Part shown: piece after piece, positions 1 through 64,000 of the stretch | Layout: each line of letters starts with the position of its first letter | Position numbering within the stretch: the first letter of the stretch is position 1 | NCBI RefSeq assembly: GCF_003057965.1 | Contig: NZ_CP020921.1 | Span: forward strand, 918,916-982,915 | Length of the DNA: 64,000 bases | Source of the DNA: Thermodesulfobium acidiphilum | GTDB taxonomy: Bacteria > Thermodesulfobiota > Thermodesulfobiia > Thermodesulfobiales > Thermodesulfobiaceae | Direction of reading: 5' to 3' | Made by a program: the position numbers and the translations under genes | Notes under the pieces: model-generated | What the model saw: only the letters and a program-made list of their open reading frames with translations | Told to the model about the DNA's origin: nothing | Databases searched by the model: none

Positions 1-1038
1 ATAGAAAGAGGTCTCACCTGGAACATTTAGCCTTTTTTTGGATGCACCAGTTGCTAAAAGAATAGCTTTAGACTTATAAAAATCATCAGATGTAATAACC
101 TCAAAATAATCTTCTACTTTATTAATTTTCTTTACTTCCTCTCCAATATTAATACTTACATAATTAAGTACATGCTGAGTTAGAATATCAACTAAGGATT
201 TCCCTGAAATACTGATGAAGCCTGGATAGTTCTCAACCTGAGGAGTAGTAAGTACCTGACCTCCTACCATCTCACTTTCAAAAATACCCACTGAAAGTCC
301 TGATCTCCTTGCGTATATTGCAGCAGAGAGGCCTGCAGGACCAGCTCCTACTATTGTTAAGTCAAATTCTTTTAATTTTTCTTTTTCGTTATGAAGAAGT
401 TCCTGAATGCCTTTTCCAATCAAAGATAACACAAATTCTTCATTTGATTGAAGGCCAATTGCTACCTGTTCATTATCTACATAAGTAACTGGTACAGATC
501 TAATAGCCTTTTTCTGGGCGATTTCCTTATTTTCGAATATTTCTATTATTCTTGTCTTGATATTTCTATTAATCAAACTTGCGTTTATGGCCATTATAGC
601 TTGTTGAGGGCAATATGGGCAGGTAGGACTCACGTAAACTTCCACGACTGTTTCTTTTTTTATATCACTAATTAACGAAGCATCTTTTTCATTTAAAAAT
701 TGTTTTGTACCAGAAATTATCAAAATAGCGTTCACCAATGTGTGAGCTTCTTCTCCAATAGGAGTTCCTACGAATATTGCATCTAACTTTTCATCATCAA
801 ATATAATTATAGGACACTTTATTTCTTCATCTATAAGATTTGAAGGTACATCGCTTTTTGATATAAATTTAACTGAAATTTTCTCTGAAACCTCTGGCAA
901 AACTTCAAATATTTCTTTAGTATATTCGTAAAATTGATCTTTTACCTCTGGCAAAAAAACCTTTATATTTACACTTTCCTTCAATATCAAGAAGCTCTCT
1001 TTTAAAGAATTTTTTATCTTTTCGTCAATAATTCCCAT
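1..1038 (-). CDS. Thioredoxin-fold/thioredoxin reductase fusion (AhpF-like architecture), truncated by window edge
   Basis: Not in ORF track; translated by hand from ATG at 1038 (SD AGGAG): MGIIDEKIK...VSPTCPYCPQ...DLTIVGAGPAGLSAAIYARRSG...GGQVLTTPQVENYPG. CPYC thioredoxin domain followed by TrxB FAD-binding motifs. Confidence 0.9.
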   Translation of the reverse strand, partial: MGIIDEKIKNSLKESFLILKESVNIKVFLPEVKDQFYEYTKEIFEVLPEVSEKISVKFISKSDVPSNLIDEEIKCPIIIFDDEKLDAIFVGTPIGEEAHTLVNAILIISGTKQFLNEKDASLISDIKKETVVEVYVSPTCPYCPQQAIMAINASLINRNIKTRIIEIFENKEIAQKKAIRSVPVTYVDNEQVAIGLQSNEEFVLSLIGKGIQELLHNEKEKLKEFDLTIVGAGPAGLSAAIYARRSGLSVGIFESEMVGGQVLTTPQVENYPGFISISGKSLVDILTQHVLNYVSINIGEEVKKINKVEDYFEVITSDDFYKSKAILLATGASKKRLNVPGETSFY

Positions 1039-1133
1039 ATTATCACTCCTTCTTTATATTAATAAACATATTTCAATTTTATACTTAAAATGTTAAAATT
1101 TAAATAATAAAAATTATTATCAGGGAGAAATCT

Positions 1134-1298
1134 ATGCCAAAATCAATTAGAGCTATTATGTTAATTACCGTAGCCATACTTTTGATAGTGGCTTTTTCAT
1201 TTCCTTTTAGTCTTTACGTAAGAATCATTAGCACGTTGTTTTCAATATTCTTTATATATGTAGCGCTTTTCAAACCAAATATTTTTGAGAAATTTTAA
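1134..1298 (+). CDS. Small 54-aa hydrophobic membrane protein
   Basis: SD GGGAG upstream of ATG; MPKSIRAIMLITVAILLIVAFSFPFSLYVRIISTLFSIFFIYVALFKPNIFEKF with two hydrophobic segments; fills the gap between neighbours. Confidence 0.6.
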   Translation: MPKSIRAIMLITVAILLIVAFSFPFSLYVRIISTLFSIFFIYVALFKPNIFEKF

Positions 1299-1299
1299 A

Positions 1300-2361
1300 T
1301 CAAAAGATGCACTGAGGATCTTCATCTAAATATCTATCCTCTTTCCTTGTCGATAGAGCGAAACATACTGCCCTGCAGCCCCTACATTTCATAAATTCAG
1401 AACATTCCTTGCATTTTCCGAAATAATTTTCTTGATCCCTGAGCTTATTTAATACCTCAGAATTAGCCCATATCTCTCTAAATGAATCTCTTCTTAGATT
1501 ACCAAGAGGGATCTTTAGCCTCCTGCAAGGAACAAGGGTTGCATCGCTTAAAATAGTTATCCCTGCAAATCCTGCTGCGCACCCGCCAAAACCATAAGAC
1601 GTATTGCAATCGATGTACAAGGAAGCAATAGGATCGCCTGTATTTACTTTAAAATCAGAAATCAAGTTATTTTCCTTAACAAAATTATAAATAGATCTTA
1701 ACTCTTCTTTGCTTAATATTAAATCCTTGCTATCTTGCGAGTGTCCAGTGGGTACCAGCCTTGAGAAGACCAGTCCACTAACTTGCAGACTTTTGGCAAC
1801 TTGAAATAGATCCTGAAAAGATTCATAGTTAATTTTAGAAATTGTAGTGTTCAAAGTTACGTCAATTTCATTTTCTCTAAGGTTATTTATGCCGATAACG
1901 GCTTTTTTAAATGAATCTTGACCCCTAATATAGTCATGAATTTTTTCAGGACCATCCAAACTGACCTGTACCCCAGATACGTGAAAATCTTTAAGCTTTC
2001 TTGCGACATCTTTGTCTATCAGAGTAGCATTGGTAAGTATATAGTACTCTATATGCTTTTTAGAAAAAAAATCTAAAATCTCTTCCCAATCTCTTCTTAC
2101 AAAAACCTCTCCCCCTAATAAATTTATATTGGGCAGAAAAGCGATTTGAGACTTCTCTGCCCAATCATGAACTACTTCTAATATTTCTTCTGTGATGCCT
2201 TCAATTTCTTTCAGACTCATCTCATTGGATATTTCATTTTCTTGATAACAGTGCCTACAGTTCAAATTGCACCTTTCAGTGATGTGTATTTGAACTGTAA
2301 ATGGAACGGTCATATTAGCTGCCAAACTGACAGCTACACGATCTCCTATCAGCTCTTTCAC
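1300..2361 (-). CDS. Radical SAM/SPASM-domain protein (paralog 2); real start may be ATG at 2313
   Basis: CNLNCRHC motif; SPASM cysteines CAAG...VPCRR...CKECSEFMKCRGC...DPQC. ATG 2313 (MTVPFTVQIH) matches the N-terminus of paralog 1 (MLKFDFFIQAH). Confidence 0.92.
   Translation of the reverse strand: MKELIGDRVAVSLAANMTVPFTVQIHITERCNLNCRHCYQENEISNEMSLKEIEGITEEILEVVHDWAEKSQIAFLPNINLLGGEVFVRRDWEEILDFFSKKHIEYYILTNATLIDKDVARKLKDFHVSGVQVSLDGPEKIHDYIRGQDSFKKAVIGINNLRENEIDVTLNTTISKINYESFQDLFQVAKSLQVSGLVFSRLVPTGHSQDSKDLILSKEELRSIYNFVKENNLISDFKVNTGDPIASLYIDCNTSYGFGGCAAGFAGITILSDATLVPCRRLKIPLGNLRRDSFREIWANSEVLNKLRDQENYFGKCKECSEFMKCRGCRAVCFALSTRKEDRYLDEDPQCIF
2316..2336 (-). promoter_or_regulatory. Candidate bacterial SECIS-like hairpin
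   Basis: mRNA strand UAGCUGUCA-GUU-UGGCAGCUA: 9 bp with one G-U pair (a mismatch on the other strand), loop begins with G, 30 and 21 nt after two in-frame UGAs. Confidence 0.45.
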
Positions 2362-2462
2362 TTTCGGCAGACTTTTCCAGAACCTTTCTTAAGATTATCC
2401 TTAATCTTATTCCAGAAGTCTGTCTCTTTTTCAAGAGTCTTCTTATCAAACTCTTTCTTCAT
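2346..2462 (-). CDS. Putative RiPP precursor peptide: 34 aa if the first UGA is stop (ends 2358), 38 aa ending CRK-U-KS-U if both UGAs are Sec
   Basis: Strong SD AAGGAGGTGA before ATG 2462; MKKEFDKKTLEKETDFWNKIKDNLKKGSGKVCRK then TGA AAG AGC TGA TAG; lies between two SPASM radical SAM genes. Confidence 0.8.
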
Positions 2463-2502
2463 TTTTATCACCTCCTTTGTTATCCATTATTTTATCAAAG
2501 AC

Positions 2503-3522
2503 TCAGCGAAAAAAGCACTGAGGGTCTTTGTCCAGCCAGCCCTGTTTATCTTTTGACAAAGAATACGCTATCGCCCTGCAACCCCTGCATATATTCCAAT
2601 ACAGGCAGCTGTTGCAGCCATTTTTATAGCTGTCCCTTTCCCTAAGAGATAGCAATACTTCATTATCAGACCAGATTTCTCTTAGATCGTCTTTCAGTAT
2701 ATTTCCTAAAGAAATAGGCATCCTTCTACAGGGTACTATCTCACCATCAGACAGAACTGTTATGCTTGAGAATCCAGCCGAACAGCCGCCTACAGTATCT
2801 ATCTTATCTTCGAACTCGTCATCCAGCACGCAAACTCCAAGGGGATCTTCTATCAACAATTCAAATGATGTTGTATTTTTTGCTTTCAATGCTAAATAGA
2901 ATTCTTTCAGCTCTGAATTTGAAAGCATGTCGTCGCGCAGCTTTGAGCCACTGCCAATGGGGACCAATCTTGAAAATCCTAGGCCATTCACTTTCCACTC
3001 ATTTGAGATATTTATCAAATCATCTAAATCTTTATAATTTAGTTTTGATATGGTAGTTTTCAAAACTACTTTAAAGTTCTCTTCCTTCAGAAATTTTACT
3101 GCTTCTTTAACTTTCGAAAAAGTGCCATTTCCTCTAATACTATCATGGGTATCCTTACATCCTTCCAAGCTTATCTGAAATCCATCAAATCTAAATTTTT
3201 TTAAATTAGGAATCATCTCTTTATCAATGAGAGTGCCATTTGTAAGAACATATGGCTCAATATCAATTTCGTTTAAAAATTTTACAATTTCAAAAAAATC
3301 TTCTCTTAAAAATGGCTCGCCACCTGTTAGCTTTATTAGAAGGGGGATCTCGATATCATATTTAGTCTCCCATTCTTTGATTAAATCTTTACTGTATGTG
3401 AAGAATTTTTTCCAATCGTCGAACTTTAGTTCACTTATTTGATTCTCTTGATAGCAGTGCTTACACCTAAGATTGCACCTCTCTGTAAGATGAGCCTGAA
3501 TAAAAAAGTCAAACTTTAACAT
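2503..3522 (-). CDS. Radical SAM/SPASM-domain protein (paralog 1)
   Basis: CNLRCKHC; GGEPF; SPASM CSAG...VPCRR...CNSCLYWNICRGC...DPQC. Confidence 0.93.
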   Translation of the reverse strand: MLKFDFFIQAHLTERCNLRCKHCYQENQISELKFDDWKKFFTYSKDLIKEWETKYDIEIPLLIKLTGGEPFLREDFFEIVKFLNEIDIEPYVLTNGTLIDKEMIPNLKKFRFDGFQISLEGCKDTHDSIRGNGTFSKVKEAVKFLKEENFKVVLKTTISKLNYKDLDDLINISNEWKVNGLGFSRLVPIGSGSKLRDDMLSNSELKEFYLALKAKNTTSFELLIEDPLGVCVLDDEFEDKIDTVGGCSAGFSSITVLSDGEIVPCRRMPISLGNILKDDLREIWSDNEVLLSLRERDSYKNGCNSCLYWNICRGCRAIAYSLSKDKQGWLDKDPQCFFR

Positions 3523-3524
3523 AC

Positions 3525-4367
3525 TTAATCCATTAGAGATTTTATGTCAGGAAAATTTTGCATTGAAACAAGGGTTTTATCCTTTATTACAGGAATATTT
3601 TTCTCAAAAGTTAGTCTTGAGTTAGAATAAAATACTCCTAAAGGTATTTTTTCGCCAAATTCTTGAGATTTTTCAAATGCTTTTAATTTGTCAGAAAGAT
3701 CATAGTCAGCATTGAATTCATAAACTCTATTCCTATACCATTCAAAATTATTGACCTTATTAAAGCTTACACATATTTGAAGTATATCAACCAGTGCAAA
3801 ACCTTCGTGATTTATAGCCATTTTCATGATATTTTTAAGGTGTTCGGGACTTCCAGAAAAACTTCTTGCCACAAATGAACAATCCATTGTAATAGCAAAA
3901 GCTATAGGGTTTAAAGGTTCAGAAAGAGAACCGAAAGGTTGAGCTTTTGTACGTCTACCAAATTCTGTAGTAGGAGAAGCCTGCCCCTTTGTTAGCCCAT
4001 AAACAGCATTGTTATGAACAAAAAGCGTTATATTTGGGTTTCTTCTAAATGCGTGCAAGAGATGATTTCCACCCTCGCCGTAAGTATCACCATCTCCACC
4101 AAAAATTATTACCTTTTGTTTGTGATTGGCCACGCTAATCCCAGTAGCCACTGGCAGAGATCTTCCGTGCAGACCGTTGAAGCCATTGCATTTTAGATAG
4201 TGCGGCAATTTGCTTGATTGACCTATTCCTGAAACTAATGTAATTTCATGCGGTTCAATTCCTAACTCAAATAATGCCTTCTTAAAAGAATCTAAAATAG
4301 CAAAGTTACCGCAACCAGGACACCAAGCTGGAACTGTATCGTTATCAAAACCTTTATAAGATCGCAT
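3525..4367 (-). CDS. korB: 2-oxoacid:ferredoxin oxidoreductase beta subunit
   Basis: WCPGCG, SGIGQS, LHGR and GGDGD...NN TPP motif; start moved to ATG 4367 behind GGAGG. Confidence 0.92.
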   Translation of the reverse strand: MRSYKGFDNDTVPAWCPGCGNFAILDSFKKALFELGIEPHEITLVSGIGQSSKLPHYLKCNGFNGLHGRSLPVATGISVANHKQKVIIFGGDGDTYGEGGNHLLHAFRRNPNITLFVHNNAVYGLTKGQASPTTEFGRRTKAQPFGSLSEPLNPIAFAITMDCSFVARSFSGSPEHLKNIMKMAINHEGFALVDILQICVSFNKVNNFEWYRNRVYEFNADYDLSDKLKAFEKSQEFGEKIPLGVFYSNSRLTFEKNIPVIKDKTLVSMQNFPDIKSLMD

Positions 4368-6066
4368 AAATATCCTCCAAAACCTCCTCGTAATTAAAAG
4401 GTCTACCATCGTACTTTCTAATGTAGTGTGAAAATTTAAAACCATATTCTGACTCAACTAGTTTTTGAAACTGTCCAGATGCGTTATTTTCAATACAAAT
4501 AGATAAATTAGACTTTGATATTATATTTAGAAATTCATAAGAATTTTCCCTTATTGGAAGCGGAAACACCTCACTAAAGTGTATAGCACACACTGATATT
4601 TTCTTGTTATTTACAATTTCTCTAAGGATTCCAAGATTTGACCCAAATCCAACTAAAACAATTTTCGAGTCTTTGTTACCATAAAATTTTGGAGGAGATA
4701 TATATTTTCTAATATTTTCAATTTTCCAAAAATATCTTCTCTCAAGCATTTTTTTTCTTATTTCTCCATCTTCAGTTATATGACCTACTTCATCGTGCTC
4801 ATCACTATCTGTAAATACCAACTGTTTACTATCTCCTGGAACAGCTAAAGGAGTAAGAGGATTGCTCTTATTAAAGTCTAAAAATTTATGTCTTTTATAA
4901 TCTTGATAATTTTCAAAATCTGTCGATCTTAGTCTATAATCTCTGTTTTTTAACTCTATTTTAAGATCTTTTTTATAAGAATATAGGGAATCTACAAGAT
5001 GTTGATCTGTTAAAATAATAGCTGGAATCTGATATTTTTCTGCTAGATCAAAAGCTTTGTTTGTAAGATGTATACATTCAAAAGGATCTCCAGGAGCAAA
5101 GACAATTCTCGGAAACTCTCCATGCCCAGCATGAATAGCATAAAGTAATTCACCTTGCTCGGTCCTGGTAGGAAAACCCGTTGCTGGGCCTGGGCGTTGA
5201 GATAACAAAATTACTATCGGAGTTTCTGTCATCCCAGAAAGAGATAATGCTTCATTCATAAGCGCAAAGCCTCCTCCAGAAGTTCCAGTCATAGCTCTAA
5301 CTCCTGCAAATGATGCTCCAATTGCCATATTAATAGCACTTATTTCATCTTCTGCTTGCTCTACTACAATGTTAAATTTTTTAGCATGTTCCCCAATATA
5401 TTGAAATACTCCAGTAGAAGGTGTCATGGGATATGCAGAATAAAATTTACAACCTGAACCTATAGCACCTATACCTATCCCCCTTATACCACTCAACAAA
5501 ATTTTTTCCTCACTATTTGAAGCTGGCAAATTTATTTTTTTCTTCATATCAAAATCGTATCCAATATCAACTGCTTTCATATTTTGTTCTATTATCTCAT
5601 CAGGCTTATTAACAAAGATGTCGTGGATAACTTTATAAACGTATTTTTTATCAATTGAAAAAATATTTGCTATCAAAGCAAAAGAAACAATGTTTTCATA
5701 TATATTTTTTAAGCCTGCATTTTTTAATAATTCTCTAAAAGGACAGTTTATAAACCTTTCGTCGTATTCGTTTTGTTTAAGAGAATTAGCATCATAAATA
5801 ACAATACCATTATTTCGAAGTAAGTTCTTATATTCTAAACCCTTCTTATCAAAAGTAAGAACTAAATCTAAAAATTTCTTAGGGGCAAAAATCTCATCTG
5901 TGCCAAAAGTTATCTGATAAAAGTTGTGACCCCCTCTTATCCTTGACTCATAATCCTGAAAGGAGAAGACGTTATAGCCCAAAGAGCTAAACAGTCTTGA
6001 AAATCCCTCTCCTGTAGTTTGAATGCCTTGACCTGCTTCGCCACATATTCTTATAGTGTAATTCAC
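4354..6066 (-). CDS. korA: 2-oxoacid:ferredoxin oxidoreductase alpha subunit (gamma-alpha fusion)
   Basis: GEAGQG, SRIRGGHN, YPMTP, QAEDEI, TSGGG, RPGPATG motifs. Confidence 0.93.
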   Translation of the reverse strand: MNYTIRICGEAGQGIQTTGEGFSRLFSSLGYNVFSFQDYESRIRGGHNFYQITFGTDEIFAPKKFLDLVLTFDKKGLEYKNLLRNNGIVIYDANSLKQNEYDERFINCPFRELLKNAGLKNIYENIVSFALIANIFSIDKKYVYKVIHDIFVNKPDEIIEQNMKAVDIGYDFDMKKKINLPASNSEEKILLSGIRGIGIGAIGSGCKFYSAYPMTPSTGVFQYIGEHAKKFNIVVEQAEDEISAINMAIGASFAGVRAMTGTSGGGFALMNEALSLSGMTETPIVILLSQRPGPATGFPTRTEQGELLYAIHAGHGEFPRIVFAPGDPFECIHLTNKAFDLAEKYQIPAIILTDQHLVDSLYSYKKDLKIELKNRDYRLRSTDFENYQDYKRHKFLDFNKSNPLTPLAVPGDSKQLVFTDSDEHDEVGHITEDGEIRKKMLERRYFWKIENIRKYISPPKFYGNKDSKIVLVGFGSNLGILREIVNNKKISVCAIHFSEVFPLPIRENSYEFLNIISKSNLSICIENNASGQFQKLVESEYGFKFSHYIRKYDGRPFNYEEVLEDIYAIL

Positions 6067-6180
6067 ATAAGCCCTCCCAAAAAGTTTATATTATAATAAT
6101 AATCCTTTACAATTAAATAATCAAGTTAGTTACTATAAGATTTTGATTAAATCAGTTAATAGATTGAAAGAAAAAAAGTT

Positions 6181-7071
6181 TTAACTGAAGAGTTTTTTTT
6201 GTATACTTTTTAAATCAAGTGATTCAAGGAATCTTTTTAGGGATTCTCTTTGTTCATCCGATAGATTTTCCCAGGGTTTTTCTTGAATTTCAATTTCTAA
6301 AGAAACATCACTGTCAAGTAGTGTTATTGATTTATAAAAAATGATTTTTTCCCTGTTTTCGTAAATTAGTTTCTTATATCTTTCATTTTTAAGCCTATCA
6401 ATATTCTTTAATAAATCTTCTACTGTATTAAACTCTCTTAATATCTCAATAGCAGTTTTCTTCCCTATTCCTTTTACACCAGGTATTTCATCAGAAGAAT
6501 CACCACATAACGCCTTCATGTCAACTATTTGAATTGGTTTAATTCCAAACTTTGTTAGAAATTTGTCCAAATCATATTTCTCAACATCGCTAATACCTTT
6601 TTTCATAATTAATACTTTTACCCTTTCACTCACAAGTTGCAATAAATCAAAGTCCCCGGTAAGAATTAGAACATCATAATCCTTTTTTAAAATTTGTTTA
6701 GCCATACTGGCAACTAAATCATCGCTCTCATAACCAGGAATTTCATAAAATCGAATATTCATTAGCTTCAAAAATTCTTTTATTAACAGAACCTGAGAAA
6801 TCAGAGATTCTGGCATCTTTGGTCTTGATGCCTTATATTCCTTAAAGCTCTCATGTCTAAAGGTCTTTTCAGGAGAATCAAAGGCTACAAAAATTGTATA
6901 AGGATCTTCTTCTTTTATTAATTTTAATAGTATATTGATAAATCCATAAAGAGCATTTGTCGGTATTCCTGTTTGAGAGGTAAGTTCAGGAAGAGCATAA
7001 TAAGCTCTATAAATAACAGAATGTGCATCAATTAAACAAATTGTTCTTTCTAAATCAAAAAGATTTTTCAT
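6181..7071 (-). CDS. Stand-alone 5'-3' exonuclease (PolA N-terminal/FEN-like domain)
   Basis: LIDAHSVIYRAYYA, FRHESFKEYKASR, ESDD, GDSSDEIPGVKGIGKKTA; ends at 296 aa with no polymerase domain. Confidence 0.9.
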   Translation of the reverse strand: MKNLFDLERTICLIDAHSVIYRAYYALPELTSQTGIPTNALYGFINILLKLIKEEDPYTIFVAFDSPEKTFRHESFKEYKASRPKMPESLISQVLLIKEFLKLMNIRFYEIPGYESDDLVASMAKQILKKDYDVLILTGDFDLLQLVSERVKVLIMKKGISDVEKYDLDKFLTKFGIKPIQIVDMKALCGDSSDEIPGVKGIGKKTAIEILREFNTVEDLLKNIDRLKNERYKKLIYENREKIIFYKSITLLDSDVSLEIEIQEKPWENLSDEQRESLKRFLESLDLKSIQKKLFS

Positions 7072-8014
7072 AATTGTTATTCTCTAAATAATTTAGCGCG
7101 TTTTCAGTTAATATTCTTCCTCTTGGGGTTCTTTGAATAAAGTCAATCTTTAAAAGATATGGTTCACATAGATCTTCAATTGTCTCAGGGCTCTCACCCA
7201 AAAACTGAGAAATATTGTCAATACCTGCAGGCCCACCCTTGAAAATATCCTTTAAGGCTCGCAAATATTTTCTATCAAGGTCATTTAAGCCCAAATCATC
7301 AATATTTATAATTTCTAAAGACCTTTTTGCAGCCTCAACGTCAATTAATTTAATTTTATTTACCTGGACGTAATCTCTTACTCTTCTAAGAAGTTTATTC
7401 GCAACCCTTGGAGTAAATCTCGATCTTTTAGCCAAAAATTTGGACGCCTCTTCTTCTATATCCAAATTAAGAAATTGAGCAGATCTTTTAATAATAGCAG
7501 TTAGTTCTTCTACCTGATAAAATTCAAAATATCCATGAATTCCAAACCTGTCGATTAATGGAGAGGAAAGTAAGCCCGGTTTTGTAGTAGCACAAATTAA
7601 AGTAAAAGGAGGAAGGTTTAATCTGATACTTTGAGCTCCTACTCCTTTTGAAACACTTATGTCTACAATATAGTCTTCCATAGAAATATATAAAATTTCT
7701 TCTAAATTTTTCGGTAATCTATGAATCTCGTCAATAAATAAAACAGATCCTTCTTTATCTATTGACGTTAAGAGCCCGACAAGATCAATTGGCTTTTGCA
7801 GTGCAGACGCTATAGCAAATTTAAAGTTTTTCCCCATTTCATATGCAAGTATAGAAGCAAGCGTTGTCTTTCCAAGACCTGGAGGACCAGATAGCAATAT
7901 ATGGTCTAGCATTTCATTTCTTTTCTTTGCAGCATTTACAGAAATTTTCAATAGTCTCTTTATGTTTTCCTGCCCTATATATTCATCAAAAGATTTCGGC
8001 CTTAATATGTTCAT
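7055..8014 (-). CDS. ruvB: Holliday junction branch migration helicase RuvB
   Basis: LRPKSFDEYIGQ, GPPGLGKTTLA, FIDEIHRL, RTPRGR. Confidence 0.97.
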   Translation of the reverse strand: MNILRPKSFDEYIGQENIKRLLKISVNAAKKRNEMLDHILLSGPPGLGKTTLASILAYEMGKNFKFAIASALQKPIDLVGLLTSIDKEGSVLFIDEIHRLPKNLEEILYISMEDYIVDISVSKGVGAQSIRLNLPPFTLICATTKPGLLSSPLIDRFGIHGYFEFYQVEELTAIIKRSAQFLNLDIEEEASKFLAKRSRFTPRVANKLLRRVRDYVQVNKIKLIDVEAAKRSLEIINIDDLGLNDLDRKYLRALKDIFKGGPAGIDNISQFLGESPETIEDLCEPYLLKIDFIQRTPRGRILTENALNYLENNNYEKSF

Positions 8015-8595
8015 CTTATCCTTTGAATTGCCATAGTAATAATATCCTCACTCTTGATAATATTTAAGTCTTGAACATCTTTAAGTGTATCAATTACAAC
8101 TTCTTTAGCCTTTTGAAAGGATACCCCTAACGAAACCAGAGCATCTACAGCTAACTTTGCCTTATCATCAAATTTTACCTCAGAAAATTCTGGAAAGCAT
8201 CCTTTCAGTTCTTCGAATATTCTTTTAGCAGTCTTTTCTCCAACTCCAGGAATTGATTTCAGCGAGTCTATGCGATCACCCTTCAAATCTAAAATTAAGG
8301 TTGGGTTTGTTTTAAATGAAGATATAATCTGTAATGCTAGTTTAACTCCAATTCCATGGATTTTTAAAAGCTTTTGAAAACTTTCGAGATCTGAAATTGA
8401 CTCAAAACCAAATAGTTGTTGAGATTCTCCAATGAACTGATGGCTTATATAAAGTTCAATAATATCGCCTTTCTTGTTCTTGTTCTTCTCTAAGAGATAG
8501 GGTGGCAACTTTATTAAGTATCCTAAGCCATTATTTTCCACAATTATACCATTTTCTATAAAACCGATTAAATTACCTACTATATATGCTATCAT
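8011..8595 (-). CDS. ruvA: Holliday junction branch migration protein RuvA
   Basis: MIAYIVG start, GIGVKLA and PGVGEKTA HhH motifs, between ruvC and ruvB. Confidence 0.93.
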   Translation of the reverse strand: MIAYIVGNLIGFIENGIIVENNGLGYLIKLPPYLLEKNKNKKGDIIELYISHQFIGESQQLFGFESISDLESFQKLLKIHGIGVKLALQIISSFKTNPTLILDLKGDRIDSLKSIPGVGEKTAKRIFEELKGCFPEFSEVKFDDKAKLAVDALVSLGVSFQKAKEVVIDTLKDVQDLNIIKSEDIITMAIQRIR

Positions 8596-9049
8596 CGTAT
8601 GAATATACAAGCGCTAACGCTATAGCATCAGTAACGTCATCTTGTAAATTATCGAAATTTGAACTCAAAATATATTCTACTGATCTTTTAACTTGATCTT
8701 TATTTGCAAGACCATTTCCTGATATCAAACGCTTCACTTCTTTAGGAGTATATTCTCTATATTGGATATTTCTTTTGCTTAAAACTAATTTTATTACACC
8801 TCTTCCTTCTGATACATCCATAACTGTCTTTTGATTTTTGAAATAAAAAAGCTTTTCGATTGAACATGCCTGTGGATTGTATTTATCGATAAGGAGATTT
8901 AATTCTTCAAATATCTTACAAAGTCTTTGATTCTGATTATAACCATGAATCTGGATTAAGCCGCAACTTTCTAATTTAATTTCGCTACTCTTTCTAACAA
9001 GTGCGTAACCAATATCTGCTACTCCCGGGTCAATACCTAAAATAATCAT
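8573..9049 (-). CDS. ruvC: Crossover junction endodeoxyribonuclease RuvC
   Basis: ILGIDPG, IEKLFY, GNGLANKDQV, DDVTDAIALA. Confidence 0.95.
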   Translation of the reverse strand: MIILGIDPGVADIGYALVRKSSEIKLESCGLIQIHGYNQNQRLCKIFEELNLLIDKYNPQACSIEKLFYFKNQKTVMDVSEGRGVIKLVLSKRNIQYREYTPKEVKRLISGNGLANKDQVKRSVEYILSSNFDNLQDDVTDAIALALVYSYDDSIYSR

Positions 9050-9075
9050 ACTAATTTAATTTTCTCAAAAGAGAG

Positions 9076-9837
9076 CTAATTTTCTTTCTCAACTTCTTTC
9101 ATAATTTCATCAGGAATATCTATATTTGAATATACATTTTGGATATCGTCGTGGTCTTCTAGTTGTTCAAGAAAGCCCAAAACCTTTTTTGCATCTGAAA
9201 CGCTATTAATTTGGACATAAGTTGAAGGTACCATAACCAATTCGCAGCTAGTAATGTTGAATTTATGTTCTTTTAGTTTGCTCTGAACCTGATAAAGGTT
9301 TTCTGGTTCGGTTGTTATTTTGGTCTCCCCATCGCTTTGTTCTACATCATCAATAGAAAGATCTTCTTCAAGAGCTAATTCCATAATTTTTTCTTCATTT
9401 TCGCCTTCAATAATAATCTCGCCTTTTCTTGAAAACATCCATGCAACCGCTCCAGCCTCAGCCATATTCCCACCATATTTAGAAAAAATCTTTCTAATTT
9501 CAGGAGCAGTTCTATTTTTGTTATCAGTAGTTACTTGCATCAACACTGCAATACCTAATGGTCCATATCCTTCATACATAAGTTCTTCATAGTTAGTACC
9601 ATCATTAAGCTCACCAGTACCTTTTTGGATAGCTCTTTTGATATTATCAGAAGGCATATTAACGCTCTTTGCCTTTTCAATTGCTATTCTCAGCCTTGGG
9701 TTAGCTTCAGGATTTCCACCACCAGTTCTTGCGGCAACGGTCAATTCTCTTGCAAGTTTTGTAAAAATCCTTCCCCTTATAGCATCTTCTTTTGACTTCT
9801 TATGCTTAATATTTGCCCATTTAGAATGACCAGAAAT
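9076..9837 (-). CDS. yebC: YebC/PmpR family protein, ATT start
   Basis: In-frame extension of the track ORF gives (I/M)SGHSKWANIKHKK; first codon is ATT behind GGAGGT; YEGYGP, TDNKNRT and DHDDIQNVYSN motifs. Confidence 0.95.
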   Translation of the reverse strand: MSGHSKWANIKHKKSKEDAIRGRIFTKLARELTVAARTGGGNPEANPRLRIAIEKAKSVNMPSDNIKRAIQKGTGELNDGTNYEELMYEGYGPLGIAVLMQVTTDNKNRTAPEIRKIFSKYGGNMAEAGAVAWMFSRKGEIIIEGENEEKIMELALEEDLSIDDVEQSDGETKITTEPENLYQVQSKLKEHKFNITSCELVMVPSTYVQINSVSDAKKVLGFLEQLEDHDDIQNVYSNIDIPDEIMKEVEKEN

Positions 9838-9915
9838 GTTTACACCTCCATAAAATTAAAAAAATTAATAAAATACATAATGAAAGAAAAATTCTAATAA
9901 ATTATAACAAAAATT

Positions 9916-10344
9916 TCAAAGTCCTGTATGACCAAACCCTCTACTGTTTCTTTTTGTTTCATCCAATTTAGAAAAAATAAATTGAGCATCATAAATTCTT
10001 TGAAAAACCATTTGTGCAATTCTATCAAAGGGATTAATAGTAAAAGTCTTATCTCCAAGATTAATTAAAATAACCTTTATTTCTCCTCTATAATCAGAAT
10101 CTATTGTCCCTGGACTATTTAGAACAAATACGCCTTTTAAAGCAAGACCGCTTCTTGATCTTATTTGAGCCTCATATCCTGAAGGGATCTGAATTCTTAT
10201 TCCAGTAGGAATTAATTTTATCTCCCCCTTTAAGAGTTCAACAGGATTGTTAATATATGCCTTTATATCATACCCACTGCTACCTTCAGTTTTTCTTTCT
10301 GGCATACAATTTTCGTTCGCTAATTCAATGCCTACGCTTATCAT
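9916..10344 (-). CDS. dut: dUTP diphosphatase
   Basis: SSGYD, RSRSGLA, GTIDSDYRGE, RIAQ, RGFGHTG. Confidence 0.96.
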   Translation of the reverse strand: MISVGIELANENCMPERKTEGSSGYDIKAYINNPVELLKGEIKLIPTGIRIQIPSGYEAQIRSRSGLALKGVFVLNSPGTIDSDYRGEIKVILINLGDKTFTINPFDRIAQMVFQRIYDAQFIFSKLDETKRNSRGFGHTGL

Positions 10345-11525
10345 TAATTAATCCTTAAAAACACTTTTCTTCCCACTTTCAATCTATGTTCTCCCTTTTT
10401 AACAACAAATTTTTCATCAGTTACAGTTTCCTCATCTATTTCTATTGCGCCCTGAGAAATAAGTCTTTTACCTTCACTTGAACTCTTCAATAGTCCAATA
10501 TCTACCAAAAGTTTCGGCAACCAGGCTTCGTCTTCATTTTTATATGGCCACTGATATACTGGAGCATCTTCAGGAAAAGTTCTTTTCTCGAAAGTAGTTT
10601 CAAATGTCTCTTTAGCTTTTAGTGCTTCTTCCTCAGAAGAGTACATTTTGGTTATTTCAAAAGCAAGAATCTTTTTGATATCCTTTGGATTTTTATATTT
10701 TTCAAAAAAACCAGAAATTTCGTCTTCTCTAAAATCTGTTAGTAAAACAAAATATTGTTTTAAAAGTTCATCTGGTATAGACATCAGTTTTCCAAATATA
10801 TTTTTCGGATCTTCAGCAATGCCTACATAATTTCCAAGACTTTTGCTCATTTTTTGTTTTCCATCAAGACCAGCAATAATTGGCATAGTTAAACATACTT
10901 GGGGTTCCATCCCCATTTTTTCCATCAAGTCTCTTCCTATCAACAAATTAAAGGTTTGATCTGTTCCACCAAGTTCCACATCAGCTTTGATTGCTACAGA
11001 ATCATATGCTTGCAAAAGGGGATATAAAATTTCATGTAAGCTAATTGCTTCATTTGTTTTCAATCTTTGTGAAAACGTCTCCCTTTCAAGAATTCTTGCT
11101 ACAGTAAATTTTGCACTAATTTTAATTAACTCTTCCAAACTAATTTTAGATAACCATTCAGAATTATATTTTATAATAGTCTTTTTTTCATCCAAAATCT
11201 TAAAAGCTTGGGTTTTATAAGTCTGGGCATTCCTTTTTATTTCATCAACACTAAGAGCAGGTCTAGTTTTAGACTTGCCAGTAGGATCCCCTATTAAAGT
11301 TGTAAAATCACCAATAATCAAAATAACAGTATGGCCAAGATCTTGAAAATTTTTTAACTTTCTAAGTACAACCGTATGACCCAGGTGTAAATCTGGTGCT
11401 GTAGGATCTATTCCAAGCTTAATGTTTAACTTTCTACCTGACTTAATCTTTTTTTCAAGATCTTCGAGAGGGATAATCTCTTCTGCTCCTCTTTGGATTA
11501 ATTTAATCGACTCTTCAAAGTTCAA
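10344..11525 (-). CDS. tyrS: Tyrosine--tRNA ligase
   Basis: GIDPTAPDLHLGH, GGTDQ, KMSKS, C-terminal S4 domain; TTG start at 11525 after AAGGAGG. Confidence 0.96.
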   Translation of the reverse strand: MNFEESIKLIQRGAEEIIPLEDLEKKIKSGRKLNIKLGIDPTAPDLHLGHTVVLRKLKNFQDLGHTVILIIGDFTTLIGDPTGKSKTRPALSVDEIKRNAQTYKTQAFKILDEKKTIIKYNSEWLSKISLEELIKISAKFTVARILERETFSQRLKTNEAISLHEILYPLLQAYDSVAIKADVELGGTDQTFNLLIGRDLMEKMGMEPQVCLTMPIIAGLDGKQKMSKSLGNYVGIAEDPKNIFGKLMSIPDELLKQYFVLLTDFREDEISGFFEKYKNPKDIKKILAFEITKMYSSEEEALKAKETFETTFEKRTFPEDAPVYQWPYKNEDEAWLPKLLVDIGLLKSSSEGKRLISQGAIEIDEETVTDEKFVVKKGEHRLKVGRKVFLRIN

Positions 11526-11644
11526 AAAAAACCCTCCTTTCAAAGTTACATAAGGAATGATATCATATACAAGACAGACTTTGAATATCATGTTATAATT
11601 TACTTTCGTTTAAAATTTATAGAAAGAGAAAATGGAGGAATTAT

Positions 11645-11938
11645 ATGCCCGTTACAAAAACTGCAACTAGAGCATTAAGAAAAAGTTTAAGAAAAAAACA
11701 ACATAATCAATCGTTAAAATCTGCTGCAAAAACTATTATTAAAAATTTTGAGAAATTTATTTCAAGTGAAACAGCATCAGAACAAAAAGAAAAAGCCATA
11801 GAGCTATTTAAAAAAGCAGTGAGCTCGGTTGATAAAGTTGCAAAAAGAGGCATTTTTGCTAAAAATAAAGCTGCAAGAAAAAAGTCTCAACTTCAAATAA
11901 AACTTAATAACTTTCTGAATCAGAAAAAAGAGTCCTAA
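11645..11938 (+). CDS. rpsT: 30S ribosomal protein S20
   Basis: Basic 97 aa protein with DKVAKRGIFAKNKAARKKS; canonical position after holA. Confidence 0.95.
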   Translation: MPVTKTATRALRKSLRKKQHNQSLKSAAKTIIKNFEKFISSETASEQKEKAIELFKKAVSSVDKVAKRGIFAKNKAARKKSQLQIKLNNFLNQKKES

Positions 11939-12770
11939 GTATTAATTGCAAAGAATCATCATTTGACAGAAGGCCAGATTTAAGCTGACCTTCTGTTTTT
12001 ATTACTCTTAATAGTACTTTACCGACTTTTTCCGAAGTAATTTTGGCATTAAGAACGTGCTTTAATTGCCAGATTTTACTTGGATCAGGTCGTAAGAGGT
12101 TGTGGTATTTTAAATTAAAATATGCAAAAATTAAATCCCTTTTCAATATCTCAATCAGAACAAAAACTTCATCTGATTTTATATTAAATACAGAAATATC
12201 CTTAACTTTTTCCCCTTCAAAAAATAATTTAGAGATATCCCAGATTTTCTTTGATTCTAAAATATGTAAACCAGAGCCTAAAAATAACTTTAAAAGTTCA
12301 TTTTTGGTCCACTCATAATTTTTTTCATATTTAGCATACATTTCTCTTGCAAGTTTTTTATCAAGTTTAAACTTATATCTACTAAAAAAATTTTCAAGCG
12401 CATTCGCTACAAAATTAAAATCTTCTTTAAAGACTTTTATCCCTCTATTTTCGAGTCCTTTAAGTGTCATCGCGTTTATTTTTTCACAAACAGCAAATAA
12501 CTTTTTATCTTCAGAAGATTTTATTTCGAGAAGTAATTTCGCAATTTCTTTTGTAATTTCAAAAACTTTAAAATACACATATTCTTCTCCAAAAAGCGAT
12601 GTAAGACTAAAACTATTCCTAAGCTCTTCAGGCGTATTTATCTCAGCAACGTTTATGTTTTGGTCTTTAAAAAAGCCATCAAGAAAGTCATGCCATAAAG
12701 AAAGATTTCCTACGAACAAATTTTTTAAGCCAAATTCAATTTTATATTTTTCTTCATTTTTCTTTATCAT
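11904..12770 (-). CDS. holA: Probable divergent DNA polymerase III delta subunit
   Basis: Mainly synteny (leuS-comEA-comEC-X-rpsT) and size; weak motifs SLFGE, NELLKL, QLKSG. Confidence 0.55.
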   Translation of the reverse strand: MIKKNEEKYKIEFGLKNLFVGNLSLWHDFLDGFFKDQNINVAEINTPEELRNSFSLTSLFGEEYVYFKVFEITKEIAKLLLEIKSSEDKKLFAVCEKINAMTLKGLENRGIKVFKEDFNFVANALENFFSRYKFKLDKKLAREMYAKYEKNYEWTKNELLKLFLGSGLHILESKKIWDISKLFFEGEKVKDISVFNIKSDEVFVLIEILKRDLIFAYFNLKYHNLLRPDPSKIWQLKHVLNAKITSEKVGKVLLRVIKTEGQLKSGLLSNDDSLQLILRTLFSDSESY

Positions 12771-12772
12771 TT

Positions 12773-14404
12773 TTACCTCTTTTCATAATTATATATGTTT
12801 GGATAAATTAATCTATAATCACGATAGATTTTAATTACATCCTCATCACAAAGAACGATTATATCTTTAAAAGGTTTAAAAATCTGAGTTCTTGATATAG
12901 AAAAGCTAGTGGTAGGTGCTTTTACAACGCAATTTTCACCTTGTCTAATAAATTCAAATCTTCCTTCGCCAGATTCTATAACTACCCCTTTTTTATCATT
13001 GTAAACCTTTATATCAGTTGTCTTTATAAACAATAATGAGCTGATCAAGAATACTATAAAAATATAAAAAATAACAGAATTATACTTATTAAAAATTACT
13101 AGAGCTAGGATCAAATAATAAAGATATACGCTAAAGAGAGGCATTTTAGCAAATAGAACTGAAGACAGGGGAAAATTTGACCACCCTTTAACAATGTAAA
13201 TTACTAAATCAGTTATATAGGTAATAAAGTAGCCGATGTATTGTGAAAAAAAACCTGAAATTGTCATAAAAAAACTCAATACAAATCCTATAAGTAAAAA
13301 TATTTCTAAAAATGGTGTAATAAATATATTAGTAAATAGCGAAAGAAAGGAAACGTTATTAAAATAATTAACTATAACTGGGAATAGAAATATAAATACA
13401 GAAAACGAAAGCAAAAATAATTCAATCACATAGTTTTTAAAATCAAGTTTTCTTCTTATCTCACCTGCAAAAAACATCGCAAATATGCATAAGAATGTTA
13501 GTTGAAAGCTAATATCAAATAAAGTATAGGGATCAAATATTAGAAATAAAATCATAACCAATAATGTTAAATTAAATGAAGAATAATTGATCCTAAAAAG
13601 TTCAGCTAAAGCGACAAATAAAATTAAACCACCAGCTCTTATAACAGGAGGGTCAAGACCAACGTTTAAACAAAACAAGGATGTAAAAAATGAGATAACA
13701 ATAAATGATAAGATAGGATTGATGGACATCCTCTTCAAGAAGTAAAAAAATAGTGAAAAAATCATTGATACCTGAGCTCCTGAAACAACCAAAATGTGCA
13801 AAAGACCTGTTCGATTAAAAGCATTGTAGACCTCTTTGGGAGGTTGAAAAAGATCATCCCCATATAGCATAGCTCCAAATACTTTCCCTGTTTGATCTGG
13901 CATATTCTTTTTAATAGCGTCTTCAACATATTTTTTGAAGAAAAAGATGTTATTTTCACCTGTTTTTTCGATTTTATTTGCTATTATTAAAGAATTACCA
14001 ATTATTTCACCGTCAAATAAGATATTATCTCCTTGTTGAAAATTTGTTTTTCCTCTGTATATTACCCTTTCAATTTTAGATGAAAAGTATTTTGGACTCT
14101 GTAGAAAAACTTTTAACAAGTTATTTTTTTGATTAATTACAAAAGCTGAAAAGAAGAAACTTTTATAACTAAATTTTGATAAATCCCTACAGTATGAGAT
14201 TGCTAAACCGCTAAACAACAATGCTAGGGAAATTAAAATTATTAGTATATAAAATTTGATTTTTCCAATCTCAAAGGAAATTAAAAAAAGTAGTAGTGAA
14301 GTAAAAAAATATACAAGCAAAGCAAAAATTGAATAATTATAGTATAAAAATATACCGCTACAAAATGATAATGAAGGTAATATTAAAGGATATCTCCAGA
14401 TCAA
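12773..14404 (-). CDS. comEC: ComEC/Rec2 competence membrane protein, no obvious metallo-beta-lactamase domain
   Basis: TGLLHILVVSGAQV, PPVIRAG, DISFQLTF; many TM segments. Confidence 0.9.
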   Translation of the reverse strand: MIWRYPLILPSLSFCSGIFLYYNYSIFALLVYFFTSLLLFLISFEIGKIKFYILIILISLALLFSGLAISYCRDLSKFSYKSFFFSAFVINQKNNLLKVFLQSPKYFSSKIERVIYRGKTNFQQGDNILFDGEIIGNSLIIANKIEKTGENNIFFFKKYVEDAIKKNMPDQTGKVFGAMLYGDDLFQPPKEVYNAFNRTGLLHILVVSGAQVSMIFSLFFYFLKRMSINPILSFIVISFFTSLFCLNVGLDPPVIRAGGLILFVALAELFRINYSSFNLTLLVMILFLIFDPYTLFDISFQLTFLCIFAMFFAGEIRRKLDFKNYVIELFLLSFSVFIFLFPVIVNYFNNVSFLSLFTNIFITPFLEIFLLIGFVLSFFMTISGFFSQYIGYFITYITDLVIYIVKGWSNFPLSSVLFAKMPLFSVYLYYLILALVIFNKYNSVIFYIFIVFLISSLLFIKTTDIKVYNDKKGVVIESGEGRFEFIRQGENCVVKAPTTSFSISRTQIFKPFKDIIVLCDEDVIKIYRDYRLIYPNIYNYEKR

Positions 14405-14982
14405 AAAGTAATAAGCCCTTTCAATCTATTAATTTTTGCGCTTGAAAAGTTTAGTCGTTGTTTAAAGTCTTCAATATCTTTAAACTTTGATTTATTTCTT
14501 TCATCTATTATTTTCTCTGCAGTAACTTTACCTATCCCAGGCAGGGAATCAAGTTCTTCTAAAGACGCCAGGTTAATATTTATCAGTAAGCTTTGGTTAG
14601 AATCAGAACTACTTTTAAAAGGGATCTTTATTGTTTGATTTTGTCTGAGAACTTTATTTAAAGTTAAAGTTGAAGTATCTGCATTATCCAGACAGCCACC
14701 AGCTATTACGATAAGATCTTGAACTTTTGAACCATATGGAACATGATATTTACCAGGATTTTTAACAGCTCCTTTAATCTGAACCAAAATTTCTTTTTCA
14801 GCGATAGAAGAATTAATCTTTACGCTGTTTTTTTTGCTTTTATTATTATATTGATTGTTATTTTCATTCTGTACGTCGCCAAAGGAACTTGAATTATTAT
14901 TTGTTCCCTGACTGAAACCCCAATATGCAACGACAAAAGCTATAAAGATTAGTGAAAATATGATAGATAATTTTTCTCTCAT
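14401..14982 (-). CDS. comEA: ComEA DNA receptor (SLBB + HhH)
   Basis: VQIKGAVKNPG; ININLASLEELDSLPGIGKVTAEKII. Confidence 0.92.
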   Translation of the reverse strand: MREKLSIIFSLIFIAFVVAYWGFSQGTNNNSSSFGDVQNENNNQYNNKSKKNSVKINSSIAEKEILVQIKGAVKNPGKYHVPYGSKVQDLIVIAGGCLDNADTSTLTLNKVLRQNQTIKIPFKSSSDSNQSLLININLASLEELDSLPGIGKVTAEKIIDERNKSKFKDIEDFKQRLNFSSAKINRLKGLITF

Positions 14983-14989
14983 GCAATTT

Positions 14990-17470
14990 TTATTTAACTA
15001 CTATGTTAAAAATTTTGTTTTTCACATAAATTTTTTTCAAAATCTGTTTCCCCTCTATAAATTTTTTTACTCTAAGACTAGACATTACTTTGTCTGTTAT
15101 AGCTTCTTCTTCCAAATCCTTTTCAACCATAATCTTATCTCTTAGCTTCCCATTAACTTGTATCGCAATTGTGCATATATCATCTTCAAGATAATCTGGG
15201 TCTACCTCTGGCCAGCTTTGAAAACATACAAGATCGGTGTGTCCCATTTTTGACCATATTTCTTCAGATATATGTGGCGCAAAAACCGAGAGAATTATAG
15301 TAAACGTTTCAAATATTTTCTTTATTAATTCAGGCCTTAACTTTTTGTTTCTAAGAGAATATGAAAAATCATTAGTAAATTCCATCAATGCTGCTATTGA
15401 AGTATTGAAGTGAAACTTATTTTCTATGTCGTTACCAGCTTTTAAGAGGGTTTTATTTAGTTTTTTGTAAATGTTAACTTCATCTTCAGTAAGGTCGCTT
15501 CCTATTGAAGCTTCTACATTCTTTATTGAATCTAAGTTTTCATTAAAAAGTTTCCATATTCTTGCCAAAAAGCGATGAGCACCTTCTACTCCTTGATCGC
15601 TCCATTCGAGATCTTTTTCGGGTGGTGCTGCAAAGAGAATAAATAACCTGGCCGTATCAGCCCCATACGTTGAAATTATTTCTTCAGGATCAACAATATT
15701 GCCCTTAGATTTAGACATCTTTTCGCCGTCTTTTAAAACCATCCCCTGAGTCAAAAGATTAGAGAAAGGTTCGTCAATATTTAAAAATCCTAAATCTCTC
15801 AAAACTTTTATAAAAAATCTGGAATAAAGAAGATGTAATACAGCGTGCTCTACACCACCAATATATTGATCTACACTCATCCAGAATTTAGCTTTTTCTA
15901 AAGAAAATGGTTCATTATTGTTCTTTGGATCACAAAATCTAAGGTAATACCATGAAGAATCAACAAATGTATCCATAGTATCTGTTTCTCTTCTGGCATC
16001 TGAACCACAAATTGGACACTTTGTCTTTATGAATTCATCAATATTTGACAAAGGAGATCCACCCGTGCCTGTAAATTCTACATTTGTTGGTAAAATAACA
16101 GGCAGGTCTTCTTCTCTCAATGGTACTATTCCACACTTTTCACAATAAATTATTGGAATGGGCGTTCCCCAATACCTTTGCCTTGATATAAGCCAATCCC
16201 TTAACCTTATTTGTTTTGAAAAACTAGCCATTTGTTCTTTTTGAAACATTTCAACAATTTTCTTTTTTGCATCTGAACTTCTTAGGCCTGATATGTGTGG
16301 TGAATTTACAACAATTCCTTCTTCTTCATAAGCCTTATCTTCTTCATAAAATCCATTGCTTTCAGGTTTAATTACATATTTTATAGGCAAATTTTTTTCT
16401 TTAGCAAATTCAAAGTCTCTAGAATCATGAGCTGGAACCCCCATTACTGCTCCGGTACCATAACCCATAAGAACATAATTAGAAGCATAAACCTGTATCT
16501 TTTCATTTGTAAGAGGGTTTATTACCTGGATCCCAAGCGCTACACCTTTTTTTTCAGTCACCCCCACTGTAAATCTATTTTGTACTCTTTCCCTTTCATA
16601 CTCTTTAATGAATTCTTTTAATTCATTGTTATCTTTACTTTCCAAAATACTCTTAACTATTGGGTGTTCAGCTGAAACTACAAGAAACGTAGCACCTCCC
16701 AAGGTATCTGCTCTAGTTGTAAAAACTTCAATAAAATCATCTTTGTATCCTTCAACTTTTTCAGCTAACTTGAATCTTATCATTACACCTTCTGATAGAC
16801 CTATCCAGTTTCTTTGCATAACTTTTACTTTCTGAGGCCAACCGTCTAACATATCGAGATCTCTCGAAAGTTCTTCAGCATAGTTTGTAATCTTAAAAAA
16901 CCACTGCTCTAATTCCTTCAGTTCAACTTCACTTTTACATCTCCAGCATCTTCCCTCTTCAGCCTGTTCATTTGCTAGCACAGTCTTACATTCTGGGCAC
17001 CAATTTACCTTTGATTTGTTCTTATAGACCAAACCCTTTTTATAAAATTGAAGAAATAGCCATTGATTCCATTTATAATAATCTGGAAAACAGGTAGCAA
17101 TTTCTCTATCCCAATCATAACTTATACCCAAAGAATTAAGCTGTCTTTTCATATTTTCGATATTTTTTATGGTCCACTCATATGGGTGTACTCCATATTT
17201 TATGGCTGCATTTTCTGCAGGCATCCCAAATGCATCCCACCCCATTGGATGAAGTACATTATAGGATTTCATTCTATAATAGCGAGCGACCACATCTCCT
17301 ATTGTATAATTTCTAACATGCCCCATATGCAAATTTCCAGATGGATAGGGAAACATTTCTAAAATGTACATTTTTTTGTTCCCTTTTTCGTCATCTGTTT
17401 TAAAAGCCTTTTTTTCTCTCCAAACATTTTGCCACTTTTTTTCTATTGTTTCAAAAGGATATAAGCCCAA
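14990..17470 (-). CDS. leuS: Leucine--tRNA ligase
   Basis: MFPYPSGNLHMGH, DWLISRQRYWG, KMSKSKGN. Confidence 0.98.
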   Translation of the reverse strand: MGLYPFETIEKKWQNVWREKKAFKTDDEKGNKKMYILEMFPYPSGNLHMGHVRNYTIGDVVARYYRMKSYNVLHPMGWDAFGMPAENAAIKYGVHPYEWTIKNIENMKRQLNSLGISYDWDREIATCFPDYYKWNQWLFLQFYKKGLVYKNKSKVNWCPECKTVLANEQAEEGRCWRCKSEVELKELEQWFFKITNYAEELSRDLDMLDGWPQKVKVMQRNWIGLSEGVMIRFKLAEKVEGYKDDFIEVFTTRADTLGGATFLVVSAEHPIVKSILESKDNNELKEFIKEYERERVQNRFTVGVTEKKGVALGIQVINPLTNEKIQVYASNYVLMGYGTGAVMGVPAHDSRDFEFAKEKNLPIKYVIKPESNGFYEEDKAYEEEGIVVNSPHISGLRSSDAKKKIVEMFQKEQMASFSKQIRLRDWLISRQRYWGTPIPIIYCEKCGIVPLREEDLPVILPTNVEFTGTGGSPLSNIDEFIKTKCPICGSDARRETDTMDTFVDSSWYYLRFCDPKNNNEPFSLEKAKFWMSVDQYIGGVEHAVLHLLYSRFFIKVLRDLGFLNIDEPFSNLLTQGMVLKDGEKMSKSKGNIVDPEEIISTYGADTARLFILFAAPPEKDLEWSDQGVEGAHRFLARIWKLFNENLDSIKNVEASIGSDLTEDEVNIYKKLNKTLLKAGNDIENKFHFNTSIAALMEFTNDFSYSLRNKKLRPELIKKIFETFTIILSVFAPHISEEIWSKMGHTDLVCFQSWPEVDPDYLEDDICTIAIQVNGKLRDKIMVEKDLEEEAITDKVMSSLRVKKFIEGKQILKKIYVKNKIFNIVVK

Positions 17471-17699
17471 CTATATTGCCTCCCCAATTTTTAGTATAGT
17501 ATCTGGAATATTATAAACCTAAATCATAATTTTATAAATTTTAGACTTATTTAAATATAATTAAAGTTTTTAGCTAAAATATTTATTAATATATAAAAAA
17601 TTCTTATAAAAAAATTTTGCTAATAGTGCTATTATTTAATTAAAAGCTTAATTTTGTAAGTCTTTTTATTACAAAAATAAATTTTCAAAGGAGGGTAGT

Positions 17700-18161
17700 A
17701 TGAAAATCCTGGTAGGGGTTAACGATTCAAATGACTCCCAAGACGTTGCAAGATGGGCAATTAAATTTGCAAGCCAGGATAAAAATGGAGAGGTTATCTT
17801 AGTCTTTGTAGAAAAGAGAATGCCATTTATCTCTTATGAAGACATTACTGACGAACAACTAATGGCACTAGCACAATTAGACGGAGAAATAATTTTCGAA
17901 AAGTGCTTAAAGGGGTTGGATACTAAGGGTGTTATAATTCATGAAAAAATTGTTTTGGGAGATCCGAGCACTGAAATTTTGAAAATTGCCAAAGAGGAGA
18001 AAGTAGATTTTATTGCTTTGGGCACTAGAGCGCTCTCACCTGTGTGTAAAATGTTTATGTGTTCCGTTTCAGAAAGAGTTATTAAAAAATCCACAATACC
18101 TGTAATAATAAATAGATTTCCATTCGAATCAGAAAAAATTTTGCAAACTGCTAATACCTAA
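17700..18161 (+). CDS. Universal stress protein
   Basis: KILVGVND, GDPSTEIL...DFIALGTR...SVSERVIKKSTIPV. Confidence 0.9.
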   Translation: MKILVGVNDSNDSQDVARWAIKFASQDKNGEVILVFVEKRMPFISYEDITDEQLMALAQLDGEIIFEKCLKGLDTKGVIIHEKIVLGDPSTEILKIAKEEKVDFIALGTRALSPVCKMFMCSVSERVIKKSTIPVIINRFPFESEKILQTANT

Positions 18162-18228
18162 AGGAGGAATAAAATTTAAAAATATGCACTTTTTTCCTAA
18201 AAATCATCTCTTCAACACATGGGTTTCA

Positions 18229-18270
18229 CGCACACCTGGCTTACAATAATAAAGCTGGGTGTGTGATTTT
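18229..18270 (+). terminator. Intrinsic terminator after usp
   Basis: CGCACACCTGGCTT/AAGCTGGGTGTGTG 14-bp stem with G-U pairs, followed by ATTTT. Confidence 0.7.
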
Positions 18271-18277
18271 AAAATAT

Positions 18278-20962
18278 TTAAAAATTTTCTTTTAACTCGC
18301 GTTTCCTTTTGCGATATTCTTTAATAATGGCTCTTTCAAGGTTGTTTTCAATTTCTCTTATTTTATTCCAATTATCTTCAATTGGGTTTTTATTCATAAC
18401 ATTTACAGCATTATAATATTCTTCGTAATATTTAAATACTAAGCTATCTTCAGGTATTCCCATATTTTTCATATCAATGTAAAGCTGGCTGTTTTTAAAA
18501 TCTTTAAAAGATAAAATATCCTCTATATGAAAACCAAAGTATATTGACCTTTCCAATATACCATGTTGAACCAATTGCTTTGAATATATTCCTAATAAAC
18601 TCTTTAAGGAGCGAAATCTATAAGATCCAGAAATCAAAAAATCTCTTAACAGATCTTTTGGCATTGGTTTTGCAATTGCGTAACCTTGAAGTAAGGGAAC
18701 TCCCATTGAAATCAGAGCATCAAATATATCGGGAGTTTCTACACCTTCTACTACAAAATATATTCCTTTTGCTCTGGCAAGACCAAAAATAGATTCTACG
18801 AAGTGAAGATCCTGAGGATTCTTTTCTAAACCCCGAATAAAGCTCTGATCTAACTTTATCTTATCGATTGATAAATTTTTTATTCTTAACAATGAAGAAT
18901 AAGCGCTACCTACATCATCAAGTGCAAGTCGAACCCCAATTTTTTTTAATTCTGCAAGATACTCTATTGCTTTCTCTATCTGGGCAAATTCAGTCCTTTC
19001 AAGTATTTCAAAAAATATCTTTGAGGGTTCTAATTTGCTTTTTTGTATAATATTCTTTGCGATCTCAACAAATTTTTCTGAAACGAAACCAGGTTCAACG
19101 TTCACTGAAACAATTAAAGAAAAACCATCATCTTTTAATTCTTCGAGATCTCTAAGTGCAATTGTTAACACCTGTCTAGTTAATTCTAAAAGATTATCAT
19201 TTGTAAATTTTGAGAGAAATTTTTCGGGATAAAGGATATCACCTGAATCATCTAAAAGTCTTGCAAGAGCTTCAACTCCAACTATACTTGAAGTTTGGTT
19301 ATCATAAATTGGCTGATAATAAACTACTACTCTATCCTTTTCCAACAACATTTGATAATGATTTTGTTTCTTTGTTATTTCATCACCATATATAGTCCAA
19401 AAATTAGACCTGTCTTGCTTATGTTTTTTACTATCATAGAGGGCTTGCAGCGCATTTCTTATCATTTCATTCTGGCTTTCAACTTTTACATAAGGGAAAA
19501 GACTCACACCCATACTTAAACCAATTATATTAACCACAGAACTATCCTTTAAATGAATTGGATCAAGTATATTCTTTTCAATCTTTTTAAATATTACAGA
19601 AAGCTTATCTCTATCCTGACAATTTTCAAATATAATTGCAAATTCATCTCCAACAATGCTAAACCTGCATATAAAATCTGTTTTTCTAAGAGATGTTTTC
19701 AATCTTGATGCAACTACTTTTAATACTTCATTGCCAGCTAAATAACCGAATTTCTCATTGATTGTTCTAAAGCGATCAATATTTATTATTGCAAGTGCCA
19801 TAGGCCAACCAAATCTCTTTGCTCGCAAAAAGGCATTTTCAAGTTCTCTCTCAAGCATAATCCTATTTGGAAGTCCTGTTAAGGGGTCGTAGCTTTCTTG
19901 GTACTTCAATTCTTCGCTTAATTTACCTCTTTCTGTTACATCTATAACAGTCCAGATTACATATTTCACGTTATCTTGAGCTTCTATTAGAGTGCCAGAA
20001 ATATCTGAATATAAGATTGTTTTATTTTTTTTAAGAAAACAAACGTTTCTAAGTACTGCGCTCTTGTTCTGAAAAACTGTTTCTTTAGTAAATTGCCCAA
20101 CTTTTTCATAGGTTTCATCATCAGGATAAAACTCTCTTATTTTTAAACCAATTATCTCCCTTTCATCCTCAAAACCTAACATAACTGCAAAAGTTTTGTT
20201 CGAGCTAATTATTTCCCTTTGAGGATATTTAAGCATCACAATTCCAACTCCTGCATTGTTTAACAAGGCATTTCTTAATTGAGCAAGTTTTATTTCTTTA
20301 TTAACTATATCAATATGCTCTAAACCCATACCTATAGCGTATGAAATTCTTTCTAAGGTTTCTCTAACTAAAGCATCCTCAAAAAAATTTTCTTCAGAAT
20401 GATAAAAAGAGATTATTCCCCATATGTTGTTATTTCTAAAGATCGGAAATGCAGCACCTGACGATAAATTATATTTTTTTGATTTTTCATACCAAATTTT
20501 TGGCACCGGGTCTCTTAAAAAGTTCAAATAAACAGGTTTCTTTTCCCTAAATGCTTTACCTACCATTCCTTGGCCTTCAGGTATATCTGAACGAACAGAT
20601 ATATTTATGCCATTTAAAATTCCTGGAATGCCAGATATACTCTTAAATTCTATTTCTTCATTTTTGTTTGTAGTCCCAATAAAAACAAGTTTTATATCGG
20701 TATGCATAAATATTAGTTCACATATTGTCTTAAGGAAAGAATTTTCATCTTTTATTTTATAGGCTATTTGATTTATTTGAAACAATAAAACGTTTAACTC
20801 TAGTAAATTAGATAAAGATTCTTTATTTTTATTCAAACTTCTTAATTGAAATTTTTCATCTGCTTGTAGAAAAAAAGAATGGTTCGTTTTTTTAATTGAA
20901 TTTTTCTTGTGAAAAAAATTTTTGGACTTAAATTTTTTTGAGTTATCGTTATAACTTTTCAT
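18278..20962 (-). CDS. GAF-PAS-GGDEF(degenerate)-EAL protein, probable c-di-GMP phosphodiesterase
   Basis: GAF (PEGQGMVGKAFR), PAS, DPLTGLPNR, RFSIVGDEF, VEALARL, DDVGSAYSSL, KIKLDQSF, VEGVET. Confidence 0.92.
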   Translation of the reverse strand: MKSYNDNSKKFKSKNFFHKKNSIKKTNHSFFLQADEKFQLRSLNKNKESLSNLLELNVLLFQINQIAYKIKDENSFLKTICELIFMHTDIKLVFIGTTNKNEEIEFKSISGIPGILNGINISVRSDIPEGQGMVGKAFREKKPVYLNFLRDPVPKIWYEKSKKYNLSSGAAFPIFRNNNIWGIISFYHSEENFFEDALVRETLERISYAIGMGLEHIDIVNKEIKLAQLRNALLNNAGVGIVMLKYPQREIISSNKTFAVMLGFEDEREIIGLKIREFYPDDETYEKVGQFTKETVFQNKSAVLRNVCFLKKNKTILYSDISGTLIEAQDNVKYVIWTVIDVTERGKLSEELKYQESYDPLTGLPNRIMLERELENAFLRAKRFGWPMALAIINIDRFRTINEKFGYLAGNEVLKVVASRLKTSLRKTDFICRFSIVGDEFAIIFENCQDRDKLSVIFKKIEKNILDPIHLKDSSVVNIIGLSMGVSLFPYVKVESQNEMIRNALQALYDSKKHKQDRSNFWTIYGDEITKKQNHYQMLLEKDRVVVYYQPIYDNQTSSIVGVEALARLLDDSGDILYPEKFLSKFTNDNLLELTRQVLTIALRDLEELKDDGFSLIVSVNVEPGFVSEKFVEIAKNIIQKSKLEPSKIFFEILERTEFAQIEKAIEYLAELKKIGVRLALDDVGSAYSSLLRIKNLSIDKIKLDQSFIRGLEKNPQDLHFVESIFGLARAKGIYFVVEGVETPDIFDALISMGVPLLQGYAIAKPMPKDLLRDFLISGSYRFRSLKSLLGIYSKQLVQHGILERSIYFGFHIEDILSFKDFKNSQLYIDMKNMGIPEDSLVFKYYEEYYNAVNVMNKNPIEDNWNKIREIENNLERAIIKEYRKRKRELKENF

Positions 20963-21075
20963 AATCTAGACAAAAGCCTCTTTAAAAATTATATTTAATA
21001 AATAACTGATAACAAAAATAAACTTTTTTGAATTTGTAAAAATTTTTCTGAAGTGCTTTTTAACAGTATGTGTAT

Positions 21076-21087
21076 GGGGGGGGGGGG
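21076..21087. repeat. G12 homopolymer tract
   Basis: 12 consecutive G in very AT-rich intergenic DNA, about 115 bp upstream of the EAL gene. Confidence 0.95.
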
Positions 21088-21601
21088 CTGAAAAGCATCA
21101 AAAAGTGGTAAACCTTATACAAGGAAAAAGTGAAATAAGAAAATAGTACAACATTAGCAAAATAAAAAAACCTATCCTTTAAAAAACTTGAAACCATAAA
21201 AAACACTTTTAAAAATTACAAAATATATTACTCTTCTAATCAAATTAGCTATTTCTCCATCCTAAAAGCTAAAATTAAAATTAAAGAAAACATATCATTT
21301 TTTGTATAAAGCCTGATATTCAATCATGCTTTAAAATTATATCATATAGCACTTTGTTGAGCTAGAATCTCGTAGTAAATTTTTGCTTTTTAACACGATA
21401 GCTATAGTTAGCAGTTGTTTAATACTGTTAAAAAATTTTTAGAAAATTATTTTAAGAAATAACTAAACAGAATTAATAAGAACTTAAAAATTTTAGCGCA
21501 TCCAAACCAAAATTTATGTTTATTCCAAGTTGAATATTAAATATGATGACAAAATAAAAATATTTGTTTTATCGTATGAAGTATATGCTAAACTATGTTA
21601 T

Positions 21602-21703
21602 AGTTTCTCCGAGTTTGCATTTCTAAAGCTTAAATGCTATGAGTACAAACCGATACGGTAGTTTTGGAAACGAAACTGCCCCCACATTTGGAAAGGAGGA
21701 AAT
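21602..21703 (+). ncRNA. Moco RNA motif riboswitch, probably the P3-less tungsten-cofactor-type variant
   Basis: CTCCGAG...CTAA...TATG...GGTAGTTTTGGAAACGAAACTGCC-CCCACATTTGGAAAGGAG matches the Moco-motif pattern as I know it (receptor in P2, GAAA loop in P4, SD sequestered in P1). Confidence 0.8.
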
Positions 21704-21706
21704 TGT

Positions 21707-21775
21707 ATGAGATTTATACATTCAGATTATTATACTTGTTTTCTTGCCTCGCTAATTATCTTTTTCTACCCTTAG
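21707..21775 (+). pseudogene. 22-codon ORF directly under riboswitch control; probable gene stump
   Basis: ATG follows the riboswitch SD; MRFIHSDYYTCFLASLIIFFYP-stop. Confidence 0.45.
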
Positions 21776-21917
21776 AAAAATTTGCTTTTTTGATTTAAAA
21801 ACCTAAAACTTAAGTAAAATTAGGTTTTAGTAAATAAAGAACGATTATGTCGACAAAAGTTATAACATTTATGTTGTAGCGATCCAAATTTAAAAACTTA
21901 AATAGATGGAGGTTGTT

Positions 21918-23555
21918 GTGAATCAGAAAGAAGATAACTATTTTGAATTTAAATTTCCTGTTATAAATAAAATACCAGCTAAATTTGCTCTGAAAGATCA
22001 CATTGATCAAACAGAGTATCTTTGTAATGGAGAGTTAAAATCATGGAACAAAGAAAAAATCTCTATTTTCTCACCAATTTTCGTTTGTAAGGATAAAGAT
22101 TCAATGCCTGAGCAAATGGTGCTGGGAAGCTGTCCATCATTAGATGAGGAAGAAACACTAAAAATTCTTGACGCCGCTGTCAAAGCATATAATGATGGCA
22201 ATGGAATATGGCCATTAATGAGGGTTGAAGATAGAATAAAATGCGTTGAAAAATTTATATATTTAATGGGGGAAAATAAAGATGAAATTGTAAACCTTTT
22301 AATGTGGGAAATTGCAAAATCACATAAAGACTCAGAAAAAGAATTTGACAGAACTATAAAGTATATGATTGATACCATTGATGCACTAAAAACTCTTGAT
22401 AGAAACTCATCAAGATTTCTAATTGAAGACTCAATAATTGCACAAATTAGAAGGTCACCACTTGGCATAGTGCTATGTATGGGTCCATTTAATTATCCTC
22501 TGAATGAAACTTTTACAACCCTTATACCTGCCTTGATTATGGGAAATGTGGTTATTTTTAAGCCACCAAAACATGGTATTCTTTTATATAGGCCATTGCT
22601 CAAAGCATTCAAGGAAGCGTTTCCACCAGGCGTTATAAACACACTTTACGGAAGAGGAAGGGTTGTAGCATCAGCTTTAATGTCAACAGGAAAGATTAGC
22701 TGTCTGGCCTTTATTGGAACTAGCAAGGCCGCTGATTCATTACAAAAATCACATCCAATGCCTCACAGATTAAGAATGATACTTGGCCTTGAAGCAAAGA
22801 ATCCTGCAATTGTTTTACCCGACGCATCAATTTCTCTTACAGTAAAAGAGTGTTTGCTTGGAGCTCTTTCATTCAATGGACAAAGGTGTACAGCGCTCAA
22901 AATACTATTTATACATTCTAAAATTGTAGACATATTCCTTGAGGAATTATCAAATGAAATCGGAAAGTTAAAAATTGGTGCTCCATTTGACGATGATGTC
23001 TTTATAACGCCAATGCCTGATGAAAGCAGAATAAAATATTTTATTGAACTTATTGAAGATGCAAAACTTTTAGGTGCAAAAATAGTTAATAAGTTTGGTG
23101 GTTCATATAATAAAACATTCTTTTACCCTACAATTTTGTATCCCGTCAGTAATAAATCCAGAATATATAATGAAGAACAATTTGGGCCAATTATCCCAGT
23201 TGTTCCATTCTCGAATATTGAGGAACCATTAAAATATATAACTGAATCCAATTACGGTCAGCAAGCAAGTATTTTTGGGACTGATCCAGATGTGATAGCT
23301 AAAATTATAGATATACTTGTAAATCAGGTATGTAGAGTAAATTTAAATTCTCAATGCCAAAGAGGCCCCGATATATTTCCTTTTACAGGAAGAAAAGATT
23401 CAGCAGTTGGTACCCTTTCGGTTTCAGATGCTCTAAGATCCTTTTCCATAAGGACTCTTGTCGCTGCTAAATCAAATGATTTAAATAAAGATTTAATAAG
23501 GAAAATTATCAAAGGCAATAAATCACAATTTTTATCAACCGATTTTATATTTTAG
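21918..23555 (+). CDS. gapN: NADP-dependent non-phosphorylating GAPDH-like aldehyde dehydrogenase
   Basis: GPFNYPLNE, FIGTS, LGLEAKN, FNGQRCTALK, EEQFGP; GTG 21918 follows GGAGG (track start 21906). Confidence 0.82.
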   Translation: MNQKEDNYFEFKFPVINKIPAKFALKDHIDQTEYLCNGELKSWNKEKISIFSPIFVCKDKDSMPEQMVLGSCPSLDEEETLKILDAAVKAYNDGNGIWPLMRVEDRIKCVEKFIYLMGENKDEIVNLLMWEIAKSHKDSEKEFDRTIKYMIDTIDALKTLDRNSSRFLIEDSIIAQIRRSPLGIVLCMGPFNYPLNETFTTLIPALIMGNVVIFKPPKHGILLYRPLLKAFKEAFPPGVINTLYGRGRVVASALMSTGKISCLAFIGTSKAADSLQKSHPMPHRLRMILGLEAKNPAIVLPDASISLTVKECLLGALSFNGQRCTALKILFIHSKIVDIFLEELSNEIGKLKIGAPFDDDVFITPMPDESRIKYFIELIEDAKLLGAKIVNKFGGSYNKTFFYPTILYPVSNKSRIYNEEQFGPIIPVVPFSNIEEPLKYITESNYGQQASIFGTDPDVIAKIIDILVNQVCRVNLNSQCQRGPDIFPFTGRKDSAVGTLSVSDALRSFSIRTLVAAKSNDLNKDLIRKIIKGNKSQFLSTDFIF

Positions 23556-23573
23556 CAAATCTAAAGCCCAAAT

Positions 23574-24230
23574 TTAATCCTTAATGACTAAAAATACAGC
23601 TCCTATTATCATTGCCGCGCCAATCCAAGAAGTTATTCCGAAATATTCACCGAGAACAAAGCAGTCAAGAAATGCGCCAACAAGAGGTTGAAAGAAGAAA
23701 TAAAGACCTAATGATTAGGAATCTTTTTTATAATGACAGAAATAAACGTCCAGATTAAAGCAGCAAAAATCAATATCAAGCCGCCAAGTTGAAAAGATCT
23801 ATCAAAACCGCTCAATCCAACTATTAGCAATACTTATGCAGTGGCAAGTATAACAGATATTGACTTCTTCAAAGTAATCTTTTCATTTAATAACAAACGA
23901 GCAAAAATAACCATAAAAGCAGGAGTGACCGATGTAATCACCGGCCCATCTGAGCAGAAGAGAGTTTTGTACCTGCGAACTGTGCTCAAATTGAGAAAAA
24001 ATATCCAATGATACCAATGCAAATAATAATTGGCATATCTTTTCTTTTTATATCCCAGGATTGGTGAGTAAAAAACCAACGATAATAAGTGTTACCAACG
24101 CTACTAAATATCTAAGCCAAACCAATTCTAAGCGTTGAATTACTGTAAGTACCATTTTACTCATTACATATATACCTCCCCATATGCTTACAGCCAGAGC
24201 AAGATATAGCTGACCAATATGTTTTTTCAT
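23574..24230 (-). pseudogene. Fragmented EamA/DMT transporter
   Basis: N-terminus IWGGIYVMSK...LVWLRY, middle TPAFMVIFARLLLNEKIT and C-terminus FFFQPLVGA...LGE are split across frames with apparent internal deletions. Confidence 0.8.
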
Positions 24231-24430
24231 CTATCCAATAGTAGGTTCCTAAATGAAATATAAAATAACTCATTGTCTCCAAAAGAATATTAAAACCGAC
24301 CCTTAATTAAGATATTATATAACTTTTAAATCTGTAAGCTTTATCAGTAAAAATGATAAAAATATATGTTACCATGATTAATGGTGATTCAGAATATTTA
24401 TAAATATTTATTTTGGATGGAGGGAAAATT

Positions 24431-24586
24431 ATGATACCAGCTCAAGGTTTACCCCCTGTTCCACATTTGGTTTTTGGAATATTCAATCTTGCAATACCTG
24501 ACATCATAGCATGGATGATTGTTTTAATTGTTTTTGTCATATTAATTTGGCTTAGATTGCCAAAGTTTTTTGAAGGGAACAAGTAA
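24431..24586 (+). CDS. 51-aa single-TM protein heading the cytochrome b operon
   Basis: SD GGAGGG; MIPAQGLPPVPHLVFGIFNLAIPDIIAWMIVLIVFVILIWLRLPKFFEGNK; stop 1 nt before next ATG. Confidence 0.8.
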   Translation: MIPAQGLPPVPHLVFGIFNLAIPDIIAWMIVLIVFVILIWLRLPKFFEGNK

Positions 24587-24587
24587 A

Positions 24588-25169
24588 ATGAACATAACAA
24601 AAAAAACAAAAAACTTTTTTAAGGAAAATCTTACTTCAGATGATATTTTCCCTACAACTATGCCAGCTTATATTAATTCCTTTGCTTACATATTTGGTGT
24701 CGTTTCTCTTTCATCCTTTATTTTTCTAATAATTACAGGAGTAATATTAGTTTCATTTGGTCCAGCATGGTATCACTTTTCAAAAATTGGAGCTTTTGTT
24801 AACTCTCTTCATTTTTGGGGAGTTCAAATCTTTTTTGGAGGACTTATTCTTCATCTAATGTCAAAATTCTCAATGGCAGCATATAGAGATGGACGAGGCA
24901 AAACATGGTTTTTCGGAATGTTAGCCTTTGGATTAGCAACCTTTGAGGGATTTACTGGATATCTTTCTCAAACAAATTGGGATTCTCAATGGATTGCCGT
25001 ACAGTCAAAAGATTTACTTAATGCTATGGGAATTGGTGGGTTTTTCGATCCAATGAACACAGCACAAGTTTTCGGTTTCCACATTTTAGTGGTACCTCTT
25101 GTTTTAATTGTGTTAATTCTGATTCATCTTTTTCTCGTCAGAAGTGAAGGTCCCATAAAACCTTTATAA
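24588..25169 (+). CDS. Cytochrome b/b6 N-terminal domain protein
   Basis: Four TM helices with paired His in SLHFWG...LHLM and FHIL...IHLF; FTGYLS; start at ATG 24588. Confidence 0.88.
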   Translation: MNITKKTKNFFKENLTSDDIFPTTMPAYINSFAYIFGVVSLSSFIFLIITGVILVSFGPAWYHFSKIGAFVNSLHFWGVQIFFGGLILHLMSKFSMAAYRDGRGKTWFFGMLAFGLATFEGFTGYLSQTNWDSQWIAVQSKDLLNAMGIGGFFDPMNTAQVFGFHILVVPLVLIVLILIHLFLVRSEGPIKPL

Positions 25170-25190
25170 ATTTATGTGGGGTGAAAAAAT

Positions 25191-26138
25191 ATGAGCTTAA
25201 AATCAGATGAATATTTAAAGAATGTTCCGTTAAAATCTTATGATCTTATAAAAGAGGGCTTAGCTGTATTCATATCCATAGCCATAATAATATTTGCTCT
25301 TGCTCTAATATTTGGCTCACCAGACTATCCTCCAGTTACTGCAAAGCAAATTGCAAAATATGAAACCATATCTTATTTGAAAACATTTATAAACATCCTT
25401 GAAGGAAAAAGTTCGATTAGCGACTATGGTCCACCTTATGATAGCGATACCTCTCAGTCTCAGAACTTTTTTGGCATTAAGCCTTCAGTCATTTTAGGTG
25501 TAACTACACCGATTAATCCAATAGATGATTTCATAATAAATCCTCTTGAAAAGATTGCTATATTTGACAATAATTTAAAATCGTCTCTTGAGGAATATAA
25601 AAATGCTACTAATGAACAAAAATTGAAATGGGTAAAATCTTATGATAAGGCACTTGAAAATGCAAAAATTGAAAACAACAATGTAATAATTCCTAATGGT
25701 GACTACGGTCCTATAAAAACAATGATGAACAGTTTATTTAAGTTGGGTTTGTCTGGCTTACTCGAAGGATCAATTGTCTCTTCAAATTCTCCTTATGACT
25801 TTTATAATATGAATTTTACGAAACCATTGCTGCTTTTTCAGGGAAAAGTTTATCACAGTGTTGCAAAGCAATTGGATATGCTTGGAGAAGATTGGGGTAT
25901 ATCTAATGAAACGGGAAATTATCCTGGCGCTTGGTGGCTTTGGCCATATACACTCGCATACCAGCTACCGCCCATGTCAACATCTTCCAATGGAGATTTA
26001 CAAGTTGGCATTTTGATGATGACATTTTTCTTAGTCCTTTTATTATTTCCATATTTACCCTTATTGAATAAGATACCAAAATTTTTAAAAATTTATAAAA
26101 TAATTTGGAGAGATTGGTATAAAAATCAAAAAAATTAA
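25191..26138 (+). CDS. Membrane-anchored partner of cytochrome b (subunit IV-like position, large extracytoplasmic loop)
   Basis: N-terminal TM, YPGAWWLWPY, C-terminal TM ending LLLFPYLP; no CxxCH. Confidence 0.65.
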   Translation: MSLKSDEYLKNVPLKSYDLIKEGLAVFISIAIIIFALALIFGSPDYPPVTAKQIAKYETISYLKTFINILEGKSSISDYGPPYDSDTSQSQNFFGIKPSVILGVTTPINPIDDFIINPLEKIAIFDNNLKSSLEEYKNATNEQKLKWVKSYDKALENAKIENNNVIIPNGDYGPIKTMMNSLFKLGLSGLLEGSIVSSNSPYDFYNMNFTKPLLLFQGKVYHSVAKQLDMLGEDWGISNETGNYPGAWWLWPYTLAYQLPPMSTSSNGDLQVGILMMTFFLVLLLFPYLPLLNKIPKFLKIYKIIWRDWYKNQKN

Positions 26139-26210
26139 ACTTACAAAATAATTTGTAAATTCATTATTACATTCAAATAATTTACCTCATCATTTAAAGT
26201 CATTTAAGAC

Positions 26211-26238
26211 TTGAAAATTGTTTTATTAAATGTATAAT
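26211..26238 (+). promoter_or_regulatory. Sigma70-type promoter
   Basis: TTGAAA-N16-TATAAT. Confidence 0.55.
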
Positions 26239-26273
26239 CTCTAAATTTTATTTTTGTCACGACACACATAATT

Positions 26274-26567
26274 ATGAGTCTAATACGTTCAAAATAGGGA
26301 AGAGTACCCTTCGAAATATTAACTTTCCTTTTTACTTCAGAAATTCTTATAAATTTCCCCCCAAATTTTATTCAGACTAGAGAGAATCTGCTTCGAAAGT
26401 CTGAATTATCAAAAGTAGAGTTCTTATCAAATTTTCCAACTAAAAAATCCTCAATTCTGATTTGTAAGTTTGACGATGATAACAATCTTCAGGATATAGT
26501 TTCAAGTTTCAAAGTCCAATCCAACATCTTACGTTATATTTTTCGTCCATCTCATCCGCCATCTTAA
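26274..26567 (+). pseudogene. 98-codon frame with internal TAG at codon 8, ending IFRPSHPPS
   Basis: ATG 26274, TAG, then 89 open codons in AT-rich DNA, just downstream of a promoter. Confidence 0.4.
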
Positions 26568-26678
26568 ATCTTTCACTTTTAATTTTAAACCTTAAAATTA
26601 AATAAATACCAAGCTTGTAATACATTTATCAGAAAAAATATATAATTATTGTTAACGAATTTTAAAAAGGGAGAAAGG

Positions 26679-26900
26679 ATGTTAAGCAAGTTTTTGCTAA
26701 TAATTTCATTATTTTTTGTTCTAACAGATTTTTACCAATCCTCTACGGCTTATGCTTTTACGTTTATAAACTTTTATGTAGATTCATTTGAGGATACATT
26801 CTCATATCCAAAAGAAGGCATAGTTGTTATTCCAAACGGCAAAATAAAACTCTCGGTTTTAGAAGAGTATTCATATTTAAATAAAAATATTAGAATTTAA
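26679..26900 (+). CDS. Short secreted hypothetical protein, possibly truncated
   Basis: SD GGAGAAAGG; signal peptide MLSKFLLII...AYA. Confidence 0.55.
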   Translation: MLSKFLLIISLFFVLTDFYQSSTAYAFTFINFYVDSFEDTFSYPKEGIVVIPNGKIKLSVLEEYSYLNKNIRI

Positions 26901-27202
26901 TGATTATTTGCAAAATTAATTCCTTCTCTTACTTCCTGAATCGCTTTATCTGTATATTCAATTGCTTTAACTCTATGCCCATTATAATCATGAGCTGCTT
27001 TATCAAGATGATCTCTAGCTTTTATTAAAAGATTTAAGGCAGCATCCATTTGAGAATGTTTCCCCCAAGCTAACTGTTGATAGTATTCAGGTATAAATGT
27101 TTGAGCCTGAGCAAAACTTTTATTAAAAACCCAATTAAAAGAAAAACCAGTAGCTAACATAAGAGCAGCACCCAAAAATAAACCAAATAAAAAATTTTTC
27201 AT
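26897..27202 (-). CDS. Small secreted helical protein
   Basis: SD AAGGAGG before ATG 27202; signal peptide; QMDAAL...AAHDYNGHRVKAI segment. Confidence 0.8.
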   Translation of the reverse strand: MKNFLFGLFLGAALMLATGFSFNWVFNKSFAQAQTFIPEYYQQLAWGKHSQMDAALNLLIKARDHLDKAAHDYNGHRVKAIEYTDKAIQEVREGINFANNH

Positions 27203-27281
27203 AGAAACCTCCTTAAAATAATTAATATAGATTTTTATCACAATTTTTTTATTTAAACTTTATTAATTATTAAAACTTTTT

Positions 27282-28001
27282 CTATTCAAGAATTTTTATT
27301 TCACACTGTTCCAAATTTTCAGGTAATATTAATGAATTATTCCCACGAGCAATATTTATTTTATTAAACAATTTTGCAAGAGAAAGAACGTCTTCAGCAC
27401 AATAGAAAGCAATGTCTTCTAGCTTATTCTCCCTAAAATACTCACCAACCTGTTTACCATTCATTTGAGTCTTGCATTCAATACCATTAAGCATACATAA
27501 AGCCTTCAAAGAAGAATAAGAATTAGTAAGCAAATACGTATCTATGTGATAAATGGTATTTCTACTCGTATAATTTGGCCTATTATTTTCCCATTTATCA
27601 TTTGTATCAAGATATTCCTTTAAACCATCCTTTGCCTCTTGAGACAACAAATCGTAGTATTTAATAGCCTGAAGCGTTAAAATTGGCATATCAAAACTTT
27701 GACCGTTATAGGTGACAATTATAGGGTATGTTAAATTCCTTTGTTTCGATTTTTCTATTAGCAAATAAAATCCTGAAAAAAACTTATCAACTATTAAAGA
27801 TGCATTTTTGCTCACAAAAGACTTAAAATAGAAATCCTGAGTTCCAATATTTACAATAACCGAAAAGCAAATGGGGATATGAAATACATTTTGTCTTATA
27901 AATTCATTATTGTTGAACTGAATTATATTCTTCTCAGAACCTGTCTTTCTAAGAAGTTCATCATCAATAATTGTTTCGATATCTAAAAATAAATAACTCA
28001 T
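27282..28001 (-). CDS. DEDD 3'-5' exonuclease, PolB-exonuclease-like
   Basis: DIET, YNGQSFD, HID, YCAEDV. Confidence 0.85.
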   Translation of the reverse strand: MSYLFLDIETIIDDELLRKTGSEKNIIQFNNNEFIRQNVFHIPICFSVIVNIGTQDFYFKSFVSKNASLIVDKFFSGFYLLIEKSKQRNLTYPIIVTYNGQSFDMPILTLQAIKYYDLLSQEAKDGLKEYLDTNDKWENNRPNYTSRNTIYHIDTYLLTNSYSSLKALCMLNGIECKTQMNGKQVGEYFRENKLEDIAFYCAEDVLSLAKLFNKINIARGNNSLILPENLEQCEIKILE

Positions 28002-28045
28002 TTTCTAAGCATGACTACCTTTTCTTAAATTTTCAAAACTGTTTA

Positions 28046-28942
28046 TTATACAATAGAACGTGCCTCTTCAACAATTTTTTTAACGATGTTGAATTGTTTA
28101 TCGGTAATATTGATCCCTGGTAGATTAGTATAGGTAGAAATATCCAACCCATTAACTTTTACAGCAGCTTTTATAGCAGTAATAAAAAGATCTGTACACT
28201 CATACAAATTCATAAGAACAGAAATCTTCTTTGCGCATTTTTCTACCGTTACAAAATCTTTGTTTTCATAAGCTCTGTGCAAATCGACAAAAAGCTTTGG
28301 TTCTACATTGGCCAGACCACATAGCACTCCATCTCCACCTGAAAGTCTATTTAGGATATAGTATTCGTCAAAACCTGATAAAACAGTAAAGTCTGGTCTA
28401 ATAGATTTTATCTTTTGGATCACTCTTCTCGTATGGCTGATGCTATCAACTGTATCTTTTAAAGAAACGATGTTGTAGTATTTTTTTGCAAGATTTGATA
28501 CTACTTCAATAGATAGCTCTGTTCCTGTCCTTGCTGGAAAATTGTATAACATAATAGGTATATCTACAGCCTGAGCAATCTTTCCAAAGTACTGTTCTGC
28601 AGCACTGTCAGATGGTCCAAAATAATATGGCGATACAATAGTTATTCCATCAGCCCCTATTTCTTTGGAAAATTTTGACACTTCAATAACCTCATTTATA
28701 TTGGTAGATCCTGTTCCAATAAGAACCTTTACCCTTTTATTTACCGAATTAACGGCAAAAGATGCAAGCTTTTTCCTTTGCTCAACCGAGAATGAGTAAA
28801 ATTCGCCAGTGCTCCCAAGAAATAATATCCCATCTACTCCACTATTTATGAGATTATTTATATGAACGGTCATATTCGCAAGATCGAAATTACCATTCTC
28901 GTCCAAAATTGTAATGCATGCAACATAAATTCCTCTAAACAT
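28046..28942 (-). CDS. Dihydrodipicolinate synthase family aldolase (YagE-like)
   Basis: GSTGEF, PYYF, LYNFPARTG, Schiff-base LKDT. Confidence 0.9.
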   Translation of the reverse strand: MFRGIYVACITILDENGNFDLANMTVHINNLINSGVDGILFLGSTGEFYSFSVEQRKKLASFAVNSVNKRVKVLIGTGSTNINEVIEVSKFSKEIGADGITIVSPYYFGPSDSAAEQYFGKIAQAVDIPIMLYNFPARTGTELSIEVVSNLAKKYYNIVSLKDTVDSISHTRRVIQKIKSIRPDFTVLSGFDEYYILNRLSGGDGVLCGLANVEPKLFVDLHRAYENKDFVTVEKCAKKISVLMNLYECTDLFITAIKAAVKVNGLDISTYTNLPGINITDKQFNIVKKIVEEARSIV

Positions 28943-28979
28943 AATCTCCTCCTTAAGTAAACGTTACATAAAAAATTCT

Positions 28980-29462
28980 TTAAAAATTATTTTTTTGGTT
29001 ACTCTTTATAGCTTCAATAAGGAGTCTCCCTATAGTTCCTTCTTGTACATAATCCCAGGTAGGATTTTCTATGCTATCAAAATATAAAATGTCACCATTT
29101 TTGTTGTAGTCAGTAAAGGAAAGTATCATTATTAAATTATTTTTGAGATCGACTTTCAAATAAACGATGGTATATAAGAGCAAATCATATCCATAAACTG
29201 AAATATTATGTGATTTTAAAATTGAAATATAAGCGTTTTTGCCTGCTTCAGAGTATAACTCCTTGTAATTAACTTCTATTATATTTTGTGTTAGATACTT
29301 GATGCTATCTGTATCATAAAAGAATTGATTTCCATATATATTATCAGTAGCAAAGTAAACCCAATTTATTGCCCACGCCTGTTTACAGACTACATTTAAA
29401 GTTAAAAAAGCAAATATTATAATTATATATATCTTAAAGTTGGTTAAAATTTTTTTAAACAT
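28980..29462 (-). CDS. Secreted hypothetical protein
   Basis: Signal peptide ending AWA; NWVYF...FFYDTDSI pattern. Confidence 0.75.
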   Translation of the reverse strand: MFKKILTNFKIYIIIIFAFLTLNVVCKQAWAINWVYFATDNIYGNQFFYDTDSIKYLTQNIIEVNYKELYSEAGKNAYISILKSHNISVYGYDLLLYTIVYLKVDLKNNLIMILSFTDYNKNGDILYFDSIENPTWDYVQEGTIGRLLIEAIKSNQKNNF

Positions 29463-29492
29463 AAGTTCATATTATAATACAATACATAAATT

Positions 29493-30398
29493 CTACAATT
29501 TTTCTCCCGCCAGGACTACAAAAGCACCTTTTCCATAGCCTGGTTCGGGCTCTTGAACATAACTTAAATCTTTGATATCTACCCCAAACAAAACTTGAAC
29601 TGCTCCTAAGAATCTAATGTCAATTTTATTAAAAAGATCAATAATCTCTTCTGACGAAAAAAATCTTGCATTCTTATAAAAAACGCTATTTGATTGTCTA
29701 TTTAAATACAATTTACCAAGTTCACTTTCTTTATCAACTATAGCAACTATTAATCTTGAACCTTTTTTCAGAACTCTTTTTGCTTCCAATAGACTCCTTT
29801 CTGGATCGTTTACAAAGCAAATAGTTACAGCCAAAAGTACGAAATCAAATTTATTATCATAAAAAGGCAGATCTTCAGCTAAACCCTTATAAACGTTTAT
29901 ACCTTTATTTCTTGCAATTTGAATCATTTTATCCGATGGCTCTACTCCAAATAAAATTCCCAGGGGTTTTGCAAACCTTCCGCTTCCAACCCCTACTTCC
30001 AAACCCTTTCCTTCAGAAGGAACTAACATTTTCAATGCTTCTATCTCTGAAAGGTAAACAAATTTATTTTCTTCAAACCAAAACTCATATTCAGACGAAT
30101 ACCTTTCAAAAATCTCAACTTTTTTGAGAAAGTCTAAATAAAATACTTTAGCACTATTTAGGTTTTTAAAGTCTAAAATTATCGAATCCACATCTGACTT
30201 GAGTAATTCTTCTTTATATTTTTCACTGATATTAGTGCCCATCAATATATGTTTTTTTAGATCGATTCTAGATAGATTTTCCTTAGAAATTCTCTTTAAA
30301 AAATTGTCACGATTGTAGATCGAATAAAATGGTGCTTCTTCAAAATTTCCATTAAAAATCTCCCCGCTAGAGTCCGTCGCAATTAAAGCACTTTTCAT
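29493..30398 (-). CDS. Class I SAM methyltransferase with N-terminal NifB/NifX-like segment
   Basis: GLEVGVGSGRF, AEDLPF, FDFVL; N-terminus IATD...GNFEEAPFY. Confidence 0.85.
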   Translation of the reverse strand: MKSALIATDSSGEIFNGNFEEAPFYSIYNRDNFLKRISKENLSRIDLKKHILMGTNISEKYKEELLKSDVDSIILDFKNLNSAKVFYLDFLKKVEIFERYSSEYEFWFEENKFVYLSEIEALKMLVPSEGKGLEVGVGSGRFAKPLGILFGVEPSDKMIQIARNKGINVYKGLAEDLPFYDNKFDFVLLAVTICFVNDPERSLLEAKRVLKKGSRLIVAIVDKESELGKLYLNRQSNSVFYKNARFFSSEEIIDLFNKIDIRFLGAVQVLFGVDIKDLSYVQEPEPGYGKGAFVVLAGEKL

Positions 30399-30425
30399 AA
30401 ATTATATTGAATAAAGGTATTTAAT

Positions 30426-31439
30426 CTATTTAACAATTAAAACCCCCGCCCCTTTGTATTCTCCATGCTTTAGCATCACAAGTGCTTTGTTTGCATCTTG
30501 AAAATCAAATTCGTTCACTCTTGACACTATTGGAATAGATGATGCAATATCTAAAAATTCTCTTACATCATCTCTTGTAATATTGGCTACACTTTTTAAC
30601 TCTTTCTCGTTCCACAAGTGTTCTTGATAATCAAGTTCTGGTATTAGAGACTCTTTTCTAATAAGATTAGTTACTAATCTACCACCCTTTTCGAGAACGC
30701 TCAGAGCTTCTCTTATCACATAACCAACAGGAGTAGTATCAATAGCGCGGTTCAGTTTTTTGGGAGGTTTATCTCCTGTAACTCCAACCCAATCAGCACC
30801 CATATCTTGCGCCATTTTGCTTGCTGCATCATCTTTTCGCCTAGTAAACACAAAGACTTTTGAATTTGGATAAAGCTTCTTTATTAATTGGATTACTATA
30901 TGAGCCGATGCACCAAAACCAAAAAGACCAATACACTCGTAATCGTTCATATTAGTAAGCTTTAACGACCTGTACCCTACTGCTCCAGCACACAGAAGGG
31001 GTGCAGCCTGAACGTCTGAAAAATTATCGGGTATTTTATAGCAAAAATTCTCAGATATTAAACAATATTGAGCATAACCTCCGTTTACATCACACCCTGT
31101 AGCCTTAAAATCATTGCAGAGATTTTCTTCCCCTCTTCTACAAAAGTAGCATTTTCCACATACTGAATTTATCCATGCAATACCAACCCTATCGCCCACT
31201 TTAAATTTCTTAACGTCTCTCCCAATCTCTTTAACATTTCCAACTATTTGATGACCTAAAATTATGGGCAGTTTCGGCATTACTCTTCCCTCTATTTCAT
31301 CCAATTCAGTATGGCATATTCCACAGCAAGATATTTCTACTAAAATCTCGCTTTCGCCTGGAATTTGCATTTCAACTTCCATAATTTTAAGAGGTCTATC
31401 TTCAACCTTTGAAATTTTATCTAAAACTAGGGCATTCAT
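30426..31439 (-). CDS. Zinc-dependent alcohol dehydrogenase family protein
   Basis: CGICHTE, GHQIVG, CGKCYFC...C, GFGASAH. Confidence 0.93.
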   Translation of the reverse strand: MNALVLDKISKVEDRPLKIMEVEMQIPGESEILVEISCCGICHTELDEIEGRVMPKLPIILGHQIVGNVKEIGRDVKKFKVGDRVGIAWINSVCGKCYFCRRGEENLCNDFKATGCDVNGGYAQYCLISENFCYKIPDNFSDVQAAPLLCAGAVGYRSLKLTNMNDYECIGLFGFGASAHIVIQLIKKLYPNSKVFVFTRRKDDAASKMAQDMGADWVGVTGDKPPKKLNRAIDTTPVGYVIREALSVLEKGGRLVTNLIRKESLIPELDYQEHLWNEKELKSVANITRDDVREFLDIASSIPIVSRVNEFDFQDANKALVMLKHGEYKGAGVLIVK

Positions 31440-31448
31440 TTCATACTT

Positions 31449-31976
31449 TCATTTTAAAAATTTTTTAAAAAAATCATATTCTTTTTGCTGTACAGAACCA
31501 TCTTTAATTTCTTCAACTTTTGATATTTCGTCGCTTGACCTTCTAGTAAGATTATCATTAGCATCATAGTAATAATTTGGCGAAATTCTTTGATACGTAG
31601 CTCTTAAGTAGTCGAACTTATATAAAGCTTCCATATGATCTACAAAACATGATTTGGAAAACCACCCAAAATTATTTGCACAATTAAGAGATATAACATT
31701 ATTTGAAGGAGCTTCTAATATCCATACAGTAATTGTTCTGTTTTCTTTATCCACTGAAATAGTTTCAGGATAGTAATAATAAAACACAGGGTAATAAAAG
31801 CCATTCTGAGTACTAGAGAGATTTTTGTTCAACGAATCCTTTATAGGTAACCAGTTTGAAGAAATGTTTTTTGTATCGGGATGAGGAATTAACATCTCTG
31901 ATTGTTCCGCATACGAAATAGAAAATAAAAAAATAAATGGCAAAATAAAAGTTATAACTTTTAATAATTTTTTCAA
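31449..31976 (-). CDS. Secreted hypothetical protein
   Basis: Signal peptide MKKLLK...SYA; 175 aa. Confidence 0.7.
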   Translation of the reverse strand: MKKLLKVITFILPFIFLFSISYAEQSEMLIPHPDTKNISSNWLPIKDSLNKNLSSTQNGFYYPVFYYYYPETISVDKENRTITVWILEAPSNNVISLNCANNFGWFSKSCFVDHMEALYKFDYLRATYQRISPNYYYDANDNLTRRSSDEISKVEEIKDGSVQQKEYDFFKKFLK

Positions 31977-32223
31977 GCCATAAACTCCCCTTAGAAAGAA
32001 ATGATTTATTAGCTTAAATTATAATACAAAAATTTTAAATCGCAATAAAATTTCTAGAATTCTAAGGAGGTTCATATTCAGAAAAAATATCACATGAATT
32101 GCCAAAAAAGTTTAACAAGGAATATTGTATGAAGAATATTTGTTTACGTGTGAAAAATATGTATATCAATTGGTATTAATTAAGTATTTTTTACTTTAAA
32201 TAAAAAATTAAATATTTAATATA

Positions 32224-32259
32224 AGCCCTATGAAATAAAAGTTTCTATTTCATAGGGCT
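32224..32259 (-). terminator. Intrinsic terminator
   Basis: Perfect 14-bp inverted repeat AGCCCTATGAAATA/TATTTCATAGGGCT, 20 bp after the phosphoesterase stop. Confidence 0.85.
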
Positions 32260-32279
32260 CAAAAATTTAATTATTATAG

Positions 32280-35015
32280 CTATTGTTCATTTAAAGGTTT
32301 TGTTTTTGCTTCATCTGGTAAATACACTTTATTGTCACCTGGATATGGTAAATCGAAACCCTTTACACTATACCATATATCTCTATTTAATAGATTATCA
32401 CTTTGCCTGTCTTCGTCGTTTACGGTAGAACCAGAAAACATATTTTCAGAAGATAATGCCCATAAGTATTGAAGTTTACTGTTTGATATGTTTAAAGATT
32501 TTAAATCTGGATTCATTTCATTCAAAGGGATATTGTTTGACAAAACGTTATAGGGAGTGAAATCAGGTTTATCTGTAAAAGCATCATACATGGGTGTCGC
32601 AGCAGAATCCATCTGATTCATTGGCGGCAAATCTAAAATCTGTTCTATCGTTCTTAGCATGTCTATCTGAGTATACTTTGTATGGTCAACATAATTTCTT
32701 TTCACGTAGGGTCCGATAACAAGTGCAACTGTTCTATGTCCATCAACATGATCTACTCCATTTTGGGCATCGTCTTCAACCACAAATATAACTGAATCTT
32801 TCCAATATTTACTATGACTTATAGCATCAACAACTCTACCCAAAGCAAGATCATTATCTGCTACCATAGCTCTTGGTGTAGGCAGTCCAGGTTTTGTTCC
32901 CCCTGTATGATCATCAGGCAAAGACATAATTATAAGATTTGGGAGATCATTATTTTTTACGTATAAATTAAACTGCTTCAAGAATATATCTACTCTATAC
33001 TGGTCTGGTATGTTCAAACAAAATGGTGGATAATCTCGAACTAAAAGCTTGTCATTTGAAACTACATCAGATACAGATTGAAATCTTCCAATTGGAACAT
33101 GTAATTGCCCAGTAATTTTTCCTTCAATAATCTGGGAATCTTTATACCAATCCTGCCAGCTTCCTAATGGTTCTACGCCAGATCCAGTAGGAGTGCGAAA
33201 GTATTTTACATATTCTCCAAAATTAGCTACTGATTTTCCATGTTTTACTGCATCATCCCAAATAAATCCTGATGAAAGATAAGCCAAACTATCTCCACCT
33301 TCATTAGGATAACTGCGGGGAAAGTCTCCAAACTGTCTCTCCACATAATCAGGATCTAATCCCTGATCAGTAAATTGATGTCCATCAGCAGATACTGAAC
33401 CGCTGCAGTAAAAGTTGTCAAACAATACAAAGTCCTTTGCTAATGCATGCTGATTTGGAGTAACTTTTTCGCCAAATAAAACTAAGTCTGGATCGCCATT
33501 ACCTTCTTTAATATCGCCAAATACCTGATCATAGGGTCTATTTTCTTTGATAATATAGAAAACATGTTTTATAGCAGAAAGCTCTCCTAAATGTAAAGGA
33601 ATTGAAACTGATATACCAAATTGATAATTGTTAACTGCGTTTTGAGGCATACTTAATTGAGATGGAGTTGTAAACGAATCTAAAATATGATTAACTTTGA
33701 CATTATTATTTAATAAATTCCCCCAATTATTATTCTCATATACTTTCTTTGTAAAGTTAGATAGAGTTACATTATCAGGATATTTTATTATGGATATACT
33801 GCCAAGCCATGCGTAAACTGAATGCCCAAAAGATTGTTTTGAATGCCCAAATGGAACCTCACTACCCATGGATCCGACACCTTTAATATTTGCTACTACA
33901 ATACTATTTAGCGCTTTATCAATAGCGATATCACCTGGATACCACCCTGTAGGGATTAGACCATCGAATTTTACAGCTTCGTTTTCTCCATTCCAATCAT
34001 AAACAGCTATAGCATTGTTGGAACCAAGACTAACATATAATTTATTTTCAGGTGAAATTGCGATTGCATTTGGTTGGCTGCCAAATATAGAATTGGGATA
34101 TGGATGAATACTGATAGTCTTTACTACTGTTAAAGATTTCTTATTTATAACTGAAATCGTATCACTATTTGTATTGGTTACAAAGATATCTTCTTTATTC
34201 TGACACATTGCAGTAGGTTGTAAACCCACAGTAATATTTTTTATTACAGATTCAGTATTTAGATCTATCACAGAAACCGTACCGGTGCTAGCTGCGCCGG
34301 TAACAGGATCGGAAACTATTGATGTTCCACTAGAATAATTCGTATAATCTGCATTTGTAGCAATCCTTCCTCCCTGATTTGTAACAAAAGCTAAGTTTGA
34401 GTCAATTAATATTGTATAGGGAGCATTACCAACAGAAATCTCGCCAATAAATTTATCGTCAGATAAATCTATTATTCCTATTGAATTATTCCTACTTAAA
34501 GCAACGTATAATTTCGATCCATCAGGAGAAACAGCTAGACCACCTGGATCAGGAGTTTTTCCATCCACATTCTTTGGCAATTCGATTACTTTATGTAAAG
34601 TTAATAGCCCCTCACTATTCACATTAAAATCAAGAATTTTCCCATCGCTAAAAGAAGCATATAATTTAGATCCATCCTTTGAATAAATTATCCCAGTATA
34701 TGAACCACCCTTTTCACTTTTTGACAGGCTAAAATTCTGAATTACCCTCCCTTCTTTTAGATCCAGTACAACTATTGGAGAATAATTAGGCGTAAAACCA
34801 TTAGGATAACCCCCCACATTTGCTACAGCAGTTTTTCCATCTGGATTTATAGCAATAGCATTGGGTCTACCAGAAAAAAGTACTTGTTCTCCTGCAGGAG
34901 TCAAACTCTGATCTGTAGGAACGTAAATTAAATTTCCAGCAAATGAATAAGATTCAAAAAATATAACTTGAAGAAATAAAATAACAATTGCAACATACAA
35001 AAATGATTTTTTCAA
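32280..35015 (-). CDS. Secreted YVTN/YncE beta-propeller plus phosphoesterase (alkaline phosphatase superfamily) protein
   Basis: Propeller repeats FVTN...SVID; IKHVFYIIKENRPYD, SADGH, EDDAQNGVDHVDGHR; TTG 35015 after GGAGG. Confidence 0.9.
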   Translation of the reverse strand: MKKSFLYVAIVILFLQVIFFESYSFAGNLIYVPTDQSLTPAGEQVLFSGRPNAIAINPDGKTAVANVGGYPNGFTPNYSPIVVLDLKEGRVIQNFSLSKSEKGGSYTGIIYSKDGSKLYASFSDGKILDFNVNSEGLLTLHKVIELPKNVDGKTPDPGGLAVSPDGSKLYVALSRNNSIGIIDLSDDKFIGEISVGNAPYTILIDSNLAFVTNQGGRIATNADYTNYSSGTSIVSDPVTGAASTGTVSVIDLNTESVIKNITVGLQPTAMCQNKEDIFVTNTNSDTISVINKKSLTVVKTISIHPYPNSIFGSQPNAIAISPENKLYVSLGSNNAIAVYDWNGENEAVKFDGLIPTGWYPGDIAIDKALNSIVVANIKGVGSMGSEVPFGHSKQSFGHSVYAWLGSISIIKYPDNVTLSNFTKKVYENNNWGNLLNNNVKVNHILDSFTTPSQLSMPQNAVNNYQFGISVSIPLHLGELSAIKHVFYIIKENRPYDQVFGDIKEGNGDPDLVLFGEKVTPNQHALAKDFVLFDNFYCSGSVSADGHQFTDQGLDPDYVERQFGDFPRSYPNEGGDSLAYLSSGFIWDDAVKHGKSVANFGEYVKYFRTPTGSGVEPLGSWQDWYKDSQIIEGKITGQLHVPIGRFQSVSDVVSNDKLLVRDYPPFCLNIPDQYRVDIFLKQFNLYVKNNDLPNLIIMSLPDDHTGGTKPGLPTPRAMVADNDLALGRVVDAISHSKYWKDSVIFVVEDDAQNGVDHVDGHRTVALVIGPYVKRNYVDHTKYTQIDMLRTIEQILDLPPMNQMDSAATPMYDAFTDKPDFTPYNVLSNNIPLNEMNPDLKSLNISNSKLQYLWALSSENMFSGSTVNDEDRQSDNLLNRDIWYSVKGFDLPYPGDNKVYLPDEAKTKPLNEQ

Positions 35016-35053
35016 TATTCCAAAACCTCCCATAGCATATAAATTTACGTACA

Positions 35054-35106
35054 TGTTAAATTAAAATTGTTAACAAAGCGTAAATATAAAGTTAATCATA
35101 AGTTAA
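35054..35106 (-). promoter_or_regulatory. PhoP-type Pho box array
   Basis: TTAACT-N5-TTAACT-N5-TTTACG-N5-TTAACA (11-bp period) plus a fifth TTAACA, directly upstream of a phosphoesterase gene. Confidence 0.7.
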
Positions 35107-35220
35107 AAATTGATTATAAAGTAAGAGAATCATTAAGTCTTTGTAATAGTTTTTATTAAAACATACTAACTTTATTTTAACAGTTTATTAACAGCTAATT
35201 AATTAGTTATTATAAACACC

Positions 35221-35367
35221 AATAAAATAAATCAATTAGAAGATAACATAAAAGCAGCAAACTTAAAACTTACCAAAAATGAACTTGATATGCTCTCAGA
35301 AGTAAGTGCAGTTAAGGAAATTTATCCAAAATGGATGATATTAAGACAGAACGTTAATAGATCATAA
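35221..35367 (+). pseudogene. C-terminal remnant of an aldo/keto reductase
   Basis: NKINQLEDNIKAANLKLTKNELDMLSEVSAVKEIYPKWM, typical AKR C-terminus; rest of gene absent. Confidence 0.75.
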
Positions 35368-35530
35368 ATTTTTATTAGCTTATTATCATCGAAAAACTCT
35401 TAAAACATTAAACGTTTTTTTAATGAAAGCATCTTTTTCGGGATAATTAGAATTTTTTATAATCTATATCGTTTCGAATTTCCAATATGGAGAAGAAGTT
35501 GTCTCTAAAAATCTACCATCCAGATATTTA

Positions 35531-36108
35531 TTAGAATAATCTTCTTTGGCCTTGTTTTCCAGCATACCAACATACATAAGGATATATAACCACATTTGAT
35601 ACAAATCTCGTACCAGTCAACTTCGCACATAACACATTGTTATCAAGTTGTACTAAAAATCCCCATTCATTATCTTCTTTATTTAGTTCATTTGGTTTTA
35701 TCCCATCAAGAAACTTGGTCAACTTCAGCAAAATAATATCTTTATTAAATGGGTTGATATTGCAAGCCAAGACCCCTTTGAAAGCAGTCGTAAAACATGG
35801 ATCGAGTATTCGATTTTCTGAAGCACACCTGAAAGCCATTTTATTATGATCATCTACGGCAGATGAGCCCCAGCAAGACCCAGATAAGATCTTTGAATTC
35901 TCAGGGAAGGCATCCAGAGGCTCATAATTAATTATTTCCGTCTTCTGAGGAATTTTGTTTAAACCATGTCCAAACCAATTTTTCCATGCCAGTGAATTAA
36001 GAACAGCCTTGTCCGAAAGTAAAGGTTCCTGTGTATCAAATTGTTTGGCTTGAATTCCAGTTGGTTCGCTTTCTAACTTTGCAGCTTCCTTTTTGTCTAT
36101 TAGGTATA
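35531..36108 (-). pseudogene. 5'-truncated Cys-containing hypothetical gene
   Basis: Frame open from about 36108 with no start codon or SD (…GSCWGSS…AFRC…ILDPCF…); coding-like sequence continues out of frame past 35531. Confidence 0.6.
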
Positions 36109-36148
36109 TTTATAAACAGATTATGAATCAATTTTTATATTAATCTTT

Positions 36149-37561
36149 TTATATGTAATCAACTTTTATATCTTTAGCCATAATTATCTTATTTGGATTC
36201 ATTATGTTTTGTGGGTCAATTGACTTTTTTATATCAGAAAAAAACCTCATGCCTTCTTTTTTAAATTCTCTTTCCATAAACTTTGCCTTTACAATTCCTA
36301 TTCCATGTTCTCCTGTAAGCGTCCCACCAAGTTCTATACAATAATCAAAGATCTCGCTCACTGCTTTTTCTACCTTTTCCATCTCAACTTTGTCCCTTTT
36401 GTCAGTTAGAAAAATAGGATGCATATTGCCATCACCCACATGACCACAACTGCCTATAAGAAGATTGTATCTATCTTTAATCTCATGAATTCTTTTTATC
36501 ATCGATGGTACTTTGCTTCTGGGTACTGTAGCATCCTCAGTAATCGTAGTAGGCCTAAGTCTTGCCAAAACAGGAAACAAAGATCTTCTTGCCTGCATTA
36601 GCCTATTTCTTTCACTTTCATTCTTTGCTACCTCTATAGATCTTGCACCAGCTTTTGAACAAACCTCTTCTACAACTTTAGCTGATTTATCAACGTCTTC
36701 TGGTTCACCATCTACTTCTATTAACAAGAGCGCCTCAATATCCCTTGGCAAACCAACCCTATTAAAGTCTTCAATAGCGTTTATAGATACTTTATCCAAT
36801 AACTCCATAGTGGATGGAATAACCTTATTCTCAATAATACTTGCCACAGCAATACCTGCTGATTCTATTTCATCAAACATTACCAACATAGTCTTTATCT
36901 TTTTTGGAGGATAAATTAGCTTTAACATTATCTTTGTAATAATCCCCAATGTTCCCTCTGAGCAAACAAAAAGATGAGTTAAGTCAAATCCTGGACTCCC
37001 CCTAAGCGAAAAACTGCCCGTCTGAACTATATCTGAGTTTGGCAGAACAACCTCCAAACCTATTACATAATTTTTTGTTGTACCATATTTCAATCCCCTT
37101 AAGCCTCCCGCTCCCTCTGCCACACAACCACCAATAGTTGCCACAGAAAGACTACCCGGATCTGGAGGGTAAAAAAGACCTCTTTTTGCAACCTCAGCAT
37201 CTAAAACAGCGGCTATTACGCCTGGTTCTACAACAGCTATCATATTTTCTGTGTCGATATCCAATATTTTATTCAATCTGCTTAATTCCAGAACTATTCC
37301 ACCTTCAGCAGGTATTGGACCGCCACTAATACTGGTTCCCGAACCCCTTGGATAAAGATTTACCTTGTGTTTTCTAGCTACTTTTACCACTTTTGAAACT
37401 TGCTTTGAATTAGATACAATTACTACTACATCTGGTACTTTATGTAGCTGTGTAGCATCATATGAATAAACAAAAGTATAAGCGTAATCAGTAAGAACGT
37501 TTTCTCTCCCAGCTATATCTTCCAATTCACTTATAACACTTTTTGATATCACTATTCTCAC
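36149..37561 (-). CDS. FAD-linked oxidase, GlcD/D-lactate dehydrogenase family (start may be GTG 37552)
   Basis: PRGSGTSISGG, YPPDPGS, GHVGDGNMHP, GEHGIG. Confidence 0.92.
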   Translation of the reverse strand: MRIVISKSVISELEDIAGRENVLTDYAYTFVYSYDATQLHKVPDVVVIVSNSKQVSKVVKVARKHKVNLYPRGSGTSISGGPIPAEGGIVLELSRLNKILDIDTENMIAVVEPGVIAAVLDAEVAKRGLFYPPDPGSLSVATIGGCVAEGAGGLRGLKYGTTKNYVIGLEVVLPNSDIVQTGSFSLRGSPGFDLTHLFVCSEGTLGIITKIMLKLIYPPKKIKTMLVMFDEIESAGIAVASIIENKVIPSTMELLDKVSINAIEDFNRVGLPRDIEALLLIEVDGEPEDVDKSAKVVEEVCSKAGARSIEVAKNESERNRLMQARRSLFPVLARLRPTTITEDATVPRSKVPSMIKRIHEIKDRYNLLIGSCGHVGDGNMHPIFLTDKRDKVEMEKVEKAVSEIFDYCIELGGTLTGEHGIGIVKAKFMEREFKKEGMRFFSDIKKSIDPQNIMNPNKIIMAKDIKVDYI

Positions 37562-37571
37562 CTCTAAATGA

Positions 37572-37600
37572 GTTTTACAACTTTTTCAGAGCATTGTCAA
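37572..37600 (-). promoter_or_regulatory. Sigma70-type promoter of the glcD-like gene
   Basis: TTGACA-N17-TAAAAC. Confidence 0.5.
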
Positions 37601-37795
37601 ATTATTATTGAGAGTATAATTTTATTTTTTAAGATAACAACTGGGCTCATGACATATCAAAATTGCTACAACTAAAAATATATTTCTAGTCAAATTAACA
37701 TTGTTCAGAAATCGAATTATGTGATCAAGAGCAATTATTGTAAAATCATCAGTTAATCCGTTATAAACGTTGTGTATTATTAAAAAACTATAGAT

Positions 37796-38488
37796 TTATT
37801 TTATTCTGCCTAACGCCTTTAAAATACCTTTAATTATCAATAAAGGATTTGGTGGACAACCAGGAATATAAACATCTATAAAATCATTATCTGGCAAATT
37901 GTTTTTTGCATATTCAGAAACAAACATATTGTTGCCGCATGCGCAATTGCCAACTGCAATAACAAGGTAGGGTTTTGGAATAGCAACTAAAGTGTCCAGA
38001 AATGGTTTTTCCATATTTCTTACTATCGATCCAGTAAACAATATTACATCGGCATGCTTTGGAGACGCCACAAAACTAATGCCATATTGATCGATATCAT
38101 AAAATGAATTTGAGGTAGCATTAACTTCAAAAAGGCAGGCATTGCACTCTCCTGTATCCACATATCTTATATGAACAGAGTCTTTGAATTGTTTTCTAAA
38201 CATTTCAATATTTTTAGAATTTTCATTTATGATTATAGGTCTCTCAATAAGTTCGATAGCTTTAAATTTACAAATATCAAAGCATAGTCTACAGTTAGTG
38301 CACTTTATATAATTTATTTTTTTATCTTTATCTATGGCATGAGATGGACATCTTTCAATGCACAAATTACAATTGTTTGGACACAAAGAAGCATCTATAG
38401 ATGGGAAATCTTTAAATGATTCAGATAATTCATCAATAGAACTTGTAATTACTTTTGTTCTTAACAGACGATTTAAAACTTTAAACAA
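37796..38488 (-). CDS. Ehr/Hyf small subunit (NuoB/HyfI-like) with N-terminal 2x[4Fe-4S] ferredoxin
   Basis: CPNNCNLCIERCP, CTNCRLCFDIC, GECNAC, SPKHAD, GNCA, PGCPP. Confidence 0.9.
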   Translation of the reverse strand: MFKVLNRLLRTKVITSSIDELSESFKDFPSIDASLCPNNCNLCIERCPSHAIDKDKKINYIKCTNCRLCFDICKFKAIELIERPIIINENSKNIEMFRKQFKDSVHIRYVDTGECNACLFEVNATSNSFYDIDQYGISFVASPKHADVILFTGSIVRNMEKPFLDTLVAIPKPYLVIAVGNCACGNNMFVSEYAKNNLPDNDFIDVYIPGCPPNPLLIIKGILKALGRIK

Positions 38489-38497
38489 AATATCCTC

Positions 38498-40003
38498 CTA
38501 CCTGTCACAAGATGAGTAGCATAACTCAAAACTCTTATTTATTAGCGGAAAATCTGGAATAATATTCCCTGGAATACATATTGGCAAGACCATCCAATTC
38601 CTGTGAGAAGCAGAGCGAATGTGAATTCTAAAAATTTTACCAAAATCATCAAGCATAACCCAATGCAAAGCTGTACCTCTTGGGGTTTCTACAAACCCTA
38701 TGCCCGTATTGATTCTAATATTTTCAGGTAGATCTGTAAAAAAGGCTTTATTATCTAATTTTTTAATAAATTCATAACACTGTTTTATTATCTTAAAAGA
38801 CTCAATAGATTCTTCGAATCTCTGTACAAACCTACAGAAAACATCTCCTTCAGTTTGAAAGGGAATATTGAATTCTAAATCTGAATAAACGGAATATCCA
38901 ATATCCTTTCTGGTATCAAAATTAATGCCAGAAGCTCTTAAGGCTATTCCTGTAGCTCCCATTTCTGAAGCTATATTCTTAGGCAGCACTCCAGTAGTAA
39001 CAAACCTATCTAACAAGAGCTCATAATCCTTTATAGATTCGAAAAGCTCTATTAACTCGTGCTCAATAGAATTCAATTTGACAAACATTTCATCATCAAA
39101 GAGTATTTTCCTATTCAAACCACCAGGGCATATTATCCCACGAAGATATCTGTGTCCAAAATATTTAAAGTTTAATTGTTGAAGTCTTTCTTTTAAGATA
39201 GCTCCCCTGCTTACTGCTAAATGAAAGCCTACTCCAGCACATATATTGCCAATATCTCCGATATGATTGTATAGCCTTTCAAGTTCGAGAATTATTATCC
39301 TGGAAAATTCAGAGTATCTAGGTGTCTGTAAATCGTAAATATTTTCTATAGCCTTTGAAAAAGCATAAGCATGAGATGCAGAGCTTACACCACACAGCCT
39401 CTCAATGTGGAAAAGCGCGTCATTTATGCTTAAGCCCTCCAATCTCTTTTCTATACCCCTATGAGTAAAGAAGAGCTGAGCCTGTAAATTTATCATGTCT
39501 TCTCCAAAAACAAAAAATCTAAAATGGCCAGGTTCAATTATCCCAGCATGAATTGGACCAACGGGAACTTGAAAAATACCTTCACCTTTTACAGGGATAA
39601 AATTAAAATCTTTAGCAATTCCACGATTAACTTTTTTATCTATAAAATCCTTTCTCATTAAAAATATACCTTTAGGCCAATCAGGAAAATTTACAATAGG
39701 CCTTAAGTCAGGATGATCAATAGGTTTTATTCCAAATGTGTCAAATATTTCTCTTTCAAGCCAGTTAGCTGATGGAAAATATCTGGAAATAGATTCATAA
39801 AAAGGTTTATCTGGATTAACAAAAAATGATAATTCTACAATATCGCCATTTTTCAATAAAAAAATAGCATATACCTTAAAATTATTACTAATAGCTCTCT
39901 CGTCATTTGCAAAAATCGTTAAAAGTTGAGCACCAGAACTTCTTAAACTAATAATTTCATTGTCTAAATTTTCTTTTTTAGTCGTAACCAATATATAATT
40001 CAT
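38498..40003 (-). CDS. Ehr/Hyf large subunit (NuoCD/HyfG-like) with non-canonical Ni-binding motifs
   Basis: EREIFD, VGPIHAGIIEPGHF, HRGIEK, ERLCGVSSASH, DFPLINKSFELCYSSCDR. Confidence 0.9.
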   Translation of the reverse strand: MNYILVTTKKENLDNEIISLRSSGAQLLTIFANDERAISNNFKVYAIFLLKNGDIVELSFFVNPDKPFYESISRYFPSANWLEREIFDTFGIKPIDHPDLRPIVNFPDWPKGIFLMRKDFIDKKVNRGIAKDFNFIPVKGEGIFQVPVGPIHAGIIEPGHFRFFVFGEDMINLQAQLFFTHRGIEKRLEGLSINDALFHIERLCGVSSASHAYAFSKAIENIYDLQTPRYSEFSRIIILELERLYNHIGDIGNICAGVGFHLAVSRGAILKERLQQLNFKYFGHRYLRGIICPGGLNRKILFDDEMFVKLNSIEHELIELFESIKDYELLLDRFVTTGVLPKNIASEMGATGIALRASGINFDTRKDIGYSVYSDLEFNIPFQTEGDVFCRFVQRFEESIESFKIIKQCYEFIKKLDNKAFFTDLPENIRINTGIGFVETPRGTALHWVMLDDFGKIFRIHIRSASHRNWMVLPICIPGNIIPDFPLINKSFELCYSSCDR

Positions 40004-40007
40004 AATT

Positions 40008-41474
40008 TCAAATACCTCTCATAAAATATTCAACAATTTTTGAAATAATATTTATAGAAGGTGTAAGGAAACAGCCAGTAATTATTAGAATAACAATAGG
40101 AATAGAAAGAAAAATATGTTGCAAGCCAATACGCTCTTTAAACTTAAAATCTGGTCTTTGATTGCTAAAATACATTTTACCTAAATAATACATAAACGCA
40201 GCAAATACGGTAGCTATTAAAGTAAGATAGACTATACCTGGAAAAAAACCAAATTTTTGAAAAATAGCGTACGCGATGTACGTTTCACTTAAAAAAAGTC
40301 CAAATGGAGGAGAGCCAGCAATAGCTAACAATACACACAAAAATATTATTGAAGTAATCGGCTTTGTTTGACCGATCCCTTTTAATCTTGCAATGTTATT
40401 GCTCCCATATCTTTTAACAATAGAGCCTGTACTTAAAAAAAGCGTTGACTTTCCGATAGAGTGATTGAACATATGAAGCATCGCGCCAAGCACTCCAAAA
40501 AAATTGCCTAAACCAAAACCTATAAGAATTATGCCCATATGTTCCACACTCGAATATGCAAAAAGTCTTTTTATGTCACGTTGAGTCAAAATAAAAGGTA
40601 CTGAAAATATCATTGAAAGAGCGCCAAAACCTACTAGCAAATTGCTGGAAAAATTACTGCCAACCGCTGAGGAAAGCAATAAATGATGCCTTAAGATTGC
40701 ATACACAGCACAGTTAAGTAAAACACCTGAAAGAAGAGCGCTTATTGGAGCTGGAGATTGTCCGTGTGCATCTGGAAGCCATGTGTGCATTGGAAAAATT
40801 CCAGCTTTTGTTCCATATCCAACTATAATAAATATAAATGAGATTTTCATCAAATTTGGATCCAGATTTTTCCCATATGATATAAGTTTGAACCAGTTAA
40901 GCGTTTCGACACCATTAAATAGTGAAATTTGTTCTGCTTGATATATTAAAATCAAACCAACAAGCGCAAATGCAATTCCAACTGTACAAAGAATGATATA
41001 TTTCCATGCTGCCTCAAGAGATGCTCTTTTTCTATAAAAGCCAACTAGCAATGCAGATATAACAGTAGTTGCTTCGATGGATACCCATATCAAGCCGAGA
41101 TTTTGACAAAGAACTGATAAATACATTGTACATACAAATAATAAAAGTAATATATAAAATGGCTTAATATAACTTTTTTTCATTTCATTTATTTCGATAT
41201 CTCTATTTACATAGCCAATAGATGAAATTGAGCATATAAGGCTGACTATTGCTATTACCAGAACAAATGGGACTGAAAGAAGATCAACAGCAAATATATT
41301 TGATAAAAATAATATTTTACCTGATGATAAAACATAAAAACATGATATGAATGCCAACAAACTCGCTAAAATAATTGCACAAGAGGTAATCCATTGAATT
41401 ATTTTAGTTTGTTTTGGTAAAATACAGAAAAAAGAAAAAATTATTGGTATTAAAACTATAAATAAGAGTATCAC
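40008..41474 (-). CDS. hyfF: HyfF-like antiporter-type membrane subunit
   Basis: EATT, LEAAWKY, GYGTKAG, WLPDAH, KRLFAYSSVEH. Confidence 0.88.
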   Translation of the reverse strand: MILLFIVLIPIIFSFFCILPKQTKIIQWITSCAIILASLLAFISCFYVLSSGKILFLSNIFAVDLLSVPFVLVIAIVSLICSISSIGYVNRDIEINEMKKSYIKPFYILLLLFVCTMYLSVLCQNLGLIWVSIEATTVISALLVGFYRKRASLEAAWKYIILCTVGIAFALVGLILIYQAEQISLFNGVETLNWFKLISYGKNLDPNLMKISFIFIIVGYGTKAGIFPMHTWLPDAHGQSPAPISALLSGVLLNCAVYAILRHHLLLSSAVGSNFSSNLLVGFGALSMIFSVPFILTQRDIKRLFAYSSVEHMGIILIGFGLGNFFGVLGAMLHMFNHSIGKSTLFLSTGSIVKRYGSNNIARLKGIGQTKPITSIIFLCVLLAIAGSPPFGLFLSETYIAYAIFQKFGFFPGIVYLTLIATVFAAFMYYLGKMYFSNQRPDFKFKERIGLQHIFLSIPIVILIITGCFLTPSINIISKIVEYFMRGI

Positions 41475-41476
41475 GA

Positions 41477-42124
41477 TTAGCCCTTCAATTCAGTAAGATT
41501 TTCAGTATCTGTCGACTCGAAAAGACCATGAATATAATTGGTCATAATTCCCATAACGAGAACTCCAACAAGCAAATCAAAAAATGTTCCAAATTCGAAA
41601 ATCAGAGGCATTCCATTTGTAAGAGAGACAGAATATAAAAATATCCCATTTTCCATAACGATTATTCCTATAATCTGACATAGAAGAGCACGATGACTTA
41701 GCATATAAAAACATCCGATCAAGATTGATGAAATTGCAAAAAAAGAATAGCCCGAACTTAAATGAGATGTGCTGAAGAAGCCTGAAGAGTTCAAAACTTG
41801 TGAAAATCCAATAAGAAATATCCCTATCAATAAAGAAAGACCTTGTGACATATTCATAGGGACGAGATCGTTTGATCTAAGTTTTTTGTTAACACGAAGA
41901 ATTATAAATGGAAGAAAGACGACCTTTACAAAGAAGGTTAATATAGCAGCAATAGCTGAGTGAAAAAGATTGAAATCATTGCCCGAAGAAAACATCGGAA
42001 TACCTATCATTAGAACACTTAAAGATAAAGACTGTAAAATTAGTAAATATACGCTTTTTGTCACATTTCTTGTTTGTAACATCCATAATGAAGTTATAAG
42101 AAAAATAAAACTTAAAAAGTCCAA
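41477..42124 (-). CDS. hyfE: HyfE-like membrane subunit
   Basis: MENGI, GMPLIFEFG, terminal LTELKG; operon position. Confidence 0.85.
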   Translation of the reverse strand: MDFLSFIFLITSLWMLQTRNVTKSVYLLILQSLSLSVLMIGIPMFSSGNDFNLFHSAIAAILTFFVKVVFLPFIILRVNKKLRSNDLVPMNMSQGLSLLIGIFLIGFSQVLNSSGFFSTSHLSSGYSFFAISSILIGCFYMLSHRALLCQIIGIIVMENGIFLYSVSLTNGMPLIFEFGTFFDLLVGVLVMGIMTNYIHGLFESTDTENLTELKG

Positions 42125-42141
42125 AAATATACCTCCTAAAA

Positions 42142-43047
42142 TTATTTTATAAAATATATTAAAATTGCAAGAACGCCCAGTATACCAGTAGCAAAGAAAA
42201 ATCCAGGCAATTTGAAAAGTCGCATCTTGGGGACGATAGATTCAATAAATGCTATTAAAAAGACAATAAGAAGAAATAATAAAAACTTTACAAAGATGTC
42301 CAAAACAAGATTTTCTATATTAGGAGAGAAAATACTTACAAATAAAGCAATTAAAATAAATTGCTTTAACATAGATGCATAGTGAAAAATTCCCAAAAGA
42401 GGACCAGAATATTCAAGAATCATTCCTTCATGAACCATAGTAAGCTCTAAATGGGTATCAGGATTGTCTACTGGCAATCTTGAAGACTCTGCTATTACAA
42501 TTATAAACATAGAAATGCTCAGCAAAATTCCAGGAATCGACCATCCAGATGAAAGCATGCTATTAAGGTTATACGAAAGAACACTTAACGAAAGAGCAAA
42601 CAAGACTATAGAGAAAACTGGTTCAGAAAGAGCTGATATCATCATTTCTCTGCTAGAACCCATACCTCCAAAACTCGAACCTGATTCCATACCAGCCAAT
42701 GCAATAAAAAATCTTGCAACTCCAAAACAATATATAAATGTAATAAGGTCATATCCCGAACTATTTTTAAAACCAAGAAAGGGGAACAAAACACAAGCGC
42801 TAAGATATGAAGCAAAGACAATAAAAGGAGCAAAAATCGATATTATCGATGAATTTTCAGAGATTGTCGATTCCTTTTTAAAGAATTTTAAAAGGTCTCT
42901 ATATGGCTGAAATATAGTCGCCCCCTTCCTGGATTGGAAACGTGATTTTATCTTCTTAATAACTCCACTTACAAGAGGAGAAAAAACCAATGCGATAATG
43001 ACTTGTATTATTGAAACTAAAACTAATGATGGATTTATCGATACCAT
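42142..43047 (-). CDS. hyfC: HyfC/NuoH-like membrane subunit
   Basis: QPYRDLLK, FGGMGSSRE, RLPVDNPDTHLELTMVHEGMILEYSG. Confidence 0.9.
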   Translation of the reverse strand: MVSINPSLVLVSIIQVIIALVFSPLVSGVIKKIKSRFQSRKGATIFQPYRDLLKFFKKESTISENSSIISIFAPFIVFASYLSACVLFPFLGFKNSSGYDLITFIYCFGVARFFIALAGMESGSSFGGMGSSREMMISALSEPVFSIVLFALSLSVLSYNLNSMLSSGWSIPGILLSISMFIIVIAESSRLPVDNPDTHLELTMVHEGMILEYSGPLLGIFHYASMLKQFILIALFVSIFSPNIENLVLDIFVKFLLFLLIVFLIAFIESIVPKMRLFKLPGFFFATGILGVLAILIYFIK

Positions 43048-45002
43048 AACAAAAGCACCACTAATGTAATAAATATATATGCAAGATAAAAATGCACATA
43101 TCCGCTTTGAAGAAATCTCATTTTAATAGAAAAATTTAATATAAATTTTCTTATTGGGCTATATAAATAAGTAGTGAATGGAGGCTTTAAATCCTCAGAA
43201 AATAAGATATCCAATGGCTTAGAAGGATTAACTGTGATCTTTCTATTTGGTCTCAGGAAAAAAGAATACGTTCGTCTTATCGGTTGTGAAAAAGACGCTG
43301 CAGTATATTCCATTTTAGAGTTTAAGTTAATGCCGCATCCCCATGTGGGGACCTTTCTAATCTCAAATAGTCCAAAAATTTTACCAAAAATTATAGATAA
43401 ACTAAAGAATATTCCAAAAATTATAAAAAATAAAAGATTTGTCGTTTGAAAATAGACAACATTAAAATTTGAATCTATTTGTAACACTATTTTAGAGATA
43501 TAAAAAAGTATATTGGAAGCTAATAAACCAAGTAATATACAGCTAAAGGCAAGGATAGCTTCTGGTAGGATAATCATAAGATTTGGTTCCTTTGCATTCT
43601 TTGCCTCAGATGAGCGCGGCAAAGCCAAAAATGATACCGAAAAAGCCTTTACAAAACAAGCAGCAGCAAGTGCACCAGTTAAAATTAATGCTACAGGAGA
43701 CAATATAGCAAAAAGCTTCCAGTAAGAATGCGCAAAGTAAGACAGGTTTAACATCGAAATATATATTTGATATTCGCTAGCAAACCCATTAAGGGGAGGG
43801 ATAGCTGAAATAGCCAATGATCCAATCAAAAAAGATAAAGCAGTTTTAGGCATATTTTTTATCAATCCACCATAATGCTCCATATCTCTTGTGCCGATTA
43901 TTTTACTAATAGAGCCTGCAGAAAGGAAAAGCAAGCTCTTAAAAACAGCATGGTTCAAAACATGAAACAAAGAAGCGCAGTAGGCAATAGCAGCAAAAGT
44001 GTATAGAGACATTGATGAGAAAATAACACCTAAACCTACTCCCATAAAAATTATTCCAATATTCTCAACGCTATGATATGCTAAAAGTTTTTTAATATCG
44101 TGTTCCATTAAAGCATAAAGAACGCCGATCAAAGACGATGCTATCCCAATGAAGAGTATAATACTCCCCCACCAGATGGGGCCAACACCCAGCATATCGA
44201 TTACAAATCTAAAAATTCCATATATAGCAGTCTTGATCATAACAGAACTCATCATCGCAGATACATTGCTCGGTGCAGAAGGATGTGCCATTGGAAGCCA
44301 GATATGCAAAGGAACAATACCAGCTTTTGTTCCAAAGCCAATTAGGAAGCATAAGAAGATGATGGATTTAGAAAACATGCTCATATGCATAGCAGCAATC
44401 TTCATAGCATCAAAGTTTAATCCATTTGAAAATGTTCCCCAATACAAGAGCCCAGAGATAATAAAAACAGTTCCAAAATGAGTCATAAATATATAAAAAA
44501 ATCCAGCTTTTCTAACATGCTGATGCCTGTATTCAAAGGTTACAAGAAAATAAGAAAAAATGCTCATTAATTCCCAAAAAATCAAAAATGTAATTGAGTT
44601 AGAAACCAAAAACAAAACTGACATCGAACAAATAAATAAATTATAAAAAAAAGAAAATTTAGCGATATTGTCATTTAGATAGGACTTCATGTATTCCAAA
44701 GAATAAATCATAATCAAAAAATTAATTGTAGAAAGAATTAAAAGAAAAAAGGCAGAAAGCTTATCGAAGTAAAATTGCAGCTCTATATTTGGAGCAATAA
44801 CTAAAAGATTAAACAAAATTGGATTTGGCAATAAAAATATAAAAACACCTGACATAAAACCAAGAACTGAAGCAGTTAAACCAAAATATGAACCGATTTT
44901 CAAAGATAGCGTTTTATTTTTTGAAAAAGCAAGTGGCACAATTGCACCTAAAATATAAAAACCAACTGAAAGATAGAATAAGATAAAACCTAAATCAATC
45001 AT
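43035..45002 (-). CDS. hyfB: HyfB/NuoL-like antiporter-type membrane subunit
   Basis: WELM, WLPMAHPSAP, KLLAYHSVENIG, PPLNGFASE, TWGCG, YTAASFSQP. Confidence 0.9.
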   Translation of the reverse strand: MIDLGFILFYLSVGFYILGAIVPLAFSKNKTLSLKIGSYFGLTASVLGFMSGVFIFLLPNPILFNLLVIAPNIELQFYFDKLSAFFLLILSTINFLIMIYSLEYMKSYLNDNIAKFSFFYNLFICSMSVLFLVSNSITFLIFWELMSIFSYFLVTFEYRHQHVRKAGFFYIFMTHFGTVFIISGLLYWGTFSNGLNFDAMKIAAMHMSMFSKSIIFLCFLIGFGTKAGIVPLHIWLPMAHPSAPSNVSAMMSSVMIKTAIYGIFRFVIDMLGVGPIWWGSIILFIGIASSLIGVLYALMEHDIKKLLAYHSVENIGIIFMGVGLGVIFSSMSLYTFAAIAYCASLFHVLNHAVFKSLLFLSAGSISKIIGTRDMEHYGGLIKNMPKTALSFLIGSLAISAIPPLNGFASEYQIYISMLNLSYFAHSYWKLFAILSPVALILTGALAAACFVKAFSVSFLALPRSSEAKNAKEPNLMIILPEAILAFSCILLGLLASNILFYISKIVLQIDSNFNVVYFQTTNLLFFIIFGIFFSLSIIFGKIFGLFEIRKVPTWGCGINLNSKMEYTAASFSQPIRRTYSFFLRPNRKITVNPSKPLDILFSEDLKPPFTTYLYSPIRKFILNFSIKMRFLQSGYVHFYLAYIFITLVVLLLWYR

Positions 45003-45094
45003 TAAGATAGATCACTCCAATAAATCATTAATTTATTTTTAACAATTTTTCACAACATTTTTTGAAAAAGAAACGTTCAAAGTTTATACCTTTT

Positions 45095-45165
45095 GTGGGC
45101 AGCAGTCAATAGCAAAAATTGCGACTGTTAAAGGACGCTAACTTCATCCCTAATGAAAACGCTAA
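45095..45165 (-). promoter_or_regulatory. Candidate structured cis-regulatory RNA in the Ehr operon leader
   Basis: Locally GC-richer island with hairpins UUCAU-UAGGG-AUGAA and CAGUC..GACUG, possible loop pairing with UCCUU, and a duplicated UUAGCGU. Confidence 0.5.
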
Positions 45166-45253
45166 TTTTGTCACTATGATGGTCGAGTTTTTTGAGTGTT
45201 AAGAATCAGGTAGAATTTTTGTAGATAGAAAAAATTTACTTAGATAGTTTCTG

Positions 45254-46168
45254 TTATTTTAGCCAACTGGATAAATCCCTATCTATTAACTTTTGAAGTC
45301 TTACTATATCTTCTTTGTAAAAATTTATCAGATATTCCCTCGTATCTTTATTTATCTCATCAGGTTTGATAAGTAATTTGTTCATAAATTTATTTTTTAA
45401 CTTTATTCTAAAATTTTTTGGGAAGAAATTTTTAACAATGAACTTAAAAAAATTTGGCTTATTTAAGAAATTATACAGTGATTTAAATCTTGGAATACCT
45501 GATTTGTTATATTCTATCTCTAAATCACCAGGAACAAATTCTGGATCCACACCTAGGAAGTTAAAAAGCTCTTTTATCAAATAATCAGGGTTTTCTTTGA
45601 GATCCTCAAATAAACAGACCTTAACGTTCTTAAAGTTATCAAGGTATGCCTTTACTTGATTAGAATATAGTCCAACCGACTTATAATGCCACATAAATTC
45701 CCAATTATCCTTTATTCTCTTCTCTTCTTCAGTAAGCGCCTCTTCAAATGATAGATTTTCTCTACCATCTCTAAGATGATAAATATATGAAGAATAAGCT
45801 CTATCAATCGGATTTCTAAGGATAATAAAAATCTTAACCTCTTCATCCAGGTATTCTTTAATTTTAGGTATCACAGATTCATAATAATATAAGCTGTCCA
45901 CACTACATTCCCCCAGCACCTTTGAGCCATTGACATTCAAAAACAATCTCCTATAATCTTCGAATGTTTTTATAATATCCCTTTCCCCCTCAGAGTCACC
46001 AGGACCATTAAAATTTTTGTGACCAGATATATAAGAAAAAAACTTAGGTTCTTTTATTTTACTCATAAAAACCTGTGGATGTTTTGAAAGATAATGATAC
46101 AAACTGGTAGTACCTGCTTGTGGGGCTCCTACAATTAAAAAATTTGGAAGTTTATACTTAATATTAAT
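45254..46168 (-). CDS. Sulfotransferase family protein, ATT start
   Basis: In-frame extension adds LPNFLIVGAPQAGTTSL (5'-PSB loop); LRNPIDRAYS (3'-PB); no ATG/GTG/TTG between upstream stop and this motif; ATT after GGGTGAG. Confidence 0.88.
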   Translation of the reverse strand: MNIKYKLPNFLIVGAPQAGTTSLYHYLSKHPQVFMSKIKEPKFFSYISGHKNFNGPGDSEGERDIIKTFEDYRRLFLNVNGSKVLGECSVDSLYYYESVIPKIKEYLDEEVKIFIILRNPIDRAYSSYIYHLRDGRENLSFEEALTEEEKRIKDNWEFMWHYKSVGLYSNQVKAYLDNFKNVKVCLFEDLKENPDYLIKELFNFLGVDPEFVPGDLEIEYNKSGIPRFKSLYNFLNKPNFFKFIVKNFFPKNFRIKLKNKFMNKLLIKPDEINKDTREYLINFYKEDIVRLQKLIDRDLSSWLK

Positions 46169-46339
46169 TTTAAACTCACCCTTTTCTAGATAAAATAGAT
46201 TAAATAAAAATTAAATCAACTCGATTAATATTCTACGAATAATCTAGCAAAAAGGTAACAAATTTTTATTAGTGGAAGTGTGAGAATTTAAAAATACTGA
46301 ATAAAATTGACTAAAATTTAAATGCTCATAAATTTAAAA

Positions 46340-46996
46340 TTAAAACCTCATTTTTTTAGCTACCATTAAATATTGAACCACTAAAAATTCTTCAAAAAAC
46401 TTTAAAGTTAGTTTATTAAATACTTTTCTTCTAGGAGCAAGGTGGAGATTGTAAGTAATTTTACACACTTTTAAACCTGAAGATTCAAATAGATCAATCA
46501 TATTTTTTTTACAAAAGAATCTCAAATGCGTTTTATCTAAAATACCAGATTCAACATACTTAAAGTCTCCATTTAGTAAAATACTCAATATTGTTCTATA
46601 TTCTCTTACATTGGGTATGCTTGCTATAAGAACTCCGTCAGTTTTTAAAAAATTTTTCAGCTTCCTAACAACACTCCATGGATCTTTTAAATGCTCTAAA
46701 ACATCAGCGCATATAATAACGTCAAAATATTCATTTAAAGAATTTAATTCTATATTTTCAATATCAGCCAATATAAATTTGTCTAATTTTTTAGATTGTC
46801 CTAAATCTATTATATCTATGCCTACAGCATTCTTAGCTTTACCTTGTTTTTTCAACTCTACAAGAGTGTTACCCGCTCCACATCCTAATTCAAGAATGTT
46901 ATGATTAAAACCTTCTATAAGATTGATAATATCATAACGAATACCAGAAAAGTATTTATTATTTTTTCTGTTATAAATATCTCTAAACTCATTCAT
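46340..46996 (-). CDS. Class I SAM methyltransferase, glycan-cluster type
   Basis: LELGCGAG, DVLEHL, SIPN, GILDKTHLRFF. Confidence 0.9.
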   Translation of the reverse strand: MNEFRDIYNRKNNKYFSGIRYDIINLIEGFNHNILELGCGAGNTLVELKKQGKAKNAVGIDIIDLGQSKKLDKFILADIENIELNSLNEYFDVIICADVLEHLKDPWSVVRKLKNFLKTDGVLIASIPNVREYRTILSILLNGDFKYVESGILDKTHLRFFCKKNMIDLFESSGLKVCKITYNLHLAPRRKVFNKLTLKFFEEFLVVQYLMVAKKMRF

Positions 46997-47011
46997 AAAA
47001 TGATACCTACC

Positions 47012-48283
47012 TTAACAACTTTTCAATTTCAAAACTTTAAAATAAAGATATAAGGTGACAAAAAGTTCGACAACAATGACTGATATACAACTTCCCAAAA
47101 ATGATAGAAACGGAACCAAAGAAAAATTTAAAATTAAATCTAAAAAAGCACCAATTAAAACTGTATTTGAGAATTCTTTACCAAAGCCTTTACTAAGTAA
47201 GATATGCACGGCTGGAACATTAATTCCAATAAACATTGGTACAAAAGCCATTAATTTTAAACTTAAAATTGATTCATTATAATAATGACCACTTATAATT
47301 TTAATTATTACTGGTGAAAGAAATAAAAGCAATAAACCAAAAACTAAAGTATATAAAAATATAATCAAACCAATCTTTTTTAAATAAACAATCGCGAGAT
47401 TATAATTTTGATTTATTAATCTATTAATATACGGGAAAAAAGTTTGAGATATAAGTCCTGCAATTTGATTCAAAATATCTATTATTTTCTTAGAAATATA
47501 AAAGTAACCTACAATTGTAGAATCAGCAAATAAACCCAAAATTAAAACGCTATTGTTTTTATAAAAACTTATGCCAACAGTACCAATAAATATATGCCAT
47601 CCCTCATTTAGATGATATTTTATACTGTTTACATCTGGCATAATAAATTTTACACCAAGCCTGTTAAAAATTATCCACAAACCTATAATGCCAGATAGTA
47701 CCAAACCAACTGAATTTATCAGCGGAACATAAATATAATCTGATTCTTCTCGAATAAATACGAAAATAGCAATAGTAAAAATAAACCGTGCCAGAACGTT
47801 TAACAAAGTAATATATTTCATTCTCTCTATTCCCTGGAAAAACCATACTGGAAACAATACGTTACCTAAAACCAAACCAAAGGTAAGAAAGTAAAGCAGC
47901 CAGTCATCTCTAAACTTTGCAAAACTAAATACAACAAGAGCCATCATTATAAAAGATAAAATAGCCAGTAGAATTTGGATGGTAATAACAGAGCTAAATA
48001 TTTCTGAAACCTTTTCAGGATTTTCTCTATTTATTGAAATTTCTCTTGTAGCTGAGAGGTTAAACCCATAGTTAGTTAATATTTGAAAGTATCCGATAAA
48101 GGCCTGAGCGAATGCCACAAGACCATATTGTGAGGGGCCAAGCACTCTTACAAGATATGGGAGGGTAATCAGAGGAAAAAGATAATTCGCTACCTGTAGT
48201 ATAGAAAGAGAAAAAAAATTACTAACCAGTCGTTTCTTTTCTTGACTGCTAAATAAATTTTTAATAGAAAATAACTTTTGCAA
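47012..48283 (-). CDS. Wzx-type polysaccharide flippase
   Basis: PLITLPYLVRVLG, YGFNLSATREI, PVWFFQGIE; many TM segments. Confidence 0.9.
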   Translation of the reverse strand: MQKLFSIKNLFSSQEKKRLVSNFFSLSILQVANYLFPLITLPYLVRVLGPSQYGLVAFAQAFIGYFQILTNYGFNLSATREISINRENPEKVSEIFSSVITIQILLAILSFIMMALVVFSFAKFRDDWLLYFLTFGLVLGNVLFPVWFFQGIERMKYITLLNVLARFIFTIAIFVFIREESDYIYVPLINSVGLVLSGIIGLWIIFNRLGVKFIMPDVNSIKYHLNEGWHIFIGTVGISFYKNNSVLILGLFADSTIVGYFYISKKIIDILNQIAGLISQTFFPYINRLINQNYNLAIVYLKKIGLIIFLYTLVFGLLLLFLSPVIIKIISGHYYNESILSLKLMAFVPMFIGINVPAVHILLSKGFGKEFSNTVLIGAFLDLILNFSLVPFLSFLGSCISVIVVELFVTLYLYFKVLKLKSC

Positions 48284-48321
48284 GACTACCTCTTGGTTTT
48301 CATGTTCGTATGATAATCAAT

Positions 48322-49248
48322 TTAATCATATTTTTTATTCCACCAGCTCTTGTGCATACTGAATTTCTTAACCAGAAATTTTGGCAATATTTTATAATTC
48401 ATACCAAGTTTATAGCCAGCGTATTTTAAAAAGTTTCTAATAATGTATTCAGGCAAAAATTGATATAGCCCATTTTTGATTAAGAAATTTAATTCTGATT
48501 TTATATATCTTTTGCCCTCTCCCTGTGCACTGCCAAACTCTTCCAAAAGCCATCTTTCAGAATTGTGAAAGACGCCTATATCAAAATACCTCCTGAACTC
48601 CTCAAAGACATTATAATTATGAGAATGAAAGACTATTGCCTTTGGCTCATAAATTATCTTATACCCAGCCTTCAAAAGCAAAGCACCTGCATAAGTATCT
48701 TCTCCCATTATCAGTCTCTCTTTGAAATAACCTATTTTATCAAGAGCACTCTTTCTGTACGCACAAAAAGAATTTGACATAAAAGCTGTTTTTATGCCGT
48801 ATTTATCTTTATCTTTATATTTTTTTACTAAAAACTCTTCAGGATAGTTAAAAAGTCTTAGATGTCTTCCAAAAGGGTTGGTATTTTCATAACAAATTTG
48901 TCTGCCATAAACAGCGCCAACACTGCTTTCTTTGAAGTGTAATATTAAATTTGATATTGAACGATCATCAAATAGCAGTGCGTCTTGTGTAAAAAAAATT
49001 AAAATATCTCCAGTTGCTAACTTAGCTGCGTATGAACGCGTGCCACCATGGTCGAATTCCTTTTTTGGAATAACATAAACCTTTGCTCCAAATTTCTTAG
49101 CTAACTTAACAGTATCGTCAGTGGAAGAAGAATCAATCACTATAATTTCTGATTTCTCACCACATATTTTTAAATTTTCACTTAATCTCTGAAGAAATCT
49201 TTCGATATACTTCTCAGCATTATAAGTTGGCAAAATTATACTTAACAT
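48322..49248 (-). CDS. GT2 glycosyltransferase, rhamnosyltransferase-like
   Basis: IDSSSTD, FDHGGTR, TQDA, SNSF, EFRRYFDIG. Confidence 0.88.
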   Translation of the reverse strand: MLSIILPTYNAEKYIERFLQRLSENLKICGEKSEIIVIDSSSTDDTVKLAKKFGAKVYVIPKKEFDHGGTRSYAAKLATGDILIFFTQDALLFDDRSISNLILHFKESSVGAVYGRQICYENTNPFGRHLRLFNYPEEFLVKKYKDKDKYGIKTAFMSNSFCAYRKSALDKIGYFKERLIMGEDTYAGALLLKAGYKIIYEPKAIVFHSHNYNVFEEFRRYFDIGVFHNSERWLLEEFGSAQGEGKRYIKSELNFLIKNGLYQFLPEYIIRNFLKYAGYKLGMNYKILPKFLVKKFSMHKSWWNKKYD

Positions 49249-50270
49249 AATATTTTATTAATCAACCCTAGAACTTCATCTACTTCTATAGACTTCATAC
49301 ATATATACTCATCAGATGTATTCAAACATTTTGGTTTATTAAAACACGGATAAAATTTGCAAACAGAACTCCCTTTTGAAATAACATAGCAATTTTTTGG
49401 CTTCCATATTTCCCAGTCATTTCCTCCACTTATCATGATGCTCTTGACGCCAAGGGCGCTGGAAGCATGAATAGAAAAACTATCAAGACCTATTAAGAGA
49501 GAGCATTTAGAGAGATTTATGAAAAATTCATTTAATGTGGTTGTCTTAATAAAAACTCTTTTTTCATCGACAGCTGCCTTGAAGACTTTATTAAGTAAAG
49601 AAAGCTCATTATTCGAACCAAAAATCCAAATTGTATATGCCCTTTTTAAGATATTTATTAACTTTTCCCATTTATGAAAATCCCATAATTTACAATCCTG
49701 ACTTGCCATTGGATGTATGCCAATTATTTTAGGTGACTTTTCATTTTTAGCCTTTATATATATCTTTGGAGGCAAGACTTTAGTGCAACCCAGCTTTGAT
49801 GAGATAAAATCTTGAATATCATAAATATTTTTAACCTCAACGGGTATACTGATACACTTATCAGTAAACAGACAATTATTTAATCTAATCAGGTTTCTAA
49901 AGGGATGAGATTTTTCGAATTTAATTGAAATGTTTAATTTTGGCTTCATCATCTTGCCAAGCAGATTCTCTCTTATATCTCCAATATTATTTAAAATGAA
50001 ATCATATTTATTTTTAGACAAAAGATTTATAATTTTAATAAGTTTAAAAAGTTCTTTACAATTAAAATTTTTATTTGTGCCCATAGGAAAATTAGCAAAG
50101 TAAATGTTATTTACATAAGGATTATTCTCAAATATTTCCTTAAAATCATATCTCGTCAAGAGGTCAATCTTATAATCAGAAAAATTACTTCCAAAAGAGT
50201 TAATTAAAGAAGTAGAAATTATTGCATCGCCAAAATTTCTGGCTGAAATTATCAAAATTCTTTTACTCAT
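49242..50270 (-). CDS. GT9 (heptosyltransferase-like) glycosyltransferase
   Basis: FGDAI, IHPMAS, GLDSFSIHASSALG, C-terminal Cys cluster. Confidence 0.85.
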   Translation of the reverse strand: MSKRILIISARNFGDAIISTSLINSFGSNFSDYKIDLLTRYDFKEIFENNPYVNNIYFANFPMGTNKNFNCKELFKLIKIINLLSKNKYDFILNNIGDIRENLLGKMMKPKLNISIKFEKSHPFRNLIRLNNCLFTDKCISIPVEVKNIYDIQDFISSKLGCTKVLPPKIYIKAKNEKSPKIIGIHPMASQDCKLWDFHKWEKLINILKRAYTIWIFGSNNELSLLNKVFKAAVDEKRVFIKTTTLNEFFINLSKCSLLIGLDSFSIHASSALGVKSIMISGGNDWEIWKPKNCYVISKGSSVCKFYPCFNKPKCLNTSDEYICMKSIEVDEVLGLINKILC

Positions 50271-51411
50271 TACATAAGCTTCCCCTAATTAATTCTATCG
50301 ATCTATCAAAAACCGTTTTAGGCTTTATCATTTTCATACAAACATTGTTTTCACAATTAATTTTATAACACTTCTCACACTCTACATCCATCTTAATGAT
50401 ACTAACATTTCCAAAAACTTCAATTGGCCTAAAAACATTAAAATCAACTACTCCACTATATAAGGCAACAGTTCTTACACCCAGCATTGCCGCAGCATGA
50501 GTAGGACCGCTATCCAAACCGATAAATAGATAAGAATTCCTTAAAACAGAAAAAAGTTCCATCAAAGTCGTTTTGTTTGCTAGATTTATTAGGTTTTTAT
50601 TGACAAGCCTATCATACTCTTTTGACTCGTCTGGCGAAATCTTACCAACTAAAACCACAATATAGCCTTCATTTAAAAACATATTAATTAGCTTTATGAA
50701 ATTCCCAGTCTCCCAATCCTTCGAACGAGCGCCAGTTTGACCCACAGCAATCACTATATATTTATCTTTCTTGACAGGATTAGGAGCTTTCAAATCATAA
50801 TAGCTATCTAACTTTCTAATCTCAGGAATTTTAATTTTGAAAAATTCTAAGAACTTATTGTAGGTCTCTGTAATATGCTCCCCATAAGGATATTCGAGCA
50901 CTCTGTCAAGCAAAAATCCTGCACCGCCCACATCGAAACCTATTAAGTATTTATAATGTGAGAAGAATTTTATAAAAGGGATAATGTTTATGTCCCCTCT
51001 TACCTCAAGAACTATATCAGCGTTTATTTTCGAAAAGGATTTTATAGCAGAATGGATAGAGTTATCTTTTGACCTTGAATAAATTTTTCTTGGGTGTTCT
51101 AAGACTATTACTTCATCTACGCCTTTTAAATTTGACGCAAGCTCAAGGGTGTTCTTATTAATAGCAATGATAAGCTTGCCATAAAAATTCTTTCTAATCT
51201 CACTGATCATTGGCGTACTGAGCAAAAAGTCACCAATGTGTCCCATTTGAACAATACAGATAGACTTATAGTTATTCATATCCAGATTATCAAGATCGGC
51301 TTTGTATTTACAAAAAAATCTATACCCAAAAAAATCTATAAATTTCTTTATAGGAGTCATTTTAGAATTAGAATTTAGATATATAATTTTTCTATTTATG
51401 AATTTATCCAT
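50263..51411 (-). CDS. GT9 (heptosyltransferase-like) glycosyltransferase
   Basis: HIGDFLLSTP, DSGPTHAAAMLG, CEKC...C...CM. Confidence 0.88.
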   Translation of the reverse strand: MDKFINRKIIYLNSNSKMTPIKKFIDFFGYRFFCKYKADLDNLDMNNYKSICIVQMGHIGDFLLSTPMISEIRKNFYGKLIIAINKNTLELASNLKGVDEVIVLEHPRKIYSRSKDNSIHSAIKSFSKINADIVLEVRGDINIIPFIKFFSHYKYLIGFDVGGAGFLLDRVLEYPYGEHITETYNKFLEFFKIKIPEIRKLDSYYDLKAPNPVKKDKYIVIAVGQTGARSKDWETGNFIKLINMFLNEGYIVVLVGKISPDESKEYDRLVNKNLINLANKTTLMELFSVLRNSYLFIGLDSGPTHAAAMLGVRTVALYSGVVDFNVFRPIEVFGNVSIIKMDVECEKCYKINCENNVCMKMIKPKTVFDRSIELIRGSLCNE

Positions 51412-52505
51412 TCTGGTTTTCCCATTTTCCCTCTAATTCCATCAAAAACTGCAATTAATAGAAATTTAATTCTCTTAAGTTTTTCATCGTCGTAGATAAT
51501 TATTCCAAATATCAGCCTTAATACAAGATAAAAATTTATAATAAGAAATAAATAGAAATAAAAAGTTCCAAAAAACTTTTTAGTGAAATAAATTCTATTT
51601 CTTAAGTGTAAGCAAGGAGTTTGTAAAAACCTTTTAAAATTATTCCTTAAACTCTTCCTTCCAAAGAAGCTCTTTATAGTACCATTACCTGTACTTGCAC
51701 CAACTTTATGATATAGCATAGATTTACAACAGCAAAAAATCTTCCAACCGTGCTTTCTTGCCATGTAGCAAAAGTCATCCTCTTCCACCTGCATAAAATA
51801 ATTTTCATCGAAAAAACCAGTTTCAATTAAGCACTCTTTTCTTGCTATTATGCTTGCACCAAATAAAGCGCCCTCGATCTCAAAACTTTTTATACAATTT
51901 TGAGAATCTTTGGTATTAAAAGAAATCCATTTAAAAGAATTGTTGTCCCAGGGTATTATTTTTTTACAACCGCATAATGCCTGAATAGTAGATATATTAT
52001 AGTAATATAATATTTTTGATCCTACCAAACCAATTTTATTGTCATAATCAAATACTTCTAAAGCATGAGTTAGAGCGTTGTTGTCTACGACTGTGTCATT
52101 ATTTAAAAACCAAAAAAAATCAACATCACCCTTCTTTAACACATATTTAATGCCCAGATTATTGCCGAATGAAAATCCGCCGTTGTAGCCCGATTGTATA
52201 AAGATCAAGCCATCGTCATTAAGTACTGACCTGCTTTCAAATTCACTGTCTTTATATAGAGTATATTGAACAGGTTTTGAGATAGGAGGAAAGGAAAGTT
52301 TTCTAAGGGGATTTTCAGGATCTATCCAGACATCTAGTTTTCCCTCAGCCCATAATTTCAGATATTCAATTGAATTATTTAACGAGTGGTTATCAACGAC
52401 GACTATCTGAAAGTTTGGATACTTTAGCTTGAATAAGCTCTCAATACACTCAATAGTATCATGCCAATTGTTATAATTTACAAGTACGACATAAACTTTG
52501 TTAAT
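51396..52505 (-). CDS. GT2 glycosyltransferase, ATT start overlapping upstream stop
   Basis: Frame extends 99 codons upstream of the track ORF to (I/M)NKVYVVLVNYNNWHDTIECIESL...VVVDNHS; LNNDT, GAS and EEDD motifs. Confidence 0.88.
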   Translation of the reverse strand: MNKVYVVLVNYNNWHDTIECIESLFKLKYPNFQIVVVDNHSLNNSIEYLKLWAEGKLDVWIDPENPLRKLSFPPISKPVQYTLYKDSEFESRSVLNDDGLIFIQSGYNGGFSFGNNLGIKYVLKKGDVDFFWFLNNDTVVDNNALTHALEVFDYDNKIGLVGSKILYYYNISTIQALCGCKKIIPWDNNSFKWISFNTKDSQNCIKSFEIEGALFGASIIARKECLIETGFFDENYFMQVEEDDFCYMARKHGWKIFCCCKSMLYHKVGASTGNGTIKSFFGRKSLRNNFKRFLQTPCLHLRNRIYFTKKFFGTFYFYLFLIINFYLVLRLIFGIIIYDDEKLKRIKFLLIAVFDGIRGKMGKPEWINS

Positions 52506-52788
52506 TTTTTGCCCCTCTAATGCCCAGCATTGTCCTTACCACGCCAGGAATACCGGGCGGCACAAGCCCTACCCTATCTCCTGGTCTAATCTTTTCTTTC
52601 AACCCACACGTGTTGTGATTTATAAATATAGCCTCCACATCTTCCTCGTTAAGTTTTAACATTTTAAGAAGTTCATAACCATCTATTTCTTTATCCAGAT
52701 CCAAGATATAAGGCTGATTCCAGCCTCTTTCTTGAAAAAGTCTATATAGACTTGCAAAAGCTCTTATCTCAATGTTATTTCTGTTCAC
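52501..52788 (-). CDS. MoaD/ThiS-fold protein lacking C-terminal Gly-Gly
   Basis: IEIRAFASL, VEAIFIN, PGDRVGLVPPGIPG plus C-terminal tail. Confidence 0.8.
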   Translation of the reverse strand: MNRNNIEIRAFASLYRLFQERGWNQPYILDLDKEIDGYELLKMLKLNEEDVEAIFINHNTCGLKEKIRPGDRVGLVPPGIPGVVRTMLGIRGAKN

Positions 52789-53015
52789 AACTCACCCCAA
52801 ACAACTAAAAATAAGCTTAACATTTATAGTATATAACAATTTAATTAAACCTTTCATTAACATTTTCTGACAGAGTTCTATTTCTTAAAAATGCTCACAA
52901 AAATGTAAAATGACAAAATAAAAATTAAATTTGACAATAGAATATTTTTAATATAAATTTAATCACGTATTTTTAATATAAATAACAATCTTTAAAGCAA
53001 AGGAGAATAGAATTA

Positions 53016-53777
53016 ATGAATATTATACATGCTATTATACTGGGCATTGTCGAAGGTCTACTAGAATTTCTGCCTGTCTCTGCAGCTGGAAACCTTACTC
53101 TTGTTGGAAGACTCTTATCAATCCCATCATCTGATTTTATAAAAATTTATGAAATTGTTATGCAGTTAGGTGCAGTTATTGCGGTACTAATTTTATACGC
53201 AAAAAGACTTTTGGTTGATCATGAAACTGTAAAAAAGGTAATTGTAGCCTTTATTCCTACAGGAATTATCGGGCTGCTCGTTTATAAAATAGTTAAAAAC
53301 TTTCTTTTATATAACGATACAATAACAGTATTTTCTCTCATTATCGGCGGCATAATCATACTTCTGGTCGAATACAAGAAGATTAAACCTTCTACTCTAA
53401 ATATTTCAAATATTAGCTACAAGCAAGCTATAGCAATTGGATTTATCCAAACCCTTGCATTTATACCCGGAGTATCACGTTCTGGAGCTACAATTGTAGG
53501 TGCAATGCTACTTGGCATAGAAAGAAAGGCAGCAGTAGAATTTTCTTTCTTACTTGCTATTCCTACAATCCTAGCAGCAGGTTCATACGCGTTATTAAAG
53601 GATCACTCAGCTCTTACAGGGCCAAATCTTTTACCAATGGCAGTTAGCTTTATAACAGCTCTGATATTCGCAATAATTTCAGTAAAAACCTTTTTAAAAT
53701 TCATCTCAACCAACAACCTAAAACCGTTTGGATTTTATAGAATAATAGTTGGGGTGCTTTACTCGGTCTTTAGATAA
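53016..53777 (+). CDS. uppP: Undecaprenyl-diphosphatase (BacA/UppP) homolog with altered catalytic motif
   Basis: VEGLLEFLPVSAAGN, QLGA, PGVSRSGATI, EFSFLLAIP, FGFYR. Confidence 0.9.
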   Translation: MNIIHAIILGIVEGLLEFLPVSAAGNLTLVGRLLSIPSSDFIKIYEIVMQLGAVIAVLILYAKRLLVDHETVKKVIVAFIPTGIIGLLVYKIVKNFLLYNDTITVFSLIIGGIIILLVEYKKIKPSTLNISNISYKQAIAIGFIQTLAFIPGVSRSGATIVGAMLLGIERKAAVEFSFLLAIPTILAAGSYALLKDHSALTGPNLLPMAVSFITALIFAIISVKTFLKFISTNNLKPFGFYRIIVGVLYSVFR

Positions 53778-53778
53778 G

Positions 53779-54984
53779 CTAAATATGAATCATCATAAAA
53801 ACATTTAACACAATACTGACTATCGCAGTAGTAAGAATTACCCATAAAGGGCTAACTTTTAATGATAGTGCAGTAAATGAAGCTACCAATATAACAAATT
53901 GCTTTATATCCCAACTAATCAAAGTCGCAAAGGTAAAGGTAACGTTTATCAATAATCCTACAAATGAGCTCAATATGCTCATAATTATCCTCTGGAATAT
54001 CCAGAAATTTTTCAATTTGCTAAATATAGGCTCTACTGTGATGAGGACAATCAAGGCAGGCAGATAGATGCTAATCATTGCAATTACTGCACCTAAAATT
54101 CCGAATGTCACAAACCCTATAAATACCGATACCATACCAGGACCTGGAGTAACTCTTCCAAATATCATGCCATCGAGAAAGGTTTGAGGAGAAATCAGGT
54201 GATATTTTTCTACTATCTCTTTAAACATCAGTGATGTCCCAGAATAACCGCTTCCAAAAGATACTATGCTTATTTTGACAAACGAAGATGAAAGATTATA
54301 AAGATGTTTGTTATAGAAAAATGAAAATAAAAGTACTGATGTTAAAATTAAGAACATAAATAAAATCGATTTCAAATTTTTAAATACAACATATCTACCT
54401 TCAACAGTGCTATCTTGTTTTAAATTTACTTTAATATTGTTAAAAAGGAAAAGTCCTAAGATAGCTGAAAGAAAAATTGTCATAAATGAGCTGAATTTTA
54501 GCCAAAAAAGTATCGTGCCAATTATAGCTATTAGAAAAGACTTTGAGTTCTTGATATTCATTTTTCCAATAACAAAGGAAGCTTGAATCATCAATGCAAC
54601 TACCACCGTTTGAAGATTCATAAATATGTCCTTTGTAAAGTCTGAACCCTTTGTAAGGATATAAAAATAAGAGAAAAAGATAATAAACAAAAATGAAGGC
54701 GCCATAAAACCGACAAGACTAACAGCTGCGCCAGAAATTCCTTGCAACTTCAGCCCAATATAACTGCAAAGCTGAATTATAGTAGCACCAGGAATAGTCT
54801 GACAAAGAGCTAACCCATCTAGAAATTCCTTATCGCTAAACCACTGTTTTTCTTTAACAATCTTTTTATTTATATTTACAATCATCAGCAAACCGCCAAA
54901 AGCAGTCAATCCGAGATATAAGAAAGTCTTGAATATCTCCTTTAAATCTGGAGATGTAAATTTAGGAGTATCTAAAGATTTCAA
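53779..54984 (-). CDS. chrA: Chromate transporter (ChrA, long-chain)
   Basis: GLTAFGG, LCQTIPG, SFGSGY, TPGP; duplicated halves. Confidence 0.88.
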   Translation of the reverse strand: MKSLDTPKFTSPDLKEIFKTFLYLGLTAFGGLLMIVNINKKIVKEKQWFSDKEFLDGLALCQTIPGATIIQLCSYIGLKLQGISGAAVSLVGFMAPSFLFIIFFSYFYILTKGSDFTKDIFMNLQTVVVALMIQASFVIGKMNIKNSKSFLIAIIGTILFWLKFSSFMTIFLSAILGLFLFNNIKVNLKQDSTVEGRYVVFKNLKSILFMFLILTSVLLFSFFYNKHLYNLSSSFVKISIVSFGSGYSGTSLMFKEIVEKYHLISPQTFLDGMIFGRVTPGPGMVSVFIGFVTFGILGAVIAMISIYLPALIVLITVEPIFSKLKNFWIFQRIIMSILSSFVGLLINVTFTFATLISWDIKQFVILVASFTALSLKVSPLWVILTTAIVSIVLNVFMMIHI

Positions 54985-55067
54985 ATTATATTGAGATATA
55001 TTAAACCCTCAATTCGGCATTTTATTTTTAAATATATTAACACCTTATTTAATTTTTAATTACCGAG

Positions 55068-55096
55068 TAAAAGAGAGGGCGAAATTTCACGCCCTC
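55068..55096 (-). terminator. Intrinsic terminator
   Basis: GAGGGCG-TGAAATTT-CGCCCTC followed by TCTTTT on the minus strand. Confidence 0.75.
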
Positions 55097-55119
55097 AAGG
55101 TTTTAATATAGAAAAAAAT

Positions 55120-55248
55120 TTAGTGATGCCACTCGTAATAGCCGTAATTATAATAGTGTTCATGATGGCGATGATACCAATACCAGTCATGATGACAGTT
55201 GCAATTGTTATCAGGAGTTAAAATAATCTCTACATCAGCACTTAAAGA
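55120..55248 (-). pseudogene. Start-less His/Tyr/Trp-rich 42-codon frame
   Basis: SLSADVEIILTPDNNCNCHHDWYWYHRHHEHYYNYGYYEWHH-stop, in frame directly after the TAA of 55249..56517. Confidence 0.6.
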
Positions 55249-56517
55249 TTATTTTTTATAGCAACTCAAATTATAAATACCCAGCCTGTGAGATTCTTCA
55301 TAAATATTTACTGCATGCTCTTCTTTATCAAAATAATAAATACACTGTGAATTAAGGTTTGAATCGTATTTAATGAGATTTCTAACTCCATTTGGCATAG
55401 CAATAGAAAAAATAAGTACAGATAATCCTAAAGCAAAAATATAAATACGATTGTTTAACTTATTATCTTTATCTGGCAAAATTGATAAATAATTAGAAGA
55501 AAGTAAAATAATCGGATACATAGTATATCTTGAGCTCAATGCCTGCCAGATGCCAAAATGAGCTCTATCAATTGCAGCAGCAAAAGCAGTAAGAACAACA
55601 GCTAGCAAAATCAATATTTGGAATTCGCATTGCTTCTTAAAAGCAATATAAATTGAGCAAAGAAAAAAAATTAAACCAACTATATATTCATATCTTGTCA
55701 AAACCTTAATATTACCAATAAAGTTTAGAACATAAATTAATATATCAGAGAAGTGTTTGAGAAAATATGAAAATGAAGTAACAGAAGATGTAAAACGATA
55801 ATCGAAGAATACAAAATAAAAATATGAGTTCAGCAAAAATAAAATAGTTGTAACAATTGCTTCTTTATTCCTTTTCTTAAAAAATAAATAAATTACTGCA
55901 GGTAAATAGAAAATAAGCCCACCACCGCCAGTCCATACTCCCAAAAGAAGAAAAAATTGATATAACAGTGCATTTTTGATTGAAAATTTATAAATTAAAA
56001 AATAATATGAAAGAAGCAAAAACAATACCTGGTAGTATTGCTGAATTGACGCCATCGACCATGACATTAAAGTATGGGTCAAAAATGAAAAAAATATAAT
56101 TGAAATGGGCAAAAGATATTTATAATTATTGCACTTCTTTTTATAAAGCTTATAAATTACGAAAAATGATAATACCCAACCAAGATTTCCGACAATAGAA
56201 AGCACATAAAAATTTACCTTGCCCATAATACAGTATTGCAACAGTTCAATTATTCTATTGAAAAATATCCTGTGTTCGTTGTGTTGAGAGAACAAAAGCC
56301 AGATTTTCTCGCCAAGATTATTGCTAGTAATGAATCTATTTAGAAAGCCTAAAACTGCATCGTAGTCATCATCAGCAGGTATGTTTATAGAAAAAACTAA
56401 AACTGCTGCAATATAAATTGCTAATGGAAATAATGCTAACCACAGATAAATTTTATCTCTGAATTCATCTACAAGACTAAATTTCTTAAAAATATCTTTT
56501 AAGCACTGCATACACAT
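55249..56517 (-). CDS. Polytopic membrane protein, GT-C-like glycosyl transferase candidate
   Basis: NIPADDDY, SQHNEHRI, ALSSRY; many TM segments; end of gtrA-GT2 operon; exact start uncertain. Confidence 0.7.
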   Translation of the reverse strand: MCMQCLKDIFKKFSLVDEFRDKIYLWLALFPLAIYIAAVLVFSINIPADDDYDAVLGFLNRFITSNNLGEKIWLLFSQHNEHRIFFNRIIELLQYCIMGKVNFYVLSIVGNLGWVLSFFVIYKLYKKKCNNYKYLLPISIIFFSFLTHTLMSWSMASIQQYYQVLFLLLSYYFLIYKFSIKNALLYQFFLLLGVWTGGGGLIFYLPAVIYLFFKKRNKEAIVTTILFLLNSYFYFVFFDYRFTSSVTSFSYFLKHFSDILIYVLNFIGNIKVLTRYEYIVGLIFFLCSIYIAFKKQCEFQILILLAVVLTAFAAAIDRAHFGIWQALSSRYTMYPIILLSSNYLSILPDKDNKLNNRIYIFALGLSVLIFSIAMPNGVRNLIKYDSNLNSQCIYYFDKEEHAVNIYEESHRLGIYNLSCYKK

Positions 56518-57196
56518 ACCACTTAATATATTTTGGAAGCCATCTAAAGAGCTTAAAGTTAGATTTGCCCTCAGATCTATCTTTCCAGGTAGAAGGAACT
56601 TCAGTTATCTTTCCGCCATTTAAGAAGGTCTTTACAGTAATCTCCATACCTATCTCAAAGCCACCAGTACTCTCTATATTTATCCTTTTTAAGGCATTCC
56701 TGCTGTACATCTTGAAGCTGTTTGTTACGTCGTGGGTAGGTATGCCTGTAAGGTAATGAAGGCTGATGCCTGCCAATCTCGATAGAAGGCCTTTAAGCTT
56801 TGGACCTCCAAGTTGAGCACCGCCTTTCATATACCTTGAGCCGCAAACCACGTCATATCCATTTCTTATTAGGTCAAACATCTTATCTGTTACAGATAAG
56901 TCATCAGAGAGATCTGCCATCACTACCAGGACTGCATCTTCAGTAGACTCCTCTATACCTGTCTTTATGGCATTTAGAGCACCTTTGCCGTATTTATTTC
57001 TCAAGAGAGATACTTTGTAATCACCTAAATTAACGCTTTTTAGTGCCTTTAGGGTAGTATCCTCATCAAAGTCATATACGATGTAGATTCTGTTGTATGA
57101 CTTTATCTTATTCTTTATTTCGCTTAACGTTTTAAGGATGTTGTCCCCTTCGTTGTAAACGGGGACTACAATTCCTAAGGTTATTTCATGGTTCAA
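56486..57196 (-). CDS. Polyprenyl-phosphate glycosyltransferase (GT2, Dpm1/GtrB-like)
   Basis: VPVYNE, MADLSD, GSRY, HDVTNSFK, RSEGKS. Confidence 0.88.
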   Translation of the reverse strand: MNHEITLGIVVPVYNEGDNILKTLSEIKNKIKSYNRIYIVYDFDEDTTLKALKSVNLGDYKVSLLRNKYGKGALNAIKTGIEESTEDAVLVVMADLSDDLSVTDKMFDLIRNGYDVVCGSRYMKGGAQLGGPKLKGLLSRLAGISLHYLTGIPTHDVTNSFKMYSRNALKRINIESTGGFEIGMEITVKTFLNGGKITEVPSTWKDRSEGKSNFKLFRWLPKYIKWYVYAVLKRYF

Positions 57197-58219
57197 TTAG
57201 ACCTTACCCAGCTCAATTTGTTTTTTTATCCATGGGATTATCTCGTCTAAGGCCTCTTCCAGGGTTACCTTGGCCTCAAAGTTTAGAAGCCTCTTTGCCT
57301 TTGATACGTCAGGAGATCTCTTCTGAACGTCGTATGGAAATGGCTCATCTGATACATATCTGAAGGGTTTTGAATTGCCATGGATCTTTTTCCAGATAAT
57401 CTGAGCCAGTTCAAGTACAGTGTGAGCTTTAGCGGTAGATATGTTAAAGTCCTCGTTTACGGCATTTTCGCTTTCAATGCAATATCTGATACCCCTTGCA
57501 AGGTCTCCTCCATAGGTATAGTGTCTGAGTTGATTTCCACTACCAAGTATGTGAAGGGGATCTTGGCCCTTTAGGACCTTTTGGACCAGATCTGGGACTA
57601 CGTGGCTCATAGCAAGTTTTACGTTGCCAGACATAACGCTCTCATCTGAAAGAGCTCTTCTCTCCCCTATTCCAATGCAGTTAAAGGGCCTGATAATGGT
57701 GTATGGGAGTCTGTATTGTTCCCATGCTCCCTGAGCAAAGTATTCGCATGCAAGTTTCTGAAAGCCGTATGTGGAAGATGGAGGCGGACACTTTCTCTCT
57801 TCTCCCTCTGGAGTAGGAAATACCGATGTGTTTTCAAATACCATAGAGGATGAAAGTACGTTTATCTTCTTTAATTTCTTGTTTTTAAATGCCCATATAG
57901 CAGCGTCAAAGGTAGATGCTATAATCCTTTCGTTTTCAGCCAAGAGATCGTATGCAAACTTGTGAAAATATGGTATGCCTCCTATCATAGCAGCTCCTGC
58001 TACCACCTGATCGCAGTCAGAGATTAGCTCCTTTAAGAGTTCTGTATTCTTTACGTCTCCTTTTACAAGCCTATACTTTGAATTTGTATCATAGCTTTTA
58101 GATAGCTCACCGTATTTTGAAAAGTTATCTATTCCTACTACCTCATGGCCGTTGTTCAAAAGCTCTTCTACAAGATATCCTCCTACAAAACCAGCAGATC
58201 CAGTTACAAGTATCTTCAT
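57197..58219 (-). CDS. NAD-dependent epimerase/dehydratase/decarboxylase (extended SDR)
   Basis: TGSAGFVG, SSSMV, YGFQK, RPFN. Confidence 0.92.
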   Translation of the reverse strand: MKILVTGSAGFVGGYLVEELLNNGHEVVGIDNFSKYGELSKSYDTNSKYRLVKGDVKNTELLKELISDCDQVVAGAAMIGGIPYFHKFAYDLLAENERIIASTFDAAIWAFKNKKLKKINVLSSSMVFENTSVFPTPEGEERKCPPPSSTYGFQKLACEYFAQGAWEQYRLPYTIIRPFNCIGIGERRALSDESVMSGNVKLAMSHVVPDLVQKVLKGQDPLHILGSGNQLRHYTYGGDLARGIRYCIESENAVNEDFNISTAKAHTVLELAQIIWKKIHGNSKPFRYVSDEPFPYDVQKRSPDVSKAKRLLNFEAKVTLEEALDEIIPWIKKQIELGKV

Positions 58220-58237
58220 TAAATTAGCCTCCTAAAA

Positions 58238-59446
58238 TTAGATTTGTTTTTTATTCTTAAAATCCTTTTTAAACATAGTGTCCCACGGATCAATTAATAT
58301 CTTTTCATCAGGTATCTCTAAATTATTATATTTGCTATGCGGACAGCCTATGAATATGATATCGCTTTTTTCTATTAATTCATCTTCGGATAAAAATCTA
58401 GGATCTTTTATAAATGGATCTGAGCAAAGGAGCGTGCAGTTTTCAAACTCTAATATGTGTTTTAACTTGTATGAAAGAGATTCTCTCTTGTCATCGCTAT
58501 CTGGCTTAAATGCCATGCCAAGAATACCTACAACCTTGTTCTCAAGGGATATTCTTTGTTTTAGTTGCTCTACAAGAAAGTAAGGAAGTCCTTCGTTTAC
58601 GAGCATAGCTGCATGTCCTAAGAAGAAATTGTTCTTGCTAAAGGCAGCAAGCTGCATGGTATCCTTAAAAAGACATGGCCCTGCAGTAAAGCCTGCTCTA
58701 GGAAGGTCCTTTGCTCTCGGGTAGTTATACACAATAGCATCATATATCTTGTAGAAGTCAAGGTTATTTTGCGTGGCAATTTGGTAGAACTGATTTGCAA
58801 TGGAGAACTTTATATACCTATAGACGTTTGTAAAGAGCTTTGCCAATTCTGCTTCCATAAAGGAGAGCCTTATTACTTCAGACGTAATAATCTTGAACAG
58901 TTTTTCAGCTTCAGAAAAGGATGAGTCGTCTTCAGAAGAAATTATCTGTGGAAGAGTAGAAATCTCCTTTATAGCATAGCCCTGAGCAATCCTTTCTGGA
59001 CAAAAGGATACTCTTGTCTTCAGATTGCTCTTTCTAAGGTAGTCAATTATCCTCTCAGTAGTGCCAGGATATACAGTGCTTCTTAAGATTATGTGCTGAT
59101 TATCTGAAAAGAGATTTATAAATCTTGAGAAAAAGTCTCTAAATAAGACAAAGTTAGGTGATAGGTGTTCATCTACTGGAGTTCCTATTACTATGACAAT
59201 GAACTTTGAATCCTTAATTACATCTCTATCGTCAGTAACGAAAAGGGTTTTGTCAAGAGTAGTTTTTAATATCTCTTCTGCGCCTTGTTCCATAAAGGGC
59301 ATTACTTTGTTTTTTACTAAATTTATTGCATCCTTATTTATGTCATACAAGATTGTTTTTATATTTTTGTTTGCAAAGGATAGGCCTAAGGGTAGACCTA
59401 CATGTCCTAAGCCGCCTATTACACATACGTCATACTTAAAGCTCAA
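58238..59446 (-). CDS. Nucleotide-sugar dehydrogenase (UDP-glucose/GDP-mannose DH family)
   Basis: GGLGHVGLP, RSTVYPGTT, CPERI, GPCLFKD, AFKPDSDDKRES; TTG 59446 after GGAGG. Confidence 0.93.
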   Translation of the reverse strand: MSFKYDVCVIGGLGHVGLPLGLSFANKNIKTILYDINKDAINLVKNKVMPFMEQGAEEILKTTLDKTLFVTDDRDVIKDSKFIVIVIGTPVDEHLSPNFVLFRDFFSRFINLFSDNQHIILRSTVYPGTTERIIDYLRKSNLKTRVSFCPERIAQGYAIKEISTLPQIISSEDDSSFSEAEKLFKIITSEVIRLSFMEAELAKLFTNVYRYIKFSIANQFYQIATQNNLDFYKIYDAIVYNYPRAKDLPRAGFTAGPCLFKDTMQLAAFSKNNFFLGHAAMLVNEGLPYFLVEQLKQRISLENKVVGILGMAFKPDSDDKRESLSYKLKHILEFENCTLLCSDPFIKDPRFLSEDELIEKSDIIFIGCPHSKYNNLEIPDEKILIDPWDTMFKKDFKNKKQI

Positions 59447-59499
59447 TTTAACCTCCAATTATTTAGATTAATTATTAAGATTAATTATTTAAAACAGAT

Positions 59500-59940
59500 T
59501 TATCTTTTAAAAATTGCCCTGTCATACACTACATAATTTAACAGTGAAGCTATTCCTATTCCAATTGCAACGTTTAATATATAGTTTAATTTGAAAAAGT
59601 AATCAAAGAAGGCAAAAGAAACAGTTCTGATGACAATTGCAAGCGTGTTGGAAGAATAGAAAAGAATTAGTTGTTTTAAAAGCTTGTATCCTTTTTCAAA
59701 AACGCAGTCTCTCCATGTCCAGGCCCTGTGTAAAAAGAATGCAAACAATATGCTCAAGATGAGGGCAATAAAGTTAGAAATATTTTTTAAAAGAGTAGAG
59801 TTCATTCTGAAAAGATCTATGAAGACATATATTAGAAGAAAGTTAAAGGCAGCAGAAATTAAACCTATCAGGATAAACCTAATTACCCTTTCTTTATGCG
59901 TGAGAAAAACTTTATCAGCATTCAATTCTAAATCTTTAAT
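59500..59940 (-). CDS. GtrA family flippase-like protein, probable ATT start (alternative TTG 59952)
   Basis: RFILIG, FFLHRAWTW, LNYVVYDRAIF; GGAGG-TTCAT-ATT context. Confidence 0.85.
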   Translation of the reverse strand: MKDLELNADKVFLTHKERVIRFILIGLISAAFNFLLIYVFIDLFRMNSTLLKNISNFIALILSILFAFFLHRAWTWRDCVFEKGYKLLKQLILFYSSNTLAIVIRTVSFAFFDYFFKLNYILNVAIGIGIASLLNYVVYDRAIFKR

Positions 59941-59998
59941 ATGAACCTCCAATTGGTTGTGATCACAAATTAAAAAAACAATTCATAATTATTCTACA

Positions 59999-62380
59999 TT
60001 ACTTTTCAATATTTAATTCTATTGGCTTAGATTCATAATAACCAGTTTCATCATAACTTATTATTCTTAAGGTTAAAATGTGTTTCCCATAACTTAATTC
60101 GTTCAAAGGTATTGAACCACTAAATCCGGAATATTCATAATTTAAATTATTAAAAGCCTTACTTACATCAGGTCTTTGGACTCCACTTCCTAACGGATAA
60201 AAATATTTATTATCTATTACTGCAATAACACCTCTATCAGCATTTTTTGCAACGCTGTCTACTGCCCAGCCAGACATTTGGATAATGTCATTTTTATCAT
60301 TTTTTGTTAGATTTATATCAGTTGGAGGTGTAGGATTTTGTGATAAGTTATATAAAGGCTTTGTATTATTTAATGTGATTGATTCTATTGTGTAAGAGGT
60401 TGGTTGATTTAATAAATGAGTGTTTTGAGTCAAAAAGCTAATATCTTTAAATTTAGCATCAGAATTATAAAAAATCACATTATAGCTATTATCATAATCT
60501 AAGTTTATGCCTTTTGTAATAATTTTAAAAGATTTTATTTTCAAGAGGTTATAAGCATCCCCATTCATTATGTCGTTTAAATCGCTTTGGTTTCTAATAA
60601 AATATTTTACAAAAAGGTGATCCCCAGATACAGTAGGAATAAATCTATATGGACCAACTATTTGATTGTTTGATAGCTTAAAAGATATGTAAATTTGGCT
60701 AAGAGGTTTGTAAAGAATATCTATAATATGAGATATAAAGGTCGGATTGATATAAATATCCATAAAATCAGCATTTGAGGGCAAATCAACCCATTGATTT
60801 AATTCAGTTTTTATACTTGATATTGAAGTCAAATTTAGATCATGACATGAATCTCTTCTTGTAAGAAGACTATACCTATTTCCCTGAATTTCAGTTCTAT
60901 AACAAGATAATATTGCCATAAAAGTATATGGCTCAGAGAATAAGGGATATCTGTTATCAATATCCTCAAATGTGTAAATTATTTTTTGCAAAGTTATATC
61001 GCTTAAAATTTGCTTTGCATTCTGCTCATCAAGATATGGAGTATATGCAGAATAAGCTTGTGGGATAATTTGTGGGGTAAATTTAAAATTATAACCCTGA
61101 GCCATCATAAGATCCCAGGGAATTATTGTAACAGATTTATCTCCAATAGTCTGAAGAATCGCTGAATCAATTTTAAATTGGTTACGAATAGCGCTATCTG
61201 TTGATTGCTGAAGTTTGATTCTTTCGTGTTTGTTAAAACTTAGATTTATAAAATTAATAATGGATTTAGTACTATTGGCACCGTTAATATTTACTGAACC
61301 ACCAATTAAATTAAAGCAAAATATAAACAAGAAAATAAAATTTATGAAATTATTTGACAACCTCATTCTTGAATAAAGAAGAATGGTAAATGCTATTACA
61401 ATTATACAAACTGTAAAAAAGGATAAAGCATGTCCGCCAGCTATACCAGGATCCTGTCTAACAAAACCTTCTTTAAAAACAAGAAATAACAATAATAAAA
61501 GTAAAAAAAGTTGAGAAAAAAGAATTTTTTGCTTATTTTTATACGAATTTAAAATTAAATAAATAAAATATAAAAGTGTAGTTATCGCACCAAATGTCTG
61601 TAAAATCCTACCATTTAAAAACATTGCTGGAGTATATCCTTTTATTATTTCATATACTCCCATAAAGAGATCAGGTAAATTAGACAAATTTTGTCCAATA
61701 AGTAGATAGATAAGTAGAAAAACTAAGATAAATGAAAATAATCCGACAAAGCCTTGAAAGAAATTTTTTTTACTTTTGAAATTATATTCTATTAAAAATG
61801 GATATATTAGTAAGAATAATATTGAAAAGGGGATAATGTTAAATTTGATAAGCGAGCTAAATGCGAACAAAGCCCCAGACAAGACATATCTTATCAAAAC
61901 AATCTTATTATTTTTTATAAAATCGCAATTAAAAGTATCAGCAATTATCAGAGTTGCCATCAGGCAAAGAAGCATTGAGATAGGGATAGAAGATGATACT
62001 ATGATGCTAATTGCAACTATATATATATATGATGCTATTGAATTGTGAATATTAGAATCTTTGTTCTTAAAAACATATAAATACAAAAAATAAATAAATA
62101 TTGCACAGAAACTAAGTCTTACAAAAATACTTGTGATAGCTGTTATAAGCCATAACAAATGATTGCTATAAAAATAAGTATTCTCCAAAAAGCCAAGAGG
62201 TCCAAAGGTAAATATTATCTCTTTACCCCATTGCAAATTATTTGAAAATGCATATCCAAGAAGCCAGCACCATGATGTGTCTAGAGTATCGCCAGTTGGA
62301 GCAAAAACCTTTACAAGATCAGGAATAGTAGTTAAAATAAGAATAAATACAGTTATAATTAAAAAAGTTTTCTTTCTCAT
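59999..62380 (-). CDS. Large polytopic membrane protein (GT-C-like) with C-terminal Ig-like domain
   Basis: LDTSW, FTFGPLG, KEGFVRQD, AYTPYLD, IDNRYP; C-terminal GWAVD...RPDV...SGF. Confidence 0.75.
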   Translation of the reverse strand: MRKKTFLIITVFILILTTIPDLVKVFAPTGDTLDTSWCWLLGYAFSNNLQWGKEIIFTFGPLGFLENTYFYSNHLLWLITAITSIFVRLSFCAIFIYFLYLYVFKNKDSNIHNSIASYIYIVAISIIVSSSIPISMLLCLMATLIIADTFNCDFIKNNKIVLIRYVLSGALFAFSSLIKFNIIPFSILFLLIYPFLIEYNFKSKKNFFQGFVGLFSFILVFLLIYLLIGQNLSNLPDLFMGVYEIIKGYTPAMFLNGRILQTFGAITTLLYFIYLILNSYKNKQKILFSQLFLLLLLLFLVFKEGFVRQDPGIAGGHALSFFTVCIIVIAFTILLYSRMRLSNNFINFIFLFIFCFNLIGGSVNINGANSTKSIINFINLSFNKHERIKLQQSTDSAIRNQFKIDSAILQTIGDKSVTIIPWDLMMAQGYNFKFTPQIIPQAYSAYTPYLDEQNAKQILSDITLQKIIYTFEDIDNRYPLFSEPYTFMAILSCYRTEIQGNRYSLLTRRDSCHDLNLTSISSIKTELNQWVDLPSNADFMDIYINPTFISHIIDILYKPLSQIYISFKLSNNQIVGPYRFIPTVSGDHLFVKYFIRNQSDLNDIMNGDAYNLLKIKSFKIITKGINLDYDNSYNVIFYNSDAKFKDISFLTQNTHLLNQPTSYTIESITLNNTKPLYNLSQNPTPPTDINLTKNDKNDIIQMSGWAVDSVAKNADRGVIAVIDNKYFYPLGSGVQRPDVSKAFNNLNYEYSGFSGSIPLNELSYGKHILTLRIISYDETGYYESKPIELNIEK

Positions 62381-62545
62381 TTCTTATAGAAAATTCCTTT
62401 CATTATCAATTACTGATTTTTTACAATAATTTTAGATACAATAAAATACTTCGCATACCCCATTTGTGTTCTAAAATTAAATTCTAATTATAACAAATTC
62501 CATTGTAATTATAAAAGTAAAAAAATATATAAATTTCCTAAAAAA

Positions 62546-63550
62546 TTAGAAAACAACCTTTACAGGCAGGTAATTAACCCTAAAATTTTCTGGAATGTTT
62601 GTTAGTGGCTCTAGCTCAACAACTACAGAAAGTCCATCTTTTGTAAAAGGTGAGACTAAAACAGGCGGAATTTTTTGAGTTTGAGCTTTTAATCCAACAA
62701 TTCTAGCTTCTATAGATTGGCCATCAGGGAAAATAACCCTGGCTTTTTTATTTAAAACAACATATTTTGATTTATCTGGATCCAAAAATGCTTCTATTCG
62801 AATATTATTATCAATTTGTATAGAAATTAGATCACTATCTTTACTTACTAATTCTCCCTCTTTTACAAAATCAAGTGCGATCGTTCCAGATTGAGGAGCC
62901 TTTACAATCAAACTTTCCAAAATAGATTTTAACTCATTCAAACGTACGTTATCAGAAATAGGAGGAGTATATGTAACATTATTGCTTTCTAAGCTGGATT
63001 TAATTTGAAGATAAGATATCTCTGCAGAATTTAGTTGAGAAAGTGCGTTTGACACCTCAGCGTTTGTAGCCGCACCTTTTTCTCTTAGACTCAATATCTC
63101 TTTGTAAGTTTTTAAACGATATTCATAAAGTTCTTTTGCACTTTTCAACATTTCTGGACTGGGTTTTAAAGGTGTCACAGGTTTTACTTGTTGCAAATTA
63201 CTTGCTAATTCTTTATATTGATTTTCAAGAACTTGATTGTTTATTTTTGCTATAATTTCACCCTTAGAAACTTTTTCACCTGGTTTTTTTATAAATTCTA
63301 TATACCCATCATATGGCGCCTTAATTGTAATCTGATTGTAAATTAAATAACCTGGAGCATTTATGAAGAATAAATTATAAACAGTCTTGTATATCAAATA
63401 ACCACCAAAAACGATAAACGGAAGCAAAAATAAAATAAGAACAATTCTAAACCTCCATTTTGAAATAGGTCTTTTTGCAGGGGCATAATTTACTTTTAAA
63501 GTATTATATTCATCTGGTGAAGTAGGTGGTTTGCTAAATTTAATTTTCAT
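62546..63550 (-). CDS. HlyD-like membrane fusion/periplasmic adaptor protein
   Basis: N-terminal TM, IKAPYDG and VKAPQSG lipoyl half-motifs flanking a coiled coil. Confidence 0.8.
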   Translation of the reverse strand: MKIKFSKPPTSPDEYNTLKVNYAPAKRPISKWRFRIVLILFLLPFIVFGGYLIYKTVYNLFFINAPGYLIYNQITIKAPYDGYIEFIKKPGEKVSKGEIIAKINNQVLENQYKELASNLQQVKPVTPLKPSPEMLKSAKELYEYRLKTYKEILSLREKGAATNAEVSNALSQLNSAEISYLQIKSSLESNNVTYTPPISDNVRLNELKSILESLIVKAPQSGTIALDFVKEGELVSKDSDLISIQIDNNIRIEAFLDPDKSKYVVLNKKARVIFPDGQSIEARIVGLKAQTQKIPPVLVSPFTKDGLSVVVELEPLTNIPENFRVNYLPVKVVF

Positions 63551-64000
63551 TTTTTAACCTCCAGAAATCTTCAAGAGATTGAATTGTAATCCCTGAAAAA
63601 TTGCTTTTTTCTTCAAAAGTCTTATATAAATCTCCCCATCTTAAAAGTGAATTATTAATTCCTATTGTTGCAAAAGTTTCATCCTCGGGTAAAACAGACG
63701 TTGGCTCACAAGAAATAGCTACACTAAAATGTAAATTAGGATTTTCTTCCATAATTTTATCTCCAATTTCCACAATTTTATCTGTATTTATGGTATATAT
63801 CATAAGAATAACTTCGTTTAAACCAGCTTTATTTAGGCTTTCTAATAACTTATGATCTTCGGCATCTTTGTAATTCATAGAAAGTCCAATCGGCAATGTG
63901 GTTGAGGCATGAACTTCAGCAATCGTCTTAATTATTCCTTTATTCCAAGAATTCCTATCCTTTTCTGGAAGCTGATTTTTTTCTATGTCTAACTGTATTC
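63540..64000 (-). CDS. Hypothetical protein, C-terminal part (start outside window)
   Basis: Frame stays open to the window edge (IQLDIEKNQLPEK...); stop overlaps the HlyD start. Confidence 0.75.
   Translation of the reverse strand, partial: IQLDIEKNQLPEKDRNSWNKGIIKTIAEVHASTTLPIGLSMNYKDAEDHKLLESLNKAGLNEVILMIYTINTDKIVEIGDKIMEENPNLHFSVAISCEPTSVLPEDETFATIGINNSLLRWGDLYKTFEEKSNFSGITIQSLEDFWRLKNEN

Follow-up and report, generated by a model that had tools for sequence, protein, structure and literature searches.

A candidate selenopeptide precursor with two in-frame UGA codons between paralogous radical SAM/SPASM genes of Thermodesulfobium acidiphilum

Results

Two radical SAM/SPASM genes flank a small ORF with in-frame UGA codons

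The window analyzed in this work is a stretch of 64,000 nucleotides from Thermodesulfobium acidiphilum. An earlier sequence-only reading of this DNA had described two radical SAM/SPASM genes (hereafter rSAM-1 and rSAM-2) on either side of a small ORF with a strong Shine-Dalgarno sequence and in-frame UGA codons, and this arrangement holds at the coordinates listed in Table 1. The ATG of rSAM-1 is located 2 nt past the stop codon of a gene encoding a 2-oxoacid:ferredoxin oxidoreductase beta subunit. Starting from its ATG, the small ORF reads MKKEFDKKTLEKETDFWNKIKDNLKKGSGKVCRK and is followed by TGA, AAG, AGC, TGA and TAG. If both TGA codons are read as selenocysteine (Sec, U), the peptide consists of a leader with the motif K-E-T-D-F-W and a core C-R-K-U-K-S-U. 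Our promoter and terminator scan of the locus gave no signal above the shuffled background. As previously reported from the sequence, no RRE, protease or exporter is encoded at the locus.

Table 1. Coordinates of the genes and putative elements of the locus in the window
Feature	Position	Strand	Basis or remark
rSAM/SPASM-1, maturase paralog 1	3522..2503	-	339 aa, from ORF list
Terminator-like hairpin and T-run	2502..2522	-	end of rSAM-1, before peptide Shine-Dalgarno; consensus scan only
Shine-Dalgarno AAGGAGGTGA of peptide gene	2477..2468	-	read from sequence; very strong
Putative precursor gene	2462..2346	-	38-residue peptide MKKEF...GKVCRKUKSU plus TAG stop
First UGA, residue 35, read as Sec	2360-2358	-	family codon behaviour
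Second UGA, residue 38, read as Sec, C-terminal in the window's lineage	2351-2349	-	family codon behaviour
TAG stop of peptide gene	2348-2346	-	read from sequence; adjoins second UGA
Putative SECIS hairpin TAGCTGTCA-GTT-TGGCAGCTA	2336..2316	-	9-bp stem, loop GUU
rSAM/SPASM-2, maturase paralog 2	start GTG 2361, TTG 2325 or ATG 2313; end 1300	-	

Both enzymes match the Pfam models Radical_SAM (PF04055; 86.0 bits for rSAM-1 and 79.9 bits for rSAM-2) and SPASM (PF13186; 42.3 and 41.0 bits) above the gathering scores, and they are 43-44% identical to each other. In our rSAM alignment, C15, C19, C22 and 7 more cysteines are invariant in 32/32 rows, and both paralogs fall inside a clade of peptide-linked rSAMs (SH-like support 99). 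rSAM-1 stays under every NCBIfam cut-off. Since the two paralogs resemble AhbC/AhbD-type haem enzymes, we considered this identity and rejected it in view of the scores (AhbD, TIGR04545: 163.6 and 173.0 bits against a cut-off of 500) and the peptide linkage. The scores against the ACGX rSAM (TIGR04340; 168.1 and 153.4 bits, cut-off 400) and NirJ2 (TIGR04055; 147.2 and 152.3 bits, cut-off 500) are also below the curated cut-offs.

The sequence-only reading let rSAM-2 match its paralog from ATG 2313. The conserved part of the enzyme does begin there, but this codon is AAG in another member of the genus (G001), so that it is not a universal start and TTG 2325 or GTG 2361 may be the true one. Between GTG 2361 and ATG 2313, each of 5 comparisons gave 0 synonymous versus 1-6 nonsynonymous changes in the rSAM-2 frame.

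The peptide-enzyme pair is conserved across several phyla

Related loci were taken from the best 80 of 548 confirmed relatives. We examined 84 loci for a peptide directly upstream of the rSAM gene, using the regular expression C-x-x-[U/C]-x-x-[U/C/*] with TGA read as U. The RiPP model of the sequence-only reading hinged on a small ORF conserved beside homologous enzymes, and such an ORF, encoding a C-x-x-U-x-x-U peptide, is present in 76 of these 84 loci. They belong to Nitrospirota, Thermodesulfobacteriota, Chloroflexota and the window's own isolated lineage. Syntrophorhabdus aromaticivorans UI (L041) is one host of the family that has been cultured. One further peptide was missed by the regular expression and found by eye (L056), three loci have no peptide within 420 nt upstream of the rSAM gene (L040, L066 and L104), and one carries a stop codon inside the peptide core (L070). 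The core follows the pattern C-x-x-U-K-x-U-K-x, the KEAxFW leader motif and the Cys are kept at the amino-acid level across phyla, and a Shine-Dalgarno sequence as strong as that of the window precedes most family members.

The window's lineage is set apart by its two diverged maturase paralogs and by a peptide that would terminate at the second Sec. The two maturases proposed from the sequence are thus found in this lineage, whereas elsewhere in the family there is one. The ORF, both TGA codons and the hairpin are retained in 6/6 sequences of the lineage, and comparison of the peptide ORF with that of the window gave synonymous to nonsynonymous ratios of 13:2, 4:0, 4:2, 3:0 and 1:0. On these substitution counts, the peptide ORF is under purifying selection, and the arrangement is no mere coincidence. 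A protein search with the 41-aa read-through (U as C) showed that the called 34-aa ORF is contained in three protein clusters, all from the same lineage, and shared 5-mers revealed no Cys homologs of the read-through. A metagenome scan with rSAM-2 gave only 2 close relatives, and a search in the order of G005 (one genome) gave nothing new. Only 4/81 loci have a TrxR-like gene within 3 kb, which places this gene outside the family core. YceI-like genes were seen near 17/81 loci.

The UGA positions do not behave as stop codons

We then compared the codons at the two positions, designated U1 and U2, in the 76 distinct family sequences. U1 is TGA in 75 and TGC in 1 (L109), and never TAA or TAG; U2 is TGA in 75 and TAA in 1 (L099). 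The final stops of the same sequences vary (TAA 32, TGA 25, TAG 19). Within the family, the UGA positions therefore show no stop-like behaviour. The TGC of L109 is the sole Cys swap inside the family proper; together with an all-Cys relative (L025, see Discussion), it provides the UGA/Cys interchange expected from the sequence-only reading.

The codons around the UGAs point in the same direction. The Lys codon between them is AAG in 63 cases and AAA in 8, and the Ser in this interval uses both codon families (AGC 24, AGT 9, TCC 5, TCG 1). Outside the window's lineage, U2 continues in frame with a Lys (AAG 48, AAA 23) and a small residue. This synonymous variation of Lys and Ser codons argues for conservation at the amino-acid level past both UGAs. 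In the window's own lineage, the sole change between the UGAs is AAG to AAA (L131 and L132), which is silent for the peptide and replaces E with K in the rSAM-2 frame.

The genome of the window encodes the complete Sec machinery on which the sequence-only reading depended: selA (464.5 bits), selB (364.7 bits) adjoining a tRNA-Sec (77.5 bits), and selD, which has one in-frame TGA of its own. SelA was detected in 46/50 tested host genomes carrying the locus, a proportion to be read against phyla rich in Sec users and with no matched background. Taken together, the Sec reading of the small ORF is well supported by these comparisons, and they suggest that Sec is inserted at both sites in this organism.

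A covarying SECIS-type hairpin follows the UGA codons

Bacterial SECIS elements are stem-loops that closely follow the UGA on its 3' side and carry G/U in the apical loop; in the bSECISearch model, the distance is 16-37 nt. The window hairpin lies just 3' of the UGA, with a G/U apical loop 30 nt and 21 nt past the two UGAs. One of its 9 bp is a U.G pair, so that full pairing is obtained on the minus strand only, in agreement with the mRNA-strand pairing claimed earlier. Within the genus, one stem pair has changed from C-G to U-A, a compensatory exchange, and another from G.U to A-U.

In the family, a hairpin of 5-9 bp with a GUU, GUC or GGUC loop is found in 75/75 distinct downstream sequences. 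Measured from the U of UGA1, its stem starts at 20-31 nt, with the exception of the decayed L084 (14 nt); measured from the U of UGA2, it starts at 11-22 nt. The hairpin also covaries across homologous loci, as had been proposed for checking: in alignment A6, 84% of the cells are paired and 8/9 pairs change on both sides (74 cells), while 0/500 shuffles were as good and slid controls were 14-48% paired. A second alignment (A3) gave similar figures. A single hairpin must serve two UGAs 9 nt apart, and its spacing is best for UGA2.

The build of the family hairpins is that of the FdhA SECIS in the same genomes. FdhA genes with an in-frame TGA (G041, G042 and G043) carry hairpins like GTTGCCG-GTC-TGGCAGC at 13-17 nt after the U, compared with 11-22 nt for the stem at UGA2; UGA1 sits 9 nt further away. 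In the window genome, an FdhA-like gene has the hairpin ...GACC-AGTTTA-GGTC, which shares the loop motif AGUUU with the peptide hairpin, and selD has a 7-bp hairpin with the loop AGGUG. A covariance model built from the peptide hairpins only (R1) gives, by construction, 26.5 bits on the window hairpin. Its best non-self match in 110 kb is the FdhA SECIS of G041 (15.5 bits, E 0.29); the model is too sequence-specific and reaches, weakly, only 1 of the 6 FdhA-type SECIS elements that the searched loci contain. Other R1 matches, at window 6691-6719 and 44813-44837 and at L127 3365-3389, seem fortuitous. An Rfam search of 8 loci at E <= 1 returned no SECIS family, only two chance-level matches.

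The UAG directly after UGA2 means that, in the 6 close sequences of the window's lineage, UGA2 could itself be the terminator. Sec would then be inserted at the first UGA only, and UGA2 and UAG would end a 37-residue product ...C-R-K-U-K-S. TGA and TAG are indeed adjacent in 6/6 lineage sequences, and these have no K-x tail of the kind that elsewhere proves that U2 is read through. However, the other family members do decode U2, with K and a small residue in frame, and the position of the hairpin suits UGA2 best: its loop begins 23 nt after the U, within the range of the same genome (21 nt for the FdhA-like gene to 29 nt for selD). TGA has also been kept although the TAG backup would make TAA neutral, an argument of little power with 6 close sequences. 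We therefore regard termination at UGA2 as improbable.

Still less credible is the simpler alternative of the sequence-only reading, a 34-residue Cys-only precursor ending at the first UGA, with a GTGA overlap coupling rSAM-2 and the hairpin as ordinary mRNA structure: gene callers annotated this ORF, 4/4 genus genomes retain GTG 2361, which overlaps the first TGA, and ATG 2313 is lost in G001, but the codon behaviour at and past the first UGA, the covarying SECIS-type hairpin and the absence of synonymous changes between GTG 2361 and ATG 2313 in the rSAM-2 frame all disfavour it.

The leader is predicted to bind conserved residues of rSAM-2

We modelled the complex of rSAM-2 with the 34-aa peptide, without the Sec residues. 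The predicted complex has an ipSAE of 0.80, against 0.00 for the best control; at least 69% of contacts are shared between runs, with a partner pLDDT of at least 67. The ipSAE mark is reached by 58/80 solved complexes and 2/110 mismatched pairs, a calibration that is only rough here because our own alignments were used as input. In the model, leader residues 5-25 contact W51, 54-57, 279-284, 289 and R292 of rSAM-2, and W51, R279, W282 and R292 are invariant in 32/32 alignment rows, rSAM-1 included. Together with the conserved gene linkage, this structure model suggests that the peptide is modified as a RiPP.

These contacts also bear on whether the ORF is chiefly a selenium-sensing leader, in which UGA termination or Sec insertion, with SelB on the hairpin, would set the translation of rSAM-2 and the peptide would be no substrate. 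Among the 72 rows with a recognisable start motif, 26, including the window's lineage, offer candidate rSAM starts only within the peptide ORF or at its end, and in those rows the SECIS falls among the first rSAM codons. In the other 46, however, a separate rSAM ATG lies 49-359 nt after UGA1 and the peptide is equally conserved. The conservation of KEAxFW and Cys across phyla and the predicted docking of the leader on invariant enzyme residues speak against a purely regulatory role, which seems very unlikely to us, and regulation could coexist with a substrate role.

Discussion

In our view, the small ORF is quite probably the precursor of a selenium-containing RiPP-like peptide, with both UGAs decoded as Sec by means of the hairpin at 2336-2316. 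SelB and Sec-tRNA(Sec), recruited by this hairpin, would decode the two UGAs, and translation from the very strong Shine-Dalgarno sequence would yield a 38-residue peptide with the C-R-K-U-K-S-U end. Its leader would dock straight on the SPASM part of the flanking enzymes, with no RRE/PqqD helper, and the enzymes would subsequently modify the Cys/Sec triad. As with other SPASM maturases, the modification would most likely be either a thio/selenoether cross-link or an oxidative heterocycle. As no protease or exporter accompanies the pair, the product is probably intracellular. In the window's lineage, the maturase gene would have been duplicated, the copies now flanking the precursor. Because the candidate starts of rSAM-2 lie within or beside the SECIS, its translation is probably coupled to that of the peptide ORF.

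A more speculative proposal, toward which we remain doubtful, is that anaerobes use the product inside the cell as a selenium-based cofactor, for redox chemistry or metal binding, following the logic of mycofactocin and PQQ, and do not export it as an antibiotic. A helper-free SPASM enzyme would make it from a highly translated double-Sec peptide. In compact loci such as that of the window, the overlap of SECIS and maturase start could let the selenium supply tune the enzyme to precursor ratio, and in the window's lineage the two diverged maturases could introduce two different modifications on a Cys/Sec/Sec triad ending in a C-terminal Sec.

Most likely, then, this tiny gene reads two UGAs as Sec and belongs to a widespread family absent from the curated libraries and inventories examined. 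Nothing like the window peptide appears among the 119 selenoprotein families of Table 1 of PMC13188914 (2026). In the literature covered on selenopeptides, radical SAM/SPASM enzymes and SECIS, we found no description of the family; Table S2 of BSepDB (PMC13326102) could list further families. SbtA/SbtM is the only radical-SAM-modified selenopeptide system in the texts covered. If our reading is correct, the family would be the second such system, and a much more widespread one. It would also be a selenoprotein family overlooked by present inventories and annotation pipelines, the latter because the peptide is truncated to a 34-residue ORF. It would supply SPASM enzymes with Sec substrates of natural origin; synthetic Sec peptides are reported to have served as probes of the auxiliary-cluster chemistry of these enzymes (PMC10177961). 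It would further be a clear example from nature of one SECIS, past the stop codon, that serves two UGAs separated by 9 nt. The window contributes a variant with two maturases and a putative C-terminal Sec, which makes it a good system to ask which enzyme does what.

Comparison with known systems

Most members of the window family end in U-K-S-stop, with Sec two residues before the stop as in the "UXX-star" selenoproteins of PMC13188914; with this ending, the SECIS lies beyond the stop codon. The same source also gives predicted examples of the UxxU spacing of two Sec residues (Prx-like, NF041115 and the FmdB family). The UXX-star and UxxU selenoproteins differ in being domain proteins with models of their own, none of which matched the window family, and no such entry in Table 1 of PMC13188914 is described as a radical-SAM-linked peptide.

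The SPASM maturases of SCIFF/ranthipeptides and sactipeptides share the fold family and the cluster motifs. The closest solved chains by sequence are SkfB (6efn, E 5e-16), SuiB (5v1q, E 4e-10) and CteB (5wgg, E 3e-8). These carry an N-terminal RRE-type extension: the matches begin at residue 101-129 of the solved chains, compared with 8-11 in the window enzymes. The SCIFF layout is a minimal peptide-plus-enzyme cassette with no conserved exporter, like that of the window family. To our knowledge, the substrates of SCIFF/ranthipeptide and sactipeptide SPASM enzymes contain no Sec.

Another relative is the PqqD-dependent C-x-x-C-x-x-C cassette of L025. Its rSAM/SPASM enzyme is 36-38% identical to rSAM-1, and its peptide tail VCRQCSGCHGCR aligns with VCRKUKSU of the window. 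In contrast to the window family, all positions are Cys, a separate PqqD-like gene stands between enzyme and peptide, and the rSAM is placed outside the Sec-peptide-linked clade.

The closest known system is SbtA/SbtM (peptide TIGR04081, maturase TIGR04082), though its defining features are not found here. In both systems, a small ribosomal peptide whose Sec is encoded by UGA, with a SECIS downstream, stands beside a radical SAM/SPASM enzyme. SbtA, whose family TIGR04081 appears as "Selenobacteriocin" in the covered part of PMC13188914, has at least 2 Sec residues according to that of PMC9204691, a multiplicity shared by the window peptide. However, these two sources place the Sec of SbtA in a conserved GGUG/SGUG motif, as opposed to C-x-x-U-K-x-U in the window family. 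The sequence-only reading rightly held the peptide to be unlike SbtA: it lacks the GGUG motif, and neither its 34-aa nor its 38-aa form (U as C) matched any NCBIfam family, TIGR04081 included, at E <= 0.01. Four family peptides gave nothing relevant in NCBIfam at E <= 10. Against TIGR04082 (516 positions, cut-off 350 bits), rSAM-1 and rSAM-2 score 158.9 and 114.4 bits over positions 199-516 only, which indicates that the N-terminal third of the model is absent from the window enzymes. Finally, SbtA/SbtM is described in the covered part of PMC9204691 as confined to Geobacter and Desulfobacteria, whereas the window family extends over Nitrospirota, Thermodesulfobacteriota and Chloroflexota in addition to its own isolated lineage.

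Organization of the cassette in the window and its lineage

Re-reading of the sequence together with the ORF list showed that the sequence-only reading had described the features of the cassette accurately to the base (see the table). Both flanking enzymes, the radical SAM/SPASM paralogs rSAM-1 and rSAM-2, score above cut-off for Pfam Radical_SAM and SPASM and share 43-44% identity.

Features of the selenopeptide cassette in the window
Feature	Position	Strand	Source
rSAM-1, radical SAM/SPASM gene, 339 aa	3522..2503	-	sequence and ORF list
Perfect SD AAGGAGGTGA of the peptide ORF	2477-2468	-	sequence
Small ORF encoding MKKEFDKKTLEKETDFWNKIKDNLKKGSGKVCRK	ATG 2462	-	sequence
Continuation of the ORF: TGA, AAG, AGC, TGA, TAG	TGA 2360-2358, TGA 2351-2349, TAG 2348-2346	-	sequence
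Hairpin TAGCTGTCA-GTT-TGGCAGCTA	2336-2316	-	sequence
rSAM-2, radical SAM/SPASM gene	frame open from GTG 2361, end 1300	-	sequence and ORF list

The same arrangement is present in three other genomes of the genus, and two metagenome contigs represent two further relatives. Beyond the genus, the relative search returned only "same domain" matches, so the lineage is isolated. All lineage relatives keep the gene order oxidoreductase-beta, rSAM-1, peptide, rSAM-2. The peculiarity of this lineage is a single precursor flanked by two diverged, putative maturases, with a 2-oxoacid:ferredoxin oxidoreductase operon joined to the cassette on its upstream side. Downstream follows a Grx-like/TrxR-like reductase gene, an arrangement restricted to this lineage. 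This reductase gene follows rSAM-2 on L131 and L132, the two contigs reaching far enough, while a gene of this type occurs within 3 kb in only 4/81 family loci. In the window, it lies at 1-1038 (minus strand), continues beyond the end, and encodes a fusion of a glutaredoxin-like (CPYC) domain with a pyridine-nucleotide disulfide reductase.

At 3525-6066 (minus strand) lie two 2-oxoacid:ferredoxin oxidoreductase-like subunit genes, named from their translations alone. Only 2 nt separate the end of the downstream ("beta") ORF from the rSAM-1 ATG, so the cassette probably shares its transcript with a low-potential enzyme that reduces ferredoxin. A terminator-like hairpin (CTCAG...CTGAG followed by a T-run; 2502-2522, minus strand) overlaps the rSAM-1 stop codon directly before the peptide SD and could uncouple or attenuate transcription between rSAM-1 and the precursor. 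A third rSAM/SPASM paralog, 33% identical to rSAM-1, is encoded in the same genome outside the window (G000:C1:1162040-1162999); its surroundings showed no small ORF rich in Cys/Sec.

The peptide belongs to a widespread family

An alignment of rSAM-1, rSAM-2 and distant hits was scanned against one genome per species, which gave 548 confirmed relatives. The best 80 of these 548 are 37-45% identical to rSAM-1 and come from Nitrospirota/Thermodesulfovibrionales, Syntrophales, Syntrophorhabdus, Desulfobulbaceae and Dehalococcoidia. With TGA read as U, a regular expression detected a C-x-x-U-x-x-U peptide directly upstream of the rSAM gene, on the same strand, in 76/84 loci examined; the small ORF is therefore conserved beside homologous enzymes. 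Among the eight misses, L056 does contain the peptide, L042 and L105 are without upstream DNA, L070 looks decayed, with a stop inside the core (PYCK*RGUKS, upstream of 503), and L025 is an all-Cys relative. No peptide was seen upstream of the rSAM gene in L040, L066 and L104.

A typical member is MKKALGKKALDKEATFWNDIKKAIAANTVKVCHKUKSUKT, from Syntrophorhabdus aromaticivorans UI (L041). The conserved parts of the leader are a K-E-A-x-F-W motif and the Cys, and most members share the strong SD found in the window. Locus L025 (1468-2916) combines an rSAM/SPASM gene with a PqqD-like helper and encodes a peptide of 46 aa whose C-terminus reads VCRQCSGCHGCR; this distant relative of the cassette has Cys wherever the window peptide has Cys or Sec. 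On one contig (L059), two precursor copies are found (916-943 and 2720-2747), and the cassette looks locally duplicated since a short rSAM fragment follows the first copy.

According to ORF clustering, the rSAM gene alone is common to all loci, and a second adjacent copy is confined to the lineage of the window. The next commonest neighbour, a YceI-like (PF04264) gene, lies next to the rSAM gene in 17/81 loci (among L038-L116). Across the family loci, the cassette has no conserved companion gene for a protease, an exporter or a PqqD-like protein.

The two in-frame UGAs do not behave as stops

Codons were counted on 76 distinct family sequences. At the first in-frame UGA (UGA1), 75 have TGA and one has TGC (L109); at the second (UGA2), 75 have TGA and one has TAA (L099). 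TAA or TAG never occurs at the first position, and the UGA/Cys interchange sought in the family is seen in L109 and in the all-Cys L025. The TAA of L099 (around 2954-2975) and the core stop of L070 may be due to decay of these copies or to assembly errors. As true terminator, TAA occurs 32 times, TGA 25 times and TAG 19 times. The Lys codon between the UGAs is AAG (63) or AAA (8), and Ser is encoded by both codon families (AGC 24, AGT 9, TCC 5, TCG 1); after UGA2 follow Lys (AAG 48, AAA 23), a small residue and the stop. This codon variation indicates conservation at the amino-acid level past both UGAs. By these comparisons, neither UGA behaves as a stop in the family.

Within the lineage, the peptide ORF is under purifying selection, with synonymous to non-synonymous changes relative to the window of 13:2, 4:0, 4:2, 3:0 and 1:0 in five comparisons. 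TGA-AAR-AGC-TGA-TAG is kept in 6/6 lineage sequences, and the one substitution within it, AAG to AAA, is silent for the peptide and replaces E with K in the rSAM-2 frame. The K-x tail after UGA2 is lost here, which would make Sec the last residue of the peptide. With six close sequences to judge from, it may also be that UGA2 is the actual stop in this lineage, leaving no C-terminal Sec.

The downstream hairpin has the properties of a SECIS

The Sec reading of both UGAs agrees with the selenium machinery of the organism. The genome (single contig, 1.77 Mb) contains selA, selB directly adjoining the tRNA-Sec gene, and selD with one in-frame TGA of its own, so that all components searched for were found; a formate-dehydrogenase-like (FdhA-like) gene also carries an in-frame TGA. 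This gene content indicates that the organism is able to make selenoproteins. SelA was detected in 46/50 host genomes tested, with 28 further genomes outside this sample; the figure is a raw count, uncorrected for genome completeness or for the background frequency of SelA.

A hairpin of 5-9 bp with a GUU, GUC, GGUC or GGUCA loop is present in 75/75 distinct downstream sequences. The distance from the U of UGA1 to the stem is 20-31 nt (11-22 nt from UGA2), except in the decayed L084 (14 nt from UGA1). In the loop-centred alignment A6, pairing at the six core pairs fails in 2 cells only. Over all pairs, 84% of cells are paired in A6, and slid controls fall to 14-48%. Both sides change in 8/9 pairs (74 cells), a level reached by 0/500 shuffles, and the covariation proposed as a check is thus found in the family. 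The MAFFT alignment A3 gave similar figures. Inside the lineage, changes in the hairpin are compensatory (C-G to U-A in G001, G.U to A-U in G002).

Three host genomes contain FdhA genes interrupted by an in-frame TGA, and at 13-17 nt past the U these genes have similarly built hairpins, for instance GTTGCCG-GTC-TGGCAGC (L041 genome) and GGCCA-GTT-TGGCC (L051 genome). In the window's genome, the FdhA-like gene and the peptide hairpin have the loop motif AGUUU in common, and selD has a 7-bp stem with the loop AGGUG. By manual count, the distance from the U to the loop start is 21 nt in the FdhA-like gene and 29 nt in selD; for the peptide it is 23 nt from UGA2 or 32 nt from UGA1. Bacterial SECIS elements generally follow a distance rule of 16-37 nt, and the peptide hairpins presumably resemble those of E. 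coli fdhF and Moorella. When a covariance model built from peptide hairpins only was run over 110 kb, its top match apart from the hairpins themselves was the FdhA SECIS in the genome of L041, though weakly (15.5 bits, E 0.29); the model missed the other FdhA elements in the searched DNA. No Rfam family matched the hairpin.

Start of rSAM-2 and translational coupling

The sequence-only reading had matched rSAM-2 to its paralog from ATG 2313, leaving the preceding stretch free to be non-coding. The latter holds: over the 16 codons from GTG 2361 to ATG 2313, each of five comparisons finds no synonymous but 1-6 non-synonymous changes in the rSAM-2 frame, and the stretch is therefore not constrained coding sequence. 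However, this ATG is AAG in G001 and cannot be the start everywhere. Conserved alternatives are TTG 2325, inside the hairpin, and GTG 2361, overlapping UGA1. Of the 72 rows with a recognisable rSAM start motif, 26, among them those of the window's lineage, have no candidate start other than inside the peptide ORF or at its end, which suggests that the rSAM is translationally coupled to it. In those 26 rows the SECIS occupies the first codons of the rSAM ORF; the arrangement would permit enzyme level to respond to selenium.

Predicted leader binding by the enzymes

Neither paralog reached an NCBIfam cut-off, the best scores against cut-offs being 168/400 (ACGX-system), 173/500 (AhbD) and 159/350 (SbtM, C-terminal two thirds). 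In a FastTree phylogeny of 81 sequences with two outgroups, from which four cluster members missed by the trimming motif and one short sequence were left out, both fall inside a clade of peptide-linked rSAMs (SH-like support 99), each on a long branch whose order relative to the other 75 is not settled by the tree. Both enzymes start right at the radical-SAM core, and the closest solved chains, SkfB, SuiB and CteB, match only from their residue 101-129 onward; rSAM-1 and rSAM-2 thus lack the N-terminal peptide-recognition domain that these have.

We modelled rSAM-2 (32-row alignment) with the 34-aa ORF (58-row alignment). The pair reached an ipSAE of 0.80 in three runs compared with 0.00 for the best of three controls, on a calibration (58/80 solved complexes, 2/110 mismatched pairs) that is only rough here because custom alignments were used. 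At least 69% of contacts recur between runs, and the partner pLDDT is at least 67. Leader residues 5-25 (including E13, F16 and W17) contact W51, 54-57, 279-284, 289 and R292; W51, R279, W282 and R292 are invariant in all alignment rows, rSAM-1 included. The model supports docking of the leader on the SPASM region of both paralogs.

Proposed mechanism and comparison with known selenopeptides

Our in silico analysis establishes a conserved, highly translatable ORF with non-stop UGAs, a SECIS-type hairpin, Sec machinery and obligate SPASM linkage. The observation is genuine, and sequence comparison lends strong support to reading the UGAs as selenocysteine. One SECIS past the stop codon would direct SelB-dependent Sec insertion at both UGAs, a position expected for Sec within three residues of the C-terminus. 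The leader would then be recognised by the enzyme without a helper, followed by radical-SAM modification of the Cys/Sec triad. Natural candidates for this modification are a thio/selenoether link and an oxidative heterocycle like that made by SbtM. The product would remain inside the cell, as no exporter or protease travels with the peptide-enzyme pair.

No NCBIfam model (June 2026) matched the family peptides. In Table 1 of a May 2026 review (PMC13188914), which covers 119 families, the sole radical-SAM-linked peptide is "Selenobacteriocin" (TIGR04081), with an SGUG motif. We found no description of a C-x-x-U-x-x-U peptide in the literature searched, and an earlier one is possible in Haft & Tolstoy 2025 or in supplements. 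PMC9204691 places the Sec of SbtA in a GGUG motif and describes SbtA as confined to Geobacter and Desulfobacteria. The sequence-only reading, which saw no resemblance to SbtA, was right in this: the window system is distinct from SbtA/SbtM (TIGR04081/TIGR04082) by every defining feature tested. The peptide and its enzymes are best filed as a distinct form of radical-SAM-matured selenopeptide, a kind already known.
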